Of a stretch of DNA of 64,000 bases, positions 1 through 64,000 are shown in pieces (positions within the stretch are counted from its first letter, which is position 1; each line of letters starts with the position of its first letter). The stretch is from positions 419,285 to 483,284 of the forward strand of contig CAWCXU010000002.1 of assembly GCA_963799625.1 (NCBI GenBank), given 5' to 3'. The DNA is from an uncultured Actinomycetes bacterium. Its GTDB lineage: Bacteria; Actinomycetota; UBA4738; HRBIN12. The position numbers and the translations under genes are program-made. Under the pieces are notes generated by a model. That model was not told the DNA's origin. It saw nothing but the letters and a program-made list of their open reading frames with translations, and made no database searches.

Positions 1-899
1 AACGATCCATTGAACACCTCGTCCTGGCCCAGCGACTGGGCGATCTCGGAAGGCGCATCGATCACGTGGGCCGGCACGGCCGCGAAGATCGCCATCACGA
101 TGGCGATGCCTGCGACCACGACGCCTGCTCTCGCGCGCCACGTTCGAACGAAGGACAGACCGAGCGCAACGGCGGCACCGCTTCCGAGGGCGAACAGGGC
201 CGTGTTCGACTTCGTGTCGACGATCGCGATCAACACGGGCACGAGCACGATGAACTTCGTGAGTCGCCGGCGCGGGACGGGCGACGCCCAGATGACGAAC
301 ACGGACAGGACGAGGTAGCTCCCGGCCATGTTCGGGTCACGGAAGGTGCCGTAGAACCGGTGGAACTGATCGACGATCTCATAGCCGAACACTCGCGGGG
401 GGTGCGCGCCGGACGATCCCGAGGCGAGGATCGCGAGCGCGCTCACGCCGAGCGCCGCGGCCGTCCAGGCGACCGCCGCCCAACGGAGCCCGCGATCGCC
501 GACGATCACGAGCGCGTTCAGCATCACGAGGAACCAGGCGAACAGATAGACGTCGGTCATCACGGCGACCAGCGCCACCGACGGGGCGATCGATTGGCCG
601 ACGGCAAGCAGCCCTCCACCGACGATCAGCAGGTTGCTCCACGCGAGAGGGATGTGGAAGGGCTGTCGCGCGCGGAGCAGACACGCCGTGCCCATCACCA
701 ACAGCAGCACGGCCGGGATGTCGGCTGGCACGCTGTTGTTCGGCCCACGTGGCACGAGGATCGGCAGGAACACCACGTTGAGCACCAGCAGCCAACGCAG
801 GATCGGCTCCATCGGACCGCTCCGGACCCGTCGGAGCTCGCGCGAGCCCTCTTCCGAGCCCTGCGGGATCCCCGCCCGATCGGCAACCGCTCGACTCAT
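1..899 (-). CDS. O-antigen ligase/Wzy-like polysaccharide polymerase family membrane protein, 3' end cut by the window edge
   Basis: Manual minus-strand translation gives a continuous multi-pass membrane protein (…LLVLNVVFLPIL…AWFLVMLNALVIVGDRGLRW…FYGTFRDPNMAGSYLVLSVFVIWASPV…IVDTKSNTALFALGSGAAVALG…) typical of the Wzy_C/O-antigen ligase family. Its ATG at 899-897 overlaps the TGA of the upstream GT (ATGA). The ORF track does not list it because it runs off the window edge. An alternative start is MEPILRW at 812. Confidence 0.6.
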   Translation of the reverse strand, partial: MSRAVADRAGIPQGSEEGSRELRRVRSGPMEPILRWLLVLNVVFLPILVPRGPNNSVPADIPAVLLLVMGTACLLRARQPFHIPLAWSNLLIVGGGLLAVGQSIAPSVALVAVMTDVYLFAWFLVMLNALVIVGDRGLRWAAVAWTAAALGVSALAILASGSSGAHPPRVFGYEIVDQFHRFYGTFRDPNMAGSYLVLSVFVIWASPVPRRRLTKFIVLVPVLIAIVDTKSNTALFALGSGAAVALGLSFVRTWRARAGVVVAGIAIVMAIFAAVPAHVIDAPSEIAQSLGQDEVFNGS

Positions 900-2065
900 G
901 CGTCCCCACGTCCCGTCGCTGCTCGCGCCAGACTTCCCGGTACATCTCGATCGACGCGTCCACCATATGCCCGGTGGAATACTCGGCCCCGACGAGATCG
1001 GCGATCGCCGTGCCGAGCGACTTCAGCTCCTGCTCGGAGCGTCAGGAGCTCGACCACCTGGTCCGCCAGGTCGTCGGGCCGGCCCCCGGCCCCGACGAGA
1101 CGCCCGGTCTCGCCGTCACGGACGACCTCCGAGACACCGCTCACGTCGGTCGAGACCACGGGGACCCCGGCCGCTCCCGCCTCGAGCACCGTCCGGGGCA
1201 GCCCCTCCCATGCGGAGGCGAGCACCAGGAGGTCCATCGCGGCGTACGCCGTCTCGATGTCGTTGCGGAATCCGACCACGTGGATCCGGGGCTCATCCTC
1301 CGTCGACGCGACCGCCTCCTCGAAGGACGGTCCGTCGCCCACCATCAGGAACGACGCTTCCGGCATCGTGCGCACCAACCGCCTTGCCACCTCGAGCACG
1401 ACCTCGGGTCGCTTCTGCGGGAAGTGTCTTCCCACCCAGCCCGCGACCGGTCCGTCGGTCGAGATGCCGAACGAACGCCGGGCTTCCTCGCGGGAGGGAA
1501 GGTTGCGGAACCGGTCGACGTCGATGCCGCTCGGGATGATCGCGATCTGCTCCGGACGCGCGAGGCGGAGCGCGACGAGCTCATCCGCGGTCGCGTGGCT
1601 CACCGCCACGATCCGGTCGCTCGCACGGGCGGCGCGTCGCTCCGCGGCGAGCAGTATCCCGCGCTCGGTGCCCGACATGTCCGGGTTCACCGGCAGGCCG
1701 TGACTCGTATGCACGATCACGGGAACCTTCGCCCGCCTGGCCGCGATCCGTCCGATCACGCCGGCCTTCGATGAATGCGTATGCACCACGTCGAACCCGC
1801 CGTCGCGGATCAGACGGCCCACTTCGCGGTAGGCGCGCGCATCGTCGGCCGGCGAGACCTGACGGACGAGATGCGGCAGGTGCACGAGCGGTACGTCGTC
1901 CGCCTCGAGCCGCTCTTGCATAGGGCCTCCGAGCTGTGAGCCCACCGTGACGTCGAAGCCACGACGACGCATCCCCCCGGCAAGTCCAACGACCGTCTCC
2001 TGGGCGCCGCCACGCTCGAGATGCGTGATCAGCAGCAGGATCTTCGGCCGTTCGGCTGTGCTCAT
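896..2065 (-). CDS. Group 1 glycosyltransferase (GT4 family)
   Basis: ORF 896..2173 with a likely true start MSTAERPKILLLITHLERGGAQE at 2065. Its ATG overlaps the stop of the upstream sulfotransferase (ATGA). The GT4 fold is supported by the C-terminal E…VPVVSTDVSGVSEVV motif region. Confidence 0.85.
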   Translation of the reverse strand: MSTAERPKILLLITHLERGGAQETVVGLAGGMRRRGFDVTVGSQLGGPMQERLEADDVPLVHLPHLVRQVSPADDARAYREVGRLIRDGGFDVVHTHSSKAGVIGRIAARRAKVPVIVHTSHGLPVNPDMSGTERGILLAAERRAARASDRIVAVSHATADELVALRLARPEQIAIIPSGIDVDRFRNLPSREEARRSFGISTDGPVAGWVGRHFPQKRPEVVLEVARRLVRTMPEASFLMVGDGPSFEEAVASTEDEPRIHVVGFRNDIETAYAAMDLLVLASAWEGLPRTVLEAGAAGVPVVSTDVSGVSEVVRDGETGRLVGAGGRPDDLADQVVELLTLRAGAEVARHGDRRSRRGRVFHRAYGGRVDRDVPGSLARAATGRGDA

Positions 2066-3016
2066 GCCGTCACCCCGTCCTGCTGCATCAGCCGGTAGTG
2101 GTATCGCAGCAAGAGAGGCCATGTGAGGGCCGTCACGAGCCGCCGGTCCCCGAGTCCGAGTTTCGTTATCCACTCGACGTCCGGACGGATGGTGAGTGGC
2201 CCCGACTCGAACCGGATCGGGTTGCCGGACACCGTGTGGCTCGAAGTGGGCGGCGACGTCTTCCCCGACACGACGTCGGCGACCGAGGCGGCCGCCTCGT
2301 CCGGCAGGAGCGCCGTGAGCATACCGACCGGATCACAGACGAGATCCTCGTACCGGATGCGATCGTACCGATCAACCTTGCGGCGGACCGCTTCCATCGC
2401 GACGTTCATCGACGACCAATCGAAGCAACTCCGCCACGGCGAGAAGAGCGACATGTCTTGCTCTTGCCAGTGGATCTCGGGGCGAGCCTTCTTCCGCTGC
2501 CACGAATATGCCACGGCGCGGCTATCCCGCACGAGGTGGATCGCGTGGACGCTGACCCTCGGCAACCGGGTGAGCAAGGCGCAATCCGTTGCGTACTTGG
2601 ACGAGTCGACGATCACCTGTCCACCCGTCACACGATCCACCGAGTGCAGGACGCGCTGCAAGGCGTCCAGGTACTCGTGCCGCTGCCTCCGCGTATCGGC
2701 CGACTCCAGGCCGACCCCCGATCTGAGCACCGGCATGGGGCGGGCCACGTCTCGCCATTGGGAGAGGTAGTGCTCCGGATCGAGCTCGTCGATCGGACCC
2801 AGAGCGCCCTTCATGACGTCTCGCCAGAAGGGGCACGAGCGGAAGGGCCTGCCGCAACCACATAGCTGGTTCCCCTGCAGCCCTCGCAACCATAGGTATC
2901 GCAACTCACCCGCAGCGAAATACCCAGGCAACGCGCCCAGCAACAATGAGAGGAGCGTGCTGCCAGTGCGGCTCGCTCCCCCGATGAAGATCGACCTTGG
3001 TGTCGGTTGGGGACAT
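2062..3016 (-). CDS. Sulfotransferase family protein with an apparent +1 frameshift at codon 3
   Basis: ORF 2062..2946 (TTG start in the track) carries the 3'-PB-like region (VIVDSSKY…HLVRDSRAVAYSW) but lacks the PAPS 5'-PSB motif. Extending the same frame upstream gives …PRSIFIGGASRTGSTLLSLLLGALPGY… (the 5'-PSB motif) with no in-frame canonical start. An ATG at 3016-3014 lies one frame off (ATGTCCCCAACC). Removing one C from the CCCC run yields MSQPTPRSIFIGGASRTGSTLL…. Confidence 0.7.
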
Positions 3017-3269
3017 AGGTGCCTATCCGTGGGTCTTGGGGAGACGATACAATCACCCTCCGGTCCTACGCTAGGGTCCGTACGCCCTACCCGGGAAGGG
3101 ATAACGAGATGGTCGAAGTCGCTCGCCCACTCAACAAGTGAGAACAGAAACTTGAAGGCCTAGTTTGGGCCTCCGAGCAGCAGTACCAGTACGAGGCTAC
3201 CCGTTGGGTGGTGCGTTCAACCGAGCCCGGATTCGTCGATCTCGTCGATAGCCTATCTCCACGATCACC

Positions 3270-4071
3270 GTGCCGGCGGGGAGCTCGGAGAAGCCGTCGA
3301 TGCTATCGGCCGACTGCGGCGCGGCGAAGAGCCTGCCCGGCCACATGAAGGTCGAGTCCAAGCTGACGCTCTACTTCGGCACAACCGCGATCTACCGAGG
3401 GTTCTCCCAGCTCGAGATGGCCGGGCGATTGATCCGATTCATGCGGAGCAACGGTTGGCGCTTCAGGAACGACTTCATCCGACTCGACGGCGGCTCCGTC
3501 GTCGTGGACGGCGGCGCGGTGCTGCTCCTGGGAGGCGGCGATCATCGTGTGGCCGCCATAGCTGCCAGGCTGGTCGCGGGCGGCGCCTCGCTGCTCGGGG
3601 ATGACATTACGGTCTGGGAGCCGGTTGACCGGCTGCTGCACCCGCTCGGGATGCCGATCGCGTTGGACGCCGATCTGGCTCACGAGGCCTTCCCTGAGAG
3701 CGTGCCACCCCCCGGCCGGCGTGTTCGAGTCAGGAACGATCGGGCCGCCGTTCCACGCATCTGGCCAGTACCTCTTCGCCCAGAGGAACTCGGAGGAGAC
3801 CAGGCGACGGGAGCCTGCGGCGATCCGGCACGTCTTCGTGGTTGACATGGTCGACGACGCTCCCACCACACTCGAGACGCTCAGTCTCTCTGAGGCGGTC
3901 TTCGCCGCATCCGCGTCCGTGCGCAACATCGAGATCTGGGGCGAGCGAGCCATGATCGCGTTCCGCGAGCTGTACCAGCACGTCCCGTTCTCGAGGCTCG
4001 TGACGAGCTCCATGGACGAGGCAGCTGACGCTGTGCGGCATTCGCTCCCGCACATGGATGGTGTCGCGTGA
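3270..4071 (+). CDS. HprK-related kinase paralog with a degenerate Walker A, carrying an apparent frameshift near 3700-3730
   Basis: Frame-0 ORF 3270..3845 reads …SVVVDGGAVLLLGGGDHRVAAIAARLVAGGASLLGDDITVWEP…PLGMPIALDAD…, an HprK C-terminal kinase-domain-like layout with a degenerate P-loop. The coherent continuation lies in frame 1 (ORF 3601..4071: …LFAQRNSEETRRREPAAIRHVFVVDMVDD…RELYQHVPFSRL…). Its TGA overlaps the GTG of the next gene (GTGA). Confidence 0.55.
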
Positions 4072-4966
4072 CGCAGATCGGGGAAGAGATCCCCTTGCAG
4101 GTTCGGGAATCGGAGAACCCGGTCGTCGACCCCTACCGCGTCATGTCGCTGCCTGCGACGCTGCGACATGGCGACAACCGGCTGCTCGAGGCTCTCAGAT
4201 GGCACCTCCGGCCGTTCGAGATCGCCCATCGCGAGCGCGAGTCGTATGAACTGGAAATCATGGAGACGAGGAAGGAGACGGCCGGACTACCCATGGCGAC
4301 TCACCTACCTCCGAGGCACGGTCCCCATGGTCTCGGGGTCCCCCTGCCGCCGTACTCGACTACGCCCTGTGGGACATCCATTCTCTCGTGTACCAGCACT
4401 GCATGGACTTCCTATTCCTGCATGCCGGCGCGGTCGCCGGCGGCGGGCGCCGAGTGATCCTGCCCGCCGCGCCGGAAACAGGGAAGTCGACGTTGGTGGC
4501 ATCGCTGCTCCGCCTAGGGTGCGAGTACCTCTCCGACGAGCTAGCGCCGATCGACCCTGTGACGGCGGGCGTCTATCCGTTTCCCAAGCACATCGCCGTC
4601 GCCAGATCCGGTTTGGAGTACATCACCGGCGGACCTCCAGAACTCCCGGACGACTACCCTCCCCTAACCGCGCAGCTCTCCAACCGATACCTCCGGCCGG
4701 GCGACCTGAAAGCCGTAGTCGCCGGCTCGGGATCGGTCGACATGATCGTGTTCCCGACGGATGATCGGGAAGGGACTCCCACACTTCAGGCCCTCTCCTC
4801 CTCGGAAACGATCGCGCGCCTCCTCGAACACACGCTCAACGCGGAGCTGTACGGGGACCGGACCTTGACGATGCTGACCAGAGCGTCCAGGGCTGCAGAG
4901 TCGTTCGAACTTACAGGAGGCTCCTCAGAGCAGCGAGCCGAACTCTTGCGCCAGGAACTCTTCTGA
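4068..4966 (+). CDS. HprK-related kinase with an intact Walker A (GKST), carrying an apparent frameshift near 4300-4340
   Basis: Frame-2 part …PPAAVLDYALWDIHSLVYQHCMDFLFLHAGAVAGGGRRVILPAAPETGKSTLVASLLRLGCEYLSDELAPIDP… has the HprK C-domain P-loop GxxGxGKST followed by G..LSDE. The N-terminal 80 aa (MTQIGEEIPLQVRESENPVVDPY…) are in frame 0 (ORF 4068..4457). The frame switch falls in a GGGG/CCCCC run. Confidence 0.65.
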
Positions 4967-4969
4967 AAC

Positions 4970-5009
4970 GCGCAAGGCCCCCCGGTTGGGAGGGCCCTGC
5001 GTAAACTAA
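4970..5009. terminator. GC-rich hairpin between convergent genes, a putative intrinsic terminator without a T-tract
   Basis: cgcaaggccc-(12-nt loop)-gggccctgcg gives a 10-bp stem with one mismatch. It lies immediately after the HprK-related gene stop and at the 3' end of the convergent minus-strand small gene. Confidence 0.4.
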
Positions 5010-5393
5010 CTTCGACTGCCTAGCAGACGAACTCGACCTGACCGTGTCCGCTCGACGTGTAGCAATCGGGGTCGCAGTAGTCGTCGGACGAGCACGGGTT
5101 GCAGTCTCCCTGGCCCACCGGACATGCCGCGTTGCAGATGTCGCTCGCATGGACCACCAAGCGCCGAGCCCGCTTGCGTACAAGCTGGCTTGCACCCGAA
5201 CGCGTTGGTGTCAGTCGGGTCTGAGTGGCAGCAGTTTCCCTGGGGCGGCGGGCCCGAAGCTCCGGTGGACGCCCTCGCGGCGCCCGCGACGACCGTCTGG
5301 ATCGCCGGAGCAGCGAAGATGACCACGCCGCCAGTAGCGGCCGCGCGCTTGATGAAGGACCGGCGGTTCACGCCTTGGCCCTCGGTGTGCTCA
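5006..5393 (-). CDS. Small Tat-signal secreted Cys-rich protein of unknown function, with an apparent frameshift near 5130
   Basis: A GTG start at 5393 is preceded by AAGGAGGGGG. The protein begins MENTEHTEGQGVNRRSFIKRAAATGGVVIFAAPAIQTVVAGAARA, where RRSFIK is a twin-arginine motif. It continues …GNCCHSDPTDTNAFGCKPACTQAGSALGGPC. The +1 frame then reads …ASDICNAACPVGQGDCNPCSSDDYCDPDCYTSSGHGQVEFVC*. Together these give 12 or more Cys in about 90 mature residues. Confidence 0.55.
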
Positions 5394-5620
5394 GTGTTCT
5401 CCACCTGAACCCCCTCCTTCTCTTGTCTGGAGCCCAGGCTAGGGACCCGGCTCGGCCGCCGAATCGCCGTGCTGACGTATCTTCCGTGACGGCCCCGGGC
5501 GGAGCGGCACTCCTCAAACCCGCTGGTCAGGGGCACCGGACGGCGCCCAACTACGACGAACAGCGTACGTCGCGCCTCGCACCCTTCCTGCGGGATGCCC
5601 GCCTGGGATACGCTCCCACG

Positions 5621-6840
5621 ATGCCCCCCAGCTTCGTGCACCGCGCCCTGATCGACGCCGCGCGTGATGAGCTGGATCCATCTCGGGTCGAGGGGGCCAC
5701 CGAGGCCGAGCGTCACGAGCTCCTCATCCGGAGCCGGGACCATGCGGTGCAGGGGCTGGTCGCCCGTTCGGTCCGCCGGGCCGGGGACCTCGAACCCTGG
5801 GCGCTCCCGTTCGTCCAGGACGCGATCGGGATCCGAGAGTCGCATGCACAGCACGTCCGGACGCTCCGGACCGCCTCGTTCGCCCTCGAACGAGCACGAG
5901 GTGCCGGGGCTCCTCATGAAGGGCGCGTCGCTGGTCGATCGCTACTACCACGACGACTCCCTCCGGGCGTACGGCGACGTCGACATGCTCGTTCCCTCCC
6001 AACGGTTCGCCGACGCGTTGTCGATCCTGGAGGAGGCCGGGTTCTCGATCCTCGACCGCAACTGGCACATGCTCCGTGCGGGATATGCGAGGCCAGCTCC
6101 ACCTGCGCTCCCCCGACGGTCACGACATGCTGGAGCTGCACTGGCATCCGATCAATCCGAGCCGGGTCCGCCACACCCTTTCGGTGACCGCGAACGACCT
6201 TTGGTCCGGCGCGTCGCGAACCCGAGTCGCGGGGCGGACGTGTGGGTGCCGCACACGTCCCGCGAGCTGGCCCACCTCTGCCTGCACGCCGCGCTGCACG
6301 GTTGTGACCGCCTGATCTGGCTGGTCGACATCCACAAGGTCATGGACTCCCCCGATCTCGACCTGGACGACCTGCAACGCACCGCACGTCACTGGGGGTT
6401 CGGCGCGGGGACCTATCTCGTGCTCGCCTTGGTCGATCGGTGGCTCGGGCTCTCGCAGCCCCTACGGGATCTCTCGCAGGCTCCACCCGGGCCGCGCCAC
6501 CCTCGCCGCGTTCCACCGGCTGGTCGACCGGTGGGACCTCGGCCGGCCCGCTCGCGACGCGCGGTTCCGGCAGCTGCTCTTCGCGACCGCGGCCGACGGC
6601 GTGGGGCGCCGCGCCAGGCTGACCTGGTCACTCGTGGTGCCGCCGGACGTCAGCGATCCGGATGCGGGCAGGGAGCCACTCGGCCCGCTGCTTTCCAGGA
6701 TGACGATCGGCGCGGCGACCAGGGTCCGGCACAAGCTCGACGAGCATGCCGAGGACGATGCGGCACCCGAATTCCTTCGGCGAGGGGACCCTGCCGTCGG
6801 ACGCGTCCGGTATCTGGCGCGCGTCGCATCCGAACGATAA
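5621..6840 (+). pseudogene. Nucleotidyltransferase family protein (PF14907-like, uncharacterised NTase), disrupted by four or more frame switches
   Basis: Family-typical segments fall in different frames. MPPSFVHRALIDAARDELDPSRVEG…LRTASFALERARGAG is in frame 2. …LLMKGASLVDRYYHDDSLRAYGDVDMLVPSQRFADALSILEEAGFSILDRNWHML is in frame 0. GQLHLRSPDGHDMLELHWHPINPSRVRHTLSVTANDLWSGASRTRVAG is in frame 1. ADVWVPHTSRELAHLCLHAALHGCDRLIWLVDIHKV…LGLSQPLRDL is in frame 0. …ATLAAFHRLVDRWDLGRPARDARFRQLLFATAADG…RVRYLARVASER* is in frame 1. The switches sit in G/C runs (for example ggtgccggggctcc and gcggggcggacg). Confidence 0.7.
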
Positions 6841-6862
6841 GGCATCAGGTCACCGTGATCTG

Positions 6863-8515
6863 CTACGGAGCCGGTGGTAGCTCCCACCGGCTCTCGGCGC
6901 GCGCCGCCTCGTCGTGGTTGTCCGTGCCGTATGGGTCGAGGTCCAGGCTCACCGGCGCCCCTGCGCGCTTCCCGCTGCCGTAGCCCTGCATCCTGCGATA
7001 TCCGGTCAGCTTCCCCAGCTTGATCCCGTTCAGGACGATGCCAACGACATGGGCGTCGTGACGCTGCAGCAGGTCGACACAGTCCTCCATCTCGTCTTCC
7101 AAGGTGACGCCTTGCCGCACGACGACGATCGCCGCGTCGGCCTCTCCGGCGAGCACGATGGCATCCGCGGTGTGGAGCAACGGCGGCGTGTCGATCACGA
7201 CGACGTCGTAGTCGGTCTCCAGGCGCGCGATCGAGCCGATGATCAGGTCCTGTCGCCATCCCGTCTCCCCGGGCATCAGAAAGATCTCGTCGAATCCCAT
7301 CGGATCCGAACGCTTCCGCATCGGCGCCGACGCCCCCCCGGGCGCGGCGGCGGCCTCGAATGTCTTGCGGCGACGGCGCGGCACCGAGTCCGCAACGTCG
7401 GCATGGAACAGGGCCGTCCGCTGCGACGAGGCGGCGTACGACGACGCCAGGTTCGCCGCGATCGTCGACTTCCCCTCCCCGGTCGACGCGCTCACGATCG
7501 CGACCGTGCGGAGGTCGCCGTGATCGCCCAACCTCGACGCTTGCATCCGCAACTCGGCACGGAGCATCGAGATGGACTCGGCTCCCCACGCGGATCGACG
7601 CTGCACGAGCAGCGGTTGGTGTCGCACCGCCCGCGCGCGACCCACCTTGGGGATCGTCGCGAGGATCGGCAGGCCGAGCTCTTCGACCTGCTGACGCCCG
7701 AGGATCTTCGGTCGCACGACACCGAGGGTGAGCGCCAAGGCGATGCCGAGCAGCAAGCCGGCCATCGGGAACAGGAGGAGTCGCAGTGTCCCCGTCGGGA
7801 TCGGTTCCGACGCCGTGCTGAACGGCTTGCTGAGCAGGAGGTAGTTCGTCTCCGCCAGACTGTTCCCGAGCACGATGCTCTCGCGGAAGGCGACGTGCTG
7901 CTGGTACAGGCTGCTGACGGCCTGGTATTCCGTGGAGGTGACCTGCGTGGATGCGTGATTCGCCTGTTCTTGATCGAGCTCGTGGGACAGTTCGTCGAGA
8001 CGAGCCTGCAAGCTGGCGATGCGCGTGTCCACGCTGGCGAGCACCTGATCGACCCGCGTCTGATCTTGCTTGCGCCGATAGTCCACGTAGTTGGAGGCAT
8101 ACGCCGCGAGCTCGTCTGAGATCGCGGGGCTGTCGCCGGTGATCGAGAGGTTGATCACGGGCGCCCCGGGCTCGCCGTCCGCGGTGAGGTTGGTGAGCAG
8201 GGAGTCGCCACCGTCGGTCATCCCCAACTGTTGGGCGGTCGAAGCAGCGACGTCGACCGATACGGCGGCCTGCACCTCCGATGCAGGTACCGTGAGCGAC
8301 GAGGATGACGACACGCCCGTCTGGTCGAACTGCAACGGGCGGATCTCGATGGGCACCGTCGCCGTGTAGGTGCGGGTCGGGGCCCCGGGCCGCGTGACGA
8401 GCGCGAGGAGGAGGCCGCAGACCGTGAGGGCGAGGATCAACCACTTCCGATCCCAGATCATCCGGATGTAGTCGCCCGCGGGCGGTGACCCCTGCTGCTT
8501 CGCGTGTGTCGGCAC
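6863..8515 (-). CDS. Polysaccharide biosynthesis tyrosine autokinase (Wzz-like chain-length domain fused to a CpsD/CapB P-loop; Wzc-like BY-kinase)
   Basis: 550-aa ORF with an N-terminal TM and a periplasmic coiled-coil. A second TM is followed by Walker A SASTGEGKST, then VVVIDTPPLL and a Tyr-containing C-terminal tail (GYRRMQGYGSG…DLDPYGTD). Confidence 0.85.
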   Translation of the reverse strand: MPTHAKQQGSPPAGDYIRMIWDRKWLILALTVCGLLLALVTRPGAPTRTYTATVPIEIRPLQFDQTGVSSSSSLTVPASEVQAAVSVDVAASTAQQLGMTDGGDSLLTNLTADGEPGAPVINLSITGDSPAISDELAAYASNYVDYRRKQDQTRVDQVLASVDTRIASLQARLDELSHELDQEQANHASTQVTSTEYQAVSSLYQQHVAFRESIVLGNSLAETNYLLLSKPFSTASEPIPTGTLRLLLFPMAGLLLGIALALTLGVVRPKILGRQQVEELGLPILATIPKVGRARAVRHQPLLVQRRSAWGAESISMLRAELRMQASRLGDHGDLRTVAIVSASTGEGKSTIAANLASSYAASSQRTALFHADVADSVPRRRRKTFEAAAAPGGASAPMRKRSDPMGFDEIFLMPGETGWRQDLIIGSIARLETDYDVVVIDTPPLLHTADAIVLAGEADAAIVVVRQGVTLEDEMEDCVDLLQRHDAHVVGIVLNGIKLGKLTGYRRMQGYGSGKRAGAPVSLDLDPYGTDNHDEAARAESRWELPPAP

Positions 8516-8516
8516 G

Positions 8517-8852
8517 TCAGCGATCCTCTTCGCTCGCGTCCTCGATCAACCCGAGCGCTTCGAACTCTCCGACGAGGCTTCCGACCTGCTCCTGGACCTG
8601 ACCACGGTCGAGCTCGTATTCGTCCGCGATGTCACTGCTGATCTGTTCCACCGACCCCTCGCCGTCGCAGAGCTGCCACACCAGGGCCGCCGACGGATTG
8701 AGGTGGTGGACGAGACTCGAGCCCCTGTTGAACAGGACGAGTCCATCCTCCATGTCGAGGTCGAGCACATCGGCGCATTTCGTCGGGATGTACCCGCCTG
8801 AGATCTCGAGGGGATCGGAAGGCGCCGGGTCGAGGGGTACCTGTTCGTTCAT
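8517..8852 (-). CDS. PqqD-family protein (RRE-type peptide-binding chaperone domain)
   Basis: 111-aa product MNEQVPLDPAPSDPLEISGGYIPTKCADVLDLDMEDGLVLFNRGSSLVHHLNPSAALVWQLCDGEGSVEQISSDIADEYELD… matches the PqqD/RRE pattern (…lvL.n..sg.i..LN.sa..vW.l.dG..sv.ei…). Its ATG at 8852 overlaps the sugar-transferase stop (8849). Its stop abuts the BY-kinase start. Confidence 0.75.
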   Translation of the reverse strand: MNEQVPLDPAPSDPLEISGGYIPTKCADVLDLDMEDGLVLFNRGSSLVHHLNPSAALVWQLCDGEGSVEQISSDIADEYELDRGQVQEQVGSLVGEFEALGLIEDASEEDR

Positions 8853-9889
8853 GACATGTGATCGATCGTGCTGGGCGCGGTCAGTACCAGCTTCGTGGTC
8901 TTGAAGAGGATCTCGATGTCGAAACGTAGCGTTCGGTGGATCAGATGGAACATGTCGTACTGATGGGTGAGGTACTTGGCCTTCACCGAGTTCCCGTAGC
9001 CGACGTTCAGCGTACCCCACCCGGTCATCCCGGGACGAACCGAGTGTCGCACGTCGTATTGGGGAACGTGTTGTTCGAGGAGCTCCACGAACGCCGGGCG
9101 CTCGGGCCTCGGCCCGATCAACGACATATCCCCCTTCAACACGTTGATGAACTGCGGGAACTCGTCGATCCGGTACTTGCGGAGCACCGCGCCGACGCGC
9201 GTCACGCGGTCGTCGTCGGCCTCGGCCCATCGAGGACCTGCACGCTCGGCATCGATCTCCATCGTGCGGAACTTCACGATCCGGAACGGTCGCTTGTCTC
9301 GTCCGATCCGCTCCTGCTTGAACAGGACCGGTCCTCGGTCGTCCAGCCAGATCGCGACAGCCACGAACGGGAGCAACACGAACAAGAGCAGGCACCCGAG
9401 GATCCCGCCGACGATGTCGATGGTCCTGGACACGATCCGACCGAAAAGACCTGCAGCCTTGGGCACCTCGGTCGCGCCCTCCAACGACGCGATGCGGTAC
9501 CGGCTCTTCGCGAGGCTGCGGACGCTCGTGATGCCGACGCCGGCATCCAGCAATCGGCGCACGACATCCACCGTAGCCGGTGTGACGGTCTCGGTGTGCA
9601 GCGTCACGACGACGGTGTCGTCATCGAGATCGAAGATCGGGAACGCGCCATCCGGTTCGACAAGCTCGACATCCGGCTGCACGCGTAGCCAGTCGGGCGC
9701 CTCGTTGCCGAGGACGATCACCTGGCCGGTTTGGATGACCCGCCTTGTCATCCGCCTCGGCTGGGACTGTTTGGGAAAGGCTTCATCGCGCTCGGTTCGA
9801 AGGACGGTCAAAGGGGTGACCTCCGATAGCTCGATGGGGTGGGATGGGCGCTCATCATAGTGCGAGTCGCCGGGTGCGAGATAGCGCAA
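8849..9889 (-). CDS. Polyprenyl glycosylphosphotransferase (bacterial sugar transferase, WbaP/WcaJ-like short form)
   Basis: A single TM (IVGGILGCLLLFVLLPFVAVAIWL) is followed by the PF02397 signature …RIVKFRTM…DEFPQFINVLKGDMSLIGPRP…. An alternative start is MTRRVIQ at 9751. Confidence 0.85.
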   Translation of the reverse strand: MRYLAPGDSHYDERPSHPIELSEVTPLTVLRTERDEAFPKQSQPRRMTRRVIQTGQVIVLGNEAPDWLRVQPDVELVEPDGAFPIFDLDDDTVVVTLHTETVTPATVDVVRRLLDAGVGITSVRSLAKSRYRIASLEGATEVPKAAGLFGRIVSRTIDIVGGILGCLLLFVLLPFVAVAIWLDDRGPVLFKQERIGRDKRPFRIVKFRTMEIDAERAGPRWAEADDDRVTRVGAVLRKYRIDEFPQFINVLKGDMSLIGPRPERPAFVELLEQHVPQYDVRHSVRPGMTGWGTLNVGYGNSVKAKYLTHQYDMFHLIHRTLRFDIEILFKTTKLVLTAPSTIDHMS

Positions 9890-9966
9890 CTTGGTCGCAG
9901 CTGGACTACGCCATCTGTACTAGAAATGGGTTCCTACCGGCATCTTGTGAACGTACTATCCACATC

Positions 9967-10647
9967 ATGGTTCGCGTAATCGTCGCCGATCCACAACCCT
10001 TCTTTCGCCAAGCATTCATGACCGCGTTGGCACACGAGACAGGGTTCGAGCCGCTGGACGATTCCGGCGACGAGATCGAGACGGCCGCAACGGCGGTGGA
10101 GGGAGCCGCGGATCTCATCCTGACCGAGATCGAACTCGCCGGCGGCTCCGGGCTGCACCTGCCGGCCCGGATCGGGGCCAGCGTCCCGGTGATCGTGGTC
10201 ACGCGCCACCATGAGGCGGAGGTGCTGATGGACGTGGCGGTCTCGGGGGCCGTGGGATGCATCAGTCATGCGGTTGGTCTCAAGCGCGTCGTCGAACTGC
10301 TGCGCGGCTTCCGGCCCGGCCGTTTCTGTGTCGATGACGAGCGCCTGCTCGAGATCCTTCGCCAGGCCGGACGCGCTCCGGTCCAGGAGAGCGACAACCT
10401 CCGGAGGCTGACCGTGCGAGAGCGTGAGGTCCTTGTCAGGCTCTCCTCGGGTGCAACCGACGACGCCATCGCGGAGTCGCTGTACATCAGCCGTCATACC
10501 GTTCGGACGCACGTCGGGAACATCCTGCGGAAGCTCGGCGTGCACTCTCGGGCTCAGGCCGCTCGCCTCGCGCTCGCAGCCGATCCGGATCGGCGGTCGC
10601 AGCCGGACGTGTTGCGGATCGATGGCCCTGGCTGGGGAAGCGATTGA
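9967..10647 (+). CDS. LuxR-family (NarL/FixJ-type) response regulator with an atypical receiver domain
   Basis: MVRVIVADPQPFF…DLILTEIELAGGSG…VIVVTRHHE… is followed by a LuxR HTH (LTVREREVLVRLSSGATDDAIAESLYISRHTVRTHVGNILRKLGV). The position aligned to the phospho-acceptor Asp appears to be Glu (LTEIEL). Confidence 0.8.
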   Translation: MVRVIVADPQPFFRQAFMTALAHETGFEPLDDSGDEIETAATAVEGAADLILTEIELAGGSGLHLPARIGASVPVIVVTRHHEAEVLMDVAVSGAVGCISHAVGLKRVVELLRGFRPGRFCVDDERLLEILRQAGRAPVQESDNLRRLTVREREVLVRLSSGATDDAIAESLYISRHTVRTHVGNILRKLGVHSRAQAARLALAADPDRRSQPDVLRIDGPGWGSD

Positions 10648-10683
10648 ACCTCGACGGGGAGAACGTCGGCGGCCGACAGGCCA

Positions 10684-11294
10684 TGATCGTGTCGGGGGAC
10701 CCGCTCTTCCGCGACGCCGCGGCCGCTCACCTCAGATCGCACGGGTGGCTCGTCCCGACGTGCGAATCCGACGGGATGCGGGCGCTCTCCCTGCTCACTC
10801 GACAACCCATCGACGCCATCCTCATCATCGGGGAGGTGGCGCGGATCGGGGGCGCCGCACTCAAAACCGAGGTTGGGCGTCGGTGGCCGGAGATCGTGGT
10901 GGTCACGCTTCCCAACGGCTACCCGTCGGGAGAGAACGACGTCGCACTCGAGGCCGACACCGACGAGGTCCTGGCCTCGTTGGGGTCGCCGACGCCGCCG
11001 GGCCCGACCCTAGACCCGAACTCGGACCCCGTCGTCTTGCGGCTCGCCTCGTTGACACCGAGGGAACGGACGATCCTGCGAGGACTCGGGAATGGCGAGA
11101 CGCCGGCCGAGATCGCCGAGGGCCTCGGCCTGAGCGGGCATACCGTCCGCTCCCACCTAGCGAACCTCCACCACAAGCTCGACGTGCATCGACGGGTCGA
11201 ACTCGTCCGGCTCGCCGCCGTTGCGGGACTCGTCAGCGAGGAGGCCGATCACGGACGATCGGGCACGGCTGCGGATGAACCTGCGGGCCGCTGA
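10684..11294 (+). CDS. Second LuxR-family response regulator with an atypical receiver domain
   Basis: MIVSGDPLFRDAAAAHL…IDAILIIGEVARIGG…VVVTLPNG… plus a LuxR HTH (LTPRERTILRGLGNGETPAEIAEGLGLSGHTVRSHLANLHHKLDV). The track ORF starts at TTG 10644, which overlaps the previous stop (TTGA). The ATG at 10684 fits a receiver N-terminus. Confidence 0.75.
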
Positions 11295-11324
11295 CCCAAC
11301 GGCTCACGCTCGACCGGGGATATC

Positions 11325-11355
11325 GAAGGGGCGGGGCCGAAGGCCCCGCCCCTTC
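11325..11355. terminator. Perfect hairpin forming a bidirectional intrinsic terminator between the convergent LuxR-family gene and groEL
   Basis: gaaggggcggggcc-gaa-ggccccgccccttc gives a 14-bp perfect GC-rich stem with a 3-nt loop in the 90-bp convergent intergenic region. Confidence 0.6.
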
Positions 11356-11384
11356 GTGGAGCGTTTCGAGGTGCCGAACGGAGG

Positions 11385-13353
<1,969 letters not shown>

Positions 13354-13406
13354 CTCCTGGGTCCCTCCTTCTGATGCGGGTCCGACTAGATGACCCGGGA
13401 CGTTGG

Positions 13407-13433
13407 TTAGCACTCCCGGGTCGTGAGTGCTAA
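13407..13433. promoter_or_regulatory. CIRCE operator (HrcA binding site) upstream of groES-groEL
   Basis: TTAGCACTC-ccgggtcgt-GAGTGCTAA is an exact match to the CIRCE consensus TTAGCACTC-N9-GAGTGCTAA. It lies about 55 nt upstream of the groES start. Confidence 0.9.
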
Positions 13434-13509
13434 CAGGATAGCCAGGAGAGTGCCAACTCGGCAAGGCGAGGTCCGTTGACCCGGCTTCCGGCCGGGCGGA
13501 GACTGCGCC

Positions 13510-13938
13510 ATGCAGCAACCGCCGCCACCTCCCCCGGCACCGGCGGCACCGCCCACGCGGCGCGGCCTCCCGAAGGGTCTCAAGCTCCTGTTCGTCCTCC
13601 TGGCCGTGTTCTTCGTGCTGACGGGGGTCATCGCGTACGCGAACCGGTGGTTCATCTCGTACGTGACCTCGACCAGCCCGCACGCGATCACCTATGAGGT
13701 CACGGGGAGCGGGACGGCGCAGGTGGCCTACGGGACGCCCGAGGGCACGACGACGGACACGGTCTCGCTCCCCTGGGAGGTGACCCTGACGGTTCCCGAC
13801 GGGTCGATGCTGTCGATCGCGGCGACCGGGACCAGCGGCGGGTTCCTCACCTGCCGGATCAAGTGGGAGGGACACACGATCGGGCTCGACACCGAGTCCG
13901 CGAACCAGCCGGCGTGTCAGAAGTCGGCGACGGCCTAG
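13510..13938 (+). CDS. MmpS-family small membrane protein (single N-terminal TM, Pro-rich N-terminus)
   Basis: [15 protein letters not shown]…[21 protein letters not shown]…[20 protein letters not shown]…[10 protein letters not shown]…[28 protein letters not shown] shows the MmpS-like layout with the two conserved Cys. Confidence 0.7.
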
Positions 13939-15104
13939 CCGGCTTTGGCCGGCGGTCCAGGCTCCGCAAGGGCCGGCAGCGGCTCCGCGCGCACCCAGGC
14001 GATCCGGTCGGGGATGCTCCCGTGGGTCGCGAACAGCAGCCGCGCGACCCGGCTCGGGTCGAGGTCGGCGAGGTTGGACACGGCGAGACGCCGCAAGAGC
14101 AACGCGAACCCCACCGGGTCCCGCGTGAGCCGGACGCCGAACAGGTCCGCGGCGCGCTCCTGGCTGCGGATGTACCCGACGACGATCGGTCGCAGGGCGA
14201 TCCCGAAGGCCCCCCACACCAGCAACAGGAGCGGCACATAGGTCGGATCAGGAGCGACGAAGGGCACCCGTGTGACGAGCCCGCCGAAGAACGCCACGGG
14301 CACCCCGTCGTATAGCAAGGCCCCGGGGAGGCGATCGACGAGCGTCACCGTCGCGACGAACACGACCGCGGCCACGGCGAGGAACACGCCGAGCCGCTTG
14401 ACCGTGTGGTGCAGCCGCATGTGCCCGAGCTCGTGGGCGACGGCGGCGTCCAGACAGATCGGACCCTCGGCCGCGAGCGTGTCGAACACGACGAGCCGCC
14501 GCGTCGGCCACACCCCGACCACGAACGCGTTCTGCCGGCGCGTGCCCTGCATGACCTTGCGGACGCGGACACCGTCGAGCTGGACGCGGGATCGGCGGAT
14601 CAGGCTCCGGAGTCGTGCGGCCGTCGGCGGATCGTCGACCTTGTGCGCGGACGCAGCGACGAGCAACGGCGCGACGAGGACGGCGACGGGGAGCCACACG
14701 AGCGTCCCGACCATCTGGCCGTACCCGAACAGCACCACGTCCCAGATCTGCTGCATCCAGGCCGGTCCCGCGAGGATCAGCAGCAACCCCCACACGAGCG
14801 ACCGCACCGGCAACTGATGCCAGCCCTGCGACAGGCCCTGCGCTCGCTCGTCGCGCGCGCCGGCGAACGCGACCGGGATCGTGAGCGCCCAGCCGATCGC
14901 GAGGCTCACGGCCGCGATGTCCCACACCGACCCGGTGCCCGAGCCCGAGGTCGACATGGATCGCGACAGACCGGACACGTACACACCCACGAACGCCGCC
15001 GCATAGAGCGCCTGGCGCCAGACGAAGCGTCGATACCGGCGACGCGCGAACGCGGCGGCCCGCGCGCGCTCGCGTTCGGTGAACTCGCCGACCGCGTCGG
15101 CCAT
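13935..15104 (-). CDS. M48-family zinc metallopeptidase (HtpX/Ste24-like) membrane protein
   Basis: [29 protein letters not shown]… has multiple TM segments. [10 protein letters not shown] provides the HExxH zinc motif, and a downstream [10 protein letters not shown] glutamate motif follows. The 881-aa track ORF 13935..16580 fuses this gene in frame to the TPR tail of the upstream decayed regulator. Confidence 0.75.
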
Positions 15105-18100
15105 CAACCGGTCGAGGCGAGCGCGTCGACCTCGGGCAGGTACAGGCGGGCGCCGCACGCCTCCAGGAGCGACCGCGCACGCTCGAGCGAGGGCGCGGGA
15201 TCCAGGCCCGCGCGCCGCTCGGCACGAGCGAGCTCGATGACGAACGCGCGCCTGCTGCACGCGGATCCCGAGTCGCTCGAGCGTGTCCGCCGCCCCTCGC
15301 AGGTCGTCGACGGCCATAGAGGCGTCCGGCTCGAGGAGGCCACGTCCGACCGAGACGACCGCGCGGATCGCGGGTGACGTCCCCCGCGCGTCAAGCCGTT
15401 CCCAGATCTCGGCCGCCTCCTCGCGCCCACCGCTCCTCGAGAGGGCGATGAACAGGTCGAGGAACAGCCATTGATCGGCGTTGACGCCGGACCCTGCGAA
15501 CGCAGGCTCTATCCCACGACGCATGTGGCGGATCGCTTCGTCCGTATCGCCGCGCGCCGAGGCGATCATCGCGTGGATCCGTTCGCCTCGTGCGACGCCT
15601 TGTGCCTCTGTTCGCTCCCGAAGGATCGCATCTGATGACGCGAGTTGCGCCTCTCCATCCTCGATCCGGCCTTGCTCGAGCACGCAGCGCGCGAGGTCTT
15701 GATGGGTGAATCCCATCAGGGGCCCGTCACCGACCTCGCTGGCGGCAGCCAACGCCTCCGCCAGCGTCTCCTCCGCCACCGAGAGCTCGCCCCGCTCGGT
15801 CCGGATCACGCCGGTGTTCTCCAGCTGCCATCCGACGAAGCCGGTGGCGCCCGCCCGTCTGGAGACCTCGAGACCCTCGGTCGCGATCTCGAGCGCGCGC
15901 GGCAAGTTGCTCGCGTCCGTGGTGAGGGTCGACGCGAAGTTCGTGTAGATCCGCAGCAGGTTCACCTGATCGTCGACCTGCTTCGCGAGGACGAATGCAT
16001 CCTCCATCATCGCCAGGCCCTCATCGGTCGCACCGATCTGGGAGAGCTGGACCGCCAGCGTGTGCGTCGCCCCCGCGAGCACCTCCGGTGCGTCGACCCG
16101 GCGTGCCATCTCGACGGCACGCCGCAGGACTTCGGTCGCGTCTTCCCCTCGTCGCCAGTGCAGCCAACCGGTGCGATGCAGGGCTTCGGCGAGTTCGGCG
16201 GACTCGCCGAGCGGCTCGAGCAACGCGAGCGCGGCGTCCGCTTCAGCCTCGGCGGCTCCCTCGTCGCCGAGCTGGAGCTCGATCAAGATCATCAGCGCGT
16301 GCGCGGCGCCTGCGCCACGATCGTCGCCGATCTCGGTCGACAAGGCGATCGCGCGTCGCCCGGCTACCGCCGCCCGCTCGTTCGGGATGGTCCCCCACCC
16401 GGCGTCGAGCACGGCTCGGGCAACCGCGGCGCGCTCTGCGGCGGTCGCGTCCGTGCGCTCGCTCAGGCGGAGCGCGTGCTCGTACCAGTACGCGCCCTCG
16501 GCGCGGAGCCACAGAGCGAGCGCGCGATCCCCGGCCGCCCGCGCCCATCGGTAGGCCTGCCGCAGGAGGCGCGGGTCCACCGCCGCGCCGAGCTCGTCGA
16601 GGTACGAGATCGCCTCGCGCAGGTGCGTGGCGAGCAGCTCCGCGATCTCGTCCGCGCGGTCGCCGGCCCGCTGCTCCGCCCACCGGGCGACCTCCTCGTG
16701 CTTCGTCGCCCGCGGTCGACTTCGGCAGCGAGTCGTAGGCGCCGTCGCGGATCAGCGCGTGGCGGAACACGAGCTCGGCCTCGCCCGAGAAGCTCGAGGG
16801 CTCGTTGCGGCAGGACGAGCTCCTTCACGCGGAGGCGGCCGAGCGCCTCGCGCACCGTCGCCGGCATCACAGCCCGTCGAGCGTCGCCACCGCGCCGGCC
16901 CAGAAGACCCGGCCGACCACGGCGGCGTCCTGCAGGAACTCCTTCTCGTCGCTCGGCAGCGCGTCGAGCCGCGCCGCGATCAGCGCCGTGGATCGAACGA
17001 GGGACCTCGACGTCGGTGACCGGCTGTGCGATCTCCCACCGCGTCGCCCTCGGCCGCGCGCAGCACCCCGTCGTCGATCAGCTTGCGGACGATCTCCTCG
17101 ACGTACAGCGGATTGCCCTCGCTGCGGTCGGCGATCACGCCGCGCGAGCTCGGCGCCGACCTCGGCCGAGAGCAGATCGCGCGAGCATCGCGGCGCTCTC
17201 GTCGGCCGACAATGGATCGAGGTAGATCGCCGCGGCGTTGCGCTTCCCGCCGCCCCAGGACGGGCGCGCGTCGAACAGCTCGGGCCGCGCGAGCGCCACG
17301 ATCATGGATCGGGCCCTGCGACCAGTCCGCGAGGTGGTCGATGAAGTCCAGCAGGCCGGCGTCGGCCCAGTGGATGTCCTCGAACAGGAGCACGAGCGGG
17401 TAGCGCGCGGCCATCCGCTCGAGGAACCGGCGCCACGCGTCGAAGAGCTCCTCCCGCGCAGAACGACCCCGCGTCGCCCGCGCCGACCAGCGCGCGCGAT
17501 CTGCGGCACCACGCTCGTCGTCGCCGAACAGCTCGACGACGGCCTTCTCGACCTTCTGTCGCCGCGACGTCGGTCGGATCGTCCTCGAGGATCTCGCACT
17601 GGGCCTTGATCGCATCGGCGAGCGCCGAGTACGCGGCGTTGGCGTAGGCGAGGCAGCGGCCGCGGCGCCAGTAGACGAACTCCGGCAGCGCCTCCACGTA
17701 GCGCCTCGAGCTCGCGCGACGAGCCGGGACTTCCCCACTCCGGCGGGGCCGATCACGGTGACGAGCGCCGGCCGGCCCTCGCCCTGGACGCGCTGGAACG
17801 TCTGCGTGAGCACGGCGAGCTCCTCGTCGCGACCGACGAGCGCCGCCTGCATCCCGAGCTGCGGGCGTTCGCCGCGCTGCTGGGCGCTGGATCGCGGAGC
17901 ACCTGCCAGGCGGGCACCGGGCTCGGCCTTGCCCTTCGAGGTCGAGCGGCCGGCAGCTCGCGGTACTCGATCACGTCCTTGGTCGCGGCGTAGACGCCGC
18001 GGGCCGACGATCGACGCGGCCGGGCTCGGCGGCGCCCTGCAGGCGTGCGGCCGACGTTCACCGCATCGCCGGTGAGCATCCGGTCGCGCGGGCCGCTCAC

Positions 18101-18558
18101 GCGTCCTGAGTCGACGAGGACCTCGCCGGACTCGACCCCGATCCGCATCTGCGAGCTGCGGCATGCCCTCGGCGGCGAACGCGTGGTTCAGCTCCGACAG
18201 CACGGCCTGCATCTCGAAGCCCGCCCGGACCGCGCGCTCCGGCATCGTCGTCGTGGGCGCGCGGGACGCCGAAGATCGGCGAGCACCGCGTCGCCCATGA
18301 ACTTCTCGAGCGAGACCCTCGTGCCGCGCGATCTCCTCGCTCAGCCGGTCGAACGCGCGGCCGACGACGCGCCTGGACGACCTCGGCGTCCTCGCGCTCG
18401 GCGAGCGACGGTGGAGCCGACGAGGTCGGCGAACAGGACGGTCGCGAACTTGCGCTCCATGCGGCCGCTGGCTCGGGCTCGACCAGCGGCTCGCCGCATC
18501 GCAGGCAGAAGCGCGCCTCGTCGGGGTTCTCCTGGCCGCAGCGCAGGCAGGTTCGCAT
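15104..18558 (-). pseudogene. Large Zn-ribbon/adenylate-guanylate cyclase/AAA ATPase/TPR signal-transduction regulator, disrupted by five or more frame switches
   Basis: The N-terminal Zn ribbon MRTCLRCGQENPDEARFCLRCG (ORF 18097..18558) and the cyclase motifs fall in three frames. …IFGVPRAHDDDA… is in one frame, …ERAVRAGFEMQAVLSELN… in a second, and …MRIGVESGEVLVDSGRVSG…TGDAVNV…KGKAEPVPAWQVL in a third. The AAA P-loop is VIGPAGVGKSRLV, and the conserved block YPLVLLFEDIHWADAGLLDFIDHLADW is in a different frame from MIVALARPELF…AAAIYLDPLSADESAAML. The TPR region and a C-terminal …LARAERRAGLDPAPSLERARSLLEACGARLYLPEVDAL* tail end at 15104. Confidence 0.7.
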
Positions 18559-18595
18559 GCGGGACAGGGTATCGGCGCGCTGCTCGGGCGCGGGC

Positions 18596-19384
18596 TCAGG
18601 CCATCTGAATCTGGAAGGACCGCTTCGCGAGGCCCAGGAAGAACCCCTCGATCTCGGTCTCCGGGGAGGCCTCCGGGTCGCTCGCGGCGCCGAGCGTCAC
18701 GAAGAGCGGCGCGAAGTGCTCGACCGTCGGGTGCGCGTAGGGCATGCCCGGCGCGCGGCGGAAGTCCATCAGCTCGTCGACCGCGCCCCGGTCGAGCGAC
18801 TCGGCGGCCCACAGGTCGAACTCGCGTGACCAGCCGGGCGGCTCGGCGTCGGGACGCCAGTCCCGCAGGAACGGCAGCCCGTGCGTCATGAACCCCGAGC
18901 CCATGATCAGCACGCCCTCGTCGCGGAGCGGCCGCAGCCGCTGCCCGATCGAGAACAGGTGCTCGGGATCGAGGTCGGGCATCGAGATCTGCAGCACCGG
19001 GATGTCGGCCTCGGGATACATCACGAGGAGCGGCACGAACGCACCGTGATCCATGCCGTAGTCGGGCGCCCAGGCCACCGGCTCGGTATCGGGCATCATC
19101 GCCTGCACCGACGCGGCGAGCGCCGGGGCGCCCGGCGACCAGTAGGTCATGTCGTAATAGCGCTGCGGGAACCCGTAGAAGTCGTAGGTCAGCGGCGTCT
19201 TCCCGTCGGTGGCACCGATCGTGAGCGGGGCCGACTCCCAGTGCGCGGAAACGACGAGGATCTGCTTCGGCTTCGGCAGGTCCTTCGCCCAGGTCTGGAG
19301 CTGGGAAACCCACAGGGCATCGTCGACCAGCGGCGGGGCTCCGTGGCCGAGGTAGACGGCCGGCATCCTGGTGGGTTCGTCCAT
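18596..19384 (-). CDS. Extradiol ring-cleavage dioxygenase, class III (LigB/4,5-DOPA-dioxygenase-like)
   Basis: MDEPTRMPAVYLGHGAPPL…ILVVSAHWES…DHGAFVPLLVMYPEADIPVLQISMP…LIMGSGFMTHG… shows the typical YgiD/LigB-family motif order. Confidence 0.75.
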   Translation of the reverse strand: MDEPTRMPAVYLGHGAPPLVDDALWVSQLQTWAKDLPKPKQILVVSAHWESAPLTIGATDGKTPLTYDFYGFPQRYYDMTYWSPGAPALAASVQAMMPDTEPVAWAPDYGMDHGAFVPLLVMYPEADIPVLQISMPDLDPEHLFSIGQRLRPLRDEGVLIMGSGFMTHGLPFLRDWRPDAEPPGWSREFDLWAAESLDRGAVDELMDFRRAPGMPYAHPTVEHFAPLFVTLGAASDPEASPETEIEGFFLGLAKRSFQIQMA

Positions 19385-19415
19385 CACGCCACCCTGAACG
19401 CGAGCGGGGCGTCCG

Positions 19416-20672
19416 TCATTCCTCCAGCTCCAGAGATTCTTCCGCCGGCACGACCGTCCCGACCGTGCCCCGCTTGATCGCGCGGGCATAGAGCAGGAGC
19501 ACCGGCAGCCGGAGCAGCCCCGACACCACGAGGGCCGCGGGGACCGACGCGTTGCCGATCACGCCGAGCGCGGGCCCCCCGGCCGCCTGGCCGATCGCGT
19601 CGGACTGCGAGCCCATCGAGTTGATCGTCGCTCGCGTCGAGGGATCGAGCCCTTGGTTCACCCACGCGTCGAAGATCGGCTCGCGGACGTTCCGGACCGC
19701 GACGACGAGCCACATCATCAGCACCGCGAGCCAGAACACACCGGCGAGGCCGAAGACCACGACGCCGCCGATCAACACGAGGTCGATCACGCGCAGGAGC
19801 CGGGCGACGTGCGCGTGTCCGTTGAGGTGCGTGCGACGCCGCACGGTCGCCAGGCCGACGATCCCGAGCACGAGCGCCACGCCGTCGATCAGCGCGTACC
19901 ACACGATCCGGTTCAGGTTCCCGATCTCCGGCAGCCCGATGTCCTTGAGGATGTGGAAGTCGGCGAGGCGGTCGAACCCCTCGGTCGAGGCGCCGTGCAG
20001 CGCCGCGGTCCCGAGGATCAGGAAGAGCACGTGATGCGCGCGCACCTGCCGTACGCCCTCCTTGAAGGTGGTCACCATGCCGGTGTGGACCCGCGCTCCC
20101 TCGGCGCGCGGCTTCGGCGTGAAGCCGTCCTCGGGCATCACGAACAGCATCGAGATCCCGAACACGACGATCGCGAGGCCACCCGCGACGATCGGCAGCC
20201 GGTAATCGATCGTCGCCAGGCCGACGCCCACCACGATCCCGGCCAACGCCGCGACGTTGGAGATCTGCGACCCGCGCAGGTAGTGCGGGCGCGCCTCCTC
20301 CTCCCCGAGCTCGTCGGTCAGCCACGCGACGTCGGCGCCGCTCTGGAACGACGCGAACACGCCCCACAGCACCTGCGAGAGCGCGGCCACCAAGAAGGAG
20401 TGCGCGATCCCGAGCAACGCGAACGCGAGACCGGAACCGACCAGGCCGATCACGACCGACAGCCGGCGGCTGACCGTATCCGCGACGACCCCGGTCGGGA
20501 CCTCGCACAACAGGTAGGTGCCCTCCAGGATCGTGCCCAGCAGCACGAGCTGGAACGGCGTGAAGCCGAGCGTGAGCACGACGAAGATCGAATAGACCGT
20601 GAAGATCATGCGGAACAGGAACCCGTCGCCCGCGCTGTAGATCGCGTAGGCGGTCGCAGCGTTCTTCCTCAT
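19416..20672 (-). CDS. MFS transporter
   Basis: 418-aa ORF with about 12 predicted TM segments and an MFS-like repeat structure. The overlapping 440-aa ORF 19384..20706 is the alternative-frame artefact. Confidence 0.85.
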   Translation of the reverse strand: MRKNAATAYAIYSAGDGFLFRMIFTVYSIFVVLTLGFTPFQLVLLGTILEGTYLLCEVPTGVVADTVSRRLSVVIGLVGSGLAFALLGIAHSFLVAALSQVLWGVFASFQSGADVAWLTDELGEEEARPHYLRGSQISNVAALAGIVVGVGLATIDYRLPIVAGGLAIVVFGISMLFVMPEDGFTPKPRAEGARVHTGMVTTFKEGVRQVRAHHVLFLILGTAALHGASTEGFDRLADFHILKDIGLPEIGNLNRIVWYALIDGVALVLGIVGLATVRRRTHLNGHAHVARLLRVIDLVLIGGVVVFGLAGVFWLAVLMMWLVVAVRNVREPIFDAWVNQGLDPSTRATINSMGSQSDAIGQAAGGPALGVIGNASVPAALVVSGLLRLPVLLLYARAIKRGTVGTVVPAEESLELEE

Positions 20673-20702
20673 GGGATGCCCCTCGGACGGACGCGCGCGT
20701 AC

Positions 20703-21476
20703 TCACGATCGGAGCGCAACGGGAGCCCCGAGCGACGGCACCACGCGTCGGCGGAACACGGGCCGGTCGGGGCCCGTGGTCGGTCGTGGTATGTCGCTAG
20801 GGCATTCGCATGTCGCGGGCATGATGCGCGCCGCGACCGGCCGGGTCAAGCGCCGAGGCTCGTGCGCGTGAACAGCCCGACGCGGTAGCCGACCTCGATC
20901 GCGGCGCCGGCGGACCCCGGCGTCGCCGAAGAAGAACCCGAGCAGCCGCCGCGCCTCGTCGAGATCGTCGAACCGGAACGCCGTCTCGATCACGCGGGTC
21001 TCGAACCCGTGCGCGGCCCACCACGCCGGATCCGCGCTGATGTCCGTCGCCGCCATCGCGGCGAACGCGTCGCCACCGAGGTTGTCGACGATCGCGAGCG
21101 GTCCGCCGGCCCGCACGACCCGGTCGAGCTCCGCGATCCCCCGCGTCGGGTCCCAGTCCCGCGAGAAGAAGTACGCCCACGTCGCGTAGGCGCCGTCGAA
21201 CGACGCATCGCGGAACGGGAGGTGCTCGGCCTCACCGCGGACCCACCGCAGCGACCGTTCGCCGATCATGCCGGCGCTCGGCTCCAGGGCGACGATCGTG
21301 CGAGCCGGACCGAGCCGCTCCGCCGTGAACCCGTCACCCGCGCCGACGTCGAGGACGCGCCCGTGCGGCAAGAGCGCGTCGAGGGCGCTCGGCACCAGGC
21401 CGTCGCGGTCCATCGCCCGGCGCTCGATCGCGAACATCGCGGGATCGTCGGCCCCGTAGAACGGGATGACGGTCAC
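20703..21476 (-). CDS. Class I SAM-dependent methyltransferase
   Basis: Motif I is VLDVGAGDGFTAERL, followed by an acidic loop and motif post I/II (…LPFRDASFDGAYATWAYFF…GGPLAIVD). The C-terminal 60-70 residues are Arg-rich low-complexity sequence, so the native 3' end is uncertain. Confidence 0.7.
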   Translation of the reverse strand: MTVIPFYGADDPAMFAIERRAMDRDGLVPSALDALLPHGRVLDVGAGDGFTAERLGPARTIVALEPSAGMIGERSLRWVRGEAEHLPFRDASFDGAYATWAYFFSRDWDPTRGIAELDRVVRAGGPLAIVDNLGGDAFAAMAATDISADPAWWAAHGFETRVIETAFRFDDLDEARRLLGFFFGDAGVRRRRDRGRLPRRAVHAHEPRRLTRPVAARIMPATCECPSDIPRPTTGPDRPVFRRRVVPSLGAPVALRS

Positions 21477-21479
21477 GGT

Positions 21480-21993
21480 TCACCAATGCTCGCGGTGCAC
21501 GACCTCGTCCGCCGGCCGACGGTCGGGATGCGTCACCGGCGTGAGCGGACGCACCGGGTACCCGAGGGACAGCAGGATCACGACCTCACGATCGTCGGGG
21601 AACCCGAGCACGGCCCGCGCATCGGCCTGCTCCCCCACCGAGGAGTGGCAGCTCCCGATCCCGAGGTCGGCGGCGACGAGCATCATGCTCATCGCCGCCT
21701 GTCCGAGGTCGAACGCGAACGTCTCGCGCGCGTCGGGGTCCTGCGATGCCGGCGACAGCAGGGCGATCGCGGCGGCCGCGCCGGCGATGTGGGCGCCCCA
21801 CTGCCACAGCGCGGCCATCCGGTCCAGCGTCGCGCGCTCGGTCACGACGACGAAGTCCCAGGGCTGCTCGTTCATCGAGGAGGGCGACCGCCGCCCCGCC
21901 TCGACGATCCGGTCGAGGTCGGCGGGCTCGATCGGACGGTCCTGGTACTCGGCGGGTGTTGCGCCGCGCCCGGACCGCGTCCCAGGTCTCCAT
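21480..21993 (-). CDS. Nitroreductase-family protein with an apparent frameshift near 21945-21952
   Basis: The C-terminal frame reads …YQDRPIEPADLDRIVEAGRRSPSSMNEQPWDFVVVTERATLDRMA…VGEQADARAVLGFPDDREVVILLSLGYP…. The N-terminus METWDAVRARRNTRR is in another frame. Confidence 0.65.
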
Positions 21994-22010
21994 GCCGCCC
22001 AGCGTAGAGC

Positions 22011-22770
22011 GTGGCGCGCGCGGCGTCGCTATCCTTGCGCCCGACCGGGGGGACCGTCATCGCCGAGGGATCGCGACCGCAGGCTGCGCCGACCGCCGAA
22101 CGCCGATGGCCGATGGCCGCCGCGGTGCTGGTCGCCGCCTTCCTGCAGCTGATCACCCCCGAGGCCGGCCGGGTCATCCCGACGGTGGGTCTTCCCTGCG
22201 ATCGAGCTCTTGCTGCTTGCGGTGGTGATGATCCGCGACCCGGGCAGGATCGATGCGCGCGGCCGAGGCTCGCGCCGAGCCACGATCGCGCTCGGTCGCC
22301 GTGATGACCGTCGCGACGGTCGGCGGCGTGATCGTGCTGATCGTCGACATCCTCGATACGAACATCCACAACGTCGACGCGAACGCCCTCCTCGGTCGCG
22401 GCGCGGCGCTGTGGGTCACGAACGTGATCGCGTTCAGCTTCTGGTTCTGGATCTTCGACCGCGGTGGGCCGGCGAGCGCGCGGCCCGGTCCGGGATCGCG
22501 CCGAGCTTCGCCTTCCCCGAGAACGCGACGCCCGAGCTCGCGCCCGACGATTGGCAGCCGCGGTATCACGACTACCTCTACCTGTCGTTCACGAACGCGA
22601 CGGCGTTCAGCCCGACGGACACGTTGCCCATCCAGGCATGGGCGAAGATGGCGATGATGGCGGAGTCGGTGCTGTCGCTCCTCACCGCGATCATGGTGAT
22701 CGCCCGCGCGATCAACATCTTGCCGAACGTCGTGCACCGACCAGTCGACGTCGTGCCGGGATCCGGATGA
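22011..22770 (+). pseudogene. DUF1345-family membrane protein, disrupted by two to three frame switches
   Basis: …ERRWPMAAAVLVAAFLQLITPEAGRVIP… (frame 0), …LLAVVMIRDPGRID… (frame 1) and …VMTVATVGGVIVLIVDILDTNIHNVDANALLGRGAALWVTNVIAFSFWFWIFDRGGPA (frame 2) are followed by …FAFPENATPELAPDDWQPRYHDYLYLSFTNATAFSPTDTLPIQAWAKMAMMAESVLSLLTAIMVIARAINIL…* (frame 1). Confidence 0.55.
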
Positions 22771-23419
22771 GCGACGACGAGGCCGCGAAAGCGAAGGATC
22801 GGCGCACCAAGATCATCGAGATCATCGAGGTCTCGGTGTTGTCGGTCGTCGCGATCGCCACCGCGTGGAGCGGCTACCAGGGCACGAAGTGGGGCGGGCC
22901 TGCAATCGATGCTCTACGCGCAAGCCTCGAGCATCCGGCTGCAGGCCGACGAGCTCGGCGACCCGCGCCGGCCAGATCCTCGTCGCCGACGCCACGATCT
23001 TCACGGCGTGGCTGCGAGGCGCACCACACCGGCCGACCGATCGCTGGAGGCCGAGCTCGAACGCCGGTTCAGCCCCGAGTACGCGAGCGCCTTCCACGAC
23101 TGGCTCGCGCACGAACCCCTTCACGCGACCCGACGCGCCCGGCCGGACCCGCGCGCGATGCCGGGGTTCACGACGCGCCGAGCTGACGCAGGCCGCGCAG
23201 ATGAACGACCAGGCGTGCGCGCTCCTCACCGAGGGCACGGATGCGCGCGATACGGCCAACGAGTACGTGCGTGCGACCGTGCTCTTCGCGTCGGTGCTGC
23301 TGCTCGTCGCGATCGCCCAGCGGTTCTCGATCCACGGCGTGCGGATCGCGGCGAACGTGCTCGCGCTCGTGCTGCTCTCCTACGCGGTGTGGTCGGTCGC
23401 GCGGCTGCCGCGGATCTAG
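22767..23419 (+). pseudogene. DUF4337-like small membrane protein, disrupted by two or more frame switches
   Basis: The N-terminus MSDDEAAKAKDRRTKIIEIIEVSVLSVVAIATAWSGYQGTKWGG has ATGA overlap with the DUF1345 stop. The C-terminus …ELTQAAQMNDQACALLTEGTDARDTANEYVRATVLFASVLLLVAIAQRFSIHGVRIAANVLALVLLSYAVWSVARLPRI* is in a different frame. Middle segments are spread over a third frame. Confidence 0.5.
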
Positions 23420-23425
23420 CCGCCT

Positions 23426-24832
23426 CAGCTGTCGAAGCCGAGGCCGACCGCGTCGAGCAGCTTCAGCCACGGCCCGCGGCGGCGCCTCGCGCCGGTCGGC
23501 GCGCGCCAGCGCGCGGCGCGTCACCCAGACCCCGGCCGAGCGGAACGGCTCCGGCGGGAACGGCACCGGCTTCTTCCGCACGAGCGAGAGCTGCGTGCGC
23601 GCCGTCTCGAGGCCGTCCACGAGGTCGAGGCACACCCGCGCGCCCCAGCGCGTCGCGCCGACCCCGAGCCCGGTGTACCCGGCGGCGTAGGCGAGCTTGC
23701 CGTCGAACTCCCGCCCGAAGAAGACGCTGAACCGGCTGCAGGTGTCGATCGCGCCCGCCCACGCGTGCGAGAACCGCAGCCCCTCGAGCTGCGGGAACGT
23801 CTCGAAGAAGTGCTGCGCCAAGATCTCGTAGGTCGCGTCCCGGCGCTCGAACCGGGGGTCGACGCCGTTGTTCCAGTGGTAGATCGCGTCGTAGCCGCCC
23901 CACAGGATCCGGTCGTCGTCGGTCAGCCGGTAGTAGTGGAACCGGTTCGCCATGTCGGCGAGCCCCTGCCGGTGCGACCAGCCGATCGAGGCCCGCTGCG
24001 CCGGCGAGAGCGGCTCGGTCATCAGCACGTGGTCGTACACGGGCAGGATGTAGTGACGGAGCTTCTTCGCGAGCGGCGGGAACGCGTTCGTCGCGAGGAT
24101 CACGCGCCGTGCGCGCACCCGGCCGAGGGGCGTCCGGACCACGAGCGCGTCACCGTCCTCCTCGATCGAGCGCACCGGGGAGTGCTCGTGGATCGCGGCG
24201 CCGAGCCCCTCGGCCGTGGCGGCCAGTCCCCAGGCGAGCCGCGCCGGGTCGACCTGCGCCGAACCCGTGCGCTTCCAGAACCCGGCGAGGTACGTCGGCG
24301 AGTCGACCTCCGCGCGCACCGCGTCGCGATCGAGGACCTCCGCGTCGTAGCCGAACGCGGTGAGGCTCGCCACGGCGTCGTCGCACCACGGGACCGCGTG
24401 CGGCGCCGTCGCGACGATCAGCGTGCCCGCCGGCTCCCACGAGCAGTCGATGCCGTGGCGCGCGATCGTGTCGCCGATCGCGTCGAGGTTCTCCCGCCCC
24501 TCCTGCTCGATCCGCTCGATCTCGTCGGGGAACCGCGCGCGGCCGTTCTCGAGCCCGTGCGTGAGCGACGCGTCGCAGAAACCGCCGTTGCGGCCGGTGG
24601 CGCCGAACGCGATCCGCTCCCCCTCGAGCACGACCACCTCGCGACCCGGGAGGTCCTCGAGGGCCTGGACCGCGGCCCACAGTCCGGTGAAGCCGCCGCC
24701 GACGATCACGAGGTCGGCGGTGCGATCGGCCTCGAGCGCCGGGCGTGCGGCCGGACGGTCGGCGCGGTCGAGCCAGAACGGCGTCCACGACGCGTCGGCG
24801 TACGCGCGGCGGTACCGGGGTTCGTTCGACAT
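23426..24832 (-). CDS. FAD-dependent oxidoreductase (DAO/glycine-oxidase-like) with an apparent C-terminal frameshift
   Basis: The dinucleotide-binding motif is LVIVGGGFTGLWAAVQAL, followed by DAO-family core segments. The track ORF 23168..24832 reads through into Arg-rich junk. An alternative frame ends …PWLKLLDAVGLGFDS* at 23426. Confidence 0.7.
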
Positions 24833-24838
24833 ACGGGC

Positions 24839-26249
24839 CTACGAGACGGCCGGCTCGCCGATCGGCTCGAACCGCTGCAACGAGTACGGCCCGATCGTCA
24901 CGCCGGTCACCCGGCCGTCGCCGTCGGCGTGGAAGTCGACGGGCTCCCCCGACTCGCGGTTGAACCAGTCGACCGTGAACCGGAGCGGATCATCGGTCGG
25001 GAGCAAGGTGAGCATCTCGTCGGGCTCCTCCGGATCGCGGAGCACCAGCGCGCCGTCGCGCCATTCCAGACGCATCAGCAACGCCTCGACCGGCTCCCCG
25101 TAGATCCCGAGCAACCGCTCGTACGCCGGCGGCATCGCGGGGGGCACCTCGAACGCCACGGCCGCGCCCCGGAGCGCCTCCAGGGCGATCGCGCCGAGAT
25201 CCATCGCGAGGGCCGACGCATCCGCGACCCCGTTCAGGAACGCGATCGCCCCGACGCGCTCCTTCGCGCGGAAGCACGCGTTCGTGATGAAACCGGGCAG
25301 GCCCCCGGAATGCTGGAGCCAGACCGTCTCGCCCTTGCGCACGGCGTACCAGCCGATCGCCCAGGCCTCCTCCCACTTGTCGCCCTCGAGGTAGCGCGGG
25401 CGCTGCATCTCGCGGAGCGTCGCGTCGGACAGCACGGTGCGATGCCCCTCGGCCGCCTTCTCCATCGGGAACTGCGCCGACAGCCACCGCCCGACGTCCT
25501 CGACGCTGGACTGCAGGCCGCCCTCGGCCTCCGGGAACTCGGTCAGCGGCCCGAACGGCACGAACGTGTCGGACAGCCACCGCGGCTTGTAGCCGACCGC
25601 CCGCCTCGCGAGGAGCTCGGGCGGCAACGGGTGGAAGCCGCTGGACGTCATGCCGAGCGGCTCGAGGATCCGTGCCCGGATCGCGTCCGGGTACGCCCGT
25701 GCGTCCAGGCGCGCGACGATCTCGCCGAGCAGCTGGAACGCGAGGTTCGAGTACTTCTGCTGCACGTTCGGCGGGATCTTCGTGGCGATCTCGGCGCCCT
25801 TCGCGAGGTTCGCCGCCGGCGACGCCTCGTAGATGTCGTGGAACCAACGCGTCCCCGGCGGATCGCCCATCAGGCCCGACTCGTGCGACAGCATCCGTCG
25901 GATCGTGACGGTCTCGATCATGCCGAACGGGCTGGTGGCGTCGCGCAGCTCCGGCAGGAAGGCCACCGCCGGGTCGTCGAGGTGGAGCTTCCCCTCGTCG
26001 CGGAGCTGCAGGATCGCGGTCGCGGTGAACGTCTTCGTGATCGAGGCGATCCGGAACAGCGTCTGCGCGTCGTGCGGCTCGGCGCGCCTCGACGTCGGCG
26101 TACCCGTAGCCCGTGGACCACACGAGCTCGTCGTCCACCACGACGCCCGCCGCCGCGCCGGGCAGGCGCTCCTTCTTCACGAACGCCGCGACGCGCTCGG
26201 TGAGCTTGCCGGCGACGTCGGTGACCGCCGCGGTGCGAGCGTCCGCCAT
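24839..26249 (-). CDS. Serine hydrolase (beta-lactamase/transpeptidase-like family) with an apparent frameshift near 25970-26070
   Basis: The N-terminal part MADARTAAVTDVAGKLTERVAAFVKKERLPGAAAGVVVDDELVWSTGYGYADVEARRAA… is in the frame of ORF 24990..26672. The remainder …ETVTIRRMLSHESGL…GWYAVRKGETVWLQHSGGLPGF… is in ORF 24839..25966. Confidence 0.7.
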
Positions 26250-27193
26250 CAGATCCCCTTCAGGTAGGCCACCGTCTCGGCCAGGCCGTCCTCGAGGTGC
26301 GTCCACGGCTTCCACGCGAGCGCCTTGGCCGCGACCGAGATGTCCAGCGCGATCCGGCGGAGCTCGCCCGGGGGCAACGCCCCGTGCGCGGGCTCCTCGC
26401 CGAACCCGGTGAGCTGCGCGAGCAGCCCGTAGAGGCCGCGCACGCTCGTCTCCAGCCCGGTGCCGATGTTCACGAGCTTGCCGGAGCCGCGATCCATCGC
26501 CTGGACGAACGCGTGCACGACGTCGTCGATGAACACGAAGTCGCGCGTCTGGTTCCCGTCCCCGTAGATCGTCGGCACCTTCCCGGCGAGCATCGACGAG
26601 GCGAAGATCGCGATCACGCCCGCCTCGCCGTACGGGTCCTGCCGCGGCCCGTAGACGTTGGCGAGCGCGCACGCGGTGAAGTCCAGCCCGCGGTAGCGCT
26701 GGTAGAAGCCGAGGTAGTCGAGCGCCGCCTTCTTCGAGATGCCGTAGGGGCTCAGCGGGAAGGAGCCCTGCGCGGAGGATTCCTTGGCGGGCAGGCGCTT
26801 CGGCTCACCGTAGATCGTGCCGCCGCTGGCGGCGTAGATCACCTTGCGAGCCTCGACCTTGATCGCGCACTCGAGCACGTTCAGCGTGCCCATCAGGTTC
26901 ACGCCCGCGTCGTGCACCGGGTCCTCGAGCGAGGGGCGCACCCCCGCCTGCGCGGCGAGGTGGTACACGATCTCGGGCCGGTGCCGCTCGAACAACGACA
27001 GCAGCCCGCCCGCGCGCACGTCCATGTTGAAGAAGGTGTAGGCCTTGCCGTAGCTGCGCGCGTCGCCGAGGTTCGCGATGCGGCCGCTGGACAGATCGTC
27101 GACCGCGATCACGCGATGGTTCTCGGCCAGGAGGCGATCGGCCAGGTTCGAGCCGATGAACCCGGCGCCCCCGGTCACCAGGATCGTGGTCAC
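26249..27193 (-). CDS. NAD-dependent epimerase/dehydratase (UDP-glucose 4-epimerase family)
   Basis: ILVTGGAGFIGSNLADRLL…YHLAAQAGV…SPYGISKKAALDYLGFYQ… places the Rossmann GxxGxxG motif with the YxxxK catalytic pair. The likely GTG start at 27193 overlaps the tsaD stop. Confidence 0.85.
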   Translation of the reverse strand: MTTILVTGGAGFIGSNLADRLLAENHRVIAVDDLSSGRIANLGDARSYGKAYTFFNMDVRAGGLLSLFERHRPEIVYHLAAQAGVRPSLEDPVHDAGVNLMGTLNVLECAIKVEARKVIYAASGGTIYGEPKRLPAKESSAQGSFPLSPYGISKKAALDYLGFYQRYRGLDFTACALANVYGPRQDPYGEAGVIAIFASSMLAGKVPTIYGDGNQTRDFVFIDDVVHAFVQAMDRGSGKLVNIGTGLETSVRGLYGLLAQLTGFGEEPAHGALPPGELRRIALDISVAAKALAWKPWTHLEDGLAETVAYLKGI

Positions 27194-28197
27194 GGCGCCA
27201 AGGGTAGGTTGGGGTCCGCCGCGATGTCCAACCCCGCGCGGTCGCCCCGTTCGAGGCGGGCGGCGCCCAGGCACGCGACCATCGCCGCGTTGTCCGTGCA
27301 CAGCGCGAGCGGCGGGACGAGCACCTCGAGACCGGCCGCCGAGCCGTCGGCGACCAGCCGCTCGCGCAGCCGGGTGTTCGCGACGACGCCCCCGCCGAGC
27401 AGCACGCGCTCGACGCCGGTGCGCCGCGCGGCCTCGAGCGTCTTGGTCACCTGCACGTCGACGATCGCCTCCTGGAAGCTCGCCGCAAGGTCGGGCACGT
27501 CGAGGTCGCGGCCCGCGGCGCGCTCCCCCTTGACGTACCGCAACACGGCCGTCTTCAACCCGCTCATCGAGAAGTCGAGGTCACCCGAATCCTCCATCGC
27601 GCGTGGGAACCGGATCGCGTTCGGGTCGCCGGTCAGCGCCGCCGCGTCGAGCGCCGGCCCGCCGGGGAACCCGAGCCCGAGCATGCGCGCGACCTTGTCG
27701 AACGCCTCCCCCGCCGCGTCGTCGAGCGTCTGGCCGAGCACCTCGTGGCGGAACAGCTCGGGCACGTGGACGAGCATCGTGTGGCCGCCGCTGACGATCA
27801 GCGCGACGTACGGCGGCTCGGGCTTCCCGTGCGCGAGGAAGTTCGCCCAGTAATGGGCCTCGAGGTGGTTGACCCCGACCAGCGGCGTGCGGGTGGCGAG
27901 GCTGATCGCCTTCGCCGCGGCCATGCCCACCAGCAGCGCGCCGACGAGCCCCGGCCCGACCGTGACCGCCACCCCGTCGAGATCGCCGTGATCCAGACCG
28001 GTCTCGTCCAGGGCCTGGGCAAGCAACGGGTTGAGCGCCTCGACGTGGGCCCGGGCGGCGACCTCGGGCACCACCCCGCCGAACCGCTCGTGCAGGTGCT
28101 CCTGGCGCGCGATCAGGTTCGTCCGCACGGTGAAGCCGTCCTCGACGATCGCCACCGCGGTCTCGTCGCAGGAGGTCTCGATCCCCAGGGTGATCAC
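27190..28197 (-). CDS. tsaD: tRNA N6-adenosine threonylcarbamoyltransferase TsaD (Kae1/Gcp)
   Basis: VITLGIETSCDETAVAIVEDG…GVNHLEAHY…IVSGGHTML…GGGVVANTRLRERL matches TsaD. The start is probably GTG at 28197, overlapping the rimI stop. Confidence 0.9.
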   Translation of the reverse strand: MITLGIETSCDETAVAIVEDGFTVRTNLIARQEHLHERFGGVVPEVAARAHVEALNPLLAQALDETGLDHGDLDGVAVTVGPGLVGALLVGMAAAKAISLATRTPLVGVNHLEAHYWANFLAHGKPEPPYVALIVSGGHTMLVHVPELFRHEVLGQTLDDAAGEAFDKVARMLGLGFPGGPALDAAALTGDPNAIRFPRAMEDSGDLDFSMSGLKTAVLRYVKGERAAGRDLDVPDLAASFQEAIVDVQVTKTLEAARRTGVERVLLGGGVVANTRLRERLVADGSAAGLEVLVPPLALCTDNAAMVACLGAARLERGDRAGLDIAADPNLPLAP

Positions 28198-28757
28198 AGG
28201 GTGCCCGCTTGGGGGCGGATCCCCTCGGGGAGCTTCTGGACGACCGCGTTCAGGCGCCGGCGGTAGGCGCGGTCGCGCACGTCGTCGGTCCACATGATCA
28301 GGGCGTCCTCGTGCAGCTCCGCGTAGTAGTTCCGCCGGATCCCGACCGGGTGGAACCCGAACCGCGCGTAGACACGTTGGGCGCGCCAGTTCGTGACCCG
28401 CACCTCGAGCGAGACCGCGGTCGCGCCGAGGTCGCGCGCGGCCACGATCTCCTCTGCCAGGAGCCGGTGGGCGATCCCGTGGCCCTGCAGCATCGGGTCG
28501 ACCGCGATGTTCGTGATGTGGGCCTCGTCGCCGTAGCAGATCAGCCCGGCGTACCCGACGACGTCCTTGTCGATCCTCGCCACGAGGTAGTTCCGGTTGT
28601 TCGGCTCCGACATCTCGGCCACGAACAGGTTGGGCGTCCAGGGCCGCGAATAGGCCTGACGCTCGATCGCCATCACGCCACGCAGGTGGCGCCGGCGCAT
28701 CTTCGTCACCTCAAGGCTCGCGGCCCCGGTCTCGGTCGTCCCACGCGATCTCAGCAT
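28194..28757 (-). CDS. rimI: Ribosomal-protein-alanine N-acetyltransferase RimI (GNAT)
   Basis: …LRGVMAIERQAYSRPWTP…GYAGLICYGDEAHITNIAVDPMLQGHGIAHRLLAEEI… is the RimI pattern. Its position between tsaB and tsaD follows the conserved actinobacterial context. The start is uncertain (28757 or an internal M near 28700). Confidence 0.8.
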   Translation of the reverse strand: MLRSRGTTETGAASLEVTKMRRRHLRGVMAIERQAYSRPWTPNLFVAEMSEPNNRNYLVARIDKDVVGYAGLICYGDEAHITNIAVDPMLQGHGIAHRLLAEEIVAARDLGATAVSLEVRVTNWRAQRVYARFGFHPVGIRRNYYAELHEDALIMWTDDVRDRAYRRRLNAVVQKLPEGIRPQAGTL

Positions 28758-29919
28758 CCGACTTCCTTAGATACATCGGCACGACATCGAACACCTGGTC
28801 GTGTTCCTCCCGCAAGAACCTCGGCACGGCCAGCTCGACCAGCGAGGCCGCGTCGGGGTGTGCGACCGCGGGCGAGGCGAACTCCACCCGGGCCCCCACG
28901 ATCCGGAGCACGTCCCGGTACAGGATGGCACCATCCCCGACGGCCAGCACCTCTCCCTCGACGGCCTGGAGGTCGGCGGCGAGCGCCTCGGGGCGCTGCA
29001 CCGCAGGCTCGCTGAGCCGCACGACGCCGCCGGGCACGGGCTTGTACAGGGCGGCGAAGACCTCCGAGCGGCGGCCGTCGATCACGGCGGCGATCGTGCG
29101 CTCGGTGTGGCGGACGGCGTAGGCGAGCGCGTCGATGCTCGGCACCGCGAGCAGGGGCGCGCCGGTCACCTGCGCGAGGGTCTTCGCGGTCTCCACACCG
29201 ACGCGCAAGCCCGTGAACAGACCGGGCCCGATCCCGACGGCGAACCCGCCGACCTGGCCGAGGTCGACGCCGGTCCAGGCGAGCAGCTGCTCGAGCGCCG
29301 GGGTCACGCTCTCCTGCCGGGCCTTGCCCGCGATCTGGATCCGCCCGAGGATCGCCGTCTCGGTGCCGACCGCGACCGAGACCTGTGGGGTCGCGGTGTC
29401 GATCCCGACGACGATCACGCCGACCACCGTCCAAGAGCGGCGGCGATCGCGTCGCCGCGCTCGGCCCAGGACGGCGCCGGTCGCCTCGACCGTGATGCGC
29501 CGGGTCTCGTCGGCGCCGGTCGGGTCGCGCCCGACGAACTCGATGCGGAGCCGGTCTTCCGCGAGCAGACCCGCGACCGGATCGCCCCACTCGACGAGCA
29601 GGACCCGTTCGCCGTCCTCGAGCTCGTCCAGCGCCAGGTCGATCACGTCCTGCTCGCGCTCGAGCCGGTACAGGTCGACGTGCGCGAGCGGCACACGGCC
29701 GGTCACGTACTCGCGCACGAGGGTGAACGTCGGCGAAGTCACGTGCTCGGTCGCGCCGAGCCCGGCGGCGACCCCCTGGACGAACGTGGTCTTGCCCGCG
29801 CCGAGCTCCCCGGTGAGGACCACGACGTCGCGCGGGCGCAGGAGGGGCCCGAGCGCGGCGCCCGCGGCGCGCGTGTCGTCGGCGGTCGGCGTCTCGAGGA
29901 CGAGCGAGGCCGTCAGAAC
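28711..29919 (-). CDS. TsaE-TsaB in-frame fusion (tRNA t6A ATPase TsaE fused to TsaB)
   Basis: The TsaE P-loop VVVLTGELGAGKTTFVQGVAAGLG…SPTFTLVREY is followed, with no intervening stop, by the TsaB N-terminus VIVVGIDTATPQVSVAVG…GIGPGLFTGLRVGVETAKTLA. The track ORF 28711..30156 probably starts at a GTG near 29919. Confidence 0.8.
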   Translation of the reverse strand, partial: VLTASLVLETPTADDTRAAGAALGPLLRPRDVVVLTGELGAGKTTFVQGVAAGLGATEHVTSPTFTLVREYVTGRVPLAHVDLYRLEREQDVIDLALDELEDGERVLLVEWGDPVAGLLAEDRLRIEFVGRDPTGADETRRITVEATGAVLGRARRRDRRRSWTVVGVIVVGIDTATPQVSVAVGTETAILGRIQIAGKARQESVTPALEQLLAWTGVDLGQVGGFAVGIGPGLFTGLRVGVETAKTLAQVTGAPLLAVPSIDALAYAVRHTERTIAAVIDGRRSEVFAALYKPVPGGVVRLSEPAVQRPEALAADLQAVEGEVLAVGDGAILYRDVLRIVGARVEFASPAVAHPDAASLVELAVPRFLREEHDQVFDVVPMYLRKSDAEIAWDDRDRGREP

Positions 29920-30596
29920 AGCTCCAGCTGGTCGTCGGGGACCACCGGCTCCGTCTCGCGCTCCAGCCCGACGAGCGACGTCACGGGCGGCGGGGGCGGT
30001 GCGGGGGGCGGGGACGAGGAGGATCCCGGCTCGGTGAGCGTGCGCTTGATCAGCGCGAAGTCCTCCTGCAGCTCGCCGAACTGCCGGCTCTTCTCGCCGC
30101 CGCCGTGCAAGATCGCAGCGGGGTGGAACGTCGGGATCACCTTGCGGCCGTGCCACGGGTAGACGGAGCCGCGCATCCGGGTGATGCCCTGCTGCGTCTG
30201 CAGCACGTACTTCGTCGCGAAGTTGCCCAGCGTGACGACCACCGCCGGCTGGATCAGCGAGATCTGCTCGACGAGCCAGGGCGTGCAGGTCTCGATCTCA
30301 TCCTCTTGGGGATCGCGGTTCCCCGGTGGGCGGCACTTCAACACGTTGGCGATGTACACCTGTTCGCGGGTCAGACCGATCTCGCCGAGCATCCGGGTGA
30401 GCAGCTGTCCCGCGGCGCCGACGAACGGCTCGCCCTGTTTGTCCTCGTGCATCCCCGGCGCCTCGCCGACGAACAGCAGGTCCGCGTGCGGATCGCCCAC
30501 GCCGAACACGACCTGGGTGCGGCCGTCCGCCAGCCGGCACTTCGTGCAGGTCGACGCCTCGAGGGCGACCTCGGCGAGGGTGCGGCTCACGACGAC
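29913..30596 (-). CDS. Uracil-DNA glycosylase, family 4
   Basis: …[50 protein letters not shown]…[12 protein letters not shown]…IPTFHPAA… matches family-4 UDG motifs (GEAPG, HPAA). The 5' extension of the track ORF overlaps alr, so the start is probably GTG near 30596. Confidence 0.8.
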
Positions 30597-33211
30597 GCTC
30601 CGGCGTACGTGCGCGGGACGCGCTCGCCGATACGCGTGACGATCTCGTAGGCGATCGTGTCCGCGCGCGCCGCGAGCTCCCATGCGTCGATCTCCCCGTC
30701 GCCCTGGCGGCCGAGGAGGACGACCTCGTCGCCGGCGGCGACCGGCAGGTCGCCGCAGTCGACGATCAGCTGGTCCATCGTGACGCTGCCGGCGACGCGG
30801 CAGCGTCGCCCGCGTATCAAGACGTCGGCGCGCGAGGAGGCGGCGCGGGGGTACCCGTCGGCGTAGCCGACGGGTACCGTGGCCACCACGGCGTCCCGGT
30901 CCAGCGCGTACCGGAGGCCATAGCTCACCCGCTCGCCTTCGGCGAGCGGGCGAGCGAACGCGACGGTGGAGCGCCAGGTGAGCGCGGGTCGCAACCCACG
31001 ATCGGCGCCCACGCCCTCGTCCGGCCCGACGCCGTAGAGCGCGATCCCCGGCCGGACCAGATCGAAATGCGACTCGGGGTGCCGCAGGAGGCCGCCGCTG
31101 TTCGCCGCGTGCCGCAGGCGAGGGACGAACCCGGCGGCCTTGGCCGCGTCGAGCGCCGCTCCGTACCGGACCAGCTGCATCGAGGTCGCCTCGCGATCGT
31201 CCTCGCTCTTGGCGAGGTGCGTCCAGATCCCCTCGATCTCGAGGCCGGCGGCGGCGACCTCACCCAGGAACGCGGGCAGGTCCTCCGGCGGCCACACCCC
31301 GACCCGGTGCATCCCGGTGTCGACCTTCACGTGCACCGCCTGCGCACCGCGCGCCGCCGCCGCGAGGCGCGCGAGCCCGTCGCGCGAGTAGGCACTCGGG
31401 GTCAGCCGGTGCGCGAGCGCGACGGCCTCCGCGCCCGGTGGGAACTCCGACAGCACGAGGATCGGCGCCTCGATCCCGGCGGTCCGGAGCTCGAGACCCT
31501 CCTCGACCAGCGCGACGCCGCACCACGTCGCGCCGCCCTCGAGCGCCGCGCCGGCGACCGCGACCGCCCCGTGGCCGTACGCGTTGGCCTTGACCACGGC
31601 CATCAGCTCGGCGTCGGCTGGCTTGAGCGCGGCCGCGTTGTGCCGGATCGCGCCGAGGTCGACCTCTACGGTCGTCGGCCGGAAGCGCGTCTCGGTCATC
31701 GGCGCGGCCCCCACGCGCGCGATCGCATCGGGCAGGAGGTCGGCGACGTCGGCGGCGACCGTGCCGTCGCCCGTGCGGTCGGCGGCGGCGAGCCCGGCGA
31801 GCCCATGGAGGTAGGCACCCGCCCAGGCGGCGGCGAACGGCTCGACGCCCCGGGCGAGCAGGCCGCCGATCGCGCCGGTCAGGACGTCGCCGGTCCCCGC
31901 GGTCGCGAGCGCGGTCGAACCCGTCGGGTTCACGCGCGCGGTCCCGCCGGGCTCGACGACGACCGTACGGGTGCCCTTCACGAGCGCGACGGCGCGCGTC
32001 TGCTCCGCGAGGCCCCGCGCGTCGGCGAGCCGATCGACGGAGGCCTCGCGCCCGAGCAGGCGGGCCAGCTCGCCCTCGTGCGGGGTCAGCACCGCCTCAA
32101 CCTTGCGATCCGCGAGCGACGTCGCGTCGGCCTCGAACGCGTTCAGCGCGTCGGCGTCGACGACGAGCGGCACGGGCGAGATCCGCACCACCTCGCGGAC
32201 GAACGACGCCGTGGCCGGGTGCCGGGTAAGGCCCGGGCCGATCGCGACGGCGTGGGCCTCGCCCGCGGCGCTCACGACCGCGTCGACGGCTTCGGGAGCG
32301 ATCGATCCGGCGTCGGTCTCGGGCAGCGGCAGGAAGACGGCCTCGGTGAGGGACGCCTGGACCACCGGCAGGATCGACGCCGGGAGCGCGACCACGACGT
32401 AGCCCGCGCCGGCGCGCATCGCGGCGCGCGCGACCAACCGCGCGGCCCCGGTCATCGCGCGCGACCCCGCGACCACGACGAGCGTCCCGCTCTTCTTCTT
32501 GTGGCCGTCGAGCGGACGCGGTGGAAGGACCGCCGCCACGTCATCGGGTTCGGTCAGCCATGCGGTGGCCGCCATCGCGTCCTGGTCGAACCCGATGTCG
32601 ACGACGCGGATCGCCCCCGCGAGCTCGGCGCCCGGCAGCAACGCGGCGCCGACCTTCGCAGCGCCGAACGTCACCGTGAGCTCGGCTCGGATCGCGGCGC
32701 CCGGGACCGCGCCCGTGGCGCCGTCGACCCCGCTGGGGATGTCGACCGCGACGATCGGGAGGCCCGAGGCGTTCAGCACGTCGATCGCGGCGGCCCACGA
32801 GGCATCGGGCGCGCCGCGGAGGCCCGTGCCGGCGATCGCGTCGACCGCGGCGTCGGCGCGCTCGAGCTGTCGCCGCATCCCCGCGGGTTCGAGCGGACGT
32901 ACGAAGACGCCGGTCTCACGCTCGAGCCGGTCGCGCATCTCACCCGCTCCCCCGGTCGCCGCGTCGGCGAACACCGCGACGCGGACGCCGGCGCGCGCGA
33001 GATGCCGCGCCGCGACGAGCCCGTCACCGCCGTTGCTCCCCTTCCCACAGGTCACCACGACGCGACGGCCGTACGCGCCGCCCATCAGGTCCAGACAGGA
33101 ACGTGCGACGGCCGCGCCGGCGCGCTCCATCAGCGCGGCCGCGGGTGTGCCCGCCGCCTGCGTCGCGGCGTCCAGGGCGCGCGCCTCCTCGGGCGTCAGC
33201 AACGGCTTCAC
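30587..33211 (-). CDS. Nnr-Alr in-frame fusion: NAD(P)H-hydrate epimerase/dehydratase (YjeF_N+YjeF_C) fused to alanine racemase
   Basis: The single 929-aa ORF contains YjeF_N (…[22 protein letters not shown]…), YjeF_C (…[16 protein letters not shown]…[11 protein letters not shown]…) and a complete PLP alanine racemase ([21 protein letters not shown]…[12 protein letters not shown]…[11 protein letters not shown]…). The start is probably [13 protein letters not shown] at 33211, overlapping acpS. Confidence 0.85.
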
Positions 33212-33585
33212 CCGTCGGTCACCGCCACGGCGAACGCGATCGCGTTCGTCTTCTCGTGGGTGACCGTGAGCAACACGCGAGACACCCCGAGCGCGTCGGC
33301 GCGTCCCTTCGCGTTGCCGGCAAGGGCGATCGACGGCGCGCCGCTCGGGTGCCGGACCACGCTGATGTCCTGCCACAGCCGCCCGCGGTAGCCGCCGAGC
33401 GCCTTGATCACCGCCTCGCGGGCCGCGAAGCGGCCCGCGAAGCTCTCGGCCGGCCTGGCCTTCGATGCGCAGTAGGCGATCTCCTCCGGGGTGAACACGC
33501 GCTCGCGCATCGTCGGATGGCGCGCGAGCGCGCGTTCCATCCGCGCGATCTCGCAGATATCGACGCCGAGGCCGACGATCTCCAC
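33208..33585 (-). CDS. acpS: Holo-[acyl-carrier-protein] synthase
   Basis: MEIVGLGVDICEIARMERAL…ERVFTPEEIAYC…AGRFAAREAVIKALG…SLTHEK-like C-terminus (LLTVTHEKTNAIAFAV). Confidence 0.9.
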   Translation of the reverse strand: MEIVGLGVDICEIARMERALARHPTMRERVFTPEEIAYCASKARPAESFAGRFAAREAVIKALGGYRGRLWQDISVVRHPSGAPSIALAGNAKGRADALGVSRVLLTVTHEKTNAIAFAVAVTDG

Positions 33586-33594
33586 GGGTGCAGG

Positions 33595-34281
33595 CTAGCC
33601 GCTGGCGTCCTCATCCGGTGGGTCAACACCACCCTCCGCATCAGGGCCCGACCCACCATCTGGCCCACCGTCGGGCCCGACCGGCAGGTCGTCGAACGGG
33701 GACGCAGTCTCGGCCGCGCCCCGGCCCGACCACCGGACGGCGGCCACGATCAGCGCCACCGCGAGCACGAGCCCCGCCACCACCGCGGGCCAGCTCATCC
33801 CCGGGATCGGCGCCGGGCCGGCGATCGGGATCGGCACCGCGCTCGGCGACGGCGACACCGGCGGGGGCGGACGCGCGTCGCCGAGTAGTGCCCGCACGTG
33901 GGGCATCGCGCCGATCAGACACGGGTCGATCGCGTAGCTTCCACCCCCGGAACGCATGAGCACCAGCGGATCGACCTCGGAGCCCACCGGGTATAGGACC
34001 GCGCACGACGAGCCGCCGCCCGAACCGAGGTCGGTATCCACGTTCACCGTCGCAGGCACACGTCCCGTATAGACGCCCTCCACCTGCACGACGCTCCGGG
34101 TGTGCGTGGGGTCCAACTCGATCTCGTTGGTCACACGACCCGCGATGATCGCGTCGGCACGCAGGACGATCTGATGCGCGTCGACCTGCCGGCACCGGCA
34201 GGCGACCGCCGGACCGGGCGCCGCCGCGAGCAGGGGGACCGCCACCGCCGCCGCGACGACCAGACGCGCCACCCGTCCCAC
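33595..34281 (-). CDS. Hypothetical secreted/membrane-anchored protein (signal peptide, Pro-rich linker, C-terminal TM)
   Basis: MGRVARLVVAAAVAVPLLAAAPGPAVA carries a signal peptide. A Cys-containing domain follows, then a PPPPVSPSPSAVPIPIAGPAPIPG linker, a TM helix (WPAVVAGLVLAVALIVAAV) and an acidic tail. I recognise no known family. Confidence 0.5.
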   Translation of the reverse strand: MGRVARLVVAAAVAVPLLAAAPGPAVACRCRQVDAHQIVLRADAIIAGRVTNEIELDPTHTRSVVQVEGVYTGRVPATVNVDTDLGSGGGSSCAVLYPVGSEVDPLVLMRSGGGSYAIDPCLIGAMPHVRALLGDARPPPPVSPSPSAVPIPIAGPAPIPGMSWPAVVAGLVLAVALIVAAVRWSGRGAAETASPFDDLPVGPDGGPDGGSGPDAEGGVDPPDEDASG

Positions 34282-34285
34282 GGGC

Positions 34286-36115
34286 TTACTCGACGGTCAC
34301 GGACTTCGCGAGGTTCCGCGGCCGGTCGACGTCACGGCCGTGCAGCACGGCGACGTGGTACGCGAGCAGCTGCAGCGGCACGGTCACCACCACGGGCGCC
34401 AGCAGCTCGGGGGTCTCGGGCACCTCGATCACGTGGTCCGCGAGCTCGGCTACCTCCGTGTCGCCGGCCGACACCACGGCGATCACGGCGGCGCCGCGCG
34501 CTTTCACCTCTTGGATGTTGGACACCATCTTCGGGTAGACGTGGCAGCGCGTCGCGATCGCCACGACCGGCACGCCTTCGTCGACGAGCGCGATCGGACC
34601 ATGCTTCAGCTCCCCGGCCGGGTACCCCGACGCGTGGATGTAGGACAGCTCCTTCAGCTTGAGCGCGCCCTCGAGCGCCGCGGGATAGCCCGTGTGCCGC
34701 CCGATGAACAGGTAGTCGCGCGCGTTGATGAACGCCTCGGCGATCGCGCGCACCTGCCCGTCGAGCGCGATCGCGGTCGCCACCTGCTCGGGCAACGCGG
34801 CCAGATCGTCGAGCACCGCGCCCACCTCCTCGGGGAACATCGCGCCCCGCACCTGCGCGAGATAGAGCGCCACCAGCTGTTGCGCGACCATCTGGGTCGC
34901 GAACGTCTTCGTCGAGGCGACCCCGATCTCGGGCCCCGCGTGCGTGTACAGGACGCCGTCGGCCTCACGCGCGAGCGAGGACGCCACCGTGTTCGTCACC
35001 GCGATCACCTGCGACCCCTGGCGGCGCGCGTGGCGCGCGGCCTCGAGGGTGTCGATCGTCTCGCCGGACTGCGACACCGCCAGGGTCAGCGTGTCGGGCC
35101 CGAGCACCGGGTCGCGGTAGCGGAACTCGCTCGCGATCTCGATCTCCACGGGCAGCCGCGTCCAGTGCTCGATCGCGTACTTCGCGACAAGCCCGGAGTG
35201 GAACGCGGTGCCGCACGCGACCACGAAGACCTTCGACAGCTCGCGGAGCACATCGTCGGGGACCCGGAGCTCGTCAAGCGCGAGCCGGCCCGCGTGCGCC
35301 CGGCCGACGAGCGTGTCGCGGATCGCGTCGGGCTGCTCGTCGATCTCCTTGCGCATGAACCAGTCGTAGCCACCCTTCTGCGCGGCCGTGACGTCCCAAT
35401 CCACCTCGATCGGCTCGACCGCGACAGGCGCGCCCTCGAGGTCGGTGATGGCACAGCCGTCAGCCCACACCGTCGCGATCTGGCCTTCACCCAACGGGAG
35501 CACCACGCGGGTACGCGCGAGCACGGCCGGGATGTCGGAGGCGAGCATCGTCTCGCCGTTGCCGAGCCCGACCACCATCGGCGAGGACACCTTCACGCCG
35601 ACCAGCTCGCCGGGATGGCCCGACGACACGACGACGAGCGAGTACGCGCCCTCGAGCGCGGCCACGACGGCGCGCACCGCCTCGGTCAGGTCGTCGGTGT
35701 CGCCGAGGGCGTCCTCGACGAGGTGCGCCACGACCTCCGTGTCGGTGTCCGAGGCGAACACGTGGCCGCCCTTCTCGAGCCCGGACCGCAGGTCGTGGTG
35801 GTTCTCGATGATCCCGTTGTGGATCACGGCGATGTCGCCGGGGCAATCGGTCTGCGGGTGCGCGTTCGCCGCCGTCGGCGCGCCGTGGGTCGCCCAGCGC
35901 GTGTGCCCGATCGCGACGCGGCCTCCGAGCGGCGGCTCGGCGTCCAGCGCGGCCTCGAGCTCGCCGAGCTTGCCCGACCGCTTGCGGACCTCGAGCTCCT
36001 CCCCGAGCACCGCGACGCCGGCCGAGTCGTAGCCGCGGTATTCGAGACGCCGCAGACCCTCCAGCACGATGGGGAGCGCCTCGTCGGGCCCTACGTAGCC
36101 GACGATGCCGCACAT
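34286..36115 (-). CDS. glmS: Glutamine--fructose-6-phosphate aminotransferase
   Basis: MCGIVGYVG… is the Ntn amidotransferase N-terminus. Two SIS domains follow, and the 609-aa length is typical of GlmS. Confidence 0.97.
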   Translation of the reverse strand: MCGIVGYVGPDEALPIVLEGLRRLEYRGYDSAGVAVLGEELEVRKRSGKLGELEAALDAEPPLGGRVAIGHTRWATHGAPTAANAHPQTDCPGDIAVIHNGIIENHHDLRSGLEKGGHVFASDTDTEVVAHLVEDALGDTDDLTEAVRAVVAALEGAYSLVVVSSGHPGELVGVKVSSPMVVGLGNGETMLASDIPAVLARTRVVLPLGEGQIATVWADGCAITDLEGAPVAVEPIEVDWDVTAAQKGGYDWFMRKEIDEQPDAIRDTLVGRAHAGRLALDELRVPDDVLRELSKVFVVACGTAFHSGLVAKYAIEHWTRLPVEIEIASEFRYRDPVLGPDTLTLAVSQSGETIDTLEAARHARRQGSQVIAVTNTVASSLAREADGVLYTHAGPEIGVASTKTFATQMVAQQLVALYLAQVRGAMFPEEVGAVLDDLAALPEQVATAIALDGQVRAIAEAFINARDYLFIGRHTGYPAALEGALKLKELSYIHASGYPAGELKHGPIALVDEGVPVVAIATRCHVYPKMVSNIQEVKARGAAVIAVVSAGDTEVAELADHVIEVPETPELLAPVVVTVPLQLLAYHVAVLHGRDVDRPRNLAKSVTVE

Positions 36116-36138
36116 GTGTGCCCGAGCGTAACAGCGCC

Positions 36139-37495
36139 TCAGGCGTGGACCCGCGAACGCGCCACCCAGTCCTGGGCGGCCATCTGCACCGGGTCCCAGG
36201 GCGAGCTCAACGGCGGTGTGTAGCTGAGGTCGAGGTCGGAGAGATCTTCGACGAGCATCCCGTGGTGGAGTGCGGCGGCGGCGATGTCGATCCGCTTGGC
36301 GATCTGCCCTCGATGGTCGCCCACCATCTGGACCCCGAGGAGCCGGCCGTCCCGCCGATCACCCGTGGTGCGGATCGTGATCCGGGTGGCGCCCGGGTAG
36401 TAGACCTTGTGGTCCCAGGTTTCCAACGAGGTCGTCGACGGCTCGAAGCCCGCCTCGCCCCCGTCGCGATCGCGCAGGCCCGTCCGCGCGACGGCCAGAT
36501 CGAACACCTTCACCACCTGGGTGCCGAGGCTCCCCTTGAACACCCGATCGCCGCCGACGGCGTTCTCACCGGCGATCCGCCCTTGCTTGTGGGCGGTCGT
36601 CCCGAGCGGCAGGTACGTCGGTCCGTCGAGGAGCGCGTGCCACGTCTCGACGCAATCACCGGCGGCGTAGACGTCGGGCGCGCTCGTCCGCATCCCCCGA
36701 TCGACGTGGATCGCGCCGCGCACCCCGAGCTCCAGGCCGGCCGCTTCGGCGAGCGCGACGTCCGGTCGCACGCTGACGACGACCAGCACGACGTCACCCG
36801 AGGCATCGTCGAACCCCGTGCCGGACACCACGAGTCGATCGTCCGACCGTTCGATCGCCTTCACCAGCGCATCGGTGTCGCACCCGGACGTCGTGCCGGG
36901 CCAGCTCCGCGCCGATGAGCTCGCCGAGCTCGACGTCCACGGTGGTCATGACCGCCGGTGCCTGCTCGAGGAGCGTCACCTCGATCCCACGGTGGGTCAA
37001 TGCGTCCGCCATCTCGAGACCGATGTAACCGCCGCCGACGATCACGGCCGACCGGGCGTCCGCCAGACGCTCTTGGAGCGCGAACGTGTCATCCATCGTG
37101 CGCAGGAGATGGACACCGTCCTGGCGGATCCCCTCGATCGGCGGCTCGATCGGCACCGCGCCCGTCCCGATCACCAGGCGGTCGTACGGGACGCGCTCCT
37201 CGGCGCCCCCCGGGCCCCGCAGCAGCACCGTCCGGGCCTCGACGTCGACCTCCAACGCCCGCGTGTCGAGCCGAAGCTGGAGACCGGTCGCCTCGATCTC
37301 CTCCCGCGTCCGGTGCGCGAGTTGGTGCCAGTCGGGGGTCTCGCCGCTCACGTAGAACGGGATGCCACAGATGCTGAAGTTCGGATAGGCGTCGGCGACG
37401 ACCATCGTCACGTCGACGGAGGGATCGAGCTCGCGCGCTCGCAGCGATGCGCTGATCCCCGCGTCGCTCCCACCGATCACGAGCAGATGTGGCAT
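36139..37495 (-). CDS. FAD-dependent pyridine nucleotide-disulfide oxidoreductase with an apparent frameshift near 36800-36860
   Basis: The N-terminus MPHLLVIGGSDAGISASLRARELDP…VIVGGGYIGLEMADAL… is in ORF 36794..37540. The C-terminal half …AAGDCVETWHALLDGPTYLPLGTTAHKQGRIAGENA… with its dimerisation domain is in ORF 36139..36864, in a different frame. Confidence 0.65.
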
Positions 37496-37500
37496 CGCTG

Positions 37501-38246
37501 AGGCCTCCGCTGCGGTCACGACCGCGCGGCGCGGCCGCATCGGCGTGCGGGACCACGACCTCGTCGGCGACCCCGGCCATGTCCGGGAACAGGATCTTGA
37601 TCGCCCCGAACGCGATGACGGCCCCGACCACCTGGAACGCGATGAACCCCGGCACCGACGACGGCGCGATGCCGGCGAACGTGTTCGAGAACATCCGGGC
37701 GAACGTCACGGCGGGGTTCGCGAAGCTCGTCGACGACGTGAAGAAGTACGCCGCGGCGATGTAGCCGCCGACGGCGAACGGCACGAGCAGCGTCCGCCGC
37801 GAGCGCACCATGCCGAACACGACGAGCACGAGCCCGAAGGTCGCCACCACCTCGCCGAGCCACAGACCGTTGCCGCTCCGCACCTGGGTCGAGAGCTCAA
37901 CGGCGCGCAGGCCGAACATCAGGTTGGCGACGACCGCCCCGACGATGCCCCCCGTGATCTGCGCGACGACGTACACGAGCGCGTCGCCCGAACCGATCCC
38001 GCCGAAGACGAGATCGAGTCCGGTGATGACCGGGTTGAGGTGGGCGCCCGACACGGAGCCGAGCGCGAGGATGATCGCGACCAGCGCGGCGCCGGTGACC
38101 ACGGCGTTCTCGAAGAGCTCCAGGCCGACGTCGCCCGGACTGAGCTTCGCGGCCGCGATCCCCGAGCCGATCACCGCCATCACGAGGAACGCCGTTCCGA
38201 TGAACTCCGCCAAGGCGCGCCGGCCGATCGAAGGGGTCATCGTCAC
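37501..38246 (-). CDS. MIP-family channel (aquaglyceroporin, placed next to arsenic-resistance genes); native 3' end unclear
   Basis: …[10 protein letters not shown]… and …[10 protein letters not shown]… are the two NPA boxes across six TM segments. The 385-aa ORF 37089..38246 has no in-frame stop after TM6 and runs as Arg-rich junk over the downstream gene. A lost stop or a 3' frameshift is the likely cause. Confidence 0.75.
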
Positions 38247-38259
38247 TGCCTCGCACTGA

Positions 38260-39083
38260 TCAGCAGCAGGACCCTTGGATCAGCGGGAGATCCCGGTGCT
38301 GCGGCCCCGGTCCGCCGTCGGGCTCGATGCGCTTGGTCGCCTGGATGATCGCCGAGTGGATCCCCTCGATCGGTTCGTCGGTCGAGGTGATGCGAACGGC
38401 TTCGAACCCGGCGGCTCGCAATCCTGCCTCGAACTCGCCGAACGACAGGGCGCCGGCGATGCATCCGACGAACGTCCCTCGCTCGGCGCGCTCCTCGGGC
38501 GTGAGCGCGTCGTCCGCGACCACGTCGCTGATCCCGATCCGGCCCCCGGGCTCGCAGGACCCGGTGCATCTCGGCGAAGACGTTCGGCTTATCGGTCGAC
38601 AGGTTGACGACGCAGTTGGAGATGATCACGTCGATCGTGTTCGCCGGCAGCGGGACGTCCTCGATGTAGCCCTTCAGGAACTCGACGTTGGTCGCGCCCG
38701 CCTCGTCCCGGTTGCGGATCGCGAGCGCGAGCATCTCCTCGGTCATGTCGAGCCCGTACACCTTGCCGGTGGGACCGACGCGTTTCGCCGACAGCAGGAC
38801 GTCGATCCCGCCGCCCGAGCCGAGGTCGAGCACCGTCTCGCCCGGGTGAAGGTCGGCGACCGCGGTCGGGTTGCCGCAGCCGAGGCTCGCGAGCACGGCG
38901 CTCTCCGGCAACGCCCTCGCCCTCGAGCGCCTCGTACAGCTCCGGCCCGAACGCGTGGCCCTCCTCGGCGCACGTCGCGCCGGGGTGGCAGCAATCGCAC
39001 GCGACCCCCGAGCCGGTCAGCACGGCGGTCGCGGCCTCGCCGTAGCGGCTGCGGACCTCTTCGCGGAGCTCGGTGTCGGTCAT
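38260..39083 (-). pseudogene. arsM: Arsenite S-adenosylmethionine methyltransferase ArsM, disrupted by two frame switches
   Basis: The N-terminus MTDTELREEVRSRYGEAA…CDCC… is in ORF 38589..39083. The MTase core [57 protein letters not shown]…[14 protein letters not shown]…[10 protein letters not shown] is in ORF 38243..38911. The C-terminus …[32 protein letters not shown]… is in ORF 38260..38523. Confidence 0.7.
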
Positions 39084-39490
39084 CTCACGCCTCCTTGGTG
39101 GTCGAACACGTCGCGGAGACCCGCGAGCCCCGTCCGGTTGAGCGAGTAGTACGCCCAGGTGCCGCGCTGCTCCCGCTCGAGGAGCCCGACGTCGAGCAGC
39201 TTCTTCAGGTGGAAGCTGACGGTGCCCTGCGACAGGCCGAGGTGCGGCATGAAGTCGCAGACGCAGACCGGCTCGCCCGCGTTGGCGAGCAGGTTCACGA
39301 TCCGCAAGCGGTGGGGATCCGCGAGCGCCTTGAAGACCGCGGCGAGCGTGTCGGCCTGCTCGCGCGAGATGCCGGGCGCAGCCACGGGGCGGCAGCAGTC
39401 GACCGGCGCCAGCTGGAAGTTCCTTGCATCGAACGCGCTGTCACGGACCCTCCATCGACGAACGTCGATGAAGGACACTAGGCATCGCAT
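39080..39490 (-). CDS. arsR: ArsR/SmtB-family metalloregulator
   Basis: …AVFKALADPHRLRIVNLLANAGEPVCVCDFMPHLGLSQGTVSFHLKKLLDVGLL… has a winged HTH with a CVCD metal-site motif. It overlaps the arsM start. Confidence 0.8.
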   Translation of the reverse strand: MRCLVSFIDVRRWRVRDSAFDARNFQLAPVDCCRPVAAPGISREQADTLAAVFKALADPHRLRIVNLLANAGEPVCVCDFMPHLGLSQGTVSFHLKKLLDVGLLEREQRGTWAYYSLNRTGLAGLRDVFDHQGGVR

Positions 39491-39603
39491 CGAGACATGT
39501 CAATGCTCTGGATCGACGCGCGGCTGCACCTGAGCGGCGCGCTTCAAGGTCGGCTCCGGGGACCCGAGGATTACTCGGGGGACGACGACCCACGGGAGCC
39601 ACG

Positions 39604-40386
39604 ATGGCAACGACAGAGCAAGGCCGCGCGCCGGACACGGCGACGGATGCACGGGCCAAATACCGGGTCCTGGTCGAGCACCTGCCCGCGATCGTCTACA
39701 CCTGCGAGATCGGCACCGAGGGGAACTGGCTCGACGTCAGCCCCAAGATGGAAGAGATCTTGGGCTGGACGCCCGACGAGTGGATGGCGCACGAGGGTCC
39801 GTGGAAGGCGTCGGTCCACCCCGACGACCTCGACCGCGCGACCGAGGAGACGCTCGCCGCGGCCGGCGACGGCACCGAGGACCGGCTCGTCACGATCGAG
39901 TACCGGATGTTCACGAAGGACGGCCGGCTCGTGTGGATCCGCGACGAGTCGACCGTCGTCCACGACGAGGACGGCACGCCCCTGTGCCTGCAGGGCGTGC
40001 TCTACGACATCAGCGAGAGCAAGCGCGCCGTCGAGGAGCGCGACTTCCAGGCGCGGCTGCTGGAGAGCATCAGCGACGCGGTGATCGCCTACGACACGGA
40101 CCTGACGGTCACGGCGTGGAACCGGGCGGCCGAGGTGCTCTACGGGATGACCGCCGACGACGTGCTCGGCCGTCCGCTCCCAGAAGCGATCAGGCGCGAC
40201 GAGGCCGACGTCGTGCCGGTCTGGGATCCGTTCGTCGATGCGATGCGCGGCTGGCGCGGCCGGTCGGAACATCGCGACGCCGATGGATACGAGGTCTCGA
40301 TCGAAACGAAGTGCATGCCCCTGGTCGACGCCGACGGCAACGACCGCGGCTGGGTGATGGTCGACCGCGAGGTCGCGGACGGCTAG
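39604..40386 (+). CDS. Tandem PAS-domain protein (sensor domains only, no output domain)
   Basis: Two PAS-like units are present: …YRVLVEHLPAIVYTCEIGTEGNWLDVSPKMEEILGWTPDEWM…YRMFTKDGRLVWIRDESTVVHDEDGTP… and …ARLLESISDAVIAYDTDLTVTAWNRAAEVLYGMTADDVLGRPL…. Confidence 0.8.
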   Translation: MATTEQGRAPDTATDARAKYRVLVEHLPAIVYTCEIGTEGNWLDVSPKMEEILGWTPDEWMAHEGPWKASVHPDDLDRATEETLAAAGDGTEDRLVTIEYRMFTKDGRLVWIRDESTVVHDEDGTPLCLQGVLYDISESKRAVEERDFQARLLESISDAVIAYDTDLTVTAWNRAAEVLYGMTADDVLGRPLPEAIRRDEADVVPVWDPFVDAMRGWRGRSEHRDADGYEVSIETKCMPLVDADGNDRGWVMVDREVADG

Positions 40387-41705
40387 GCCGCGGCGACCAC
40401 GTCCGCGATCGCGCGGGCGTGCCGGTCGGCCTCCTCCCTCGTCTCGGCCTCGACCATGACGCGCACGAGGGGCTCGGTGCCGCTCGGCCGCAGGAGCACA
40501 CGACCGGTGTCGCCGAGCGCACGCTCCGCCTCGCGGACCGCCGCCGTGACCGCCGCCGAGGACGAGACGGACTCACGGTCCTCGCTCCGCACGTTGACGA
40601 GCACCTGGGGGTAGCGCCGCATCGAGGCGGCGAGCTCGCCGACCCCGACGCCACGCGCGGCCGCGAGCGACAGGAACCGCACCGCGGTGAGGAGGCCGTC
40701 ACCGGTCGTCGCGTAGCGCCGGAAGATCACGTGCCCGCTCTGCTCCCCGCCGAGCGCGAACCCGCCGCGCTCCATCGCCTCCAAGACGTACCGGTCGCCG
40801 ACCTTCGTGCGCAGCAACGTGATGCCGTGGTCCTGCATCGCCCGCTCGAGCCCGACGTTCGACATGACGGTGGCGACGACCGTGTCGCCGGTGAGCTCGC
40901 CGGCCTCGTGCATCCCGATGGCACACGCCGCGAGCACCTGGTCCCCGTCGATCACCGCGCCGTCCGACGATGCGAACAGCGCGCGATCGGCGTCGCCATC
41001 GTGCGAGACACCGGCGTCGGCGCCCAGCCGCACCACGGCCTCGGCCACGAACTCCGGATGCAGTGCCCCACAACCATCATTGATGTTCAGGCCGTCGGGC
41101 TCGGCGTTGAGCGCGGTGACCTCCGCACCGAGCCGGGCAAGCAGTGCGGGCGCCGCGATCGACGCGGACCCGTTCGCGCAATCGACGACGACGCGCATCC
41201 CGTCGAGCGGGGCGAGCGCTGCTCCCGCGAGATGCGCGAGATAGCGGTCCCGCGCGCCTTCGACGGTCCGCACCTCGCCGGGCACGACGGCGTCGACCGC
41301 CGGCGCATCGAGCGCCGCCTCGATCTCGTCCTCGATCGGATCGGGCAGCTTCATCCCGTCGCGCGAGAAGAACTTGATCCCGTTGTCCTCGGGCGGGTTG
41401 TGCGAGGCGCTGATCACGACGCCGGCCGATGCGCCGAGGTCCACCGTCGTGAAGGCGATCGCCGGCGTGGGCTCGACACCCATGAGCAACACATCGCCGC
41501 CCGCCGAGCGGATGCCGTCGGTGAGCGCTCGTTCGAGCCAGACGCCCGAGGCCCGCGGGTCGCGACCGACCACCACGACGGCCCGGCCCGCGCCGTGGCG
41601 TCCGAGCACGGTGACCGCCGCCCGCCCGAGACCCGTCGCGAGCTCGGCGGTGAGCTCCGTGCCCGCGACCCCGCGGACGCCATCGGTCCCGAACAGCCGC
41701 GCCAT
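40383..41705 (-). CDS. glmM: Phosphoglucosamine mutase
   Basis: MARLFGTDGVRGVAG… is followed by the active-site sequence SASHNPPEDNGIKF. The 440-aa ORF is intact. Confidence 0.95.
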   Translation of the reverse strand: MARLFGTDGVRGVAGTELTAELATGLGRAAVTVLGRHGAGRAVVVVGRDPRASGVWLERALTDGIRSAGGDVLLMGVEPTPAIAFTTVDLGASAGVVISASHNPPEDNGIKFFSRDGMKLPDPIEDEIEAALDAPAVDAVVPGEVRTVEGARDRYLAHLAGAALAPLDGMRVVVDCANGSASIAAPALLARLGAEVTALNAEPDGLNINDGCGALHPEFVAEAVVRLGADAGVSHDGDADRALFASSDGAVIDGDQVLAACAIGMHEAGELTGDTVVATVMSNVGLERAMQDHGITLLRTKVGDRYVLEAMERGGFALGGEQSGHVIFRRYATTGDGLLTAVRFLSLAAARGVGVGELAASMRRYPQVLVNVRSEDRESVSSSAAVTAAVREAERALGDTGRVLLRPSGTEPLVRVMVEAETREEADRHARAIADVVAAA

Positions 41706-41714
41706 CGCTACACG

Positions 41715-42137
41715 CTACCGGAGTGGCTGTCGGAGCTCCTCCGCGAGCGAGCCCACGAGACGGTCGATCTCGTCGCGTATCGCGCGCACCTCGTCGAGCG
41801 AGCGCCCGGCGGGGTCGGGAAGCTCCCAGTCGAGGTACCGCCGCCCCGGGAACACGGGGCAGGCATCGCCGCATCCCATCGTCACGACGACGTCGGCGAC
41901 CTGCACGTCATCGACGGTCAACAGCCGAGGCACGACCCCCTCGAGGTCGATCCCGAGCTCGCCCATCGCCGCGACGACGTTCGCGTGCACCTCATCGGCC
42001 GGCGTGCTGCCGGCAGACCGGACGTCGATCCCGGGGGCCCGGCGCTCGAGCAGCGCTGCCGCCATCTGGGAGCGCCCGGCGTTGTGCACGCACACGAACA
42101 GGACGACGGGTCGACTACTGTCCGCCGCAGCGGTCAC
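41715..42137 (-). CDS. arsC: Arsenate reductase, LMW-PTP family ArsC
   Basis: VLFVCVHNAGRSQMAAALL… is the CX5R P-loop of the low-molecular-weight phosphatase-type ArsC. A C-terminal Cys pair (MGCGDACP) follows. Confidence 0.85.
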   Translation of the reverse strand: MTAAADSSRPVVLFVCVHNAGRSQMAAALLERRAPGIDVRSAGSTPADEVHANVVAAMGELGIDLEGVVPRLLTVDDVQVADVVVTMGCGDACPVFPGRRYLDWELPDPAGRSLDEVRAIRDEIDRLVGSLAEELRQPLR

Positions 42138-42223
42138 GGCTCGTGACCCGACCGCCGGACCCGGCAGCGCGAGTCTCCCTCCCGGCTATACACGTAAGGC
42201 CGAGTTTACCGACTCGCTCGAGC

Positions 42224-43183
42224 TCAGCGTTCCGGGAGCGCCTCGACGGGCAGCCGTTCGCGGAAGCTCGCGACCGTGCGGGCGATGCCCTCGACGATCG
42301 GCACCGCCGGCTCGTAGCCGATGGTTGCCCGAACGAAGGACAGGTCGGCAAGGCTCTCCCGAACGTCGCCGTCACGAACGGGCGCGGAGACGATGCGCGG
42401 CTCGACGCCGCACGAGCGCGCGATCATCGAATGGAGCTCGCCGATCGCGGTCGGCGCCCCTCCCCCGATGTTGAAGGCCGACCCGATGGCGCGCTCCGGC
42501 AACCGCGCAGCCAGGAGGTTCGCCTCGACGACATCGTCGATGTACACGAAGTCGCGCGACTGGAGACCGTCGCCGTAGATCACCGCGGGCTCGCGCATGA
42601 GGCAGGCCACGATGAACCGCGGGATCACCGCCGCGTACTCGCTGGCCGGGTCCTGGCCCGGACCGTAGACGTTGAAGTAGCGCAGCCAGGCCGTCACGAG
42701 CCCGTGGGAACGGGCGAACGCGACGCCGATCGTCTCGCCGGCCAGCTTCGACGCCGCGTAGGGCGACATCGGGGCGCACAGCGCGGTCTCGGCGATCGGG
42801 AACGTCTGCTGATCGCCGTAGACGGCCGAGGAGGACGCCGCCACCACGACGGCCCCGAGGTCGAGCGCCGCAAGGAGCACGTTGATCGTGCCGCGCACGT
42901 TCACGTCGAGCGTCTGCCCGGGCTCGAGCATCGATCGTGGGACCGAGAGCTTCGCAGCCTGGTGATACACGACCCGACAGCCCCGAGCGGCCGATCGGAG
43001 AGCGTCGGAGTCCGTCACGTCGCCCAGCTCGAGCCGCACCTCAGGAGTGTCTTCGAGGTTCGACAGGGAGCCGCTCGAGAGGTCGTCGAATCCGACGACG
43101 TCGAACCCGTCGGCGACCAATCGATGACAGAGGTGCGAGCCGATGAACCCGGCGGCACCGGTGACCAGGACACGTTCCCTCAT
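42224..43183 (-). CDS. NAD-dependent epimerase/dehydratase (sugar-nucleotide epimerase)
   Basis: The start MRERVLVTGAAGFIGSHLCHRLV… is at 43183. YHQAAKLSV…SPYAASKLAGE places the Rossmann GxxGxxG with the YxxxK pair. Confidence 0.85.
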   Translation of the reverse strand: MRERVLVTGAAGFIGSHLCHRLVADGFDVVGFDDLSSGSLSNLEDTPEVRLELGDVTDSDALRSAARGCRVVYHQAAKLSVPRSMLEPGQTLDVNVRGTINVLLAALDLGAVVVAASSSAVYGDQQTFPIAETALCAPMSPYAASKLAGETIGVAFARSHGLVTAWLRYFNVYGPGQDPASEYAAVIPRFIVACLMREPAVIYGDGLQSRDFVYIDDVVEANLLAARLPERAIGSAFNIGGGAPTAIGELHSMIARSCGVEPRIVSAPVRDGDVRESLADLSFVRATIGYEPAVPIVEGIARTVASFRERLPVEALPER

Positions 43184-43337
43184 CCGCCCTAGGCGCTCTC
43201 CCAGGTGTCGCCTCAGATGATATGCCCGGCACGGTAGGGGCACCCGGTGACGCGGGGTCGACCGCAGCGAGAACGTTGGGTGGCGTCGGGATCGTGGGTC
43301 ACGACGGAGCGCTTCCCTGATGTGGCAACATCTCGGC

Positions 43338-43583
43338 ATGAGCGACGAACTCGTCCAGATCTGGTCCACCGGCGACGCGACGATCGCCGAGCTCACCCGG
43401 GCACGTCTCGAGGGCGAAGGCATCGACGTGCTCGTCAAGAGCAGCATGGGCGGCTCGAGCGCCTACCCGGTCGGACCCAGCTACCTCTTCGTGAAGGCCG
43501 ACCAGGAACAGGAAGCACGCGCGATCCTCGCGGCGATCGAGGCGGGCGAGTTCGCCCTGGATGAGGACGAAGACGTCAGTTAG
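43338..43583 (+). CDS. DUF2007-like small protein (putative signal-transducing protein fold)
   Basis: [72 protein letters not shown]… follows the DUF2007 pattern. Confidence 0.6.
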
Positions 43584-43975
43584 CGCTTGGAGTACTGCGG
43601 CGCCTTGCGGGCCTTCTTCAGACCGTACTTGCGGCGTTCCTTCTCGCGGGCGTCGCGCCTGAGGTACCCCTCGGCCTTGAGCTGCGTGCGGAGCTCGGGG
43701 TCGAGCTCCACCAGCGCCCGCGCGATGCCGAGGCGCACGGCCCCGGCCTGGCCGGCGATCCCGCCGCCACGGATCGTCGCGATGACGTCGTAGTCCCGCT
43801 CGCGATCGATGGCCGTGAGCGGCCCGCGGGCCACCATCCGGTGCACGCGCGTGGGGAAGTAGTCGTCGATCGGGCGGCCGTTGACCGTGAACCCGCCGTC
43901 GCCGGGTACGAGCCGGATACGCGCGACCGCGCCCTTGCGGCGACCCGTCGTCAGCTTCGGTGCGGCTACGACCAC
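43580..43975 (-). CDS. rpsI: 30S ribosomal protein S9
   Basis: …[19 protein letters not shown]…[19 protein letters not shown]…YSKR ends at the characteristic C-terminus. Confidence 0.95.
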
Positions 43976-43978
43976 GTC

Positions 43979-44665
43979 CTACTCCTCCGTCTCGGTCTTC
44001 TTCTTCGCCGCCGGCTTCGCCTTCGTGGCGCTCTTGGCCTTCGGCTTGGCGGCGGTCGTCTTCTTGGCGGCGCTCTTAGCCTTGGGCTTGGCCGCGGGCG
44101 TCTTCGGCTTCGCGGTGCTCGCCTTGGGCTTGGCCGCCGAGGCCTCGGGCTTCGGTGCCGCGCTCTTCGCCTTCGGCTTCGCGGCCGGTGCAGACGGCTC
44201 GGGCCTGGCCGGCAAACCGTTCCACGCGGGACGCTCGCCGAGCGCCAGCGCCACCGGCGCCTGGGCGGCGTGCGGATGCTCAGGGCCGGGCACCACGTGG
44301 AGCTTCTTGAGCATCTGGCGGCCGATGGTGTTCTTCGGCAGCATGCCGCGGACGGCCTTCTCGACGGCGGCCACGGGTCGCTTGGCCATCAGGTCCTTGT
44401 ACTTGACGGCGGTGATCCCGCCCGGATAGCCGGAGTGGCGGTACGCGTACTTGTCCTCGCCCTTGTTGCCGGTGAGCTCGATCTTGTCCGCGTTGACGAC
44501 GACCACGTGGTCGCCGGTGTCCATGTGCGGCGCGTACATCGGCTTGTGCTTGCCCCGCAGGATCGTCGCGACCTCGGAGGCGAGCCTGCCCAGCACGACG
44601 CCGCTGGCGTCCACGACGTACCAGCGGCGCTCGATGTGCTCAGGCTTGGGCGAATAGGTCTTCAT
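43979..44665 (-). CDS. rplM: 50S ribosomal protein L13 with an approximately 90-aa Lys/Ala/Pro-rich C-terminal extension
   Basis: The L13 core is [42 protein letters not shown]…[17 protein letters not shown]. It is followed by …[62 protein letters not shown]…, a histone-H1-like AKP repeat tail. Confidence 0.9.
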
Positions 44666-44732
44666 AACGTGCAGATGTCGGCCCGCACAGGGCCGACCGG
44701 TCACCAAGGTTACCTGGGCCGCCGCGAGGCCG

Positions 44733-44996
44733 TCAAAGCAGGATGAAGCTCGCGCAGATCACCGCGGTCGACACCAAAGCCCCCAACGCCGCAACGTTTC
44801 TCATCGACTCCGTCCCGTCGCGCTGCGCGACCGAACCTCCCGACAGCACGAACCCACAGATCCCGACGGCGAGGCCGACCGGTGCGCTCAGGAACACCAG
44901 CCCGACACCGAGCAGCGCCGCCACCAACCCGAGGAGCGACAGAGCCCCTGTGACCGACCTCAGCATGGCCGCTACCTCCTCATACAGGCGTCCCAC
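44733..44996 (-). CDS. Small hypothetical membrane protein (two to three TM segments) downstream of the ArsR/SmtB-like regulator
   Basis: [54 protein letters not shown]…[18 protein letters not shown] is an intact 87-aa ORF in apparent operon position 37 nt after the regulator. Confidence 0.45.
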
Positions 44997-45033
44997 CCAT
45001 AGAGACGCGTGGGACGGCCGAGAGGTGTCGCGG

Positions 45034-45435
45034 TTATCGAGTGCGGCGGCGGCCGAGGCGGAGCACGTCGGACAGCCGGCGTCGCGCCTCGTTGTTGAGC
45101 GAGTAGTAGACCCAGACCCCCCGCTTCTCGCGATCCAGGACGCCCGCCTCGTGCAGCTTCTTCAGGTGGAAGCTGACCGTGGGCTGCGATAGGCCCAACG
45201 GCTGCTCCAGGTCACAGCCACAGACCGTGTCGGCCTGGGTGGCCAGGATGTGCAGGATCCGGACGCGGGCGGGATCCCCGAGGGCGCGGAAGAGCTCCGC
45301 CGTCGCCAGCGCCTCCTCCTCGTTCAGCCCGGGATCGGCGATCGGCGCGCAGCACGCGACCGCGGAGGTGGGCTCGAGAACGGCGACCGGCTGACGCATC
45401 GGCATATATTGACAGACGTCGATATCTCGTGGCAA
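45034..45435 (-). CDS. ArsR/SmtB-family metal-sensing transcriptional regulator
   Basis: …AELFRALGDPARVRILHILATQADTVCGCDLEQPLGLSQPTVSFHLKKLHEAGVL… has a CGCD metal-site motif. There is also an N-terminal Cys pair (AVACCAPI). Confidence 0.8.
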   Translation of the reverse strand: MPRDIDVCQYMPMRQPVAVLEPTSAVACCAPIADPGLNEEEALATAELFRALGDPARVRILHILATQADTVCGCDLEQPLGLSQPTVSFHLKKLHEAGVLDREKRGVWVYYSLNNEARRRLSDVLRLGRRRTR

Positions 45436-45509
45436 CCTCGCCCGAGGCAGGTATCGATGAGCGTCGATGTCTGCTGATCACCCGCTGGAACACGGGAAAG
45501 GAGGCGCGC

Positions 45510-45554
45510 ATGCGGTACGGCGACGAGCCCTGCTGCCCGATCGGCTGCTGCTGA
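45510..45554 (+). CDS. Candidate 14-aa Cys-rich micro-ORF (MRYGDEPCCPIGCC) with a consensus Shine-Dalgarno sequence
   Basis: AAAGGAGG at 45497-45504, a 5-nt spacer, then ATG CGG TAC GGC GAC GAG CCC TGC TGC CCG ATC GGC TGC TGC TGA. It is divergent from the ArsR/SmtB-like gene and followed by a hairpin. Confidence 0.35.
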   Translation: MRYGDEPCCPIGCC

Positions 45555-45568
45555 TCGGGTCGCGCCGT

Positions 45569-45593
45569 CCGGAGGGACCGGCCACCCCTCCGG
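45569..45593. terminator. Hairpin downstream of both the micro-ORF and convergent truA
   Basis: ccggaggg-accggccac-ccctccgg is an 8-bp perfect stem with a 9-nt loop. It lies 6 nt before the truA stop (minus strand) and 15 nt after the micro-ORF stop. Confidence 0.5.
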
Positions 45594-45599
45594 GCCGCG

Positions 45600-46361
45600 C
45601 TAACCCCGGCGGCCGTACACCACGCGCTCGAGCGTGAGCCCGCGCGCCGGGGCCGCCTTGGGCGCCCTCGACCGATCGCGCGCGGCGAGGATCCGGCGAA
45701 CGTCGCTCGCCGTCAGCCGCCCTTGCCCCACGTCGACGAGCGTGCCGACGAGGATCCGCACCATCTGGTGCAGGAACGCGTTCGCCCGCAGGCCCACCGT
45801 GACAAGATCCCCATCGCGCCGGATCGTGAGCCGTTGCAGATCGCGCCGGGTCGATCGTCCCGCAACCGGACGCAGGCAGAAGCTCGTGAAGTCGTGCGTT
45901 CCGAGCAGCACCGCCGACGCCCGCCGCATCGCCGTGAGGTCGAGCTCCCTCGGCTGATGCCACATGAACCGACCCGTGAACGGATCGGGCACCAGGGACG
46001 TGTCGATCCTGTAGCGATACTCGCGGGCGCTGGCGGAGAAGCGAGCGTCGAAGCCATTCGCCGCCGCACGCACGTGCTGGATCGAAACCTCCGGCGCGAG
46101 CCGTCCGTTCAGGAACTCGCGGATCTGGGCGGGTGTTCGCGTCGAGCCCGTTCGGAAGGACGCGACCTGCCCGCGCGCGTGCACGCCGGCGTCGGTCCGA
46201 CCGGCGACCGACAGCGACACGGGCTCGCGCAACAGCTCCTCGAGCGCGTCGCCGAGCACGCCCTCGACCGTCCTGATCTCCGGATCACGCTGCGTGGCCC
46301 ACCCGCGGAAGGCCGTGCCGTCGTAGGCGAGATCCAGCCGGATCGTTCGAGGAACGTTCAC
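45600..46361 (-). CDS. truA: tRNA pseudouridine(38-40) synthase
   Basis: …IRLDLAYDGTAFRGWATQ…SVAGRTDAGVHARGQVASF… contains the catalytic Asp motif GRTDAGVHA. Confidence 0.9.
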   Translation of the reverse strand: MNVPRTIRLDLAYDGTAFRGWATQRDPEIRTVEGVLGDALEELLREPVSLSVAGRTDAGVHARGQVASFRTGSTRTPAQIREFLNGRLAPEVSIQHVRAAANGFDARFSASAREYRYRIDTSLVPDPFTGRFMWHQPRELDLTAMRRASAVLLGTHDFTSFCLRPVAGRSTRRDLQRLTIRRDGDLVTVGLRANAFLHQMVRILVGTLVDVGQGRLTASDVRRILAARDRSRAPKAAPARGLTLERVVYGRRG

Positions 46362-46399
46362 GCGACGGAGTATGTCGCGTCGGTCCCCCTCGGTACGGT

Positions 46400-46870
46400 G
46401 TGGGCATGGCGATCGACGTTCGACCCGCGACCACCGGCGACCTCGCCGGGGTCCGCCGGCTGCTCGGCCACCTGCACGAGCAGCCCGGCGACGTGGCCTG
46501 GTCGTCGGCGACCTGGGGCCGCATGCTCGGCGACCCGAACCGCACGCTCCTCGTGGCCGAGGACCGCGGCGAGTTCGCGGTCGGCACCGCCGACGTCCTG
46601 GTCGTGCCGAACCTGACGCATGACGGCGCGCCCTGGGCGCTCGTCGAGAACGTCGTGGTCGACCCGCAGTGGCGCCGGCGCGGCGTCGGCCGCGCGCTCC
46701 TTCGCCACGCCGTCCGCGTGGCCGACGACGCCGGCTGCTACAAGCTGCAGCTGACGTCGTCGAACCAGCGCGACGGCGCGCATCGGTTCTACGAGCGGCT
46801 CGGGTTCACCGCGGCCTCCACCGGGTTCCGGTGGTCGTTCCGGCAGCGCGAACGCGCCGGCGCGGCCTGA
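46400..46870 (+). CDS. GNAT-family N-acetyltransferase
   Basis: …VENVVVDPQWRRRGVGRALLRHAVRVADDAGCYKLQLTSS…RFYERLGF is the acetyl-CoA-binding motif A (Q/RxxGxG/A). Confidence 0.8.
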   Translation: MGMAIDVRPATTGDLAGVRRLLGHLHEQPGDVAWSSATWGRMLGDPNRTLLVAEDRGEFAVGTADVLVVPNLTHDGAPWALVENVVVDPQWRRRGVGRALLRHAVRVADDAGCYKLQLTSSNQRDGAHRFYERLGFTAASTGFRWSFRQRERAGAA

Positions 46871-46871
46871 A

Positions 46872-47231
46872 TCAGCTCTTCTCGACCAGCTCGATCCGCG
46901 CCATCTGGGCGCCGTCGCCCTTGCGCGGGCCGAGCTTCAGGATCCGCGTGTAGCCACCGGGACGCTCCTCGAACCGCGGCGCGATGTCGTGGAACAGCAG
47001 CGCCACCACGTCGCGGTCGGGGATGTCCTTCAGCACCTCACGGCGCGCGGCCAGGTCACCCTTCTTGGCCTTCGTGATCAGCTTCTCCGCGTAGGGGCGA
47101 AGGAGCTTCGCCTTGGCCTCGGTGGTGTTGATCCCCTGATGGATGAAGAGCTGGCTGGCGAGCGTCGACAGCATCAACCGCTGGTGGTCGGGGCCGGAGC
47201 CCAGGCGGGGTCCCTTCTTGGGGGTCGGCAC
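46872..47231 (-). CDS. rplQ: 50S ribosomal protein L17
   Basis: [64 protein letters not shown]… matches L17. Confidence 0.95.
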
Positions 47232-47238
47232 CGCGCCC

Positions 47239-48168
47239 TCACTCCTCCCGCAGGCCCAGGCCGAGCTCCTCGAGCTTGAGCTTGACCTCGTCGATCGACT
47301 TCTGGCCGAAGTTGCGGATGTCCATCAGCTCGGACTCCGACTTCTGCACCACGTCGCCGACCGTGTTGATGCCCTCGCGCTTCAGGCAGTTGTAGGAGCG
47401 CACCGACAGGTTCAGCTCCTCGATCGTGATCTGGTAGTCGCTCGGGAGCTCGTCGGCCTCGGCCGGACCGACCGACACGCTCGCCGCCTCGGCCAGGTCG
47501 CTGAACAGCTGCACCAGCTCCAGGAGCGTCCCGCCCGCCGACGCGAGCGCCTCGCGCGGCGTCTGCGAGCCGTCGGTCTCGACGTCCAGGATCAGCTTGT
47601 CGCGGTCGGTCATCTGCTCGACGCGGGTGTTCTCGACCGTGTAGCTGACCTTGCGGACCGGCGAGAAGATCGAGTCGACGGGGATCACGCCGATCGGGTC
47701 GCGCGGCTTCTTGTTCTTGTCGGCCATCCGGTAGCCGACCCCGCGCTCGACCGTCATCTCCATCTCGAGCGACCCGCCCTTGCCGATCGTGGCCAGGTGC
47801 AGGTCGGGGTTCAAGATCTCGACGCCGGCGGGCGGCGCGACGTCACCGGCGGTGACCTCGGCCGGACCCTTGGCCTTCAGGTACATCGTGGTCGGCTCCT
47901 CCAGATCGGAGCGCACCACGAGCTCCTTCAGGTTCAAGATCACGTCGGTCACGTCCTCGGTGACCTTGGGCACCGTGGAGAACTCGTGCAGGACCCCGTC
48001 GATCCGGATCGACGAGACCGCCGCTCCGGGGATCGAGGACAGCAACGTGCGCCGGAGCGAGTTCCCGACCGTGTAGCCGAACCCCGGCTCGAGCGGCTCG
48101 ATCGTGAACCGGGAGCGGGTGGGTGAAACGACTTCTTCCGCGATCTGCGGTCGTGCGACGATGAACAA
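47239..48168 (-). CDS. rpoA: DNA-directed RNA polymerase subunit alpha
   Basis: …[32 protein letters not shown]… is the N-terminal domain, and an alpha-CTD follows (…[23 protein letters not shown]…). Confidence 0.95.
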
Positions 48169-48257
48169 CGTGCATCCCTCCTCGACGGGGGATCATCCAA
48201 AGCTCCCCGCCTCTTGGGTGTCCCGGGCCGCGGGTGTGCGGCCGGGGTCCGCGCGCG

Positions 48258-48650
48258 TCAGACGCGGCGGCGCTTCCGTGGCCGGCAGCCGTTGTGCGGC
48301 ACCGGCGTCACGTCTTGGATCCCGGCGACCTCGAGCCCGGCCGCGGCCAGGGAGCGGATCGCCGTCTCGCGGCCCGAACCCGGGCCCTTCACGAACACAT
48401 CGACCTTCTGCAGGCCGTGCTCCTGCGCGGCGCGCGCGGCCTTCTCGGCGGCGAGCTGCGCGGCGAACGGCGTCGACTTGCGCGAGCCCTTGAAGCCGAC
48501 GTTGCCGGCGCTCGCCCAGGACAGCGTGTTGCCCTGCAGGTCGGTGATCGTGACGATCGTGTTGTTGAACGTCGACTTGATGTGGGCCTGTCCGTGCAGG
48601 ACGTGCTTCTTCTCGCGACGCTTCGTCTTCTTGGCTTTGGGCTTCGCCAT
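48258..48650 (-). CDS. rpsK: 30S ribosomal protein S11
   Basis: [65 protein letters not shown]… The start is internal to the longer track ORF 48258..48839. Confidence 0.93.
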
Positions 48651-48657
48651 CGGTCTC

Positions 48658-49041
48658 CTACTTCTTCGCCTTGACCTTCTTCTTGCCGGCGATCGTCTTC
48701 TTCGGGCCCTTGCGGGTGCGCGCGTTCGTGTGCGTGCGCTGGCCGTGGACCGGGAGCGACCGGCGGTGGCGGATGCCCTGGTAGCACCCGATCTCGATCT
48801 TTCGCTTGATGTCCTGGGCGACCTCGCGCCGCAGGTCACCTTCGACCTTGAAGTTCGTGTCGATGTAGGCGCGGATCTTCACGACCTCTTCTTCGGAGAG
48901 GTCACGCACCTTCGTGCCGCCGTCGATGGCCGTGCCGCCGACGATCTGGAACGCCCGCGTGGGGCCGATGCCGAAGATGTAGCGCAGGGCGATGTCGAGC
49001 CGCTTGTCGCGGGGGAGGTCGACGCCGGCGATACGAGCCAT
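48658..49041 (-). CDS. rpsM: 30S ribosomal protein S13
   Basis: [33 protein letters not shown]…[23 protein letters not shown] matches S13. Confidence 0.95.
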
Positions 49042-49051
49042 CTCGTTCCTT

Positions 49052-49165
49052 TCAGCCTTGCCGCTGCTTGTGGCGCGGGTTCGAGCAGATCACCATGATG
49101 CGACCGCGACGCCTGATCACACGGCATCGGTCGCAGATCCTCTTCACGCTCGGGCGGACTTTCAT
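49052..49165 (-). CDS. rpmJ: 50S ribosomal protein L36 (zinc-ribbon C+ form)
   Basis: [37 protein letters not shown] forms the C-terminal 37 aa of track ORF 49052..49366. The start coordinate is inferred from the track frame. Confidence 0.9.
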
Positions 49166-49187
49166 CTTCGTTCCTCGATCTCTCTGC

Positions 49188-49406
49188 TCACTTGAAGCGG
49201 TACACCACGCGGCCTCGGGTGAGGTCGTAGGGCGACAGCTCCAGCTTGACGCGGTCCCCCGGCAAGATCCTGATGTAGTGCATCCGCATCTTGCCGGAGA
49301 TATGGGCGAGCACCGTGTGCCCGTTCTCGAGTTCCACCCGGAACATGGCGTTGGGGAGGGGTTCAACGACCGTCCCCTCGACTTCGATCACGTCGTCCTT
49401 GGCCAC
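49188..49406 (-). CDS. infA: Translation initiation factor IF-1
   Basis: (V)[71 protein letters not shown]. The GTG start at 49406 has GGGAGA upstream. Confidence 0.9.
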
Positions 49407-49601
49407 TCCCAGGTTTCTCCCGTCGACTTTCCCGGTCCGGACGCGCGCGACAACCCGCCTCCGATCCGGGGAGCCGACAGTATAGGAGCAGGTCAGCGCG
49501 TATGTCACGGAACCGTTCCGTCCGAGCGGTTCGCGGCCGTTCGTCGGCCGTTCATCGGGGGTTCACGACACTGATCGAGCCCACCTGGGAGACTGTGCCA
49601 G

Positions 49602-50733
49602 ATGCGGCTTGGGAGAGGGTTCGCGGTCATCGTGCTTGCCGTGCTTGCACTCTCGATGACCCCGGTGGTGGCGAGCGCCCAGACCACCCCGGATCCGACC
49701 CCCACGACCGACCCGAGCGCGACCCCGACGCCCACGCCGGACCCCACGACCACCCCGTCGCCCACCGACGACCCCACGCCGAGCGACTCCCCCACCTCGG
49801 ACCCCTCCCCGACGGGCGACCCGAGCCCCTCCTCCGATCCGGGCCAGCGCCAGCATCCCGGCGGGCTCCTGTCTGTGGCAGCCCCCGGCCTGGGCGGACG
49901 GATCGGGGCCGACGCGCGCAAGGGGCCGCGCAGCCGTGGCGGCCGTGACGGCGCCTGGGCGCCGAACCCCAAGTGGGGCGCCTACTCCACGCAGCGCCTG
50001 GTCGTCGCGGAGCGCAGGCTGGAGCGCCACGGCATGCCGGAGCGCAAGGCGCTGGACGCGGCGTTCGCGCCGTTCCCGGTCGGCGGCTTGGCCGTCTGGA
50101 GCGACACCTGGGGCGCGCCCCGCTACGCCGGCGGCTACCACCCGCACCACGGACAGGACCTGTTGTGCGCCGAGGGGACGCCGCTGCTCGCGGTCCAGCC
50201 CGGGGTCGTCGAGTTCGGCAGCGACCCGCTCGGGGGCACGACGATCGAGCTGACCCTCCGCGACGGGTCGTTCTGGTACTACGCGCACCTCGACCATTAC
50301 GCGAAGGGCCTCACCGACGGCGAGCACGTCTCGACCGGTCAGGTGATCGGGGCGTGCGGCCAGAGCGGCGACGCGACCGTGCCGCACCTGCACTTCTCGT
50401 ACTTCACCGCGAGCGGCGACGCGCGGAACCCGATGCACGCGCTGCTCGGCTGGCTCCACCGGCGCCGAGCATCGCGCCGGGGTGCGGCCGTCGAACGGTC
50501 ACGGCGTGCCGACGCCGCCGATGGCCGAGCTCGCGACGCCGTCGGTGATGCATCCGCGGCCCGAGACCACCACCACCGGCGTCGTGTGGGCGCCGGCGAC
50601 CTACGTCGTGGCGCCGGGCGGCGGGTTCGACGCGACGGCGTACGCGGCGGCCGCGCTGTTGCTCGCGCCCATCGCGCTGCTCGCGGCGAGCAGGCGGGCG
50701 CGGTCCTGGGTGATCGCCCGGGTCGCCGCCTGA
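49602..50733 (+). CDS. Secreted M23-family metallopeptidase with a Pro/Thr/Asp-rich linker; a C-terminal frameshift is possible near 50470
   Basis: Signal peptide MRLGRGFAVIVLAVLALSMTPVVASA, then a PT-rich low-complexity linker. The M23 core is …YHPHHGQDLLCAEGTPLLAV…GACGQSGDATVPHLHFSYF…. A coherent hydrophobic C-terminal tail (…GGGFDATAYAAAALLLAPIALLAASRRARS…) lies in ORF 50482..50733, in another frame. Confidence 0.75.
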
Positions 50734-50746
50734 GACCGCTCGGGGC

Positions 50747-53700
50747 TCAGCTTCGCTTGACGACGCCCTTGACGGCGTCGACCTTCGACGAGTCGTGGCC
50801 CGACGTGACCTTCACGAGCGAAGACCACGAGGCAGTGCCGGTGGACTTCACGGCAACCTTCATCGTGATCGACTTGTACTGACCGGGACTGAGCGTGAAC
50901 GAGTAGTTCCCGGCGATGACCTTCGTCGTGTAGTTCGCCGCACCCACCATGTACGAAACGGTGTAGCCCTTCGCCGAGCCGCCACCGTTGACGGTGTAGG
51001 TGTCGGCGTCGGTACCGTCGTTCTCGATCTTCAGGGCGAACGAGACGGTCGAGCCGGCCTTGGTCTTGACGGTCTTCGTCTGGTTCTGGCCGGTCGAGTT
51101 GTAGATCCCGTTGCCGACGTACTTCCCGCCGTAGCCGATCCAAGCGTCGGGCTTGTGGTCGGCGAGGTCGATCGACCAGACCCGCGTCGTGTCCGCGCTG
51201 ATGTTGCCGAGCGCATCGATCCCTCGCACGTAGAAGGTGTGCTGTCCGGCCAAGAGCCCCGAGTAGTTCACGGGCGACGTGCACGGGGCGTAGGCGGTGC
51301 CATCGAGGTGGCACTGGAACGTAGCGCCGCTGTCCGGCGAGTCGAACGAGAACGATGCGTTGGTCACGTGGACGAACCCGCTCGGTCCCGAGTTGATGTG
51401 GACCACGGGAGGCGTCGTGTCGACGGTCCACGAGAAGGTCGCCGGGGCGGTGCTCTGGTTCCCTGCGGGGTCGGTCGCCCACACGGAGAAGGTGTGGTCG
51501 CCGTTCGTCACCGTCTGCGAGTAGCTCGACCCGCACGCGCTCGCGACGGCGGCGTCGATCTGGCAGACGAACGTCGAGCCTTGCTCGGACGAGTGGTACG
51601 TGAACTGTGCGTTCGTGTTGGCGGTCGGCGAGTTGGGTGTGTTGTCGATCCCGACCGTGGGCGGCGTCACGTCGACGGTCCAGTCGTACGTGGCCGGGTT
51701 CCCAACGTTGCTCAAGGAGTCGGAGGCTCGGACGGTGAACGTGTGGGCCCCTTCTGCCAATGAGTTGACGGCGCACCCCGGACGAACACGCCGCGATAGG
51801 GGTTGGAGTCAAGCTTGCACTCGAAGGTCGATCCCGGCTCGTTCGCGTGGAAGTTGAAGGTCGCGCTCGTGCTCGACGAGATGGACCCCGGTCCCCCGGC
51901 GTCGAACAGCGTGTCCGGTCCGTTCGCGTCGAGGAACACCTGGACCCGGTTGTTCAAGGTATCGGCGACCAGGATGCGGCCGTTCGGGGAGACCGCGATG
52001 CCCTGCGGTGACTCGAACTCGTTGACGGCGAGTCCGGCGACGCCGAGCTTCGACAGGTAGGTGCCCCCGCTCGTCAGCCGCTGGATCCGGTCGTTCGTGT
52101 ACTCGACCACCCACATCGTTCCCTCAGCGTCGAAGTCGAGGTCGCGCGGCGAGGCGAACTTGCCGTCGAGGCTGCTCGAGCCGGTCCCGGCGATCTTGCT
52201 CAGCCACGTCCCGTTCGGGTCGAACTCCTGGATCCGGTTGTTGCCGGTATCCGCGACCCAGACGTTCCCGGATCCGATCGATCGCGATCCCCCGGGGCAG
52301 CTTGAACTCACCGTTGCCGCTCGTCGGCCCGGAGCCCCACGCCGTGATGAACGCGCCACCGGATCCGAACTTCTGGATCCGGTTGTTGTTCGTGTCCGCG
52401 ACGAAGACGTTGCCCGAGGCGTCGACGGCGATCCCCGCGGGGCTGTCGAACATCGCGACCGAGGTGCCGAAGCTCCCCCATTGCGTGACGAAGCTCCCTG
52501 TGGGCGTGAACTCCTGGATGCGCTGGTTCCCCGTGTCGGCGACGTAGATGTTGCCGTTCGTGGGCGACACGGCGATCGCGGCCGGGTTCTGCAACTGACC
52601 CGCCGTGCTGCCCGTTCCGCCCCATTGCTGGAGGAACGTGCCGTCGGCCGCGAACTTCTGGATCACGTCGTCGGACTTGTTCGTCACGTACACGTTGTTG
52701 GACGCGTCGACCGCGACCCCGATCGGCGAGTCCTCGACACCCGGAGACGGGTATTCCCCCCACGCGGCATCCAGTGTCACCGCGGTCGAGTACCGCACGA
52801 TCCGGTCGTTCCCGGTGTCGGCCACGAAGAGCTTGTTGTTCGCGAAGGTGACCCCGACCGGCGCGGACAGCTGCCCCGAGCCGAGCGTCATCAGGAGCGT
52901 GCCGCCGATCGTGTACTCGCGCACCACGCCCGAGGATGAGGACACCCACACGTTCCCCGGATCCGTCGATCGCGATCCCGGTCGCCCCCGCCGATGCCCA
53001 CGAGGGGCCGGCGACGCCGTCGGTGGTGTAGGTCTTCACGTTGCTCCCATCCGTGGCCCAGACGGTGCCGCTGTTCACGAGCACGTCGCGAACGCCGGTC
53101 GCGGGCCAGGACAGGTCGAGCGTGCCGTCGGTCAGGTAGCGCACGATCCGGTCGTTGCCGGTGTCGGCGACGAAGAGCTTGCCTCCTCCGAACGACACGC
53201 CGCGCGGCGAGGAGAGCTGTGTCGCCCCGACCGTCGTGAGGAGGTTGTTGGACCCGTCGTACTCACGCACCACACCGTCGGCCATCGACGAGACCCAGAG
53301 GTTCCCGGATCCGTCGGGCGTCACCCCGCGCGCGCCGTTCGACGCCCACGAGGTGCCGGCCGCGCCGCCGGTGCTGTAGGTGGCCACCGTCGAGGCGCCG
53401 CGAGCGGCGACGATCGATCCGCCGCTGGTCGTCAGTCCCGTGACGCCGGTCGCCGCCCACGACGTCTCCTTCGAGGGTGTTCCGTACCGCACGACCCGGC
53501 CATCGCCCGTGTCGGCCACGTACAGCGTGCCGTCGCTCTGCATCGCCAGCCCCTGCGGCGAGGTGAGCTGGCCCGATCCGAGCGTCTCGAGAAGGGTGCC
53601 GGTTGTGTCGTACCGGCGCACGAGGCCCGAAGAAGCGGAGACCCAGAGGTCGCCTGTGGGTCCGGCCGCGAGGCTGTACGCGTTGGTAGGACCCGAACGA

Positions 53701-54389
53701 GCCGAGCAGCCCCCCCGAGGTGTTGTACGACTTGACCGTGTTCGCCGTCGACCCCGACCCACGACCGTGTCCGACCCGTCCACGGCGACACCCGTCGGGT
53801 TGTTCACCGCCCAGGAGTTCAGCCAGACACCGTTGGACGCGAACTTCTGGATCCGGTCGTTCACGTTGTCGGCGACGTACACGTTGCCGACCGAGTCGAT
53901 CGCGATGTCCAGCGGGTTCTTGAACTGCCCGTTCCCGATCCCGTACGCGCCCCAGCTGCCGAGGAAGGCGCCGCCGCTGTCGTAGTAGGAGATCTCGTTC
54001 GCCAGTGACGACGCGGCCCCGTTCTCCACGACGTAGATGTTGCCGTTGGGTGCGATCGTGATCGAGGTCGGGTTGACGATGTCGCCGGGGTTGCTCCCGT
54101 ACCCCGCGAGGACGTCGAGGAAGATCCCGTTCGGGTCGTATTTCACGATCCGGTCGTTCGATGACGTGCCTCCGAGGTCGGTGACGTAGACGTCGCCGGC
54201 GCCGTCGACCGCGACGTCCACGGGCGCGTCGTGCCGTGGCAGCCCGACCATGTGCGAGAAGGTCAAAGGCAGGCTCGCGTGCGCGGGCAGCGCGCCGAAG
54301 CCCGTCACGACGGTCGCGCCCACCACGACCAGCGCGAGCGCAGCTCGACGAGCGTGCCGGAACAGGCCGAGGGGGGTTGCTCGAGTCAC
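50747..54389 (-). pseudogene. Giant secreted NHL-repeat/bacterial-Ig-like domain protein (about 1200 aa), disrupted by four or more frame switches
   Basis: Signal peptide MTRATPLGLFRHARRAALALVVVGATVVTGFGALPAHA (ORF 52308..54389). Many NHL repeats follow (YVADNVNDRIQKF, YVADTGDGRVVRY, FVADTGNDRIVRY, YVADTGNQRIQEF, FVADTNNNRIQKF, WVADTGNNRIQEF, ILVADTLNNRVQVF). They are spread over ORFs 52308.., 52124.., 51712.. in different frames. C-terminal Ig-like repeats (…FTYHSSEQGSTFVCQIDAA… / …FSFDSPDSGATFQCHLDG…) are in ORF 50747..51760. Confidence 0.7.
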
Positions 54390-54473
54390 CGTTGGGTTGT
54401 CGGCCGTTTCGGGGATGCCCTTAACCCCGCCCGGGAGAGGGCCGGGCGCCTGCCGACCCGGGTGGGAGGGCCC

Positions 54474-55280
54474 TTACGCCGTGATGTCGCGCCGCCGGAG
54501 CCGCCACACCGCCAGCGTGAGGAAGACGGCGGTGTAGGCCGTGCTCACGATCAGCCCTCCCCGCATGGCGGCCAGGTCGACCGGGAAGCGGAACAGGCCC
54601 GTGTACCCGAGCCAGCCGTGGGTCGGGAGGAACGGTTGGATCGCGTGGAGGCTCGGGATCTGATCGGCGATCTGGCTCGCGATCGCGACGATCACGGTCG
54701 CGACGATCGCACCCGGACCCGAGTCGGTGAGCGTCGAGATCCACATGCCGACGGCGACGATGCCCGACGCCGCGAGCAGGATGAACGCGCCCGACGCGAA
54801 GATCCGCACGAGGCCGTCGGCGACCGACAGGGATGTGCCCGAGAGCGTCGGCATCGGATGGATCCCGAACACGACGCCTCCCGCGAGCAGGCCCGAGCAG
54901 ATCACGATCACCAGCAACGCCCCGGTGAACGTCATCGCCGCCCCGTACTTCGACATGATCAGCCGCGGCCGTCGCACCGGGCGAACCAACAGGTAGCGGA
55001 GCGTCCCGGTCTGCGCCTCGCCCGCGATCGCATCGCCGGCGAACAGCCCGATCGCGACCGACATGAAGAACGGCTGGACCAGCGCGAGGCCGGTGAGCGG
55101 CGCGAACAGCCCGTTCCTGACGATCTGCAACAGGAACGGCGGTGCGTCCTGCGAGTTCTCGGGCGGCGGCGGCGAGAGGCGGACCGCGACGACGACGAGG
55201 ACCGGGATGCCGGCGAGCGCGGCCGCGAGCAGCCAGGTACGCCACCGCCGCACCTGCTTCGAGAGCTCAACGCGGTACAT
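54474..55280 (-). CDS. ABC-2 type transporter permease
   Basis: 268-aa, 6-TM ABC-2 permease pattern. It overlaps the upstream ATPase gene by 14 nt. Confidence 0.85.
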   Translation of the reverse strand: MYRVELSKQVRRWRTWLLAAALAGIPVLVVVAVRLSPPPPENSQDAPPFLLQIVRNGLFAPLTGLALVQPFFMSVAIGLFAGDAIAGEAQTGTLRYLLVRPVRRPRLIMSKYGAAMTFTGALLVIVICSGLLAGGVVFGIHPMPTLSGTSLSVADGLVRIFASGAFILLAASGIVAVGMWISTLTDSGPGAIVATVIVAIASQIADQIPSLHAIQPFLPTHGWLGYTGLFRFPVDLAAMRGGLIVSTAYTAVFLTLAVWRLRRRDITA

Positions 55281-56202
55281 CGATGCCCTCGACGAGATGG
55301 AGGAAGACGTCTTCGAGCGTGTCCCGCTGCGGTTCGAGCGCGTGCACGCGGATCCCGCCGCGCACCAAGGCGGCGTTCACGTCGGCCGCCCCCGACCCGT
55401 CGGAGAGCGTGACGTCGATGACCCCCGGTCCCGGGCTCGTCGGCGCCACCGAGACGTCCGGCCACCGGGCGAGCACGGCGCGGGCGGCGTCCGCGTCGTC
55501 CACCGTGATCCGGATCCGATCGGTCGTGCCGCGGAGGGTCCCCGGCGGCCCCTCGGCGACCAGGCGCCCCCGCGCCATCACGCCGACCCGGTCGCACATC
55601 GCCTCCACCTCCGCCAGGAGGTGGCTGGAGATGAAGATCGTCGTCCCGCCGTCCGCGAGCCGGCGCAGGAGCTCTCGGATCTCGCGCATCCCCGACGGAT
55701 CGAGCCCGTTCGTCGGCTCGTCGAGCGTCAGCAGCTCGGGGTCGCCGACCAGGGCGAGCGCGATCCCGAGTCGCTGGCGCATCCCCTGGCTGTACTGCTT
55801 CACGCGCTTGCCGGCCGCGTCGGTCAACCCGACCGTGTGCAACACGTCATCGATCCGTCCGAGCCGCGCGCGGACGTCCGTCCGGTCGCTCCCGGCGCGG
55901 GCGAACGCCTCCAGGTTGCGCCGGCCCGAGAGGTAGGGCCAGAACGCCGGCTCCTCGACGAGCGCGCCGACCCGCTCGAGCGGGCCGTGCCCGGTCGTCA
56001 CGCTCGAGCCGAGCACCTCGATCGCGCCACCGGTCGGGTGGATCAGCCCGAGGGCCATCCGGATCGTCGTCGTCTTGCCCGCGCCGTTCGGACCGAGGAA
56101 GCCGTAGAGCTCCCCGCGCTCGACGGTGAGATCGAGGCCGTCCACGGCGGCCAGGTCGCCGTACCTCTTGCTCAGACCGACCGCTCGGATCGCTGCCGTC
56201 AC
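55267..56202 (-). CDS. ABC transporter ATP-binding protein
   Basis: Walker A GPNGAGKTTT, ABC signature YSQGMRQRLGIA and Walker B LLTLDEP. The probable GTG start at 56202 overlaps the upstream gene stop. Confidence 0.88.
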   Translation of the reverse strand: MTAAIRAVGLSKRYGDLAAVDGLDLTVERGELYGFLGPNGAGKTTTIRMALGLIHPTGGAIEVLGSSVTTGHGPLERVGALVEEPAFWPYLSGRRNLEAFARAGSDRTDVRARLGRIDDVLHTVGLTDAAGKRVKQYSQGMRQRLGIALALVGDPELLTLDEPTNGLDPSGMREIRELLRRLADGGTTIFISSHLLAEVEAMCDRVGVMARGRLVAEGPPGTLRGTTDRIRITVDDADAARAVLARWPDVSVAPTSPGPGVIDVTLSDGSGAADVNAALVRGGIRVHALEPQRDTLEDVFLHLVEGIDVPR

Positions 56203-57326
56203 GGCAGCGCGGCGGCGCGGTCCTGCAACGTCGCGACGTCCACGGGCCCGACGAGGAGCCAGCTCGTGCCCCCGTGCTCGGCCTCGACCGCGGAGAAGAG
56301 CGGGCCGCTGTACGGGAGCAGGGCGGTGACCTCCGGTGGGAGGGGCTGGCCGAGCGGCACCGCAACCGACGTATCCAGGCACGATCCCTCGGTGACCGCT
56401 CCCCCGTCGCCCGGTGCAACGTCCTTGCGATGGGCGGCTTTGGTGACGGCCGAGGCGACCTGGTCCGTGACGTCGCGCACCGTCGCGTCGGTCGGTGGCA
56501 CGAACACGAACATCGACGGGTCGATCGGTCCGAAGGAGACCGACGTGAAGCCGGCCTCGAGGGCAGGCGCGGATGCGCCTCGCGCGGTGACCGAGACGTC
56601 GAGCGGCAGGCGTGTCTGGGCATCGATCGCGATCGCCACGTCGCCAACCAGCGTCTGGGACGATGCGGGCGTGAGATGGACGACGTAGGCGTCACGCCCG
56701 GCGAACACGGCGGGATCGCCCACGCTGACGCTGCCGCAGGTCGACGCCAGCGCGAGCAGATGCTTCGCGAGCACCATCGGGTCGGCGTTCGCGATCTGCG
56801 CCGGATCGTTCGTCGTCGGAGCCGGCAGGACCGGGGTAACCCCGGCTGCGCGCAGCTTCGTCGCCGTCGCGGTCGCCGAGTCCCAGAACCACGCCTGCGA
56901 CGGGTTCGCGACCAGGTCCTGTTCCTGGAGGTCGGTGATGTGCTGGACCCGGATGCCGTCGGGAGAGCTCCACACGCGGAAGCGCTGGTTCCCGACCAGC
57001 GAGCCGAGCACGCTCGTGACCCCGAGCTGGCCCGCCGGGCCGCTCAGCGACGCCGGGATCTCGGGGAGCCCCAGGTCGAGCCGCGTGCGGACGTCGCCGG
57101 AGACGGCGTGCGGGACCCGGAGCGCGGCGATGCTCGATGCGACGAGTTGCTGGGCCGTGATGCTCGGGAGGTTCGGCGCCGGGTCGGCGCGAACCTTGGT
57201 GATCCCGATCGCCACGCTCGCGACCACCACGAGGACGACGATCGCGGCGACGAGCGATCCTGGGAGGCGGCGGAGGCGGGTCACAGCTCCCTTCGTATCA
57301 CCGCGGCCCGCGAGCGCCCATCGCAC
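56199..57326 (-). CDS. Hypothetical membrane-anchored protein (LolA-like/DUF4367-type fold suspected) in an operon with the ABC-2 exporter
   Basis: N-terminal TM (LVAAIVVLVVVASVAIG) followed by a soluble domain of about 330 aa with no catalytic motifs. Family assignment is tentative. The start is uncertain. Confidence 0.5.
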   Translation of the reverse strand: MRWALAGRGDTKGAVTRLRRLPGSLVAAIVVLVVVASVAIGITKVRADPAPNLPSITAQQLVASSIAALRVPHAVSGDVRTRLDLGLPEIPASLSGPAGQLGVTSVLGSLVGNQRFRVWSSPDGIRVQHITDLQEQDLVANPSQAWFWDSATATATKLRAAGVTPVLPAPTTNDPAQIANADPMVLAKHLLALASTCGSVSVGDPAVFAGRDAYVVHLTPASSQTLVGDVAIAIDAQTRLPLDVSVTARGASAPALEAGFTSVSFGPIDPSMFVFVPPTDATVRDVTDQVASAVTKAAHRKDVAPGDGGAVTEGSCLDTSVAVPLGQPLPPEVTALLPYSGPLFSAVEAEHGGTSWLLVGPVDVATLQDRAAALP

Positions 57327-57366
57327 GGGCAGGAATCGCGCAGGTTCAGCACAGCGTCCGCCGGCC

Positions 57367-58137
57367 TCAGCGGGCGGTCAGCACCTCGACGCCGGTCTCG
57401 GTCACGGCCACGGTGTGCTCGAAGTGCGCTGCGAGGGAACCGTCGGCGGTGTCGACCGTCCACCCGTCGGGCTGCACCCGGGTCGCATCGCCGCCGAGGG
57501 TGAGCATCGGCTCGATCGCGATCACCAGCCCGGGCTTCAGCTCGGGGCCGCGGCCGGCGGGGCCCCAGTTCTGGATGAAGGGGTCCTCATGCATCGCCCG
57601 GCCGATCCCGTGGCCGCCGTACTCGCGCACGATCCCCAACCCGTGCGCGATCGCGGCCTGCTCGATCGCGTGGCCGATGTCGGACAGCCGGCCACCGGGG
57701 CGCACGACCGCGATCGCCGCGTCGAGCGCGGCCTCGGTCGCCTCGGACAGGCGCTTCGCGTCGTCGCCGGGCGGCGCGCCCGCGAACACGGTGACGGCGG
57801 AGTCGGAGTGGAACCCCTCCCAGATCGCGCCGAAGTCCAGTGACACGAGGTCGCCGTCGCGGAGCACACGGTCGGCCGACGGGATGCCGTGGACGATCTC
57901 GTCGTTGATCGAGGCGCAGATCGTCGCGGGGAACGGGATGCGGCCGCCGCCGCCGCCGTACCCGAGGAACGACGGCTCGGCGCCGGCGTCGGCGATCACC
58001 CGCGCCGCGATCCGATCGAGCTCGAGCGTCGTGACACCGGGCGCCACCGCCTCGACCACGCGCGTGATCGTCTCGGCGACCACGGCGCCGGCCCGGCGCA
58101 TCAGCTCGAGCTCGCTCGCGGACTTCCGGATGATCAT
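57367..58137 (-). CDS. map: Type I methionine aminopeptidase
   Basis: …MRRAGAVVAETI… has the metal ligands in the order …DLVSLDFGAIWEGFHSD…HGIGRAMHEDP…IEPMLTLG… The likely start is MIIRKSASE at 58137. Confidence 0.93.
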   Translation of the reverse strand: MIIRKSASELELMRRAGAVVAETITRVVEAVAPGVTTLELDRIAARVIADAGAEPSFLGYGGGGGRIPFPATICASINDEIVHGIPSADRVLRDGDLVSLDFGAIWEGFHSDSAVTVFAGAPPGDDAKRLSEATEAALDAAIAVVRPGGRLSDIGHAIEQAAIAHGLGIVREYGGHGIGRAMHEDPFIQNWGPAGRGPELKPGLVIAIEPMLTLGGDATRVQPDGWTVDTADGSLAAHFEHTVAVTETGVEVLTAR

Positions 58138-58147
58138 CGCGTGCACC

Positions 58148-58798
58148 TCACAGCAGGTCCCGGAGCGCCTCGAACATCCGCTCGCTCACGTCGGTGAGCG
58201 GCGCGGTGGCGTCGACCGCCCGCAAGAGCTCGCGCTCGGCGTAGAACGCCTCGAGCGGCTGGGTCTGGTCCCGGTAGATCGCGAGCCGTCGCTTCACGGT
58301 CAGGGTGTCCTCGTCGTCGCGCTTCTCCAGCGGCGTGCCGTCGACGTCGCACAGGCGGTCGGTGGCCGGCGGGCGGAACTCCTGATGATAGGTGCGCTTG
58401 CAGGCCGGGCACGTGAACCGCCCGGTGATCCGCCGGATCGCGATGTCGTCGGTGATCAGGAACTGCACGACCGCATCGAGCGGGGTGCCCGACGTCTGCA
58501 GCACCTCCTCGAGCACGCGCGCCTGCGGCACGGTCCGCGGGAACCCGTCGAGGATGAACCCCTTGGTCGCGTCCGGCTCACGCAGCCGCTCGTCGACCAT
58601 CTGGACCACCACGCCGTCGGGCACATACTCGCCGCGGTCCATGAACGTGCGCGCCCGGATCCCGAGCGGCGTGCCCTCCTGGACGGCCTCGCGGAGCGTG
58701 TCGCCCGTCGAGATCTGCGGGATCCCGAGGTGCTCGGACAGGACGCGCGCCTGCGTGCCCTTCCCTGCGCCCGGCAATCCCAAGAAGACGAACCGCAT
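58148..58798 (-). CDS. adk: Adenylate kinase (long form with a Cys4 LID)
   Basis: MRFVFLGLPGAGKGTQA…CPACKRTYH… shows the P-loop and a zinc-LID-type motif. Confidence 0.95.
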   Translation of the reverse strand: MRFVFLGLPGAGKGTQARVLSEHLGIPQISTGDTLREAVQEGTPLGIRARTFMDRGEYVPDGVVVQMVDERLREPDATKGFILDGFPRTVPQARVLEEVLQTSGTPLDAVVQFLITDDIAIRRITGRFTCPACKRTYHQEFRPPATDRLCDVDGTPLEKRDDEDTLTVKRRLAIYRDQTQPLEAFYAERELLRAVDATAPLTDVSERMFEALRDLL

Positions 58799-58817
58799 CG
58801 GGTGCGCCCCTTGCCCG

Positions 58818-60095
58818 CTAGCTGAGGAAGCCCTCGTAGTGGCGCATCATCAGCTGCGACTCGATCTGCTTCATCGTCTCGAGCGCGACCCCGACGGCGA
58901 TCAGGATCGACGTGCCGCCGAACGGGAACTGATCGATGTGCCAGTACGCGAGCACGATCGTCGGGATCAACGCGATCGCGGCCAGGAACAGCGACCCGGG
59001 CAGCGTGATCCGCACCAAGATCGCGTTCAGGTAGTCGGCGGTCGGCGGTCCCGGACGGATCCCCGGCACGAACCCGCCGTTCTTGCGCAGGTTGTCGGCC
59101 GTGCGGACCGGGTCGAACTGGATCGCCGTGTAGAAGTACGCGAAGAACACGATCAGACCGGCGAGCAGGGCCATGTACACCCAGTTCGCCGTGTTCGAGA
59201 TGTAGCGGTTCACGAAGTCCTGGAACCACTGCGCGTGGATCACGCTGGCCAGCAGCACCGGGAAGTACAGGATCGAGTTCGCGAAGATGATCGGGATCAC
59301 GCCGGCCTGGTTGACCTTGAGGGGCAGGTAGGTCGAGCCGCCCATCGTCTGCTTGCGCCCGACGACCCGCTTCGCGTACTGGATCGGGATCCGTCGCTGG
59401 CCCTGGTCCATGTAGACCACGGCGACGATGATCGCGATGCCGATCATCAGCACCACCACGAACTTGCCGGGGCCGCCGCTTCGCAGGATCGCGCTGCCCT
59501 CGAACGGCAGCCGGCTGATCACCGCGGTGAAGATCAGGATCGACATACCGTTGCCGACGCCGCGCTGGGTGATCAGCTCGCCGAGCCACATGATCAGCGC
59601 CGTGCCGGCGGTCATCGTGAGGACGATCAGCAGGACGTTCGTCGGCTTGAACGAGCCGGGCACCGTGAACAGGTCGGGGATCTGCTGGCTCGCGCCGTTG
59701 TGGAACAGGAACACGAGCCCGGCCGACTGCAGGAACGCCAGCGCGACCGTGACGTAGCGGGTGGTCTGGTTGATCTTCTTCGTCCCCGCCTCGCCCTGGT
59801 CCTGCCACTGGGCGAGCTTGGGGATCACCACGGTCATCAGCTGGATGATGATCGAGCTGGTGATGTAGGGCATGATCCCGAGCGAGAACACCGAGAAGTG
59901 GCCGATGCCGCCCCCCGAGAACAGCGACAACAGGTCGAGGAACCCGCCGTGCGCCTGGTTCTCCAGGACGCTCGTGTCGACGACCGGCACCGGGACGTGG
60001 TTCCCCAACCGGAAGAGCACGATGATGAATAGCGTGAAGAGGATCTTGTTTCGAAGATCCGGCACCCGGAACGAGTTGAGGAACGCCTTCAGCAC
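58818..60095 (-). CDS. secY: Preprotein translocase subunit SecY
   Basis: MLKAFLNSFRVPDLRNKILFTLFIIVLFRLGNHVPVP… is a 425-aa, 10-TM SecY. Confidence 0.95.
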   Translation of the reverse strand: MLKAFLNSFRVPDLRNKILFTLFIIVLFRLGNHVPVPVVDTSVLENQAHGGFLDLLSLFSGGGIGHFSVFSLGIMPYITSSIIIQLMTVVIPKLAQWQDQGEAGTKKINQTTRYVTVALAFLQSAGLVFLFHNGASQQIPDLFTVPGSFKPTNVLLIVLTMTAGTALIMWLGELITQRGVGNGMSILIFTAVISRLPFEGSAILRSGGPGKFVVVLMIGIAIIVAVVYMDQGQRRIPIQYAKRVVGRKQTMGGSTYLPLKVNQAGVIPIIFANSILYFPVLLASVIHAQWFQDFVNRYISNTANWVYMALLAGLIVFFAYFYTAIQFDPVRTADNLRKNGGFVPGIRPGPPTADYLNAILVRITLPGSLFLAAIALIPTIVLAYWHIDQFPFGGTSILIAVGVALETMKQIESQLMMRHYEGFLS

Positions 60096-60150
60096 GCCCG
60101 GCTAGCCTACCCTTCCTTTGGCCTTCCTTGCCCTTAGCTCGGCCTGCGGC

Positions 60151-60585
60151 TCAGCGCAGGGTCTCCGTGGTGCCCCCGGCGGCCTCGATCTTGGCCTTGG
60201 CGGTCGCGGAGAACGCGTGCGCCTTCACGGTGAGCGCCTTGTCGATATCGCCGCGCCCCAGCACCTTGACCTTCGCGCCCTTGTGGGCCAGGCCATGTGC
60301 GTAGAGCTCCGCGGGCGAGACCTCGCCGTCGAAGTACTGGGCCAGCACCTCGACGTTCACCGGGGCGTACTCGACCCGGTTCGGGTTGGAGAACCCCTTC
60401 AGCTTGGGGACCCGCCGCTGGTAGGGCATCTGGCCGCCCTCGAAGTAGGCGGGCACGTTCTTGCGCGCGCCGGTGCCCTTCGTGCCGCGGCCCGCGGTCT
60501 TGCCGCGCGCGCCGGCGCGCCCGCGCCCGACGCGCGTGCGCTCCTTCTTGGATCCTTCGGCAGGGTGCAGATGGTGGAGCTTCAT
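60151..60585 (-). CDS. rplO: 50S ribosomal protein L15
   Basis: [54 protein letters not shown]… matches L15. Confidence 0.95.
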
Positions 60586-60764
60586 CGCATCTCCTCGACG
60601 GTCACGAGGTGGCGGACCTTGGCGATCATCCCGCGGATGTCGGGGCGGTCGTCCTTCACCACGGTGTCGTGCATCCGGTGCAGGCCGAGCCGGCGGATCG
60701 TCGACTTCTGGTCCTTCGGACGGCCGATCGCGCTGCGGACCTGCGTCACCTTGAGCTGCGCCAT
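60582..60764 (-). CDS. rpmD: 50S ribosomal protein L30
   Basis: [60 protein letters not shown]. The start lies inside the long artefactual ORF 60582..61520. Confidence 0.92.
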
Positions 60765-61375
60765 CAGGACCCGCCGCCTTCGACGCCGTACTGCTCGCTC
60801 AGCGCCTCGGCGCGCGCCGCGTTCATGCGGTCCTGCGCCGCGGCGACCGCCTCGAGCATCGGCTTGGGCGCGACCTGGTGCAGGTCGCGGCCGCGCACGG
60901 TCGCGACCATCTGCGGGGTGCGCAGCGACTTCAGGCCCGACACGGCGGCCTTCAGGATGTTGATCTGGTTCGAGGAGCCCATCGACTTGGACAAGATGTC
61001 CTTGATGCCGGCGCACTCGACCAGCGCCCGCACCGGGCCGCCGGCGATCACGCCGGTCCCCGGCGCCGCCGGCTTCAACAGCACCCGGCCCGCGCCGGCC
61101 TCGCCCATCACCTCGTGCGGGATCGTGCTGCCCATCATCGGGACCTCGAACATCGCGCGGCGCGCGGCCTCGACGCCCTTCGCGATCGCGGAGGGCACCT
61201 CCTTGGCCTTGCCGTAGCCGACGCCCACGCGGCCCGCGCCGTCGCCGACGACGACGAGCGCGGCGAAGGAGAACCGGCGTCCGCCCTTGACCACCTTGGC
61301 GACGCGGTTGATCGAGATGACCCGCTCTTCGAACGGGCTCTTCTCGTCGTTCTTGGAATCGTAGCGTCGCACCAT
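60764..61375 (-). CDS. rpsE: 30S ribosomal protein S5
   Basis: …[50 protein letters not shown]… matches S5. Confidence 0.95.
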
Positions 61376-61722
61376 CAGATCTCGAGACCTCCCTCACGGG
61401 CGCCGGCCGCCAGGGCCGCCACCCGTCCGTGGAACTGGAATCCGCCGCGGTCGAACACGGCGGTATCGATCCCGGCGTCCTTCGCGCGCGTCGCGAGCAA
61501 CGCGCCGACCGCCTTCGCACGCTCGGTCGGGTTCGCGGCCTGCACCTCCGCGTCGGAGGCGGCCGCCAGGGTGCGCTCGGCGCGATCGTCGATCAGCTGG
61601 GCGTAGATGTGCCGGTTCGACCGGTAGACCGCCAGGCGCGGCCGGGCGGCCTCGCCTTGCACCTTCTTGCGCACGCGGGCGTGCCGCCGGATGCGCGCGT
61701 CGCTCTTGGCTTTCGCTTCCAT
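61375..61722 (-). CDS. rplR: 50S ribosomal protein L18
   Basis: …[34 protein letters not shown]… matches L18. Confidence 0.95.
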
Positions 61723-62270
61723 CAGGCAGCACCCTTCGCGGCTTTGCCGGCCTTCTTGCGCACGTACTCGTTCTCGTAGCGGATGCCCTTGCCCTTGTAC
61801 GGCTCGGGCTTGCGGATCTTGCGGATGTTCGCGGCCACCTCGCCGACGAGCTGCTTGTCGCTGCCGCGCACGACGATCGACGTCGGCGCCGGCACCTCGA
61901 ACTCGATCCCGTCGGGTTGGGGCACGAGCACCGGGTGCGAATAGCCCACCTGCACCTCGAGGTCCTTGCCCTTCAGGGCGGCGCGGTAGCCGACCCCGAT
62001 GATCGTCAGCCGCTTCTCGTAGCCGTTCGTGACGCCCTCGACCATGTTCGCGATCAGGGAACGGGACAGGCCGTGCAGCCCGCGGTTGAAGCCTTCGTCG
62101 TCGGGGCGCTCCACCACGATGCGGCCGTCGACGACAGAGACCCGCATGTTCGTGTGGATCGGCTGCGTGAGTTCCCCGCGCGGCCCCTTCACCGTGACGA
62201 CGTTGCTGTCGCTCACGGCGACCTCGACCCCACTCGGGATCTCGACGGGCTTCTTCCCGATCCGGCTCAT
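61722..62270 (-). CDS. rplF: 50S ribosomal protein L6
   Basis: [36 protein letters not shown]… matches L6. Confidence 0.95.
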
Positions 62271-62312
62271 ATCTCTTCCCTACCCACCCTCGCTGCGCTC
62301 ATCCCGGCTCGA

Positions 62313-62738
62313 TCACCACACGTAGGCGAGGATCTCCCCGCCGATCCCTTGCTTGGACGCCGACCGGTCGGTCATCACACCGCGCGACGTCGAGACCAGC
62401 GCGACCCCGAGCCCGCCCATCACGCGCGGCAGCTCGCCACGGCCCCGGTAGATCCGGCGCCCGGGCTTGGACACCCGGCGGATGCCCGTGATCGTGCGCT
62501 GCTTGCGCGGGCCGTACTTCAACCGGACGCGGAACGCCTGGTGCACGCCCTCGCCTTCCTGGTCGAACCCGTGGATGTAGCCCTCTTCCTGCAGGATCGC
62601 GAGGATCGAGCGCGCTTGCTTCGACACCGGCGCGAGCGTCTCGTCCTTGTACGCGATGTTGGCGTTGCGGATCCGCGTGAGGAGGTCGGCGACCGGGTCG
62701 GTCACGTTCGACGACACCTTCTTGACCGTGGCTACCAT
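62313..62738 (-). CDS. rpsH: 30S ribosomal protein S8
   Basis: …[42 protein letters not shown]… matches S8. Confidence 0.95.
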
Positions 62739-62917
62739 GAGGCCTTCGTCACCCCCGGCAGCTCTCCCAGATGCGCCAGCTCACGGAAGCACATGCGGCA
62801 CAGCAGGAATCGCTTGTACACGGCGCGCGAGCGCCCGCAGCGCTGGCACCGCGTGTAGGCGCGCACGCGGTACTTCTGCTGCTTGCGCTGCTTATTGACC
62901 AATGCCTTCTTCGCCAT
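62732..62917 (-). CDS. rpsZ: 30S ribosomal protein S14 type Z (zinc-binding)
   Basis: [61 protein letters not shown] is 61 aa with CxxC…CxxC. Confidence 0.93.
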
Positions 62918-62943
62918 GTCCTATCCCTTGGTCTATCCGGCGC

Positions 62944-63516
62944 TCAGCTCGCCGCGGCCTCGCCCCGCACGAGCGGGAACCCGAGGGCCAGCAGCAGCGC
63001 GCGGCCGTCGTCGTCGGTGCGGGCGGTCGTCACGATCGTGATGTCCATCCCACGCACCTTCAGCACCTTGTCGTAGTCGATCTCCGGGAAGATCAGTTGC
63101 TCGGTCAGCCCGAACGTGTAGTTGCCGCGCCCGTCGAACGAGCGCGGGTCCAGCCCGCGGAAGTCACGGATCCGGGGGATCGCGATCGAGACGAGCCGGT
63201 CGAAGAACTCCCACATCCGGTCGCCCCGCAGCGTGACCTTGACCCCGATCGCGTTGCCCTCGCGGAGCTTGAACCCCGCGATCGACTTGCGCGCCTTCGT
63301 GATCACGGGCTTCTGGCCGGTGATGGTCGTGAGGTCCTCCACCGCCGCATCCAGCATACGGCCGTCCTTGAGGGCGTCACCGACCCCCATGTTGACGACG
63401 ATCTTGTCCAGGCGCGGCACCTGCATCACGTTGGTCAGGCCGAGCTGGTCGCGCAGGGCCGGCACGAGCTCCTCGCGGTACCGGGTCTTCATCCGGGGCA
63501 CGTAGGTGTCAGCCAC
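62944..63516 (-). CDS. rplE: 50S ribosomal protein L5
   Basis: …[38 protein letters not shown]… matches L5. Confidence 0.95.
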
Positions 63517-63853
63517 CCGTCAGCACCGCCTCGCACTTGCGGCAGATCCGCACCTTGCCGTCCTCGGTCGTCTGGTGGCCCACCCGCGTGAGCTGGTGGC
63601 AGTTCGGGCACACGAGCTGCACGTTCGAGATGTTCACGAACGTCTCGATGTCGATGATCCCGCCCTGGTTCAGCTGCTGGCCGGTGCGCGTGCGCTTGGC
63701 GCCCGTGCGGGTGTGGCGCTTGGCCATGCCCACGCCGTCGACCATCACGCGTCCCTCCTCGGGGAGCACGCGGAGCACGCGGCCCTCCTTGCCCCGATCC
63801 TTGCCCGAGATCACCCGGACCAGGTCGTCACGTTTGATGTCCACGGTCGGCAT
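63509..63853 (-). CDS. rplX: 50S ribosomal protein L24 with a C-terminal Cys4 (CxxC…CxxC) segment
   Basis: The KOW region is …[32 protein letters not shown]… The C-terminus reads …[30 protein letters not shown]. Confidence 0.93.
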
Positions 63854-64000
63854 CTACAACACCTCCGGGGCGAGCGAGATGATCTTCATGAAGCGCTTCT
63901 CGCGCAGCTCGCGCGCGACCGGCCCGAAGATGCGGGTGCCGCGCGGGTTCTTCGCATCGGTCGTGAGGATCACCACGGCGTTGTCGTCGAACCGGATGTA
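63854..64000 (-). CDS. rplN: 50S ribosomal protein L14, 5' end outside the window
   Basis: Manual translation gives …[25 protein letters not shown] with a stop at 63854-63856, 2 nt beyond the rplX start. Confidence 0.85.

What the first reader, a model, noticed from the sequence alone, without database searches (positions are those of the whole stretch)
8517..8852. PqqD/RRE-type peptide chaperone translationally coupled between a BY-kinase and the priming glycosylphosphotransferase
The ATG of the PqqD-like gene overlaps the stop of the sugar-transferase gene, and its own stop abuts the Wzc-like kinase start. It is therefore co-translated with core EPS machinery. RRE domains normally recruit leader peptides to RiPP enzymes. 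An RRE in an EPS operon suggests that a peptide or protein partner is recruited to the polysaccharide assembly complex, or that the kinase module acts on an EPS protein.
Basis: partly seen in the sequence, partly recalled or inferred. Interest (0 to 1): 0.55.

Follow-up and report, generated by a model that had tools for sequence, protein, structure and literature searches.

The report
Peptide-binding chaperone inside a polysaccharide operon
A small PqqD-type peptide-binding protein really is wedged into a polysaccharide-export operon, but its conserved partners across related genomes are an HPr-kinase-like enzyme pair and a small secreted cysteine-rich protein with an unusually conserved export leader, which points to an undescribed leader-guided protein-modification system linked to glycan loci.

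Summary
Window 8852..8517 (-) encodes a 111-aa PqqD/RRE protein. Its ATG overlaps the stop of the Bac_transf gene (ATGA), and its stop lies 1 nt before the GTG of the Wzc-like gene. Pfam PqqD scores 57.8 bits. AF2 gives an RRE fold that matches lasso B1 proteins (TM 0.84).

NCBIfam places it above cut-off in TIGR04353, the "HPr-rel-A system PqqD family peptide chaperone". The other components lie within 5.5 kb: an HprK-like kinase, a P-loop-less paralogue, an NTP_transf_5 nucleotidyltransferase and a 127-aa Tat-signal, Cys-rich protein. They look broken only because this assembly carries private 1-nt indels.

I analysed 67 related loci, all from Actinomycetota MAGs or metagenomes. In 41 of the 52 with enough downstream sequence, the small Tat-leader gene directly follows PqqD, and it is followed by convergent HprK genes. 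The Bac_transf–PqqD–Wzc sandwich occurs in 11 of the 67, within one sub-clade. Natural PqqD–HprK fusions exist. The leader is shared by about 718 protein clusters with unrelated cores.

Best reading (0.55): this is the leader-binding subunit of a kinase/nucleotidyltransferase system that modifies the small protein before Tat export. In this lineage it is co-expressed with EPS machinery. Binding and chemistry are untested. I found no literature on it.

The parts
8517..8852 (-). PqqD/RRE-type peptide chaperone, 111 aa (the finding)
   Evidence: PF05402 57.8 bits. TIGR04353 41.4 bits against a cut-off of 35. AF2 pLDDT 81.6. Foldseek top hit TbiB1 5v1v, TMt 0.84, rmsd 1.7. 0 nt differences across 7 sibling assemblies.
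8849..9751 (-). Priming polyprenyl-phosphate sugar-phosphate transferase (Bac_transf). 300 aa as called on sibling contigs; alternative upstream starts reach 9889.
   Evidence: PF02397 200 bits. TIGR03025 259 bits, below the cut-off of 295. Its stop overlaps the PqqD ATG. Gene calls.
6863..8515 (-). Wzc-like polysaccharide co-polymerase/P-loop ATPase, 550 aa
   Evidence: Weak Wzz domain plus ParA/CbiA/AAA_31 P-loop hits. TIGR01007 67 bits, below the cut-off of 108. Walker A GEGKST and VVVIDTPP read. The GTG lies 1 nt after the PqqD stop.
5621..6840 (+). NTP_transf_5 nucleotidyltransferase, 405 aa in the consensus. Frameshifted in this window by private indels at 5888, 6077, 6234 and 6477.
   Evidence: The consensus protein scores PF14907 132 bits. 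Indels, coordinates. It converges on the Wzc-like gene with a 22-nt gap.
5020..5404 (-). Small secreted Cys-rich protein, 127 aa, with a twin-arginine-type leader. Proposed substrate. The window has an extra G near 5146.
   Evidence: TIGR01409 Tat signal 19.2 bits against a cut-off of 16.7. Leader conserved and core hypervariable. Immediately downstream of PqqD in 41 of 52 related loci.
4068..4966 (+). HprK-related kinase (HprKA), 298 aa in the consensus. Window frameshifts at 4281 and 4334.
   Evidence: TIGR04352 84 bits, E 9e-24, below the equivalog cut-off of 200. GKS[ST] P-loop and YLSDE conserved in 22 of 22 sequences. P0241 is 98% identical.
3345..4071 (+). HprK-like paralogue without a P-loop (HprK2, probable pseudokinase), 241 aa in the consensus. 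Window frameshift at 3805. Its stop overlaps the HprKA start.
   Evidence: TIGR04352 23.5 bits. The GKS motif is replaced by LPSxPxPHLPAL or GGGDHRV in 17 of 17 sequences.
2072..3025 (-). Sulfotransferase-like protein, 317 aa in the consensus
   Evidence: PF13469 40 bits. Sulfotransferases also accompany HPr-kinase/nucleotidyltransferase lasso clusters.
896..1885 (-). GT4 glycosyltransferase. It is followed, beyond window position 812, by a Wzy_C polymerase/ligase-type gene.
   Evidence: gene tables.
10018..11294 (+). Two LuxR/GerE-family regulators, the first with a receiver domain, divergent from the Bac_transf-PqqD-Wzc operon
   Evidence: and gene tables. LuxR genes flank the module in most related loci.

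Best explanation
The 111-aa protein is the leader-peptide-binding (RRE) subunit of an HprK-family kinase / NTP_transf_5 modification system. This is the actinobacterial form of what NCBIfam calls the HPr-rel-A system.

Proposed mechanism:
1. The RRE binds the unusually conserved twin-arginine-type leader (RRxFLRKAA..AWAAPVIQTVAATPAFA) of the small Cys-rich protein encoded at 5404..5020.
2. It presents that protein to the active kinase HprKA, probably paired with its P-loop-less paralogue HprK2, for Ser/Thr phosphorylation in the cytoplasm.
3. NTP_transf_5 may then extend the phosphate, by analogy with the phospho-glycosylation of the lasso peptide pseudomycoidin.
4. The modified protein is exported by Tat and its leader is cleaved at AxA.

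In this lineage the RRE gene has been captured between the priming sugar transferase and the Wzc-like gene. Its synthesis is therefore tied to EPS-operon expression by ATGA termination-reinitiation.

Shown: gene identity, RRE fold, junctions, synteny statistics, gene fusions, and the pattern of a conserved leader with variable cores.
Inferred: RRE-leader binding, phosphorylation, the NTP_transf_5 chemistry, Tat export, and any functional link to the polysaccharide.
For: Identity of the protein:
- PF05402 57.8 bits. TIGR04353 scores 41.4 bits against a cut-off of 35.
- AF2 RRE fold, with lasso B1/leader complexes 5v1v and 6jx3 as best PDB matches.
- The most conserved residues (LDMxDG, LVHHLNPSA, E96/L100/L102) fall on the beta1-beta2 hairpin (29-42), beta3 (48-51) with the start of helix 1, and helix 3 (83-99) of the model. 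The beta3/helix-3 face is the one that holds leaders in known RREs (from my own knowledge of the 5v1v and 6jx3 complexes).

All system components are present within 5.5 kb once assembly indels are corrected.

Synteny over 67 related loci:
- The small Tat-leader gene lies directly downstream of PqqD in 41 of 52 informative loci.
- HprK and the small gene are both present in 15 of 15 loci with at least 6 kb of downstream sequence.

PqqD-kinase link:
- Natural PqqD-HprK fusion proteins P0276 and P0281 (hhalign probability 88%).
- Next to the P0281 fusion lie a 56-aa Tat-like-leader peptide and NTP_transf_5.

Leader behaviour:
- The leader is near-invariant while cores are hypervariable, even between strains.
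- A profile search finds 718 clusters. Many match only the leader and have short Ser/Thr-rich cores.
- In 3 of 3 such peptide loci, a full-length HprKA orthologue converges on the peptide gene.

Precedent: HPr-kinase homologues phosphorylate lasso precursor peptides, and a nucleotidyltransferase glycosylates the phosphate (PMC8498205).
Against: - No binding, docking or chemistry was tested.
- Leader-peptide plus HprKA pairs exist on contigs with no PqqD nearby (L043-L045, L120-L122). The RRE is therefore not obligatory in cis, and the kinase's own N-terminal domain might read the leader instead.
- The window's leader is the most divergent in the family (VVIFAAPAIQTVVAGAARA instead of AAAWAAPVIQTVAATPAFA).
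- HprKA reaches only 84 bits against the TIGR04352 cut-off of 200.
- The small proteins do not end in Ser, unlike known lasso kinase substrates.
- In this lineage the tight coupling is to Bac_transf and the Wzc-like gene, not to the small gene. That could reflect a different or additional partner.
Confidence: 0.55

Rival explanations
1. The RRE serves the NTP_transf_5 nucleotidyltransferase rather than, or as well as, the kinase. It would deliver the peptide or protein substrate for nucleotidylylation or glycosyl-phosphate transfer.
For: In L037 and L038 a second, divergent PqqD (92-96 aa) sits directly upstream of NTP_transf_5 inside the polysaccharide operon. The window lineage has only one PqqD gene, with NTP_transf_5 just beyond the Wzc-like gene. 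In one sub-clade NTP_transf_5 is divergent from PqqD.
Against: The window-type PqqD is fused to HprK, not to NTP_transf_5, in P0276 and P0281. tblastn detected NTP_transf_5 in only 4 of 12 loci with at least 6 kb of sequence on both sides, whereas HprK was found in 15 of 15 loci with at least 6 kb downstream. NTP_transf_5 is divergent, so that count is a lower bound.
Confidence: 0.2
2. The RRE has been co-opted to bind a segment of the EPS machinery itself, for example the roughly 100-aa soluble N-terminal region of Bac_transf (as called, 300 aa) or the C-terminal tail of the Wzc-like protein. It would regulate priming or chain-length control.
For: The ATGA overlap and 1-nt spacing suggest stoichiometric co-production. 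Bac_transf-PqqD-Wzc is frozen at 99-100% DNA identity among strains while the neighbouring module diverges. The sandwich arrangement recurs in 11 of 67 related loci, plus L036.
Against: The sandwich is a derived arrangement confined to one sub-clade. In most loci PqqD is not adjacent to either gene. The PqqD sequence motifs are the same in sandwich and non-sandwich members. Fusions and synteny point to HprK and the small protein instead.
Confidence: 0.12
3. The conserved leader is read by dedicated export or processing machinery, or by the kinase's own N-terminal domain. PqqD would then be only a hold-back chaperone for the Tat signal, like TorD or NapD, and would not present substrate to any enzyme.
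For: Leader-peptide plus HprKA pairs occur without a nearby PqqD. The leader fits the Tat consensus.
Against: PqqD-HprK fusions argue for a physical RRE-enzyme unit. All characterised RREs hand substrates to enzymes (from my own knowledge).
Confidence: 0.08
4. It is an ordinary RiPP or cofactor PqqD (a lasso B1 protein or the PqqD of PQQ biosynthesis), or a decaying or mis-called ORF.
For: The best structural matches are lasso B1 proteins. The neighbouring kinase and nucleotidyltransferase genes look frameshifted in the window.
Against: No Asn-synthase-like cyclase, transglutaminase-type B2, radical SAM or pqqA/B/C/E genes appear in any gene table within 10 kb. NF033530 scores 38 against a cut-off of 70, and TIGR03859 scores 25 against 46. 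The frameshifts are private assembly indels absent from 7 sibling assemblies. The ORF is fully conserved and has a coding signature.
Confidence: 0.03

Closest known systems
HPr-rel-A system (NCBIfam TIGR04353 PqqD_rel_X with TIGR04352 HprK-related kinase A; uncharacterised, no paper found)
   Same: The window protein passes the TIGR04353 cut-off (41.4 against 35). An HprK-related kinase and a PF14907 nucleotidyltransferase are encoded nearby. JGI and NCBI name its homologues accordingly.
   Different: The kinase scores far below the TIGR04352 equivalog cut-off (84 against 200). There is an additional P-loop-less kinase paralogue. A Tat-leader Cys-rich protein is a conserved neighbour. The genes are split over convergent operons, and the RRE is inserted in an EPS operon. 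As far as I could find, no substrate has been proposed for the named system.
Lasso-peptide B1 RRE with tailoring HPr-kinase homologue and nucleotidyltransferase (paeninodin, pseudomycoidin clusters)
   Same: RRE fold (TbiB1 5v1v, TfuB1 6jx3). Same enzyme set: HPr-kinase homologue, PF14907-type nucleotidyltransferase and sulfotransferase (PMC8498205).
   Different: There is no lasso cyclase or B2 protease. The candidate substrate is a 100-160-aa Tat-signal protein that does not end in Ser. The lasso PqqD models are not passed.
PqqD of PQQ biosynthesis
   Same: Pfam family and fold (5sxy, 3g2b).
   Different: No pqqA/B/C/E genes nearby. TIGR03859 scores 25 bits against a cut-off of 46.
SynChlorMet cassette pair ScmC/ScmD (Pfam PF27840 ScmC; TIGR04248 ScmD)
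   Same: It pairs an HprK-like protein with a PqqD-like protein. Several HprKA relatives carry PF27840. The window PqqD hits TIGR04248 weakly (28 bits).
   Different: No radical SAM/SPASM enzymes nearby. TIGR04248 is far below its cut-off of 100.
Tat signal-binding proofreading chaperones (TorD, DmsD, NapD)
   Same: Functional analogy only. These are small cytoplasmic proteins proposed to hold a twin-arginine signal peptide until cytoplasmic maturation is complete.
   Different: Unrelated folds. The analogy is inferred and untested.
Wzy-dependent EPS loci with a Wzc-type co-polymerase/tyrosine kinase and a Bac_transf priming enzyme
   Same: The flanking genes and the wider locus (GT4, Wzy_C, Polysacc_synt) fit this type.
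   Different: I found no report of an RRE between the priming transferase and Wzc. The Wzc-like protein is below the TIGR01007 cut-off and has only 3 Tyr in its tail.

Membership tests
PqqD / RiPP recognition element (PF05402) | Sequence match above Pfam's gathering score | tested here: met
   57.8 bits against 23.4, E 1.4e-15, profile positions 2-67 of 67
PqqD / RiPP recognition element (PF05402) | Winged-helix fold: a three-stranded beta sheet followed by three helices | tested here: met
   AF2 pLDDT 81.6. Strands 29-33, 38-42 and 48-51; helices 53-61, 68-79 and 83-99. Foldseek: 5v1v TMt 0.84, rmsd 1.7 A, E 1.7e-4; also 5sxy and 6jx3.
PqqD / RiPP recognition element (PF05402) | Binds a leader peptide along beta3/helix 3 | not testable with these tools
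Only conservation on that face is available.
HPr-rel-A system PqqD (TIGR04353) | Score at or above the curated equivalog cut-off | tested here: met
   41.4 bits against 35. Homologues P0014 and P0038 score 40.9 and 37.5.
HPr-rel-A system PqqD (TIGR04353) | Encoded with HprK-related kinase A (TIGR04352) | tested here: inconclusive
   The kinase homologue at 4068..4966 scores 84 bits, E 9e-24, over profile positions 83-278 of 280. That is below the equivalog cut-off of 200.
HPr-rel-A system PqqD (TIGR04353) | Encoded with a PF14907 nucleotidyltransferase. That this is part of the system is my recollection, supported by L041 and L042. | tested here: met
   The consensus NTP_transf_5 scores 132 bits. 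The same trio is seen in L041 and L042.
Lasso peptide B1 chaperone | Passes the lasso PqqD models NF033530 or NF033536 | tested here: not met
   38.4 against 70, and 23.0 against 80
Lasso peptide B1 chaperone | Neighbouring lasso cyclase (Asn-synthase-like) and B2 transglutaminase-type protease | tested here: not met
   Neither appears in the Pfam-annotated gene tables within 10 kb on L001-L007, L036, L037 or L038.
PQQ biosynthesis PqqD | TIGR03859 cut-off and pqqA/B/C/E neighbours | tested here: not met
   25.2 bits against 46. No pqq genes in the gene tables.
Twin-arginine (Tat) signal peptide (for the proposed substrate at 5404..5020) | S/T-R-R-x-F-L-K motif, hydrophobic region and AxA site; TIGR01409 cut-off | tested here: met
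   19.2 bits against 16.7. RR, F and an AxA-type site are conserved in 60 homologues. Actual Tat export was not testable.
BY-kinase / PCP-2 Wzc (for the downstream neighbour) | Wzz domain, Walker A/A'/B ATPase and a C-terminal tyrosine cluster; TIGR01007 cut-off | tested here: inconclusive
   Walker motifs are present. Wzz scores 22.3 bits against 25.5. TIGR01007 scores 67 against 108. There are only 3 Tyr in the tail.

The most novel reading that the evidence does not exclude
A twin-arginine signal peptide doubles as a RiPP-style leader. A PqqD-type RRE, stand-alone here and fused to the kinase elsewhere, would read the conserved Tat leader of a large family of small secreted proteins and peptides. 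That family spans about 718 sequence clusters with hypervariable Cys-rich or Ser/Thr-rich cores. The RRE would hold them in the cytoplasm for HprK-type phosphorylation and NTP_transf_5-dependent phospho-glycosylation, after which Tat exports the modified product. In soil Actinomycetota this system is wired into polysaccharide loci, so the product could be a glycan-linked or matrix-associated protein whose core diversifies between strains.
Probability: 0.3. Interest if true: 0.8.

Novelty: new variant of a known kind. Interest (0 to 1): 0.6.

Why it matters
RREs are the handle by which RiPP enzymes find their substrates, and they are used to mine genomes for new natural products. Three things follow if the inference holds.

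1. A named but uncharacterised cassette, the HPr-rel-A system, gains a concrete candidate substrate class. That class is a family of small secreted proteins with a shared Tat-type leader and hypervariable cores. This makes the system directly testable by binding assays, mass spectrometry after co-expression, and tests of Tat dependence.
2. It would extend leader-guided modification from short peptides to 100-160-aa Tat-exported proteins.
3. It would show kinase/nucleotidyltransferase tailoring working without a lasso scaffold.

The repeated embedding in glycan loci, and here inside the Bac_transf–Wzc operon, also hints at a link between secreted-protein modification and exopolysaccharide production in uncultured soil Actinomycetota. 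If the inference fails, the finding is simply a catalogued PqqD-family gene in an unusual operon position.

Tried and rejected
1. Pseudogene or decaying-locus idea. The window's HprK, NTP_transf_5 and small genes are frameshifted. Alignment with 7 sibling assemblies shows about 16 private 1-nt indels, and GroEL is likewise split on some sibling contigs. These are assembly errors, so I rejected the idea.

2. AF2 of a PqqD-(GGGGS)6-leader fusion with a paired 18-row alignment, to test docking.

3. tblastn of HprKA against annotated plasmids, to see a PGAP-annotated canonical HPr-rel-A locus. There was one weak hit, in a Methylosinus plasmid, with an uninformative context.

4. Literature searches for HPr-rel-A/TIGR04352/TIGR04353, SynChlorMet/ScmC/ScmD, Tat plus RiPP plus RRE, PqqD plus exopolysaccharide, and PDB codes 9X8Z/9X90. 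Nothing relevant came back except lasso reviews.

5. Fold of the Cys-rich core. AF2 gave pLDDT 76-89 for the mature part, but there was no PDB match. Its function remains open.

6. PDB sequence searches for HprKA and NTP_transf_5. These gave only P-loop-level hits or none.

7. Promoter and terminator, Rfam and tRNA scans. Nothing was found.

8. Co-variation between PqqD and the leader. The leader is too invariant, and the differences follow phylogeny, so I did not pursue it.

9. N-terminal RRE in the proteobacterial kinase P0286. The hhalign match was not significant (E 0.035), so I make no such claim.
Full report
**1. The observation.**
The window is 70% G+C. On the minus strand, an ATG at 8852 opens a 111-codon ORF that ends with TGA at 8519-8517.

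- The ATG overlaps the TGA (8851-8849) of the upstream Bac_transf gene as ATGA.
- One nucleotide after the ORF's stop, the GTG at 8515 starts a 550-aa Wzc-like gene.
- There is no Shine-Dalgarno sequence before the ATG. A GAAGAGGA Shine-Dalgarno-like site for the Wzc-like gene lies within the last codons of the ORF.
- GC by codon position is 0.71/0.37/0.80 inside the ORF. It is 0.85/0.62/0.38 in the same frame upstream of the ATG, so the ATG is the real start.
- Pfam PqqD scores 57.8 bits, E 1.4e-15. Bac_transf scores 200 bits. The Wzc-like protein has a weak Wzz domain plus a ParA/MinD-type P-loop.
- Gene callers on ten sibling metagenome contigs place the same three genes with the same junctions.

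**2. Fold.**
AF2 with a 42-sequence alignment gives pLDDT 81.6, with strands at 29-33, 38-42 and 48-51 and helices at 53-61, 68-79 and 83-99. The best Foldseek hits in the PDB are RREs:

- the lasso B1 protein TbiB1 bound to its leader (5v1v, E 1.7e-4, TMt 0.84, rmsd 1.7 Å);
- PqqD (5sxy);
- the B1 protein 6jx3.

The "fragment of the sugar transferase" alternative is excluded. All 128 homologues are stand-alone proteins of 89-158 aa.

**3. The family is already named.**
The best NCBIfam model is TIGR04353, "HPr-rel-A system PqqD family peptide chaperone", at 41.4 bits against a cut-off of 35. The lasso, PQQ, SynChlorMet and GeoRSP PqqD models are all below their cut-offs. JGI and NCBI give most homologues that name. 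I found no paper that mentions the system.

**4. The partner genes are next door, hidden by assembly errors.**
Between 3.3 and 6.9 kb the window shows only fragmentary ORFs. Alignment with seven sibling assemblies (93-99% identical) reveals about 16 one-base indels private to the window: 9900, 9895, 9879, 6477, 6234, 6077, 5888, 5543, 4981, 4334, 4281, 3805, 3288, 2992, 1043 and 939. There is also an extra G in the small gene. GroEL is split on some sibling contigs too, so these are long-read assembly errors and not pseudogenes. The consensus encodes the following genes:

- HprK2, 3345..4071 (+), 241 aa. TIGR04352 23 bits, with a degenerate P-loop.
- HprKA, 4068..4966 (+), 298 aa. TIGR04352 84 bits, E 9e-24, below the equivalog cut-off of 200. 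Walker A is PETGKST.
- A 127-aa protein, 5404..5020 (-), with a Tat signal (TIGR01409 19.2 against 16.7) and 12 Cys.
- NTP_transf_5, 5621..6840 (+), 405 aa, PF14907 132 bits. It converges on the Wzc-like gene with a 22-nt gap.
- A Sulfotransfer_3-like protein, 2072..3025 (-).
- GT4, with Wzy_C further on.

Two LuxR-family regulators are divergent from Bac_transf.

**5. Conserved context.**
A scan of one genome per species gave 25 loci, all from uncultured Actinomycetota MAGs. A metagenome scan gave 42 more loci of the close family. tblastn with the corrected proteins, plus a leader regex, gave these counts:

| Subset of loci | Result |
|---|---|
| 52 loci with at least 500 nt downstream of PqqD | 41 have a small Tat-leader gene immediately downstream on the same strand; 7 have a Wzc-like gene; 4 have neither |
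| 15 loci with at least 6 kb downstream | all 15 contain both HprK and the small gene |
| All 67 loci | 11 have the Bac_transf → PqqD → Wzc sandwich (as do the window's own strain cluster and L036) |

The usual order is PqqD → small gene → ← HprKA ← HprK2 → LuxR. In a neighbour-joining tree of PqqD the sandwich loci fall in one sub-clade, so the arrangement is derived.

The link with glycan loci is broader. In L037 and L038 the PqqD is divergent from an operon of Polysacc_synt_2, a Wzc-like gene, UDP-glucose dehydrogenase, a second PqqD, NTP_transf_5, and glycosyltransferases with a methyltransferase (L037) or an ABC transporter (L038). A Wzc-like gene lies within 8-10 kb in 9 of 12 loci with sequence on both sides. 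No gene table shows a lasso cyclase, a B2 protease, a radical SAM enzyme or pqq genes.

**6. The RRE is linked to the kinase.**
A profile search with HprKA found two natural fusions:

- P0276, 401 aa: PqqD at residues 19-94 and HprK at 187-398.
- P0281, 397 aa: PqqD at residues 25-89 and HprK at 203-390.

hhalign of P0281 against the PqqD profile gives 88% probability and E 3e-6. Next to P0281 lie a 56-aa ORF with a Tat-like leader and a convergent NTP_transf_5. In the alphaproteobacterium Marinivivus, a 61-aa Tat-like-leader ORF precedes HprK and NTP_transf_5.

Several HprKA relatives carry Pfam PF27840 (ScmC), the HprK-like partner of the PqqD-like ScmD. HprKA keeps GKS[ST] and YLSDE in 22 of 22 sequences. 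HprK2 lacks the P-loop in 17 of 17. This suggests an active kinase paired with a pseudokinase.

**7. The candidate substrate.**
The small proteins share a near-invariant leader (RRxFLRKAAxTGAAAAWAAPVIQTVAATPAFAQ..GTP…CxHS), followed by a hypervariable core with 8-14 Cys. This is far more conserved than ordinary Tat signals, where only the RR motif is shared (my own knowledge).

Between strains, the leader DNA is kept while the core is rewritten with indels. The region from NTP_transf_5 to the sulfotransferase is 72-97% identical among siblings, whereas Bac_transf-PqqD-Wzc is 99-100% identical and PqqD has 0 differences.

A profile search of 1.84 billion representatives found 718 clusters (75 at E ≤ 1e-10). 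Many match only the leader and carry unrelated cores. These include 57-80-aa peptides with Ser/Thr-rich, acidic or Lys-rich tails. In 3 of 3 such peptide loci that I looked up, a full-length HprKA orthologue (E 1e-90 to 1e-95) converges on the peptide gene. Those short contigs show no PqqD.

AF2 of a family member models the Cys-rich part at pLDDT 76-89, with no PDB match.

**8. Mechanism.**
The known precedent comes from Firmicute lasso clusters. There an HPr-kinase homologue phosphorylates the precursor's C-terminal Ser, a nucleotidyltransferase adds hexoses to the phosphate (pseudomycoidin), and sulfotransferases co-occur (PMC8498205).

By analogy, and from the synteny, the fusions and the leader/core pattern, I propose the following. 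The RRE binds the Tat-type leader and presents the small protein to HprKA/HprK2 and NTP_transf_5 in the cytoplasm. Tat export and leader cleavage follow. The ATGA overlap ties RRE synthesis to EPS-operon translation in this lineage. Everything beyond gene identity, fold, synteny and fusions is inference.

Main caveats:
- Peptide-HprKA pairs exist without a nearby PqqD.
- The window's own leader is divergent.
- The small proteins do not end in Ser.
- Docking could not be run.

**9. Rivals.**
- The RRE mainly serves NTP_transf_5 (0.2). The second PqqD sits next to NTP_transf_5 in L037 and L038.
- The RRE binds Bac_transf or the Wzc-like protein (0.12). This is supported only by the tight coupling and the frozen operon in one sub-clade.
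- The RRE is a pure Tat hold-back chaperone (0.08).
- It is an ordinary lasso or PQQ PqqD, or a decaying ORF (0.03). This fails the membership tests and the assembly comparison.

**10. Novelty.**
The protein is a member of a catalogued but uncharacterised family. The following appear undescribed in the literature I could search:
- its insertion into an EPS operon;
- the pseudokinase partner;
- the large Tat-leader substrate family implied by the data.

I rate it a new variant of a known kind, with interest 0.6. The stronger reading is that a Tat signal is used as an RRE-read leader for phospho(glyco)sylation before export. That reading has a probability of about 0.3 and would deserve an interest of about 0.8.

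Noticed in passing
window 939-9900 (private indels at 939, 1043, 2992, 3288, 3805, 4281, 4334, 4981, 5543, 5888, 6077, 6234, 6477, 9879, 9895, 9900, plus an extra G near 5146): The window carries about 17 one-base indels that are absent from seven sibling assemblies. They frameshift the HprK2, HprKA, small-protein, NTP_transf_5 and sulfotransferase genes. These look like long-read assembly errors rather than pseudogenes. None falls in 6478-9878 (Wzc-like, PqqD, most of Bac_transf).
   Followed up: yes
window 2100-6830 compared with 6830-9626 (against L001-L007): Strain diversity is mosaic. Bac_transf-PqqD-Wzc is 99-100% identical among strains, and PqqD has 0 nt differences. The adjacent NTP_transf_5, small-gene, HprKA, HprK2 and sulfotransferase block is 72-97% identical. 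L007 drops to 72-80% over 3686-5243. This suggests recombination or diversifying selection on the variable module.
   Followed up: partly
window 5020-5404 (-); L011-L035, P0121-P0432: The small-protein leader (RRxFLRKAA..AWAAPVIQTVAATPAFA) is shared by about 718 protein clusters with unrelated cores. These include 57-80-aa peptides with Ser/Thr-rich, acidic or Lys-rich tails. The pattern of one leader with many cores is typical of RiPP precursors.
   Followed up: partly
window 3345-4071 (+): The HprK2 paralogue has lost the GKS P-loop in all 17 homologues examined, yet it is conserved and its stop overlaps the HprKA start. It is probably a pseudokinase partner.
   Followed up: partly
P0276, P0281; L041 8001-9194: Natural single-chain fusions of a PqqD domain to an HprK-related kinase. 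In L041 the fusion is followed by a 56-aa Tat-like-leader ORF and a convergent NTP_transf_5, with no polysaccharide genes nearby.
   Followed up: yes
L037 4801-5079 (-); L038 3541-3831 (-): A second, divergent PqqD (92-96 aa, not reaching TIGR04353) sits directly upstream of NTP_transf_5 inside a polysaccharide operon of Polysacc_synt_2, a Wzc-like gene and UDP-glucose dehydrogenase. The window lineage has only one PqqD.
   Followed up: partly
window 6840-6863: The convergent NTP_transf_5 and Wzc-like genes end only 22 nt apart, with no terminator-like hairpin. Their transcripts probably overlap antisense.
   Followed up: no
L120 3002-3880 (-); L122 4987-5838 (-): In two short-peptide/HprKA loci, a Hanks-type Ser/Thr protein kinase (Pkinase) is divergent from the leader-peptide gene. 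This makes it a second recurring kinase neighbour.
   Followed up: no
L035 4675-5190 and 5473-5886; L044 5626-5952 (+) and 6893-7390 (-): Some loci carry two Tat-leader Cys-rich genes. They are in tandem in L035 and flank the kinase in L044. This fits multi-substrate cassettes.
   Followed up: no
window 11385-13001 (-) and gene tables of L001-L007: GroES and GroEL lie just beyond the two LuxR regulators in the window lineage and in L036. The EPS/PqqD locus therefore sits next to a core housekeeping operon.
   Followed up: no
PDB 9x8z_B, 9x90_B: The closest solved sequence to the family profile is an entry named "PqqD family protein" (9x8z chain B, E 4.6e-6). I found no paper that mentions it. 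Its partner chain may be informative.
   Followed up: partly

Follow-up and report, generated by a model that had tools for sequence, protein, structure and literature searches.

The micro-gene and its flanking features

The window, by which we mean the whole 64-kb stretch of DNA that was analysed, carries a micro-gene of 14 sense codons between a divergent gene for an ArsR/SmtB-family repressor, arsR1, and a convergent truA gene. The features of this locus, together with two further ars-type loci in the window, are as follows.

38243-39490: arsR2-arsM pair, with arsM split over three frames
41715-42137: arsC-like gene
45034..45399 (alternative start 45405), minus strand: arsR1, ArsR/SmtB-family repressor (Pfam HTH_5, NCBIfam NF033788)
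45406..45435, minus strand: predicted arsR promoter, -35 TTGCCA (45435-45430), 18-nt spacer, -10 CAATAT (45411-45406), from conservation
45407..45424, no strand assigned: putative operator O1, TATTGACAGACGTCGATA, 18 bp, TATCGA-N6-TCGATA type, from a palindrome search with 1 mismatch
45409..45438, plus strand: predicted micro-gene promoter, -35 TTGACA (45409-45414), 18-nt spacer, -10-like CAACCT (45433-45438), from conservation
45452..45469, no strand assigned: putative operator O2, TATCGATGAGCGTCGATG, 18 bp, TATCGA-N6-TCGATA type, from a palindrome search with 1 mismatch
45497..45504, plus strand: Shine-Dalgarno sequence AAAGGAGG, read from the sequence, followed by the 5-nt spacer CGCGC before the ATG
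45510..45554, plus strand: micro-gene, ATG plus 14 sense codons, MRYGDEPCCPIGCC, plus TGA, read from the sequence
45562..45600, no strand assigned: GC-rich hairpin, probable terminator without a U-tract, from folding and recurrence in relatives

Direct reading recovers the two elements on which the original prediction was built, a Shine-Dalgarno (SD) sequence 5 nt before an ATG (45510-45512) and a 14-codon ORF closed by TGA (45552-45554). The pattern AAGGAGG-N4-9-ATG occurs twice in the 64-kb window, against 0.15 occurrences expected, and the micro-gene is the sole micro-ORF with a CC-x(2-4)-CC pattern there. The encoded peptide of 14 amino acids contains four Cys, arranged as C8-C9...C13-C14 so that both CC-x3-C and CC-x4-C spacings are present, and no His. 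Its C terminus is the motif CCPxGCC, with the stop codon immediately after; the CC-x3-CC arrangement that had been pointed out is this motif, which recurs in relatives. The ORF also contains at least two consecutive Cys codons, a criterion taken from work on mycobacterial short ORFs (10.1101/834739).

The hairpin downstream of the micro-gene consists of an inner stem of 10 bp (45567-45576 / 45586-45595) with a 9-nt loop and an outer stem of 4 bp (45562-45565 / 45597-45600), and reaches the stop codon (45600-45602) of the convergent truA. The 8-bp stem proposed originally, CCGGAGGG/CCCTCCGG (45569-45576 / 45586-45593), is present but forms part of this longer structure. In this GC-rich DNA, the window hairpin is weakly better than shuffled sequences (z -2.0 for 131 nt, z -1.4 for 60 nt), and we judge it real because of its recurrence in relatives rather than from folding in the window alone: a stem of 8 bp or more without interruption lies within 60 nt of the stop in 28 of 34 loci, and z is -2 or lower in 26 of the 34, with a hairpin sequence that varies among sub-clades. 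Of the two attributes of an intrinsic terminator, a GC-rich stem-loop lies directly 3' of the stop, and a terminator scan detected no U-tract after the stem. Terminators lacking the U-tract are common in Actinobacteria. The hairpin is probably the terminator of the micro-gene and could work in both directions.

Operators and promoters

The SmtB/ArsR-type regulator that had been predicted to diverge from the micro-ORF was confirmed by both profile collections, with Pfam HTH_5 at 4.9e-13 and NCBIfam NF033788 at 90.5 bits against a cut-off of 55, which identifies ArsR1 as a winged-helix protein. Between arsR1 and the micro-gene lie O1 and O2, the only TATCGA-N6-TCGATA sites at up to one mismatch in the window and the putative binding sites of ArsR1. 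O1 overlaps the predicted -35 element of the micro-gene and the predicted -10 element of arsR, and is found at the equivalent position in most of the related loci. O2 is located just 3' of the predicted -10, within the 5' leader of the micro-gene, and is a perfect palindrome in many relatives, for example, GTATCGACACTCATCGATAC. The SmtB-type 12-2-12 operator that the original prediction proposed to look for was not found in this region, which holds these two 18-bp 6-6-6 palindromes instead.

The two promoters were deduced from sequence and conservation. That of the micro-gene is placed about 65 nt upstream of the micro-ORF, which would give a leader of about 65 nt, and the string ATATTGACA ... 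GGCAAC(N)T is kept in most of the 34 loci. The predicted arsR promoter is its mirror image, and the arrangement CAT-(N6)-ATATTGACA is conserved across loci. The arsR ATG at 45399 lies only 7 nt past the -10, which suggests a leaderless arsR mRNA. A consensus promoter and terminator scan of 44600-46000 called nothing; the micro-gene promoter is missed by such a scanner because its -10 is not TATAAT-like.

The operator and promoter layout is conserved over a range of ArsR identity from 38% to 100%. Plasmid ArsR genes of cultured Actinomycetes (6 of 23 inspected) share the operator type with the window; no micro-ORF was found in those inspected, and the divergent position is filled by an arsenic transporter or an oxidoreductase. 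The micro-gene therefore fills the slot of an ars effector.

Conservation and breadth of the family

Two sets of related loci were compared. The first consists of nine loci reached through the regulator only, including the window (ArsR identity of 71-100%, with the eight others at 71-90%). The wider set comes from a pattern scan of species genomes; about 30 of the 119 matches listed are SD-led ORFs of 11-21 codons adjoining an ArsR gene. Because the Pro and Gly of the pattern-derived loci are conserved by construction, only the nine regulator-anchored loci are unbiased.

All nine contain an ORF of 14-15 codons that follows an SD and closes with CCPxGCC-stop, TAG being the stop codon in one of them. 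In the six fixed codons (CCP-GCC), 36 synonymous and 0 non-synonymous pairwise differences were counted (pS 0.30, pN 0), although the pairs are not phylogenetically independent. Position x and codons 2-7 vary freely, whereas the length of the ORF is maintained. The three checks proposed for the original prediction, namely, presence in syntenic relatives, conservation of the SD and the pattern at synonymous sites, thus all turned out in favour of a coding sequence, but the micro-ORF is missing from some syntenic relatives with ArsR identity of 70-74% (L204, L208, L210/211). It is also absent from all 70 metagenome relatives with ArsR identity of 66% or less, upstream of which no other SD-led Cys-rich micro-ORFs were found. 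This patchy presence among ArsR relatives indicates that the module is dispensable.

In total, there are at least 40 ars-linked loci encoding at least 33 distinct peptides of 11-21 amino acids with 4-7 Cys. Across these loci, the frame, length, SD, ATG and stop of the micro-ORF are maintained amid indels and turnover of the adjoining non-coding DNA. Nearly all related loci have GGAGG, GAGG or GGGGG at 5-10 nt before the ATG; L108, as called, has no SD element. In all 34 analysed loci, the micro-ORF is divergent from the ArsR start, at a distance of 65-240 nt. The peptide variants have a net charge of 0 to -3, and hydrophobic residues account for 7%; neither a signal sequence nor a membrane segment was detected in the 33 distinct variants among the matches listed. 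The carriers among these matches are exclusively uncultured Actinomycetota or Chloroflexota, every one represented by an uncultured MAG. We conclude that the micro-ORF is a real gene, conserved in uncultured soil Actinomycetota and under coding constraint: the ORF, its SD and frame, the terminal CCPxGCC-stop, and the operator and promoter layout are conserved, the ORF is linked to ArsR, and its surroundings are those of ars genes.

Two matches recur away from ArsR genes, MPAAARGCCPCGCC among cyanobacteria and MRRPCCPPGCC among sphingomonads. Neither was accepted into the family, as the two loci inspected show out-of-frame strings that, in six-frame translations, fall within a SufD-like frame (L152) and a long membrane-transporter-like frame (L160). 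The remaining CCPxGCC matches that were examined are out-of-frame within real genes.

No NCBIfam family was found for a 21-amino-acid variant or for a concatenation of two variants, and the motif strings CCPPGCC, CCPSGCC and CCPEGCC are not present in the open-access literature searched. Within the literature and models searched, the peptide is undescribed by any paper or family model. The family is invisible in annotations because gene callers skip ORFs of 11-21 codons.

Arsenic resistance genes and the putative ligand site of the regulator

In relatives, the ars-type neighbours of the micro-gene-linked regulators are arsM, an arsC of the LMW-phosphatase type and an aquaporin (MIP) gene, and the other neighbours are unrelated genes; neither arsA nor arsD was noticed among the neighbours that were identified. 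The arsM next to the regulator in relatives scores 291.7 bits with NCBIfam NF008823, against a cut-off of 263. Of the 34 loci, 24 have at least one of arsM, arsC or MIP no more than about 5 kb from the micro-gene in the DNA that was fetched, and in about 10 that DNA contains no ars gene. In L179, arsC begins 9 nt after the stop of the micro-ORF, and in L176 the micro-ORF comes after arsR-arsM. Genes for metal ATPases or CDF proteins were not observed beside these regulators. Of the 87-amino-acid membrane ORF at 44733-44996, which had been considered as a candidate regulated effector, three close relatives have C-terminal remnants only and three others lack it altogether; it was discarded as a conserved partner. 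A reading of the peptide as a RiPP precursor was likewise dropped, as no modifying enzymes are linked in any context.

ArsR1 carries an N-terminal Cys-Cys and CGCD in helix alpha-3. These Cys residues are invariant in 28 relatives, and 33 of the 34 partner regulators have the N-terminal pair. Among solved structures, the top match is CgArsR (6j0e, E 8.6e-17), and CadC and SmtB are also among the PDB matches. In the phmmer alignment to 6j0e, the Cys-Cys of ArsR1 aligns with the As(III) ligands Cys15-Cys16 of CgArsR, and the third ligand, Cys55, aligns four residues before the CGC, that is, not on the CxC. The CxC occupies the alpha-3 position of R773/CadC, so the combination of N-terminal CC and alpha-3 CxC also fits a CadC-like alpha-3N site for Cd/Pb/Zn; the site types of ArsR proteins are described in PMC11868830. 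Given the ars neighbours in relatives and the alignment of the Cys-Cys with CgArsR, we favour an arsenic context over Zn/Cd/Cu. The parallel with smtB-smtA drawn in the original prediction holds for the divergent architecture and its logic, with arsenic as the more likely ligand.

A candidate arsenic-binding micropeptide

From this conserved unit we infer an inducer, transcription start sites, translation, metalloid binding and a physiological role, as follows. The peptide is probably a tiny arsenic-binding product, and we assign a probability of roughly 0.55 to the reading in which the micro-gene encodes a highly expressed cytosolic thiol peptide that is derepressed through ArsR and binds As(III) or methylarsenite. 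In the absence of metalloid, a dimer of ArsR1 would occupy both operators; since these overlap two mirror-image, back-to-back promoters, ArsR1 would repress both its own gene and the micro-gene. Binding of As(III), possibly also methylarsenite or Sb(III), at the Cys-Cys/CxC site of the repressor would open both promoters, and the 14-residue, acidic, soluble peptide would then be produced in quantity. Its two vicinal Cys pairs, joined by a Pro-x-Gly turn, would bind the metalloid, either in an AsS3 site formed by three of the four thiols or with one R-As per Cys pair. Free metalloid would thereby decrease and cellular thiols would be protected, and the peptide may pass the metalloid to ArsM or an exporter. 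This scheme would transfer the smtB-smtA logic to arsenic, with a peptide of 11-21 residues as the effector. Precedents for the chemistry are a 10-mer of AfArsR with CC-x5-C, which forms an AsS3 site with a logK of 6.35 at pH 7.5 (PMC11212059); ArsD, which uses Cys12-Cys13-Cys18 according to a title cited in PMC10820871; and the synthetic CCPGCC tag, which binds biarsenicals (PMC5638890).

A more specific possibility, which we put forward tentatively, is that the peptide is the natural counterpart of the biarsenical tetracysteine tag, that is, a ribosomally made carrier in which each Cys pair clamps one trivalent organoarsenical. Such a peptide would hold 2-3 methylarsenite molecules, might present arsenic to ArsM or an exporter, and would guard soil Actinomycetota from methylarsenite as an 'antibiotic', whether it comes from neighbours or from their own ArsM.

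Alternative explanations

The least credible alternative, which conservation and synonymous-only change effectively refute, is that the ORF-like appearance is incidental, arising from a chance ORF or a non-coding RNA element. The ORF is indeed very short, open frames abound in GC-rich DNA, the window hairpin is barely better than shuffles, and some CCPxGCC matches elsewhere are out-of-frame artefacts; none of this accounts for a frame, SD, ATG, length and stop kept over at least 40 loci amid flanking turnover, and a permissive Rfam search of 44000-47000 yielded no match to an RNA family. A leader peptide that controls the hairpin, also raised originally, is still very improbable. The consecutive Cys codons with a hairpin right after them could form an attenuator that reads the supply of Cys-tRNA or thiols, given that two consecutive Cys codons are enough for attenuation in M. 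smegmatis (10.1101/834739), and in some loci a gene on the same strand comes next: glmM in the MNDPCC clade, and arsC in L157, L190 and L179, with the hairpin still standing between the two where a same-strand gene follows. In the window and at least 17 other loci, however, the next gene is convergent, which leaves nothing downstream to attenuate. Unlike a leaderless ORF, this one is preceded by an SD and by a predicted leader of about 65 nt; its Pro and Gly are invariant and the motif changes synonymously only, which mere counting of Cys codons would need in neither case. Neither an alternative anti-terminator pairing nor linked cysteine-biosynthesis genes were seen.

Two functional alternatives retain somewhat more weight, and we regard both as doubtful. 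In one, the peptide would act as a general mini-metallothionein for soft metal ions, whether divalent or monovalent, such as Cd, Zn, Pb, Cu(I) or Hg, with ArsR1 as a metal sensor like CadC or SmtB. It draws on the resemblance of the four-Cys site of ArsR1 to the alpha-3N site of CadC and on the CadC and SmtB structures among its PDB matches, on the far tighter hold of thiol peptides on Hg(II) than on As(III) (PMC11212059), on acidic residues beside the Cys that would suit cations, and on the roughly 10 loci without an ars gene in the fetched DNA. Where partner genes are present, however, they are arsM, arsC or aquaporin, with no metal ATPase or CDF seen; the nearest solved relative of ArsR1 is an As(III) sensor with an aligned Cys-Cys; and the peptide, devoid of His, does not resemble the SmtA/BmtA fold. 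The other, likewise unlikely, is that the peptide is regulatory, acting as a metallochaperone or modulator that brings arsenic to the N-terminal arm of ArsR or to ArsM, or competes with them, or as a nascent-chain arrest peptide by which the ribosome would sense arsenic at the stop codon. The peptide is similar to the N-terminal arm of ArsR1 (ACCAPIADPG versus PCCPIGCC) and to the N terminus of ArsM (CCDGPDPCC), and CCPP is present in both the regulator and the peptide of the MNDPCCPPDCCPPGCC clade. Conservation is concentrated in the last 7 residues next to the stop, as it is in arrest peptides such as TnaC, and PPG, a known stalling motif, is found in 17 of 33 variants among the matches listed. 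Against arrest, position x is often other than Pro, and a downstream target would be required where the window and many loci have a hairpin and a convergent gene. A strong promoter and SD favour bulk expression over a regulatory role in general, and the clade closest to the window retains the micro-gene without an adjacent arsM. With these alternatives weighed, arsenic binding by an ArsR-controlled peptide is the reading we prefer.

Comparison with known systems and implications

In the smtB-smtA system as in the micro-gene locus, a repressor gene of the ArsR/SmtB family diverges from a gene for a small, Cys-rich product, operators occupy the shared intergenic region, and the presumed inducer is the ligand sequestered by the product. 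The product here, at 11-21 amino acids (14 in the window), is about four times smaller than SmtA/BmtA (about 55 amino acids, Cys9His2 cluster), and the window peptide has paired vicinal Cys, no His and no zinc-finger-like fold. The operators differ as well (6-6-6 versus 12-2-12), as do the context (arsenic versus zinc) and the carriers, which are Actinomycetota and Chloroflexota here and cyanobacteria in the case of smtB-smtA.

Closer in chemistry are the As(III) S3 sites of ArsD (Cys12-Cys13-Cys18), AfArsR (Cys95-Cys96-Cys102) and CgArsR (Cys15-Cys16 plus Cys55), where, as in the peptide, a Cys-Cys is combined with a further Cys 3-5 residues off. These sites belong to folded proteins of 100-120 amino acids, a chaperone for ArsA or repressors, whereas here the motif is the entire product; nevertheless, a lone 10-residue fragment of AfArsR binds As(III) (PMC11212059). 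ArsD itself is a thioredoxin-fold protein of about 120 amino acids encoded with arsA, whereas the 14-amino-acid product has arsM, arsC and MIP as its ars neighbours. The tetracysteine tag CCPGCC, the target of FlAsH and ReAsH, likewise has two vicinal Cys pairs split by a Pro...Gly turn. The tag is man-made and binds arsenic; the natural motif, a candidate binder of arsenicals, is one residue longer (CC-P-x-G-CC versus CC-PG-CC) and forms the C terminus of a free peptide.

Phytochelatins, (gamma-Glu-Cys)n-Gly, are likewise small, acidic and rich in thiols, and serve as cytosolic chelators of As(III) and Cd, but they are made enzymatically from glutathione, are not gene-encoded and lack vicinal Cys pairs. 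With only 11-14 residues, a peptide may not be stable in vivo, and the buffering of arsenic would require abundance.

Arsenic resistance is among the most thoroughly catalogued bacterial stress systems, with many named ars genes. To our knowledge, a gene-encoded thiol micropeptide is not among them, and none was found in the literature searched. Should arsenical binding be borne out, no smaller metal(loid)-binding product of the ribosome would be known, and the locus would be the arsenic counterpart of the SmtB-SmtA circuit. The peptide would then also offer a genetically encodable chelator of arsenic, or a component for biosensors, that comes with a fitting repressor and operator and a compact promoter region working in both directions. 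As the counterpart of the tetracysteine tag, if it proves to be one, it would be smaller than any dedicated resistance-gene product known and would represent a new class of ars gene.

The mycobacterial polycysteine sORFs (10.1101/834739) are similarly unannotated, short actinobacterial ORFs with consecutive Cys codons. They are leaderless and act in cis ahead of cysteine-metabolism operons, whereas the micro-gene is SD-led, has putative ArsR operators, a probable terminator of its own and constrained non-Cys residues, and usually has no downstream gene. It does not open an attenuated operon in the window, where truA is convergent; the exception among the relatives is L179, with its arsC directly downstream.

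Micro-gene and regulatory region

Direct reading of the sequence confirmed the Shine-Dalgarno (SD) sequence, start codon and 14-codon ORF of the original prediction, and domain matches confirmed that the divergent gene encodes an ArsR/SmtB-family regulator; the 8-bp stem noted behind the stop codon is present as the core of a longer hairpin. The main features of the region are the following.

45034-45399, minus strand: arsR1, ArsR/SmtB-family regulator
45407-45424: O1, putative ArsR operator, 18-bp palindrome of the TATCGA-N6-TCGATA type
45452-45469: O2, putative ArsR operator, 18-bp palindrome of the same type
45409-45414 (TTGACA), 18-nt spacer, 45433-45438 (CAACCT), plus strand: micro-gene promoter predicted from conservation
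45435-45430 (TTGCCA), 18 nt, 45411-45406 (CAATAT), minus strand: arsR promoter predicted from conservation, mirror image of the former
45497-45504, plus strand: SD AAAGGAGG, 5-nt spacer to ATG
45510-45554, plus strand: micro-ORF MRYGDEPCCPIGCC, 14 sense codons, ATG at 45510, TGA at 45552-45554
45562-45600: hairpin, 10-bp inner stem (45567-45576/45586-45595) plus 4-bp outer stem
45600-46361, minus strand: truA (Pfam PseudoU_synth_1), convergent to the micro-ORF

The pattern AAGGAGG-N4-9-ATG occurs twice in the 64 kb, against 0.15 occurrences expected, and the ORF at 45510 is the only micro-ORF in the window with a CC-x(2-4)-CC arrangement. O1 and O2 are likewise the only TATCGA-N6-TCGATA sites in the 64 kb at one mismatch or fewer. 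Most of the 34 intergenic regions analyzed follow a common plan: the arsR start codon, ATATTGACA, N4, RTCGATR, about 7 nt, GGCAAC(N)T, ATCGAC-N4-ATCGATAC, a variable leader, SD and ATG. We infer the promoters, transcription start sites and ArsR binding from this conservation. On this reading, two divergent promoters would lie back-to-back, the -35 element of each serving as the -10 element of the other, with O1 filling the shared spacer and O2 covering the start of the micro-gene transcript. The arsR1 ATG (45399) is only 7 nt downstream of the predicted -10 element, which suggests a leaderless arsR mRNA. This compact mirror-image design (45399-45440) is kept in most of the 34 loci.

Plasmid-borne relatives of ArsR in cultured Arthrobacter, Rathayibacter, Streptomyces, Rhodococcus and Mycolicibacterium come with the same operator type. 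The divergent position holds an arsenic transporter in Rathayibacter (locus L213 of the related loci fetched for comparison), a 56-aa hypothetical protein in Streptomyces (L215) and, as read from translation, an apparent oxidoreductase-like ORF in Mycolicibacterium (L217). Because these relatives carry an ordinary gene in the divergent position, where it is occupied, the micro-gene takes the place of an effector under ArsR control.

Conservation and coding constraint

The first relatives were reached through the regulator alone, by exact-protein look-up and by scanning metagenomes with an alignment of ArsR proteins, so that the peptide could not bias this sample. ArsR1 has thousands of metagenome relatives, and the close ones keep the gene order rpoA-rplQ-truA-gap-arsR-(arsM)-rplM-rpsI. 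At nine loci, namely the window and eight others with ArsR 71-90% identical to that of the window, the gap contains an ORF with an SD, encoded on the other strand from arsR. Besides MRYGDEPCCPIGCC, the peptides are MRYDNGPCCPPGCC, MRFGNEPCCPVGCC, MFLQDGGCCPPGCC, MRTDDGPCCPPGCC, MRIDSDPCCPHGCC, MVFCDQECCPPGCC, MALLCDGGCCPPGCC and MRFDEGPCCPGGCC, the last from an ORF ending with TAG.

In the six CCP-GCC codons, pairwise comparison of these loci gave 36 synonymous and no non-synonymous differences (pS 0.30, pN 0; the pairs are phylogenetically non-independent), the variation being confined to exchanges of TGC with TGT and among the four Pro codons. Variation is unrestrained at position x and in codons 2-7 (pN ~ pS) within an ORF held at 14-15 codons, unlike the flanking leader, which varies in both length and sequence. 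At the sequence level, this synonymous-only change is what one expects of a translated peptide with an important C-terminal stretch of seven residues. The region of the micro-ORF had no Rfam match.

Conservation of the ORF in syntenic relatives, on which the original prediction also depended, is partial: the micro-ORF is missing in L003, L204, L208 and L210/211, and none of the 70 metagenome relatives with ArsR identity of 66% or less has it. It is thus clade-restricted and dispensable. In L204 (region 1-1500; ArsR 74% identical), a PIN_10/HTH_66 toxin-antitoxin-like pair is inserted exactly at the micro-gene site, truncating O2 and leaving arsR-arsM intact, a natural micro-gene knockout. Overall, we consider the micro-ORF a real, translated, ArsR-controlled gene, with a probability of about 0.9.

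Breadth of the family

In species-representative genomes, the pattern of a TGC/TGY-coded CCPxGCC-TGA preceded at 9-30 nt by an ATG matched at least 119 stretches. Among the matches listed, about 30 are SD-led ORFs of 11-21 codons located 65-240 nt from an ArsR-family gene, divergent in every case, with ArsR 38-89% identical to ArsR1; three further listed matches have an ars link, lying at tile edges or behind arsR-arsM. Variants include MNDPCCPPDCCPPGCC, MDPDCCPPGCC, MNEGCCPSGCC, MCCDDCCPGGCC, MGTDCCDSDCCPNGCC and MSRPCCDPDCCPGGCC. In these motif-biased loci, the search pattern itself imposes Pro, Gly, the final TGC and TGA, but not the SD, ArsR linkage, orientation, operators, hairpin or extra CCP/CCD repeats.

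The family comprises at least 40 loci and at least 33 distinct peptides; these 33 contain 4-7 Cys, and their net charge ranges from 0 to -3. Hydrophobic residues make up 7%, and the N-terminal part abounds in Asp, Pro and Gly. All carriers among the loci found are uncultured MAGs, assigned to unclassified Actinomycetota and 'Actinomycetes', Gaiellaceae, one Aeromicrobium and two Chloroflexota.

Two recurrent strings away from ArsR were rejected as members. MPAAARGCCPCGCC (L152 Cyanobium, L084, L125, L198) is out-of-frame within a SufD-like frame in L152, and MRRPCCPPGCC (sphingomonads L137, L160) is out-of-frame within a long membrane-transporter-like frame in L160, as read from six-frame translations of these two inspected loci. 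Such strings give the picture of chance matches and call for caution in motif-only searches.

Probable terminator

In most loci, the micro-ORF stop is followed within 60 nt by a GC hairpin, which has an unbroken stem of 8 bp or more in 28 of 34 and z <= -2 in 26 of 34; its sequence differs between sub-clades. The window hairpin, which directly abuts the truA stop codon, is by itself only marginally better than shuffles of GC-rich window DNA, and the terminator scan found no U-tract after it. The next gene may be convergent, as with truA in the clade of the window and unrelated genes in L089, L107, L127, L178 and L201, or may run in the direction of the micro-gene, as with glmM in the MNDPCC/MDPDCC clade and the fusion of ArsR and ArsC in L157 and L190. 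Since the hairpin follows the micro-gene whatever the strand of the next gene, the unit is normally monocistronic; in the sole operon case, L179, arsC begins 9 nt past the micro-ORF stop. From this arrangement, the hairpin is, by prediction, a terminator and not an attenuator.

Regulator and arsenic context

Cys19-Cys20 and Cys63/Cys65 (CGCD) of ArsR1 are invariant in 28 relatives, and an N-terminal CC plus CxC is present in 33 of 34 partner regulators; those of Chloroflexota have CxCDFxECC instead. Among solved structures, the best match is to the As(III) sensor CgArsR (6j0e, E 8.6e-17), and its ligands Cys15-Cys16 align with the Cys-Cys of ArsR1, so that a trivalent metalloid is most likely the effector. 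The third CgArsR ligand, Cys55, falls out of register with the CGC of ArsR1, which occupies the R773/CadC alpha-3 position; alternatively, ArsR1 may contain a CadC-like Cd/Pb/Zn site.

In relatives, the gene after arsR matches the NCBIfam arsenite methyltransferase (291.7 bits versus a curated cut-off of 263). Other loci encode a MIP channel near arsR or LMW-phosphatase-type ArsC-like proteins, with arsenate-reductase matches below curated cut-offs; some of the latter are apparently joined to ArsR in a single frame, both parts being NCBIfam-matched in L157 only. In the fetched DNA, arsM, arsC or a MIP gene lies within ~5 kb of the micro-gene in 24 of 34 loci, and about 10 loci are bare arsR and micro-gene pairs amid unrelated genes. 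In the closest clade of the window, rplM directly follows arsR1. The window has a second ars module 6 kb from the micro-gene (38243-39490, minus strand), which has no micro-ORF, as well as an ArsC-like gene and a DUF2007 gene.

39080-39490, minus strand: arsR2, 53% identical to arsR1, same Cys pattern
38243-39083, minus strand: arsM, split in three frames (38589-39083, 38243-38911, 38260-38523)
41715-42137, minus strand: ArsC-like gene of the LMW phosphatase type, CVHNAGRSQMA motif
43320-43583, plus strand: DUF2007 gene

An operator-like palindrome, CATCGACGAACGTCGATG, is located at 39453-39470 in the arsR2 module. The split arsM is either a pseudogene or a result of long-read-assembly indel errors. 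The long-read MAG contigs L001 and L002 have rpoA, rpsM and rpsK fragmented in gene calls, and such splitting of housekeeping genes points to indel errors being common in these assemblies, a consideration that bears on the frameshifted arsM. The ArsC-like and DUF2007 pair lies between glmM-side genes and rpsI and recurs by the ribosomal cluster in relatives; ars genes are thus embedded in the rplM-rpsI/truA neighborhood across the lineage.

Predicted function of the peptide

Known As(III) sites consist of three thiolates, a vicinal Cys pair and a Cys a few residues away: Cys12-13-18 in ArsD (as cited in PMC10820871), Cys95-96-102 in AfArsR, and Cys15-16 plus Cys55 in CgArsR (PMC11868830). As a free 10-mer, the AfArsR fragment NCCHGTRDCA assembles this AsS3 site too (logK 6.35 at pH 7.5) and becomes folded when it binds (PMC11212059). 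The micropeptide arranges its thiols as C8-C9-x3-C13-C14 around a Pro-x-Gly turn, resembling the arm of the regulator itself (ACCAPIADPG in ArsR1, CCPP in another clade) and the ArsM N-terminus CCDGPDPCC; its motif also echoes the synthetic biarsenical tag CCPGCC (PMC5638890). Its chemistry is like that of the ArsD and ArsR sites, although it belongs to neither family.

The most economical model would be smtB-smtA logic transferred to arsenic. Derepression would yield an abundant cytosolic thiol peptide from the consensus -35 element and near-perfect SD, and this peptide would capture As(III) and/or methylarsenite. The smtB-smtA analogy originally proposed thus holds for the working logic, but the peptide falls outside the SmtA/BmtA family in size, composition and operator. 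By analogy, the module would pair a metalloregulator with a Cys-rich product predicted to sequester its ligand, and we rate a role as arsenical sink or carrier at slightly better than even odds. That the same peptide serves divalent metals seems improbable, and a regulatory, chaperone or arrest-peptide role equally so.

A Cys-codon attenuator of the mycobacterial type (10.1101/834739) is quite unlikely: consecutive Cys codons are the only feature shared with polycysteine leaderless attenuators, whereas the micro-ORF has an SD, constrained Pro and Gly, and a terminator followed by a convergent gene. The leader peptide offered as an alternative in the original prediction is likewise unlikely, as the window has nothing downstream to control, only the hairpin and convergent truA. 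A chance ORF or RNA element, also raised there in the former version, is barely credible beside the synonymous-only change in the motif codons.

The longest variants matched no NCBIfam model. CCPPGCC, CCPSGCC and CCPEGCC were not found in about 8 million open-access full texts, where CCPGCC occurs only as the synthetic tag, and keyword searches of the open-access literature found no ArsR-linked Cys-rich small ORF.

In L176 (~5200-6503), the micro-ORF MDREPCCPADCCPPGCC follows arsR-arsM and shares its strand. ArsM ends in QGCC-stop in L176 and in QGSCC-stop in the window, a hint that the free peptide may be evolutionarily connected to such Cys tails of ArsM.

Neighboring genes

The small hydrophobic ORF just downstream of arsR1 (44733-44996, minus strand, 87 aa), where relatives have arsM, had been suggested as the regulated effector; this proposal is not borne out by conservation. 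Only C-terminal remnants (~25-50 residues) occur in the close relatives L174, L005 and L149, and the ORF is absent from L004, L113 and L207. Its start is more likely the ATG at 44966 behind GGAGG, giving 77 aa, and it resembles a gene in decay or one of very recent origin. The adjacent rplM (L13; 43979-44707, minus strand) encodes a Lys/Ala/Pro-rich C-terminal tail of ~90 residues with repeats, and the L13 products of L001 and L003 also give a weak match to Pfam HC2 (histone H1-like).
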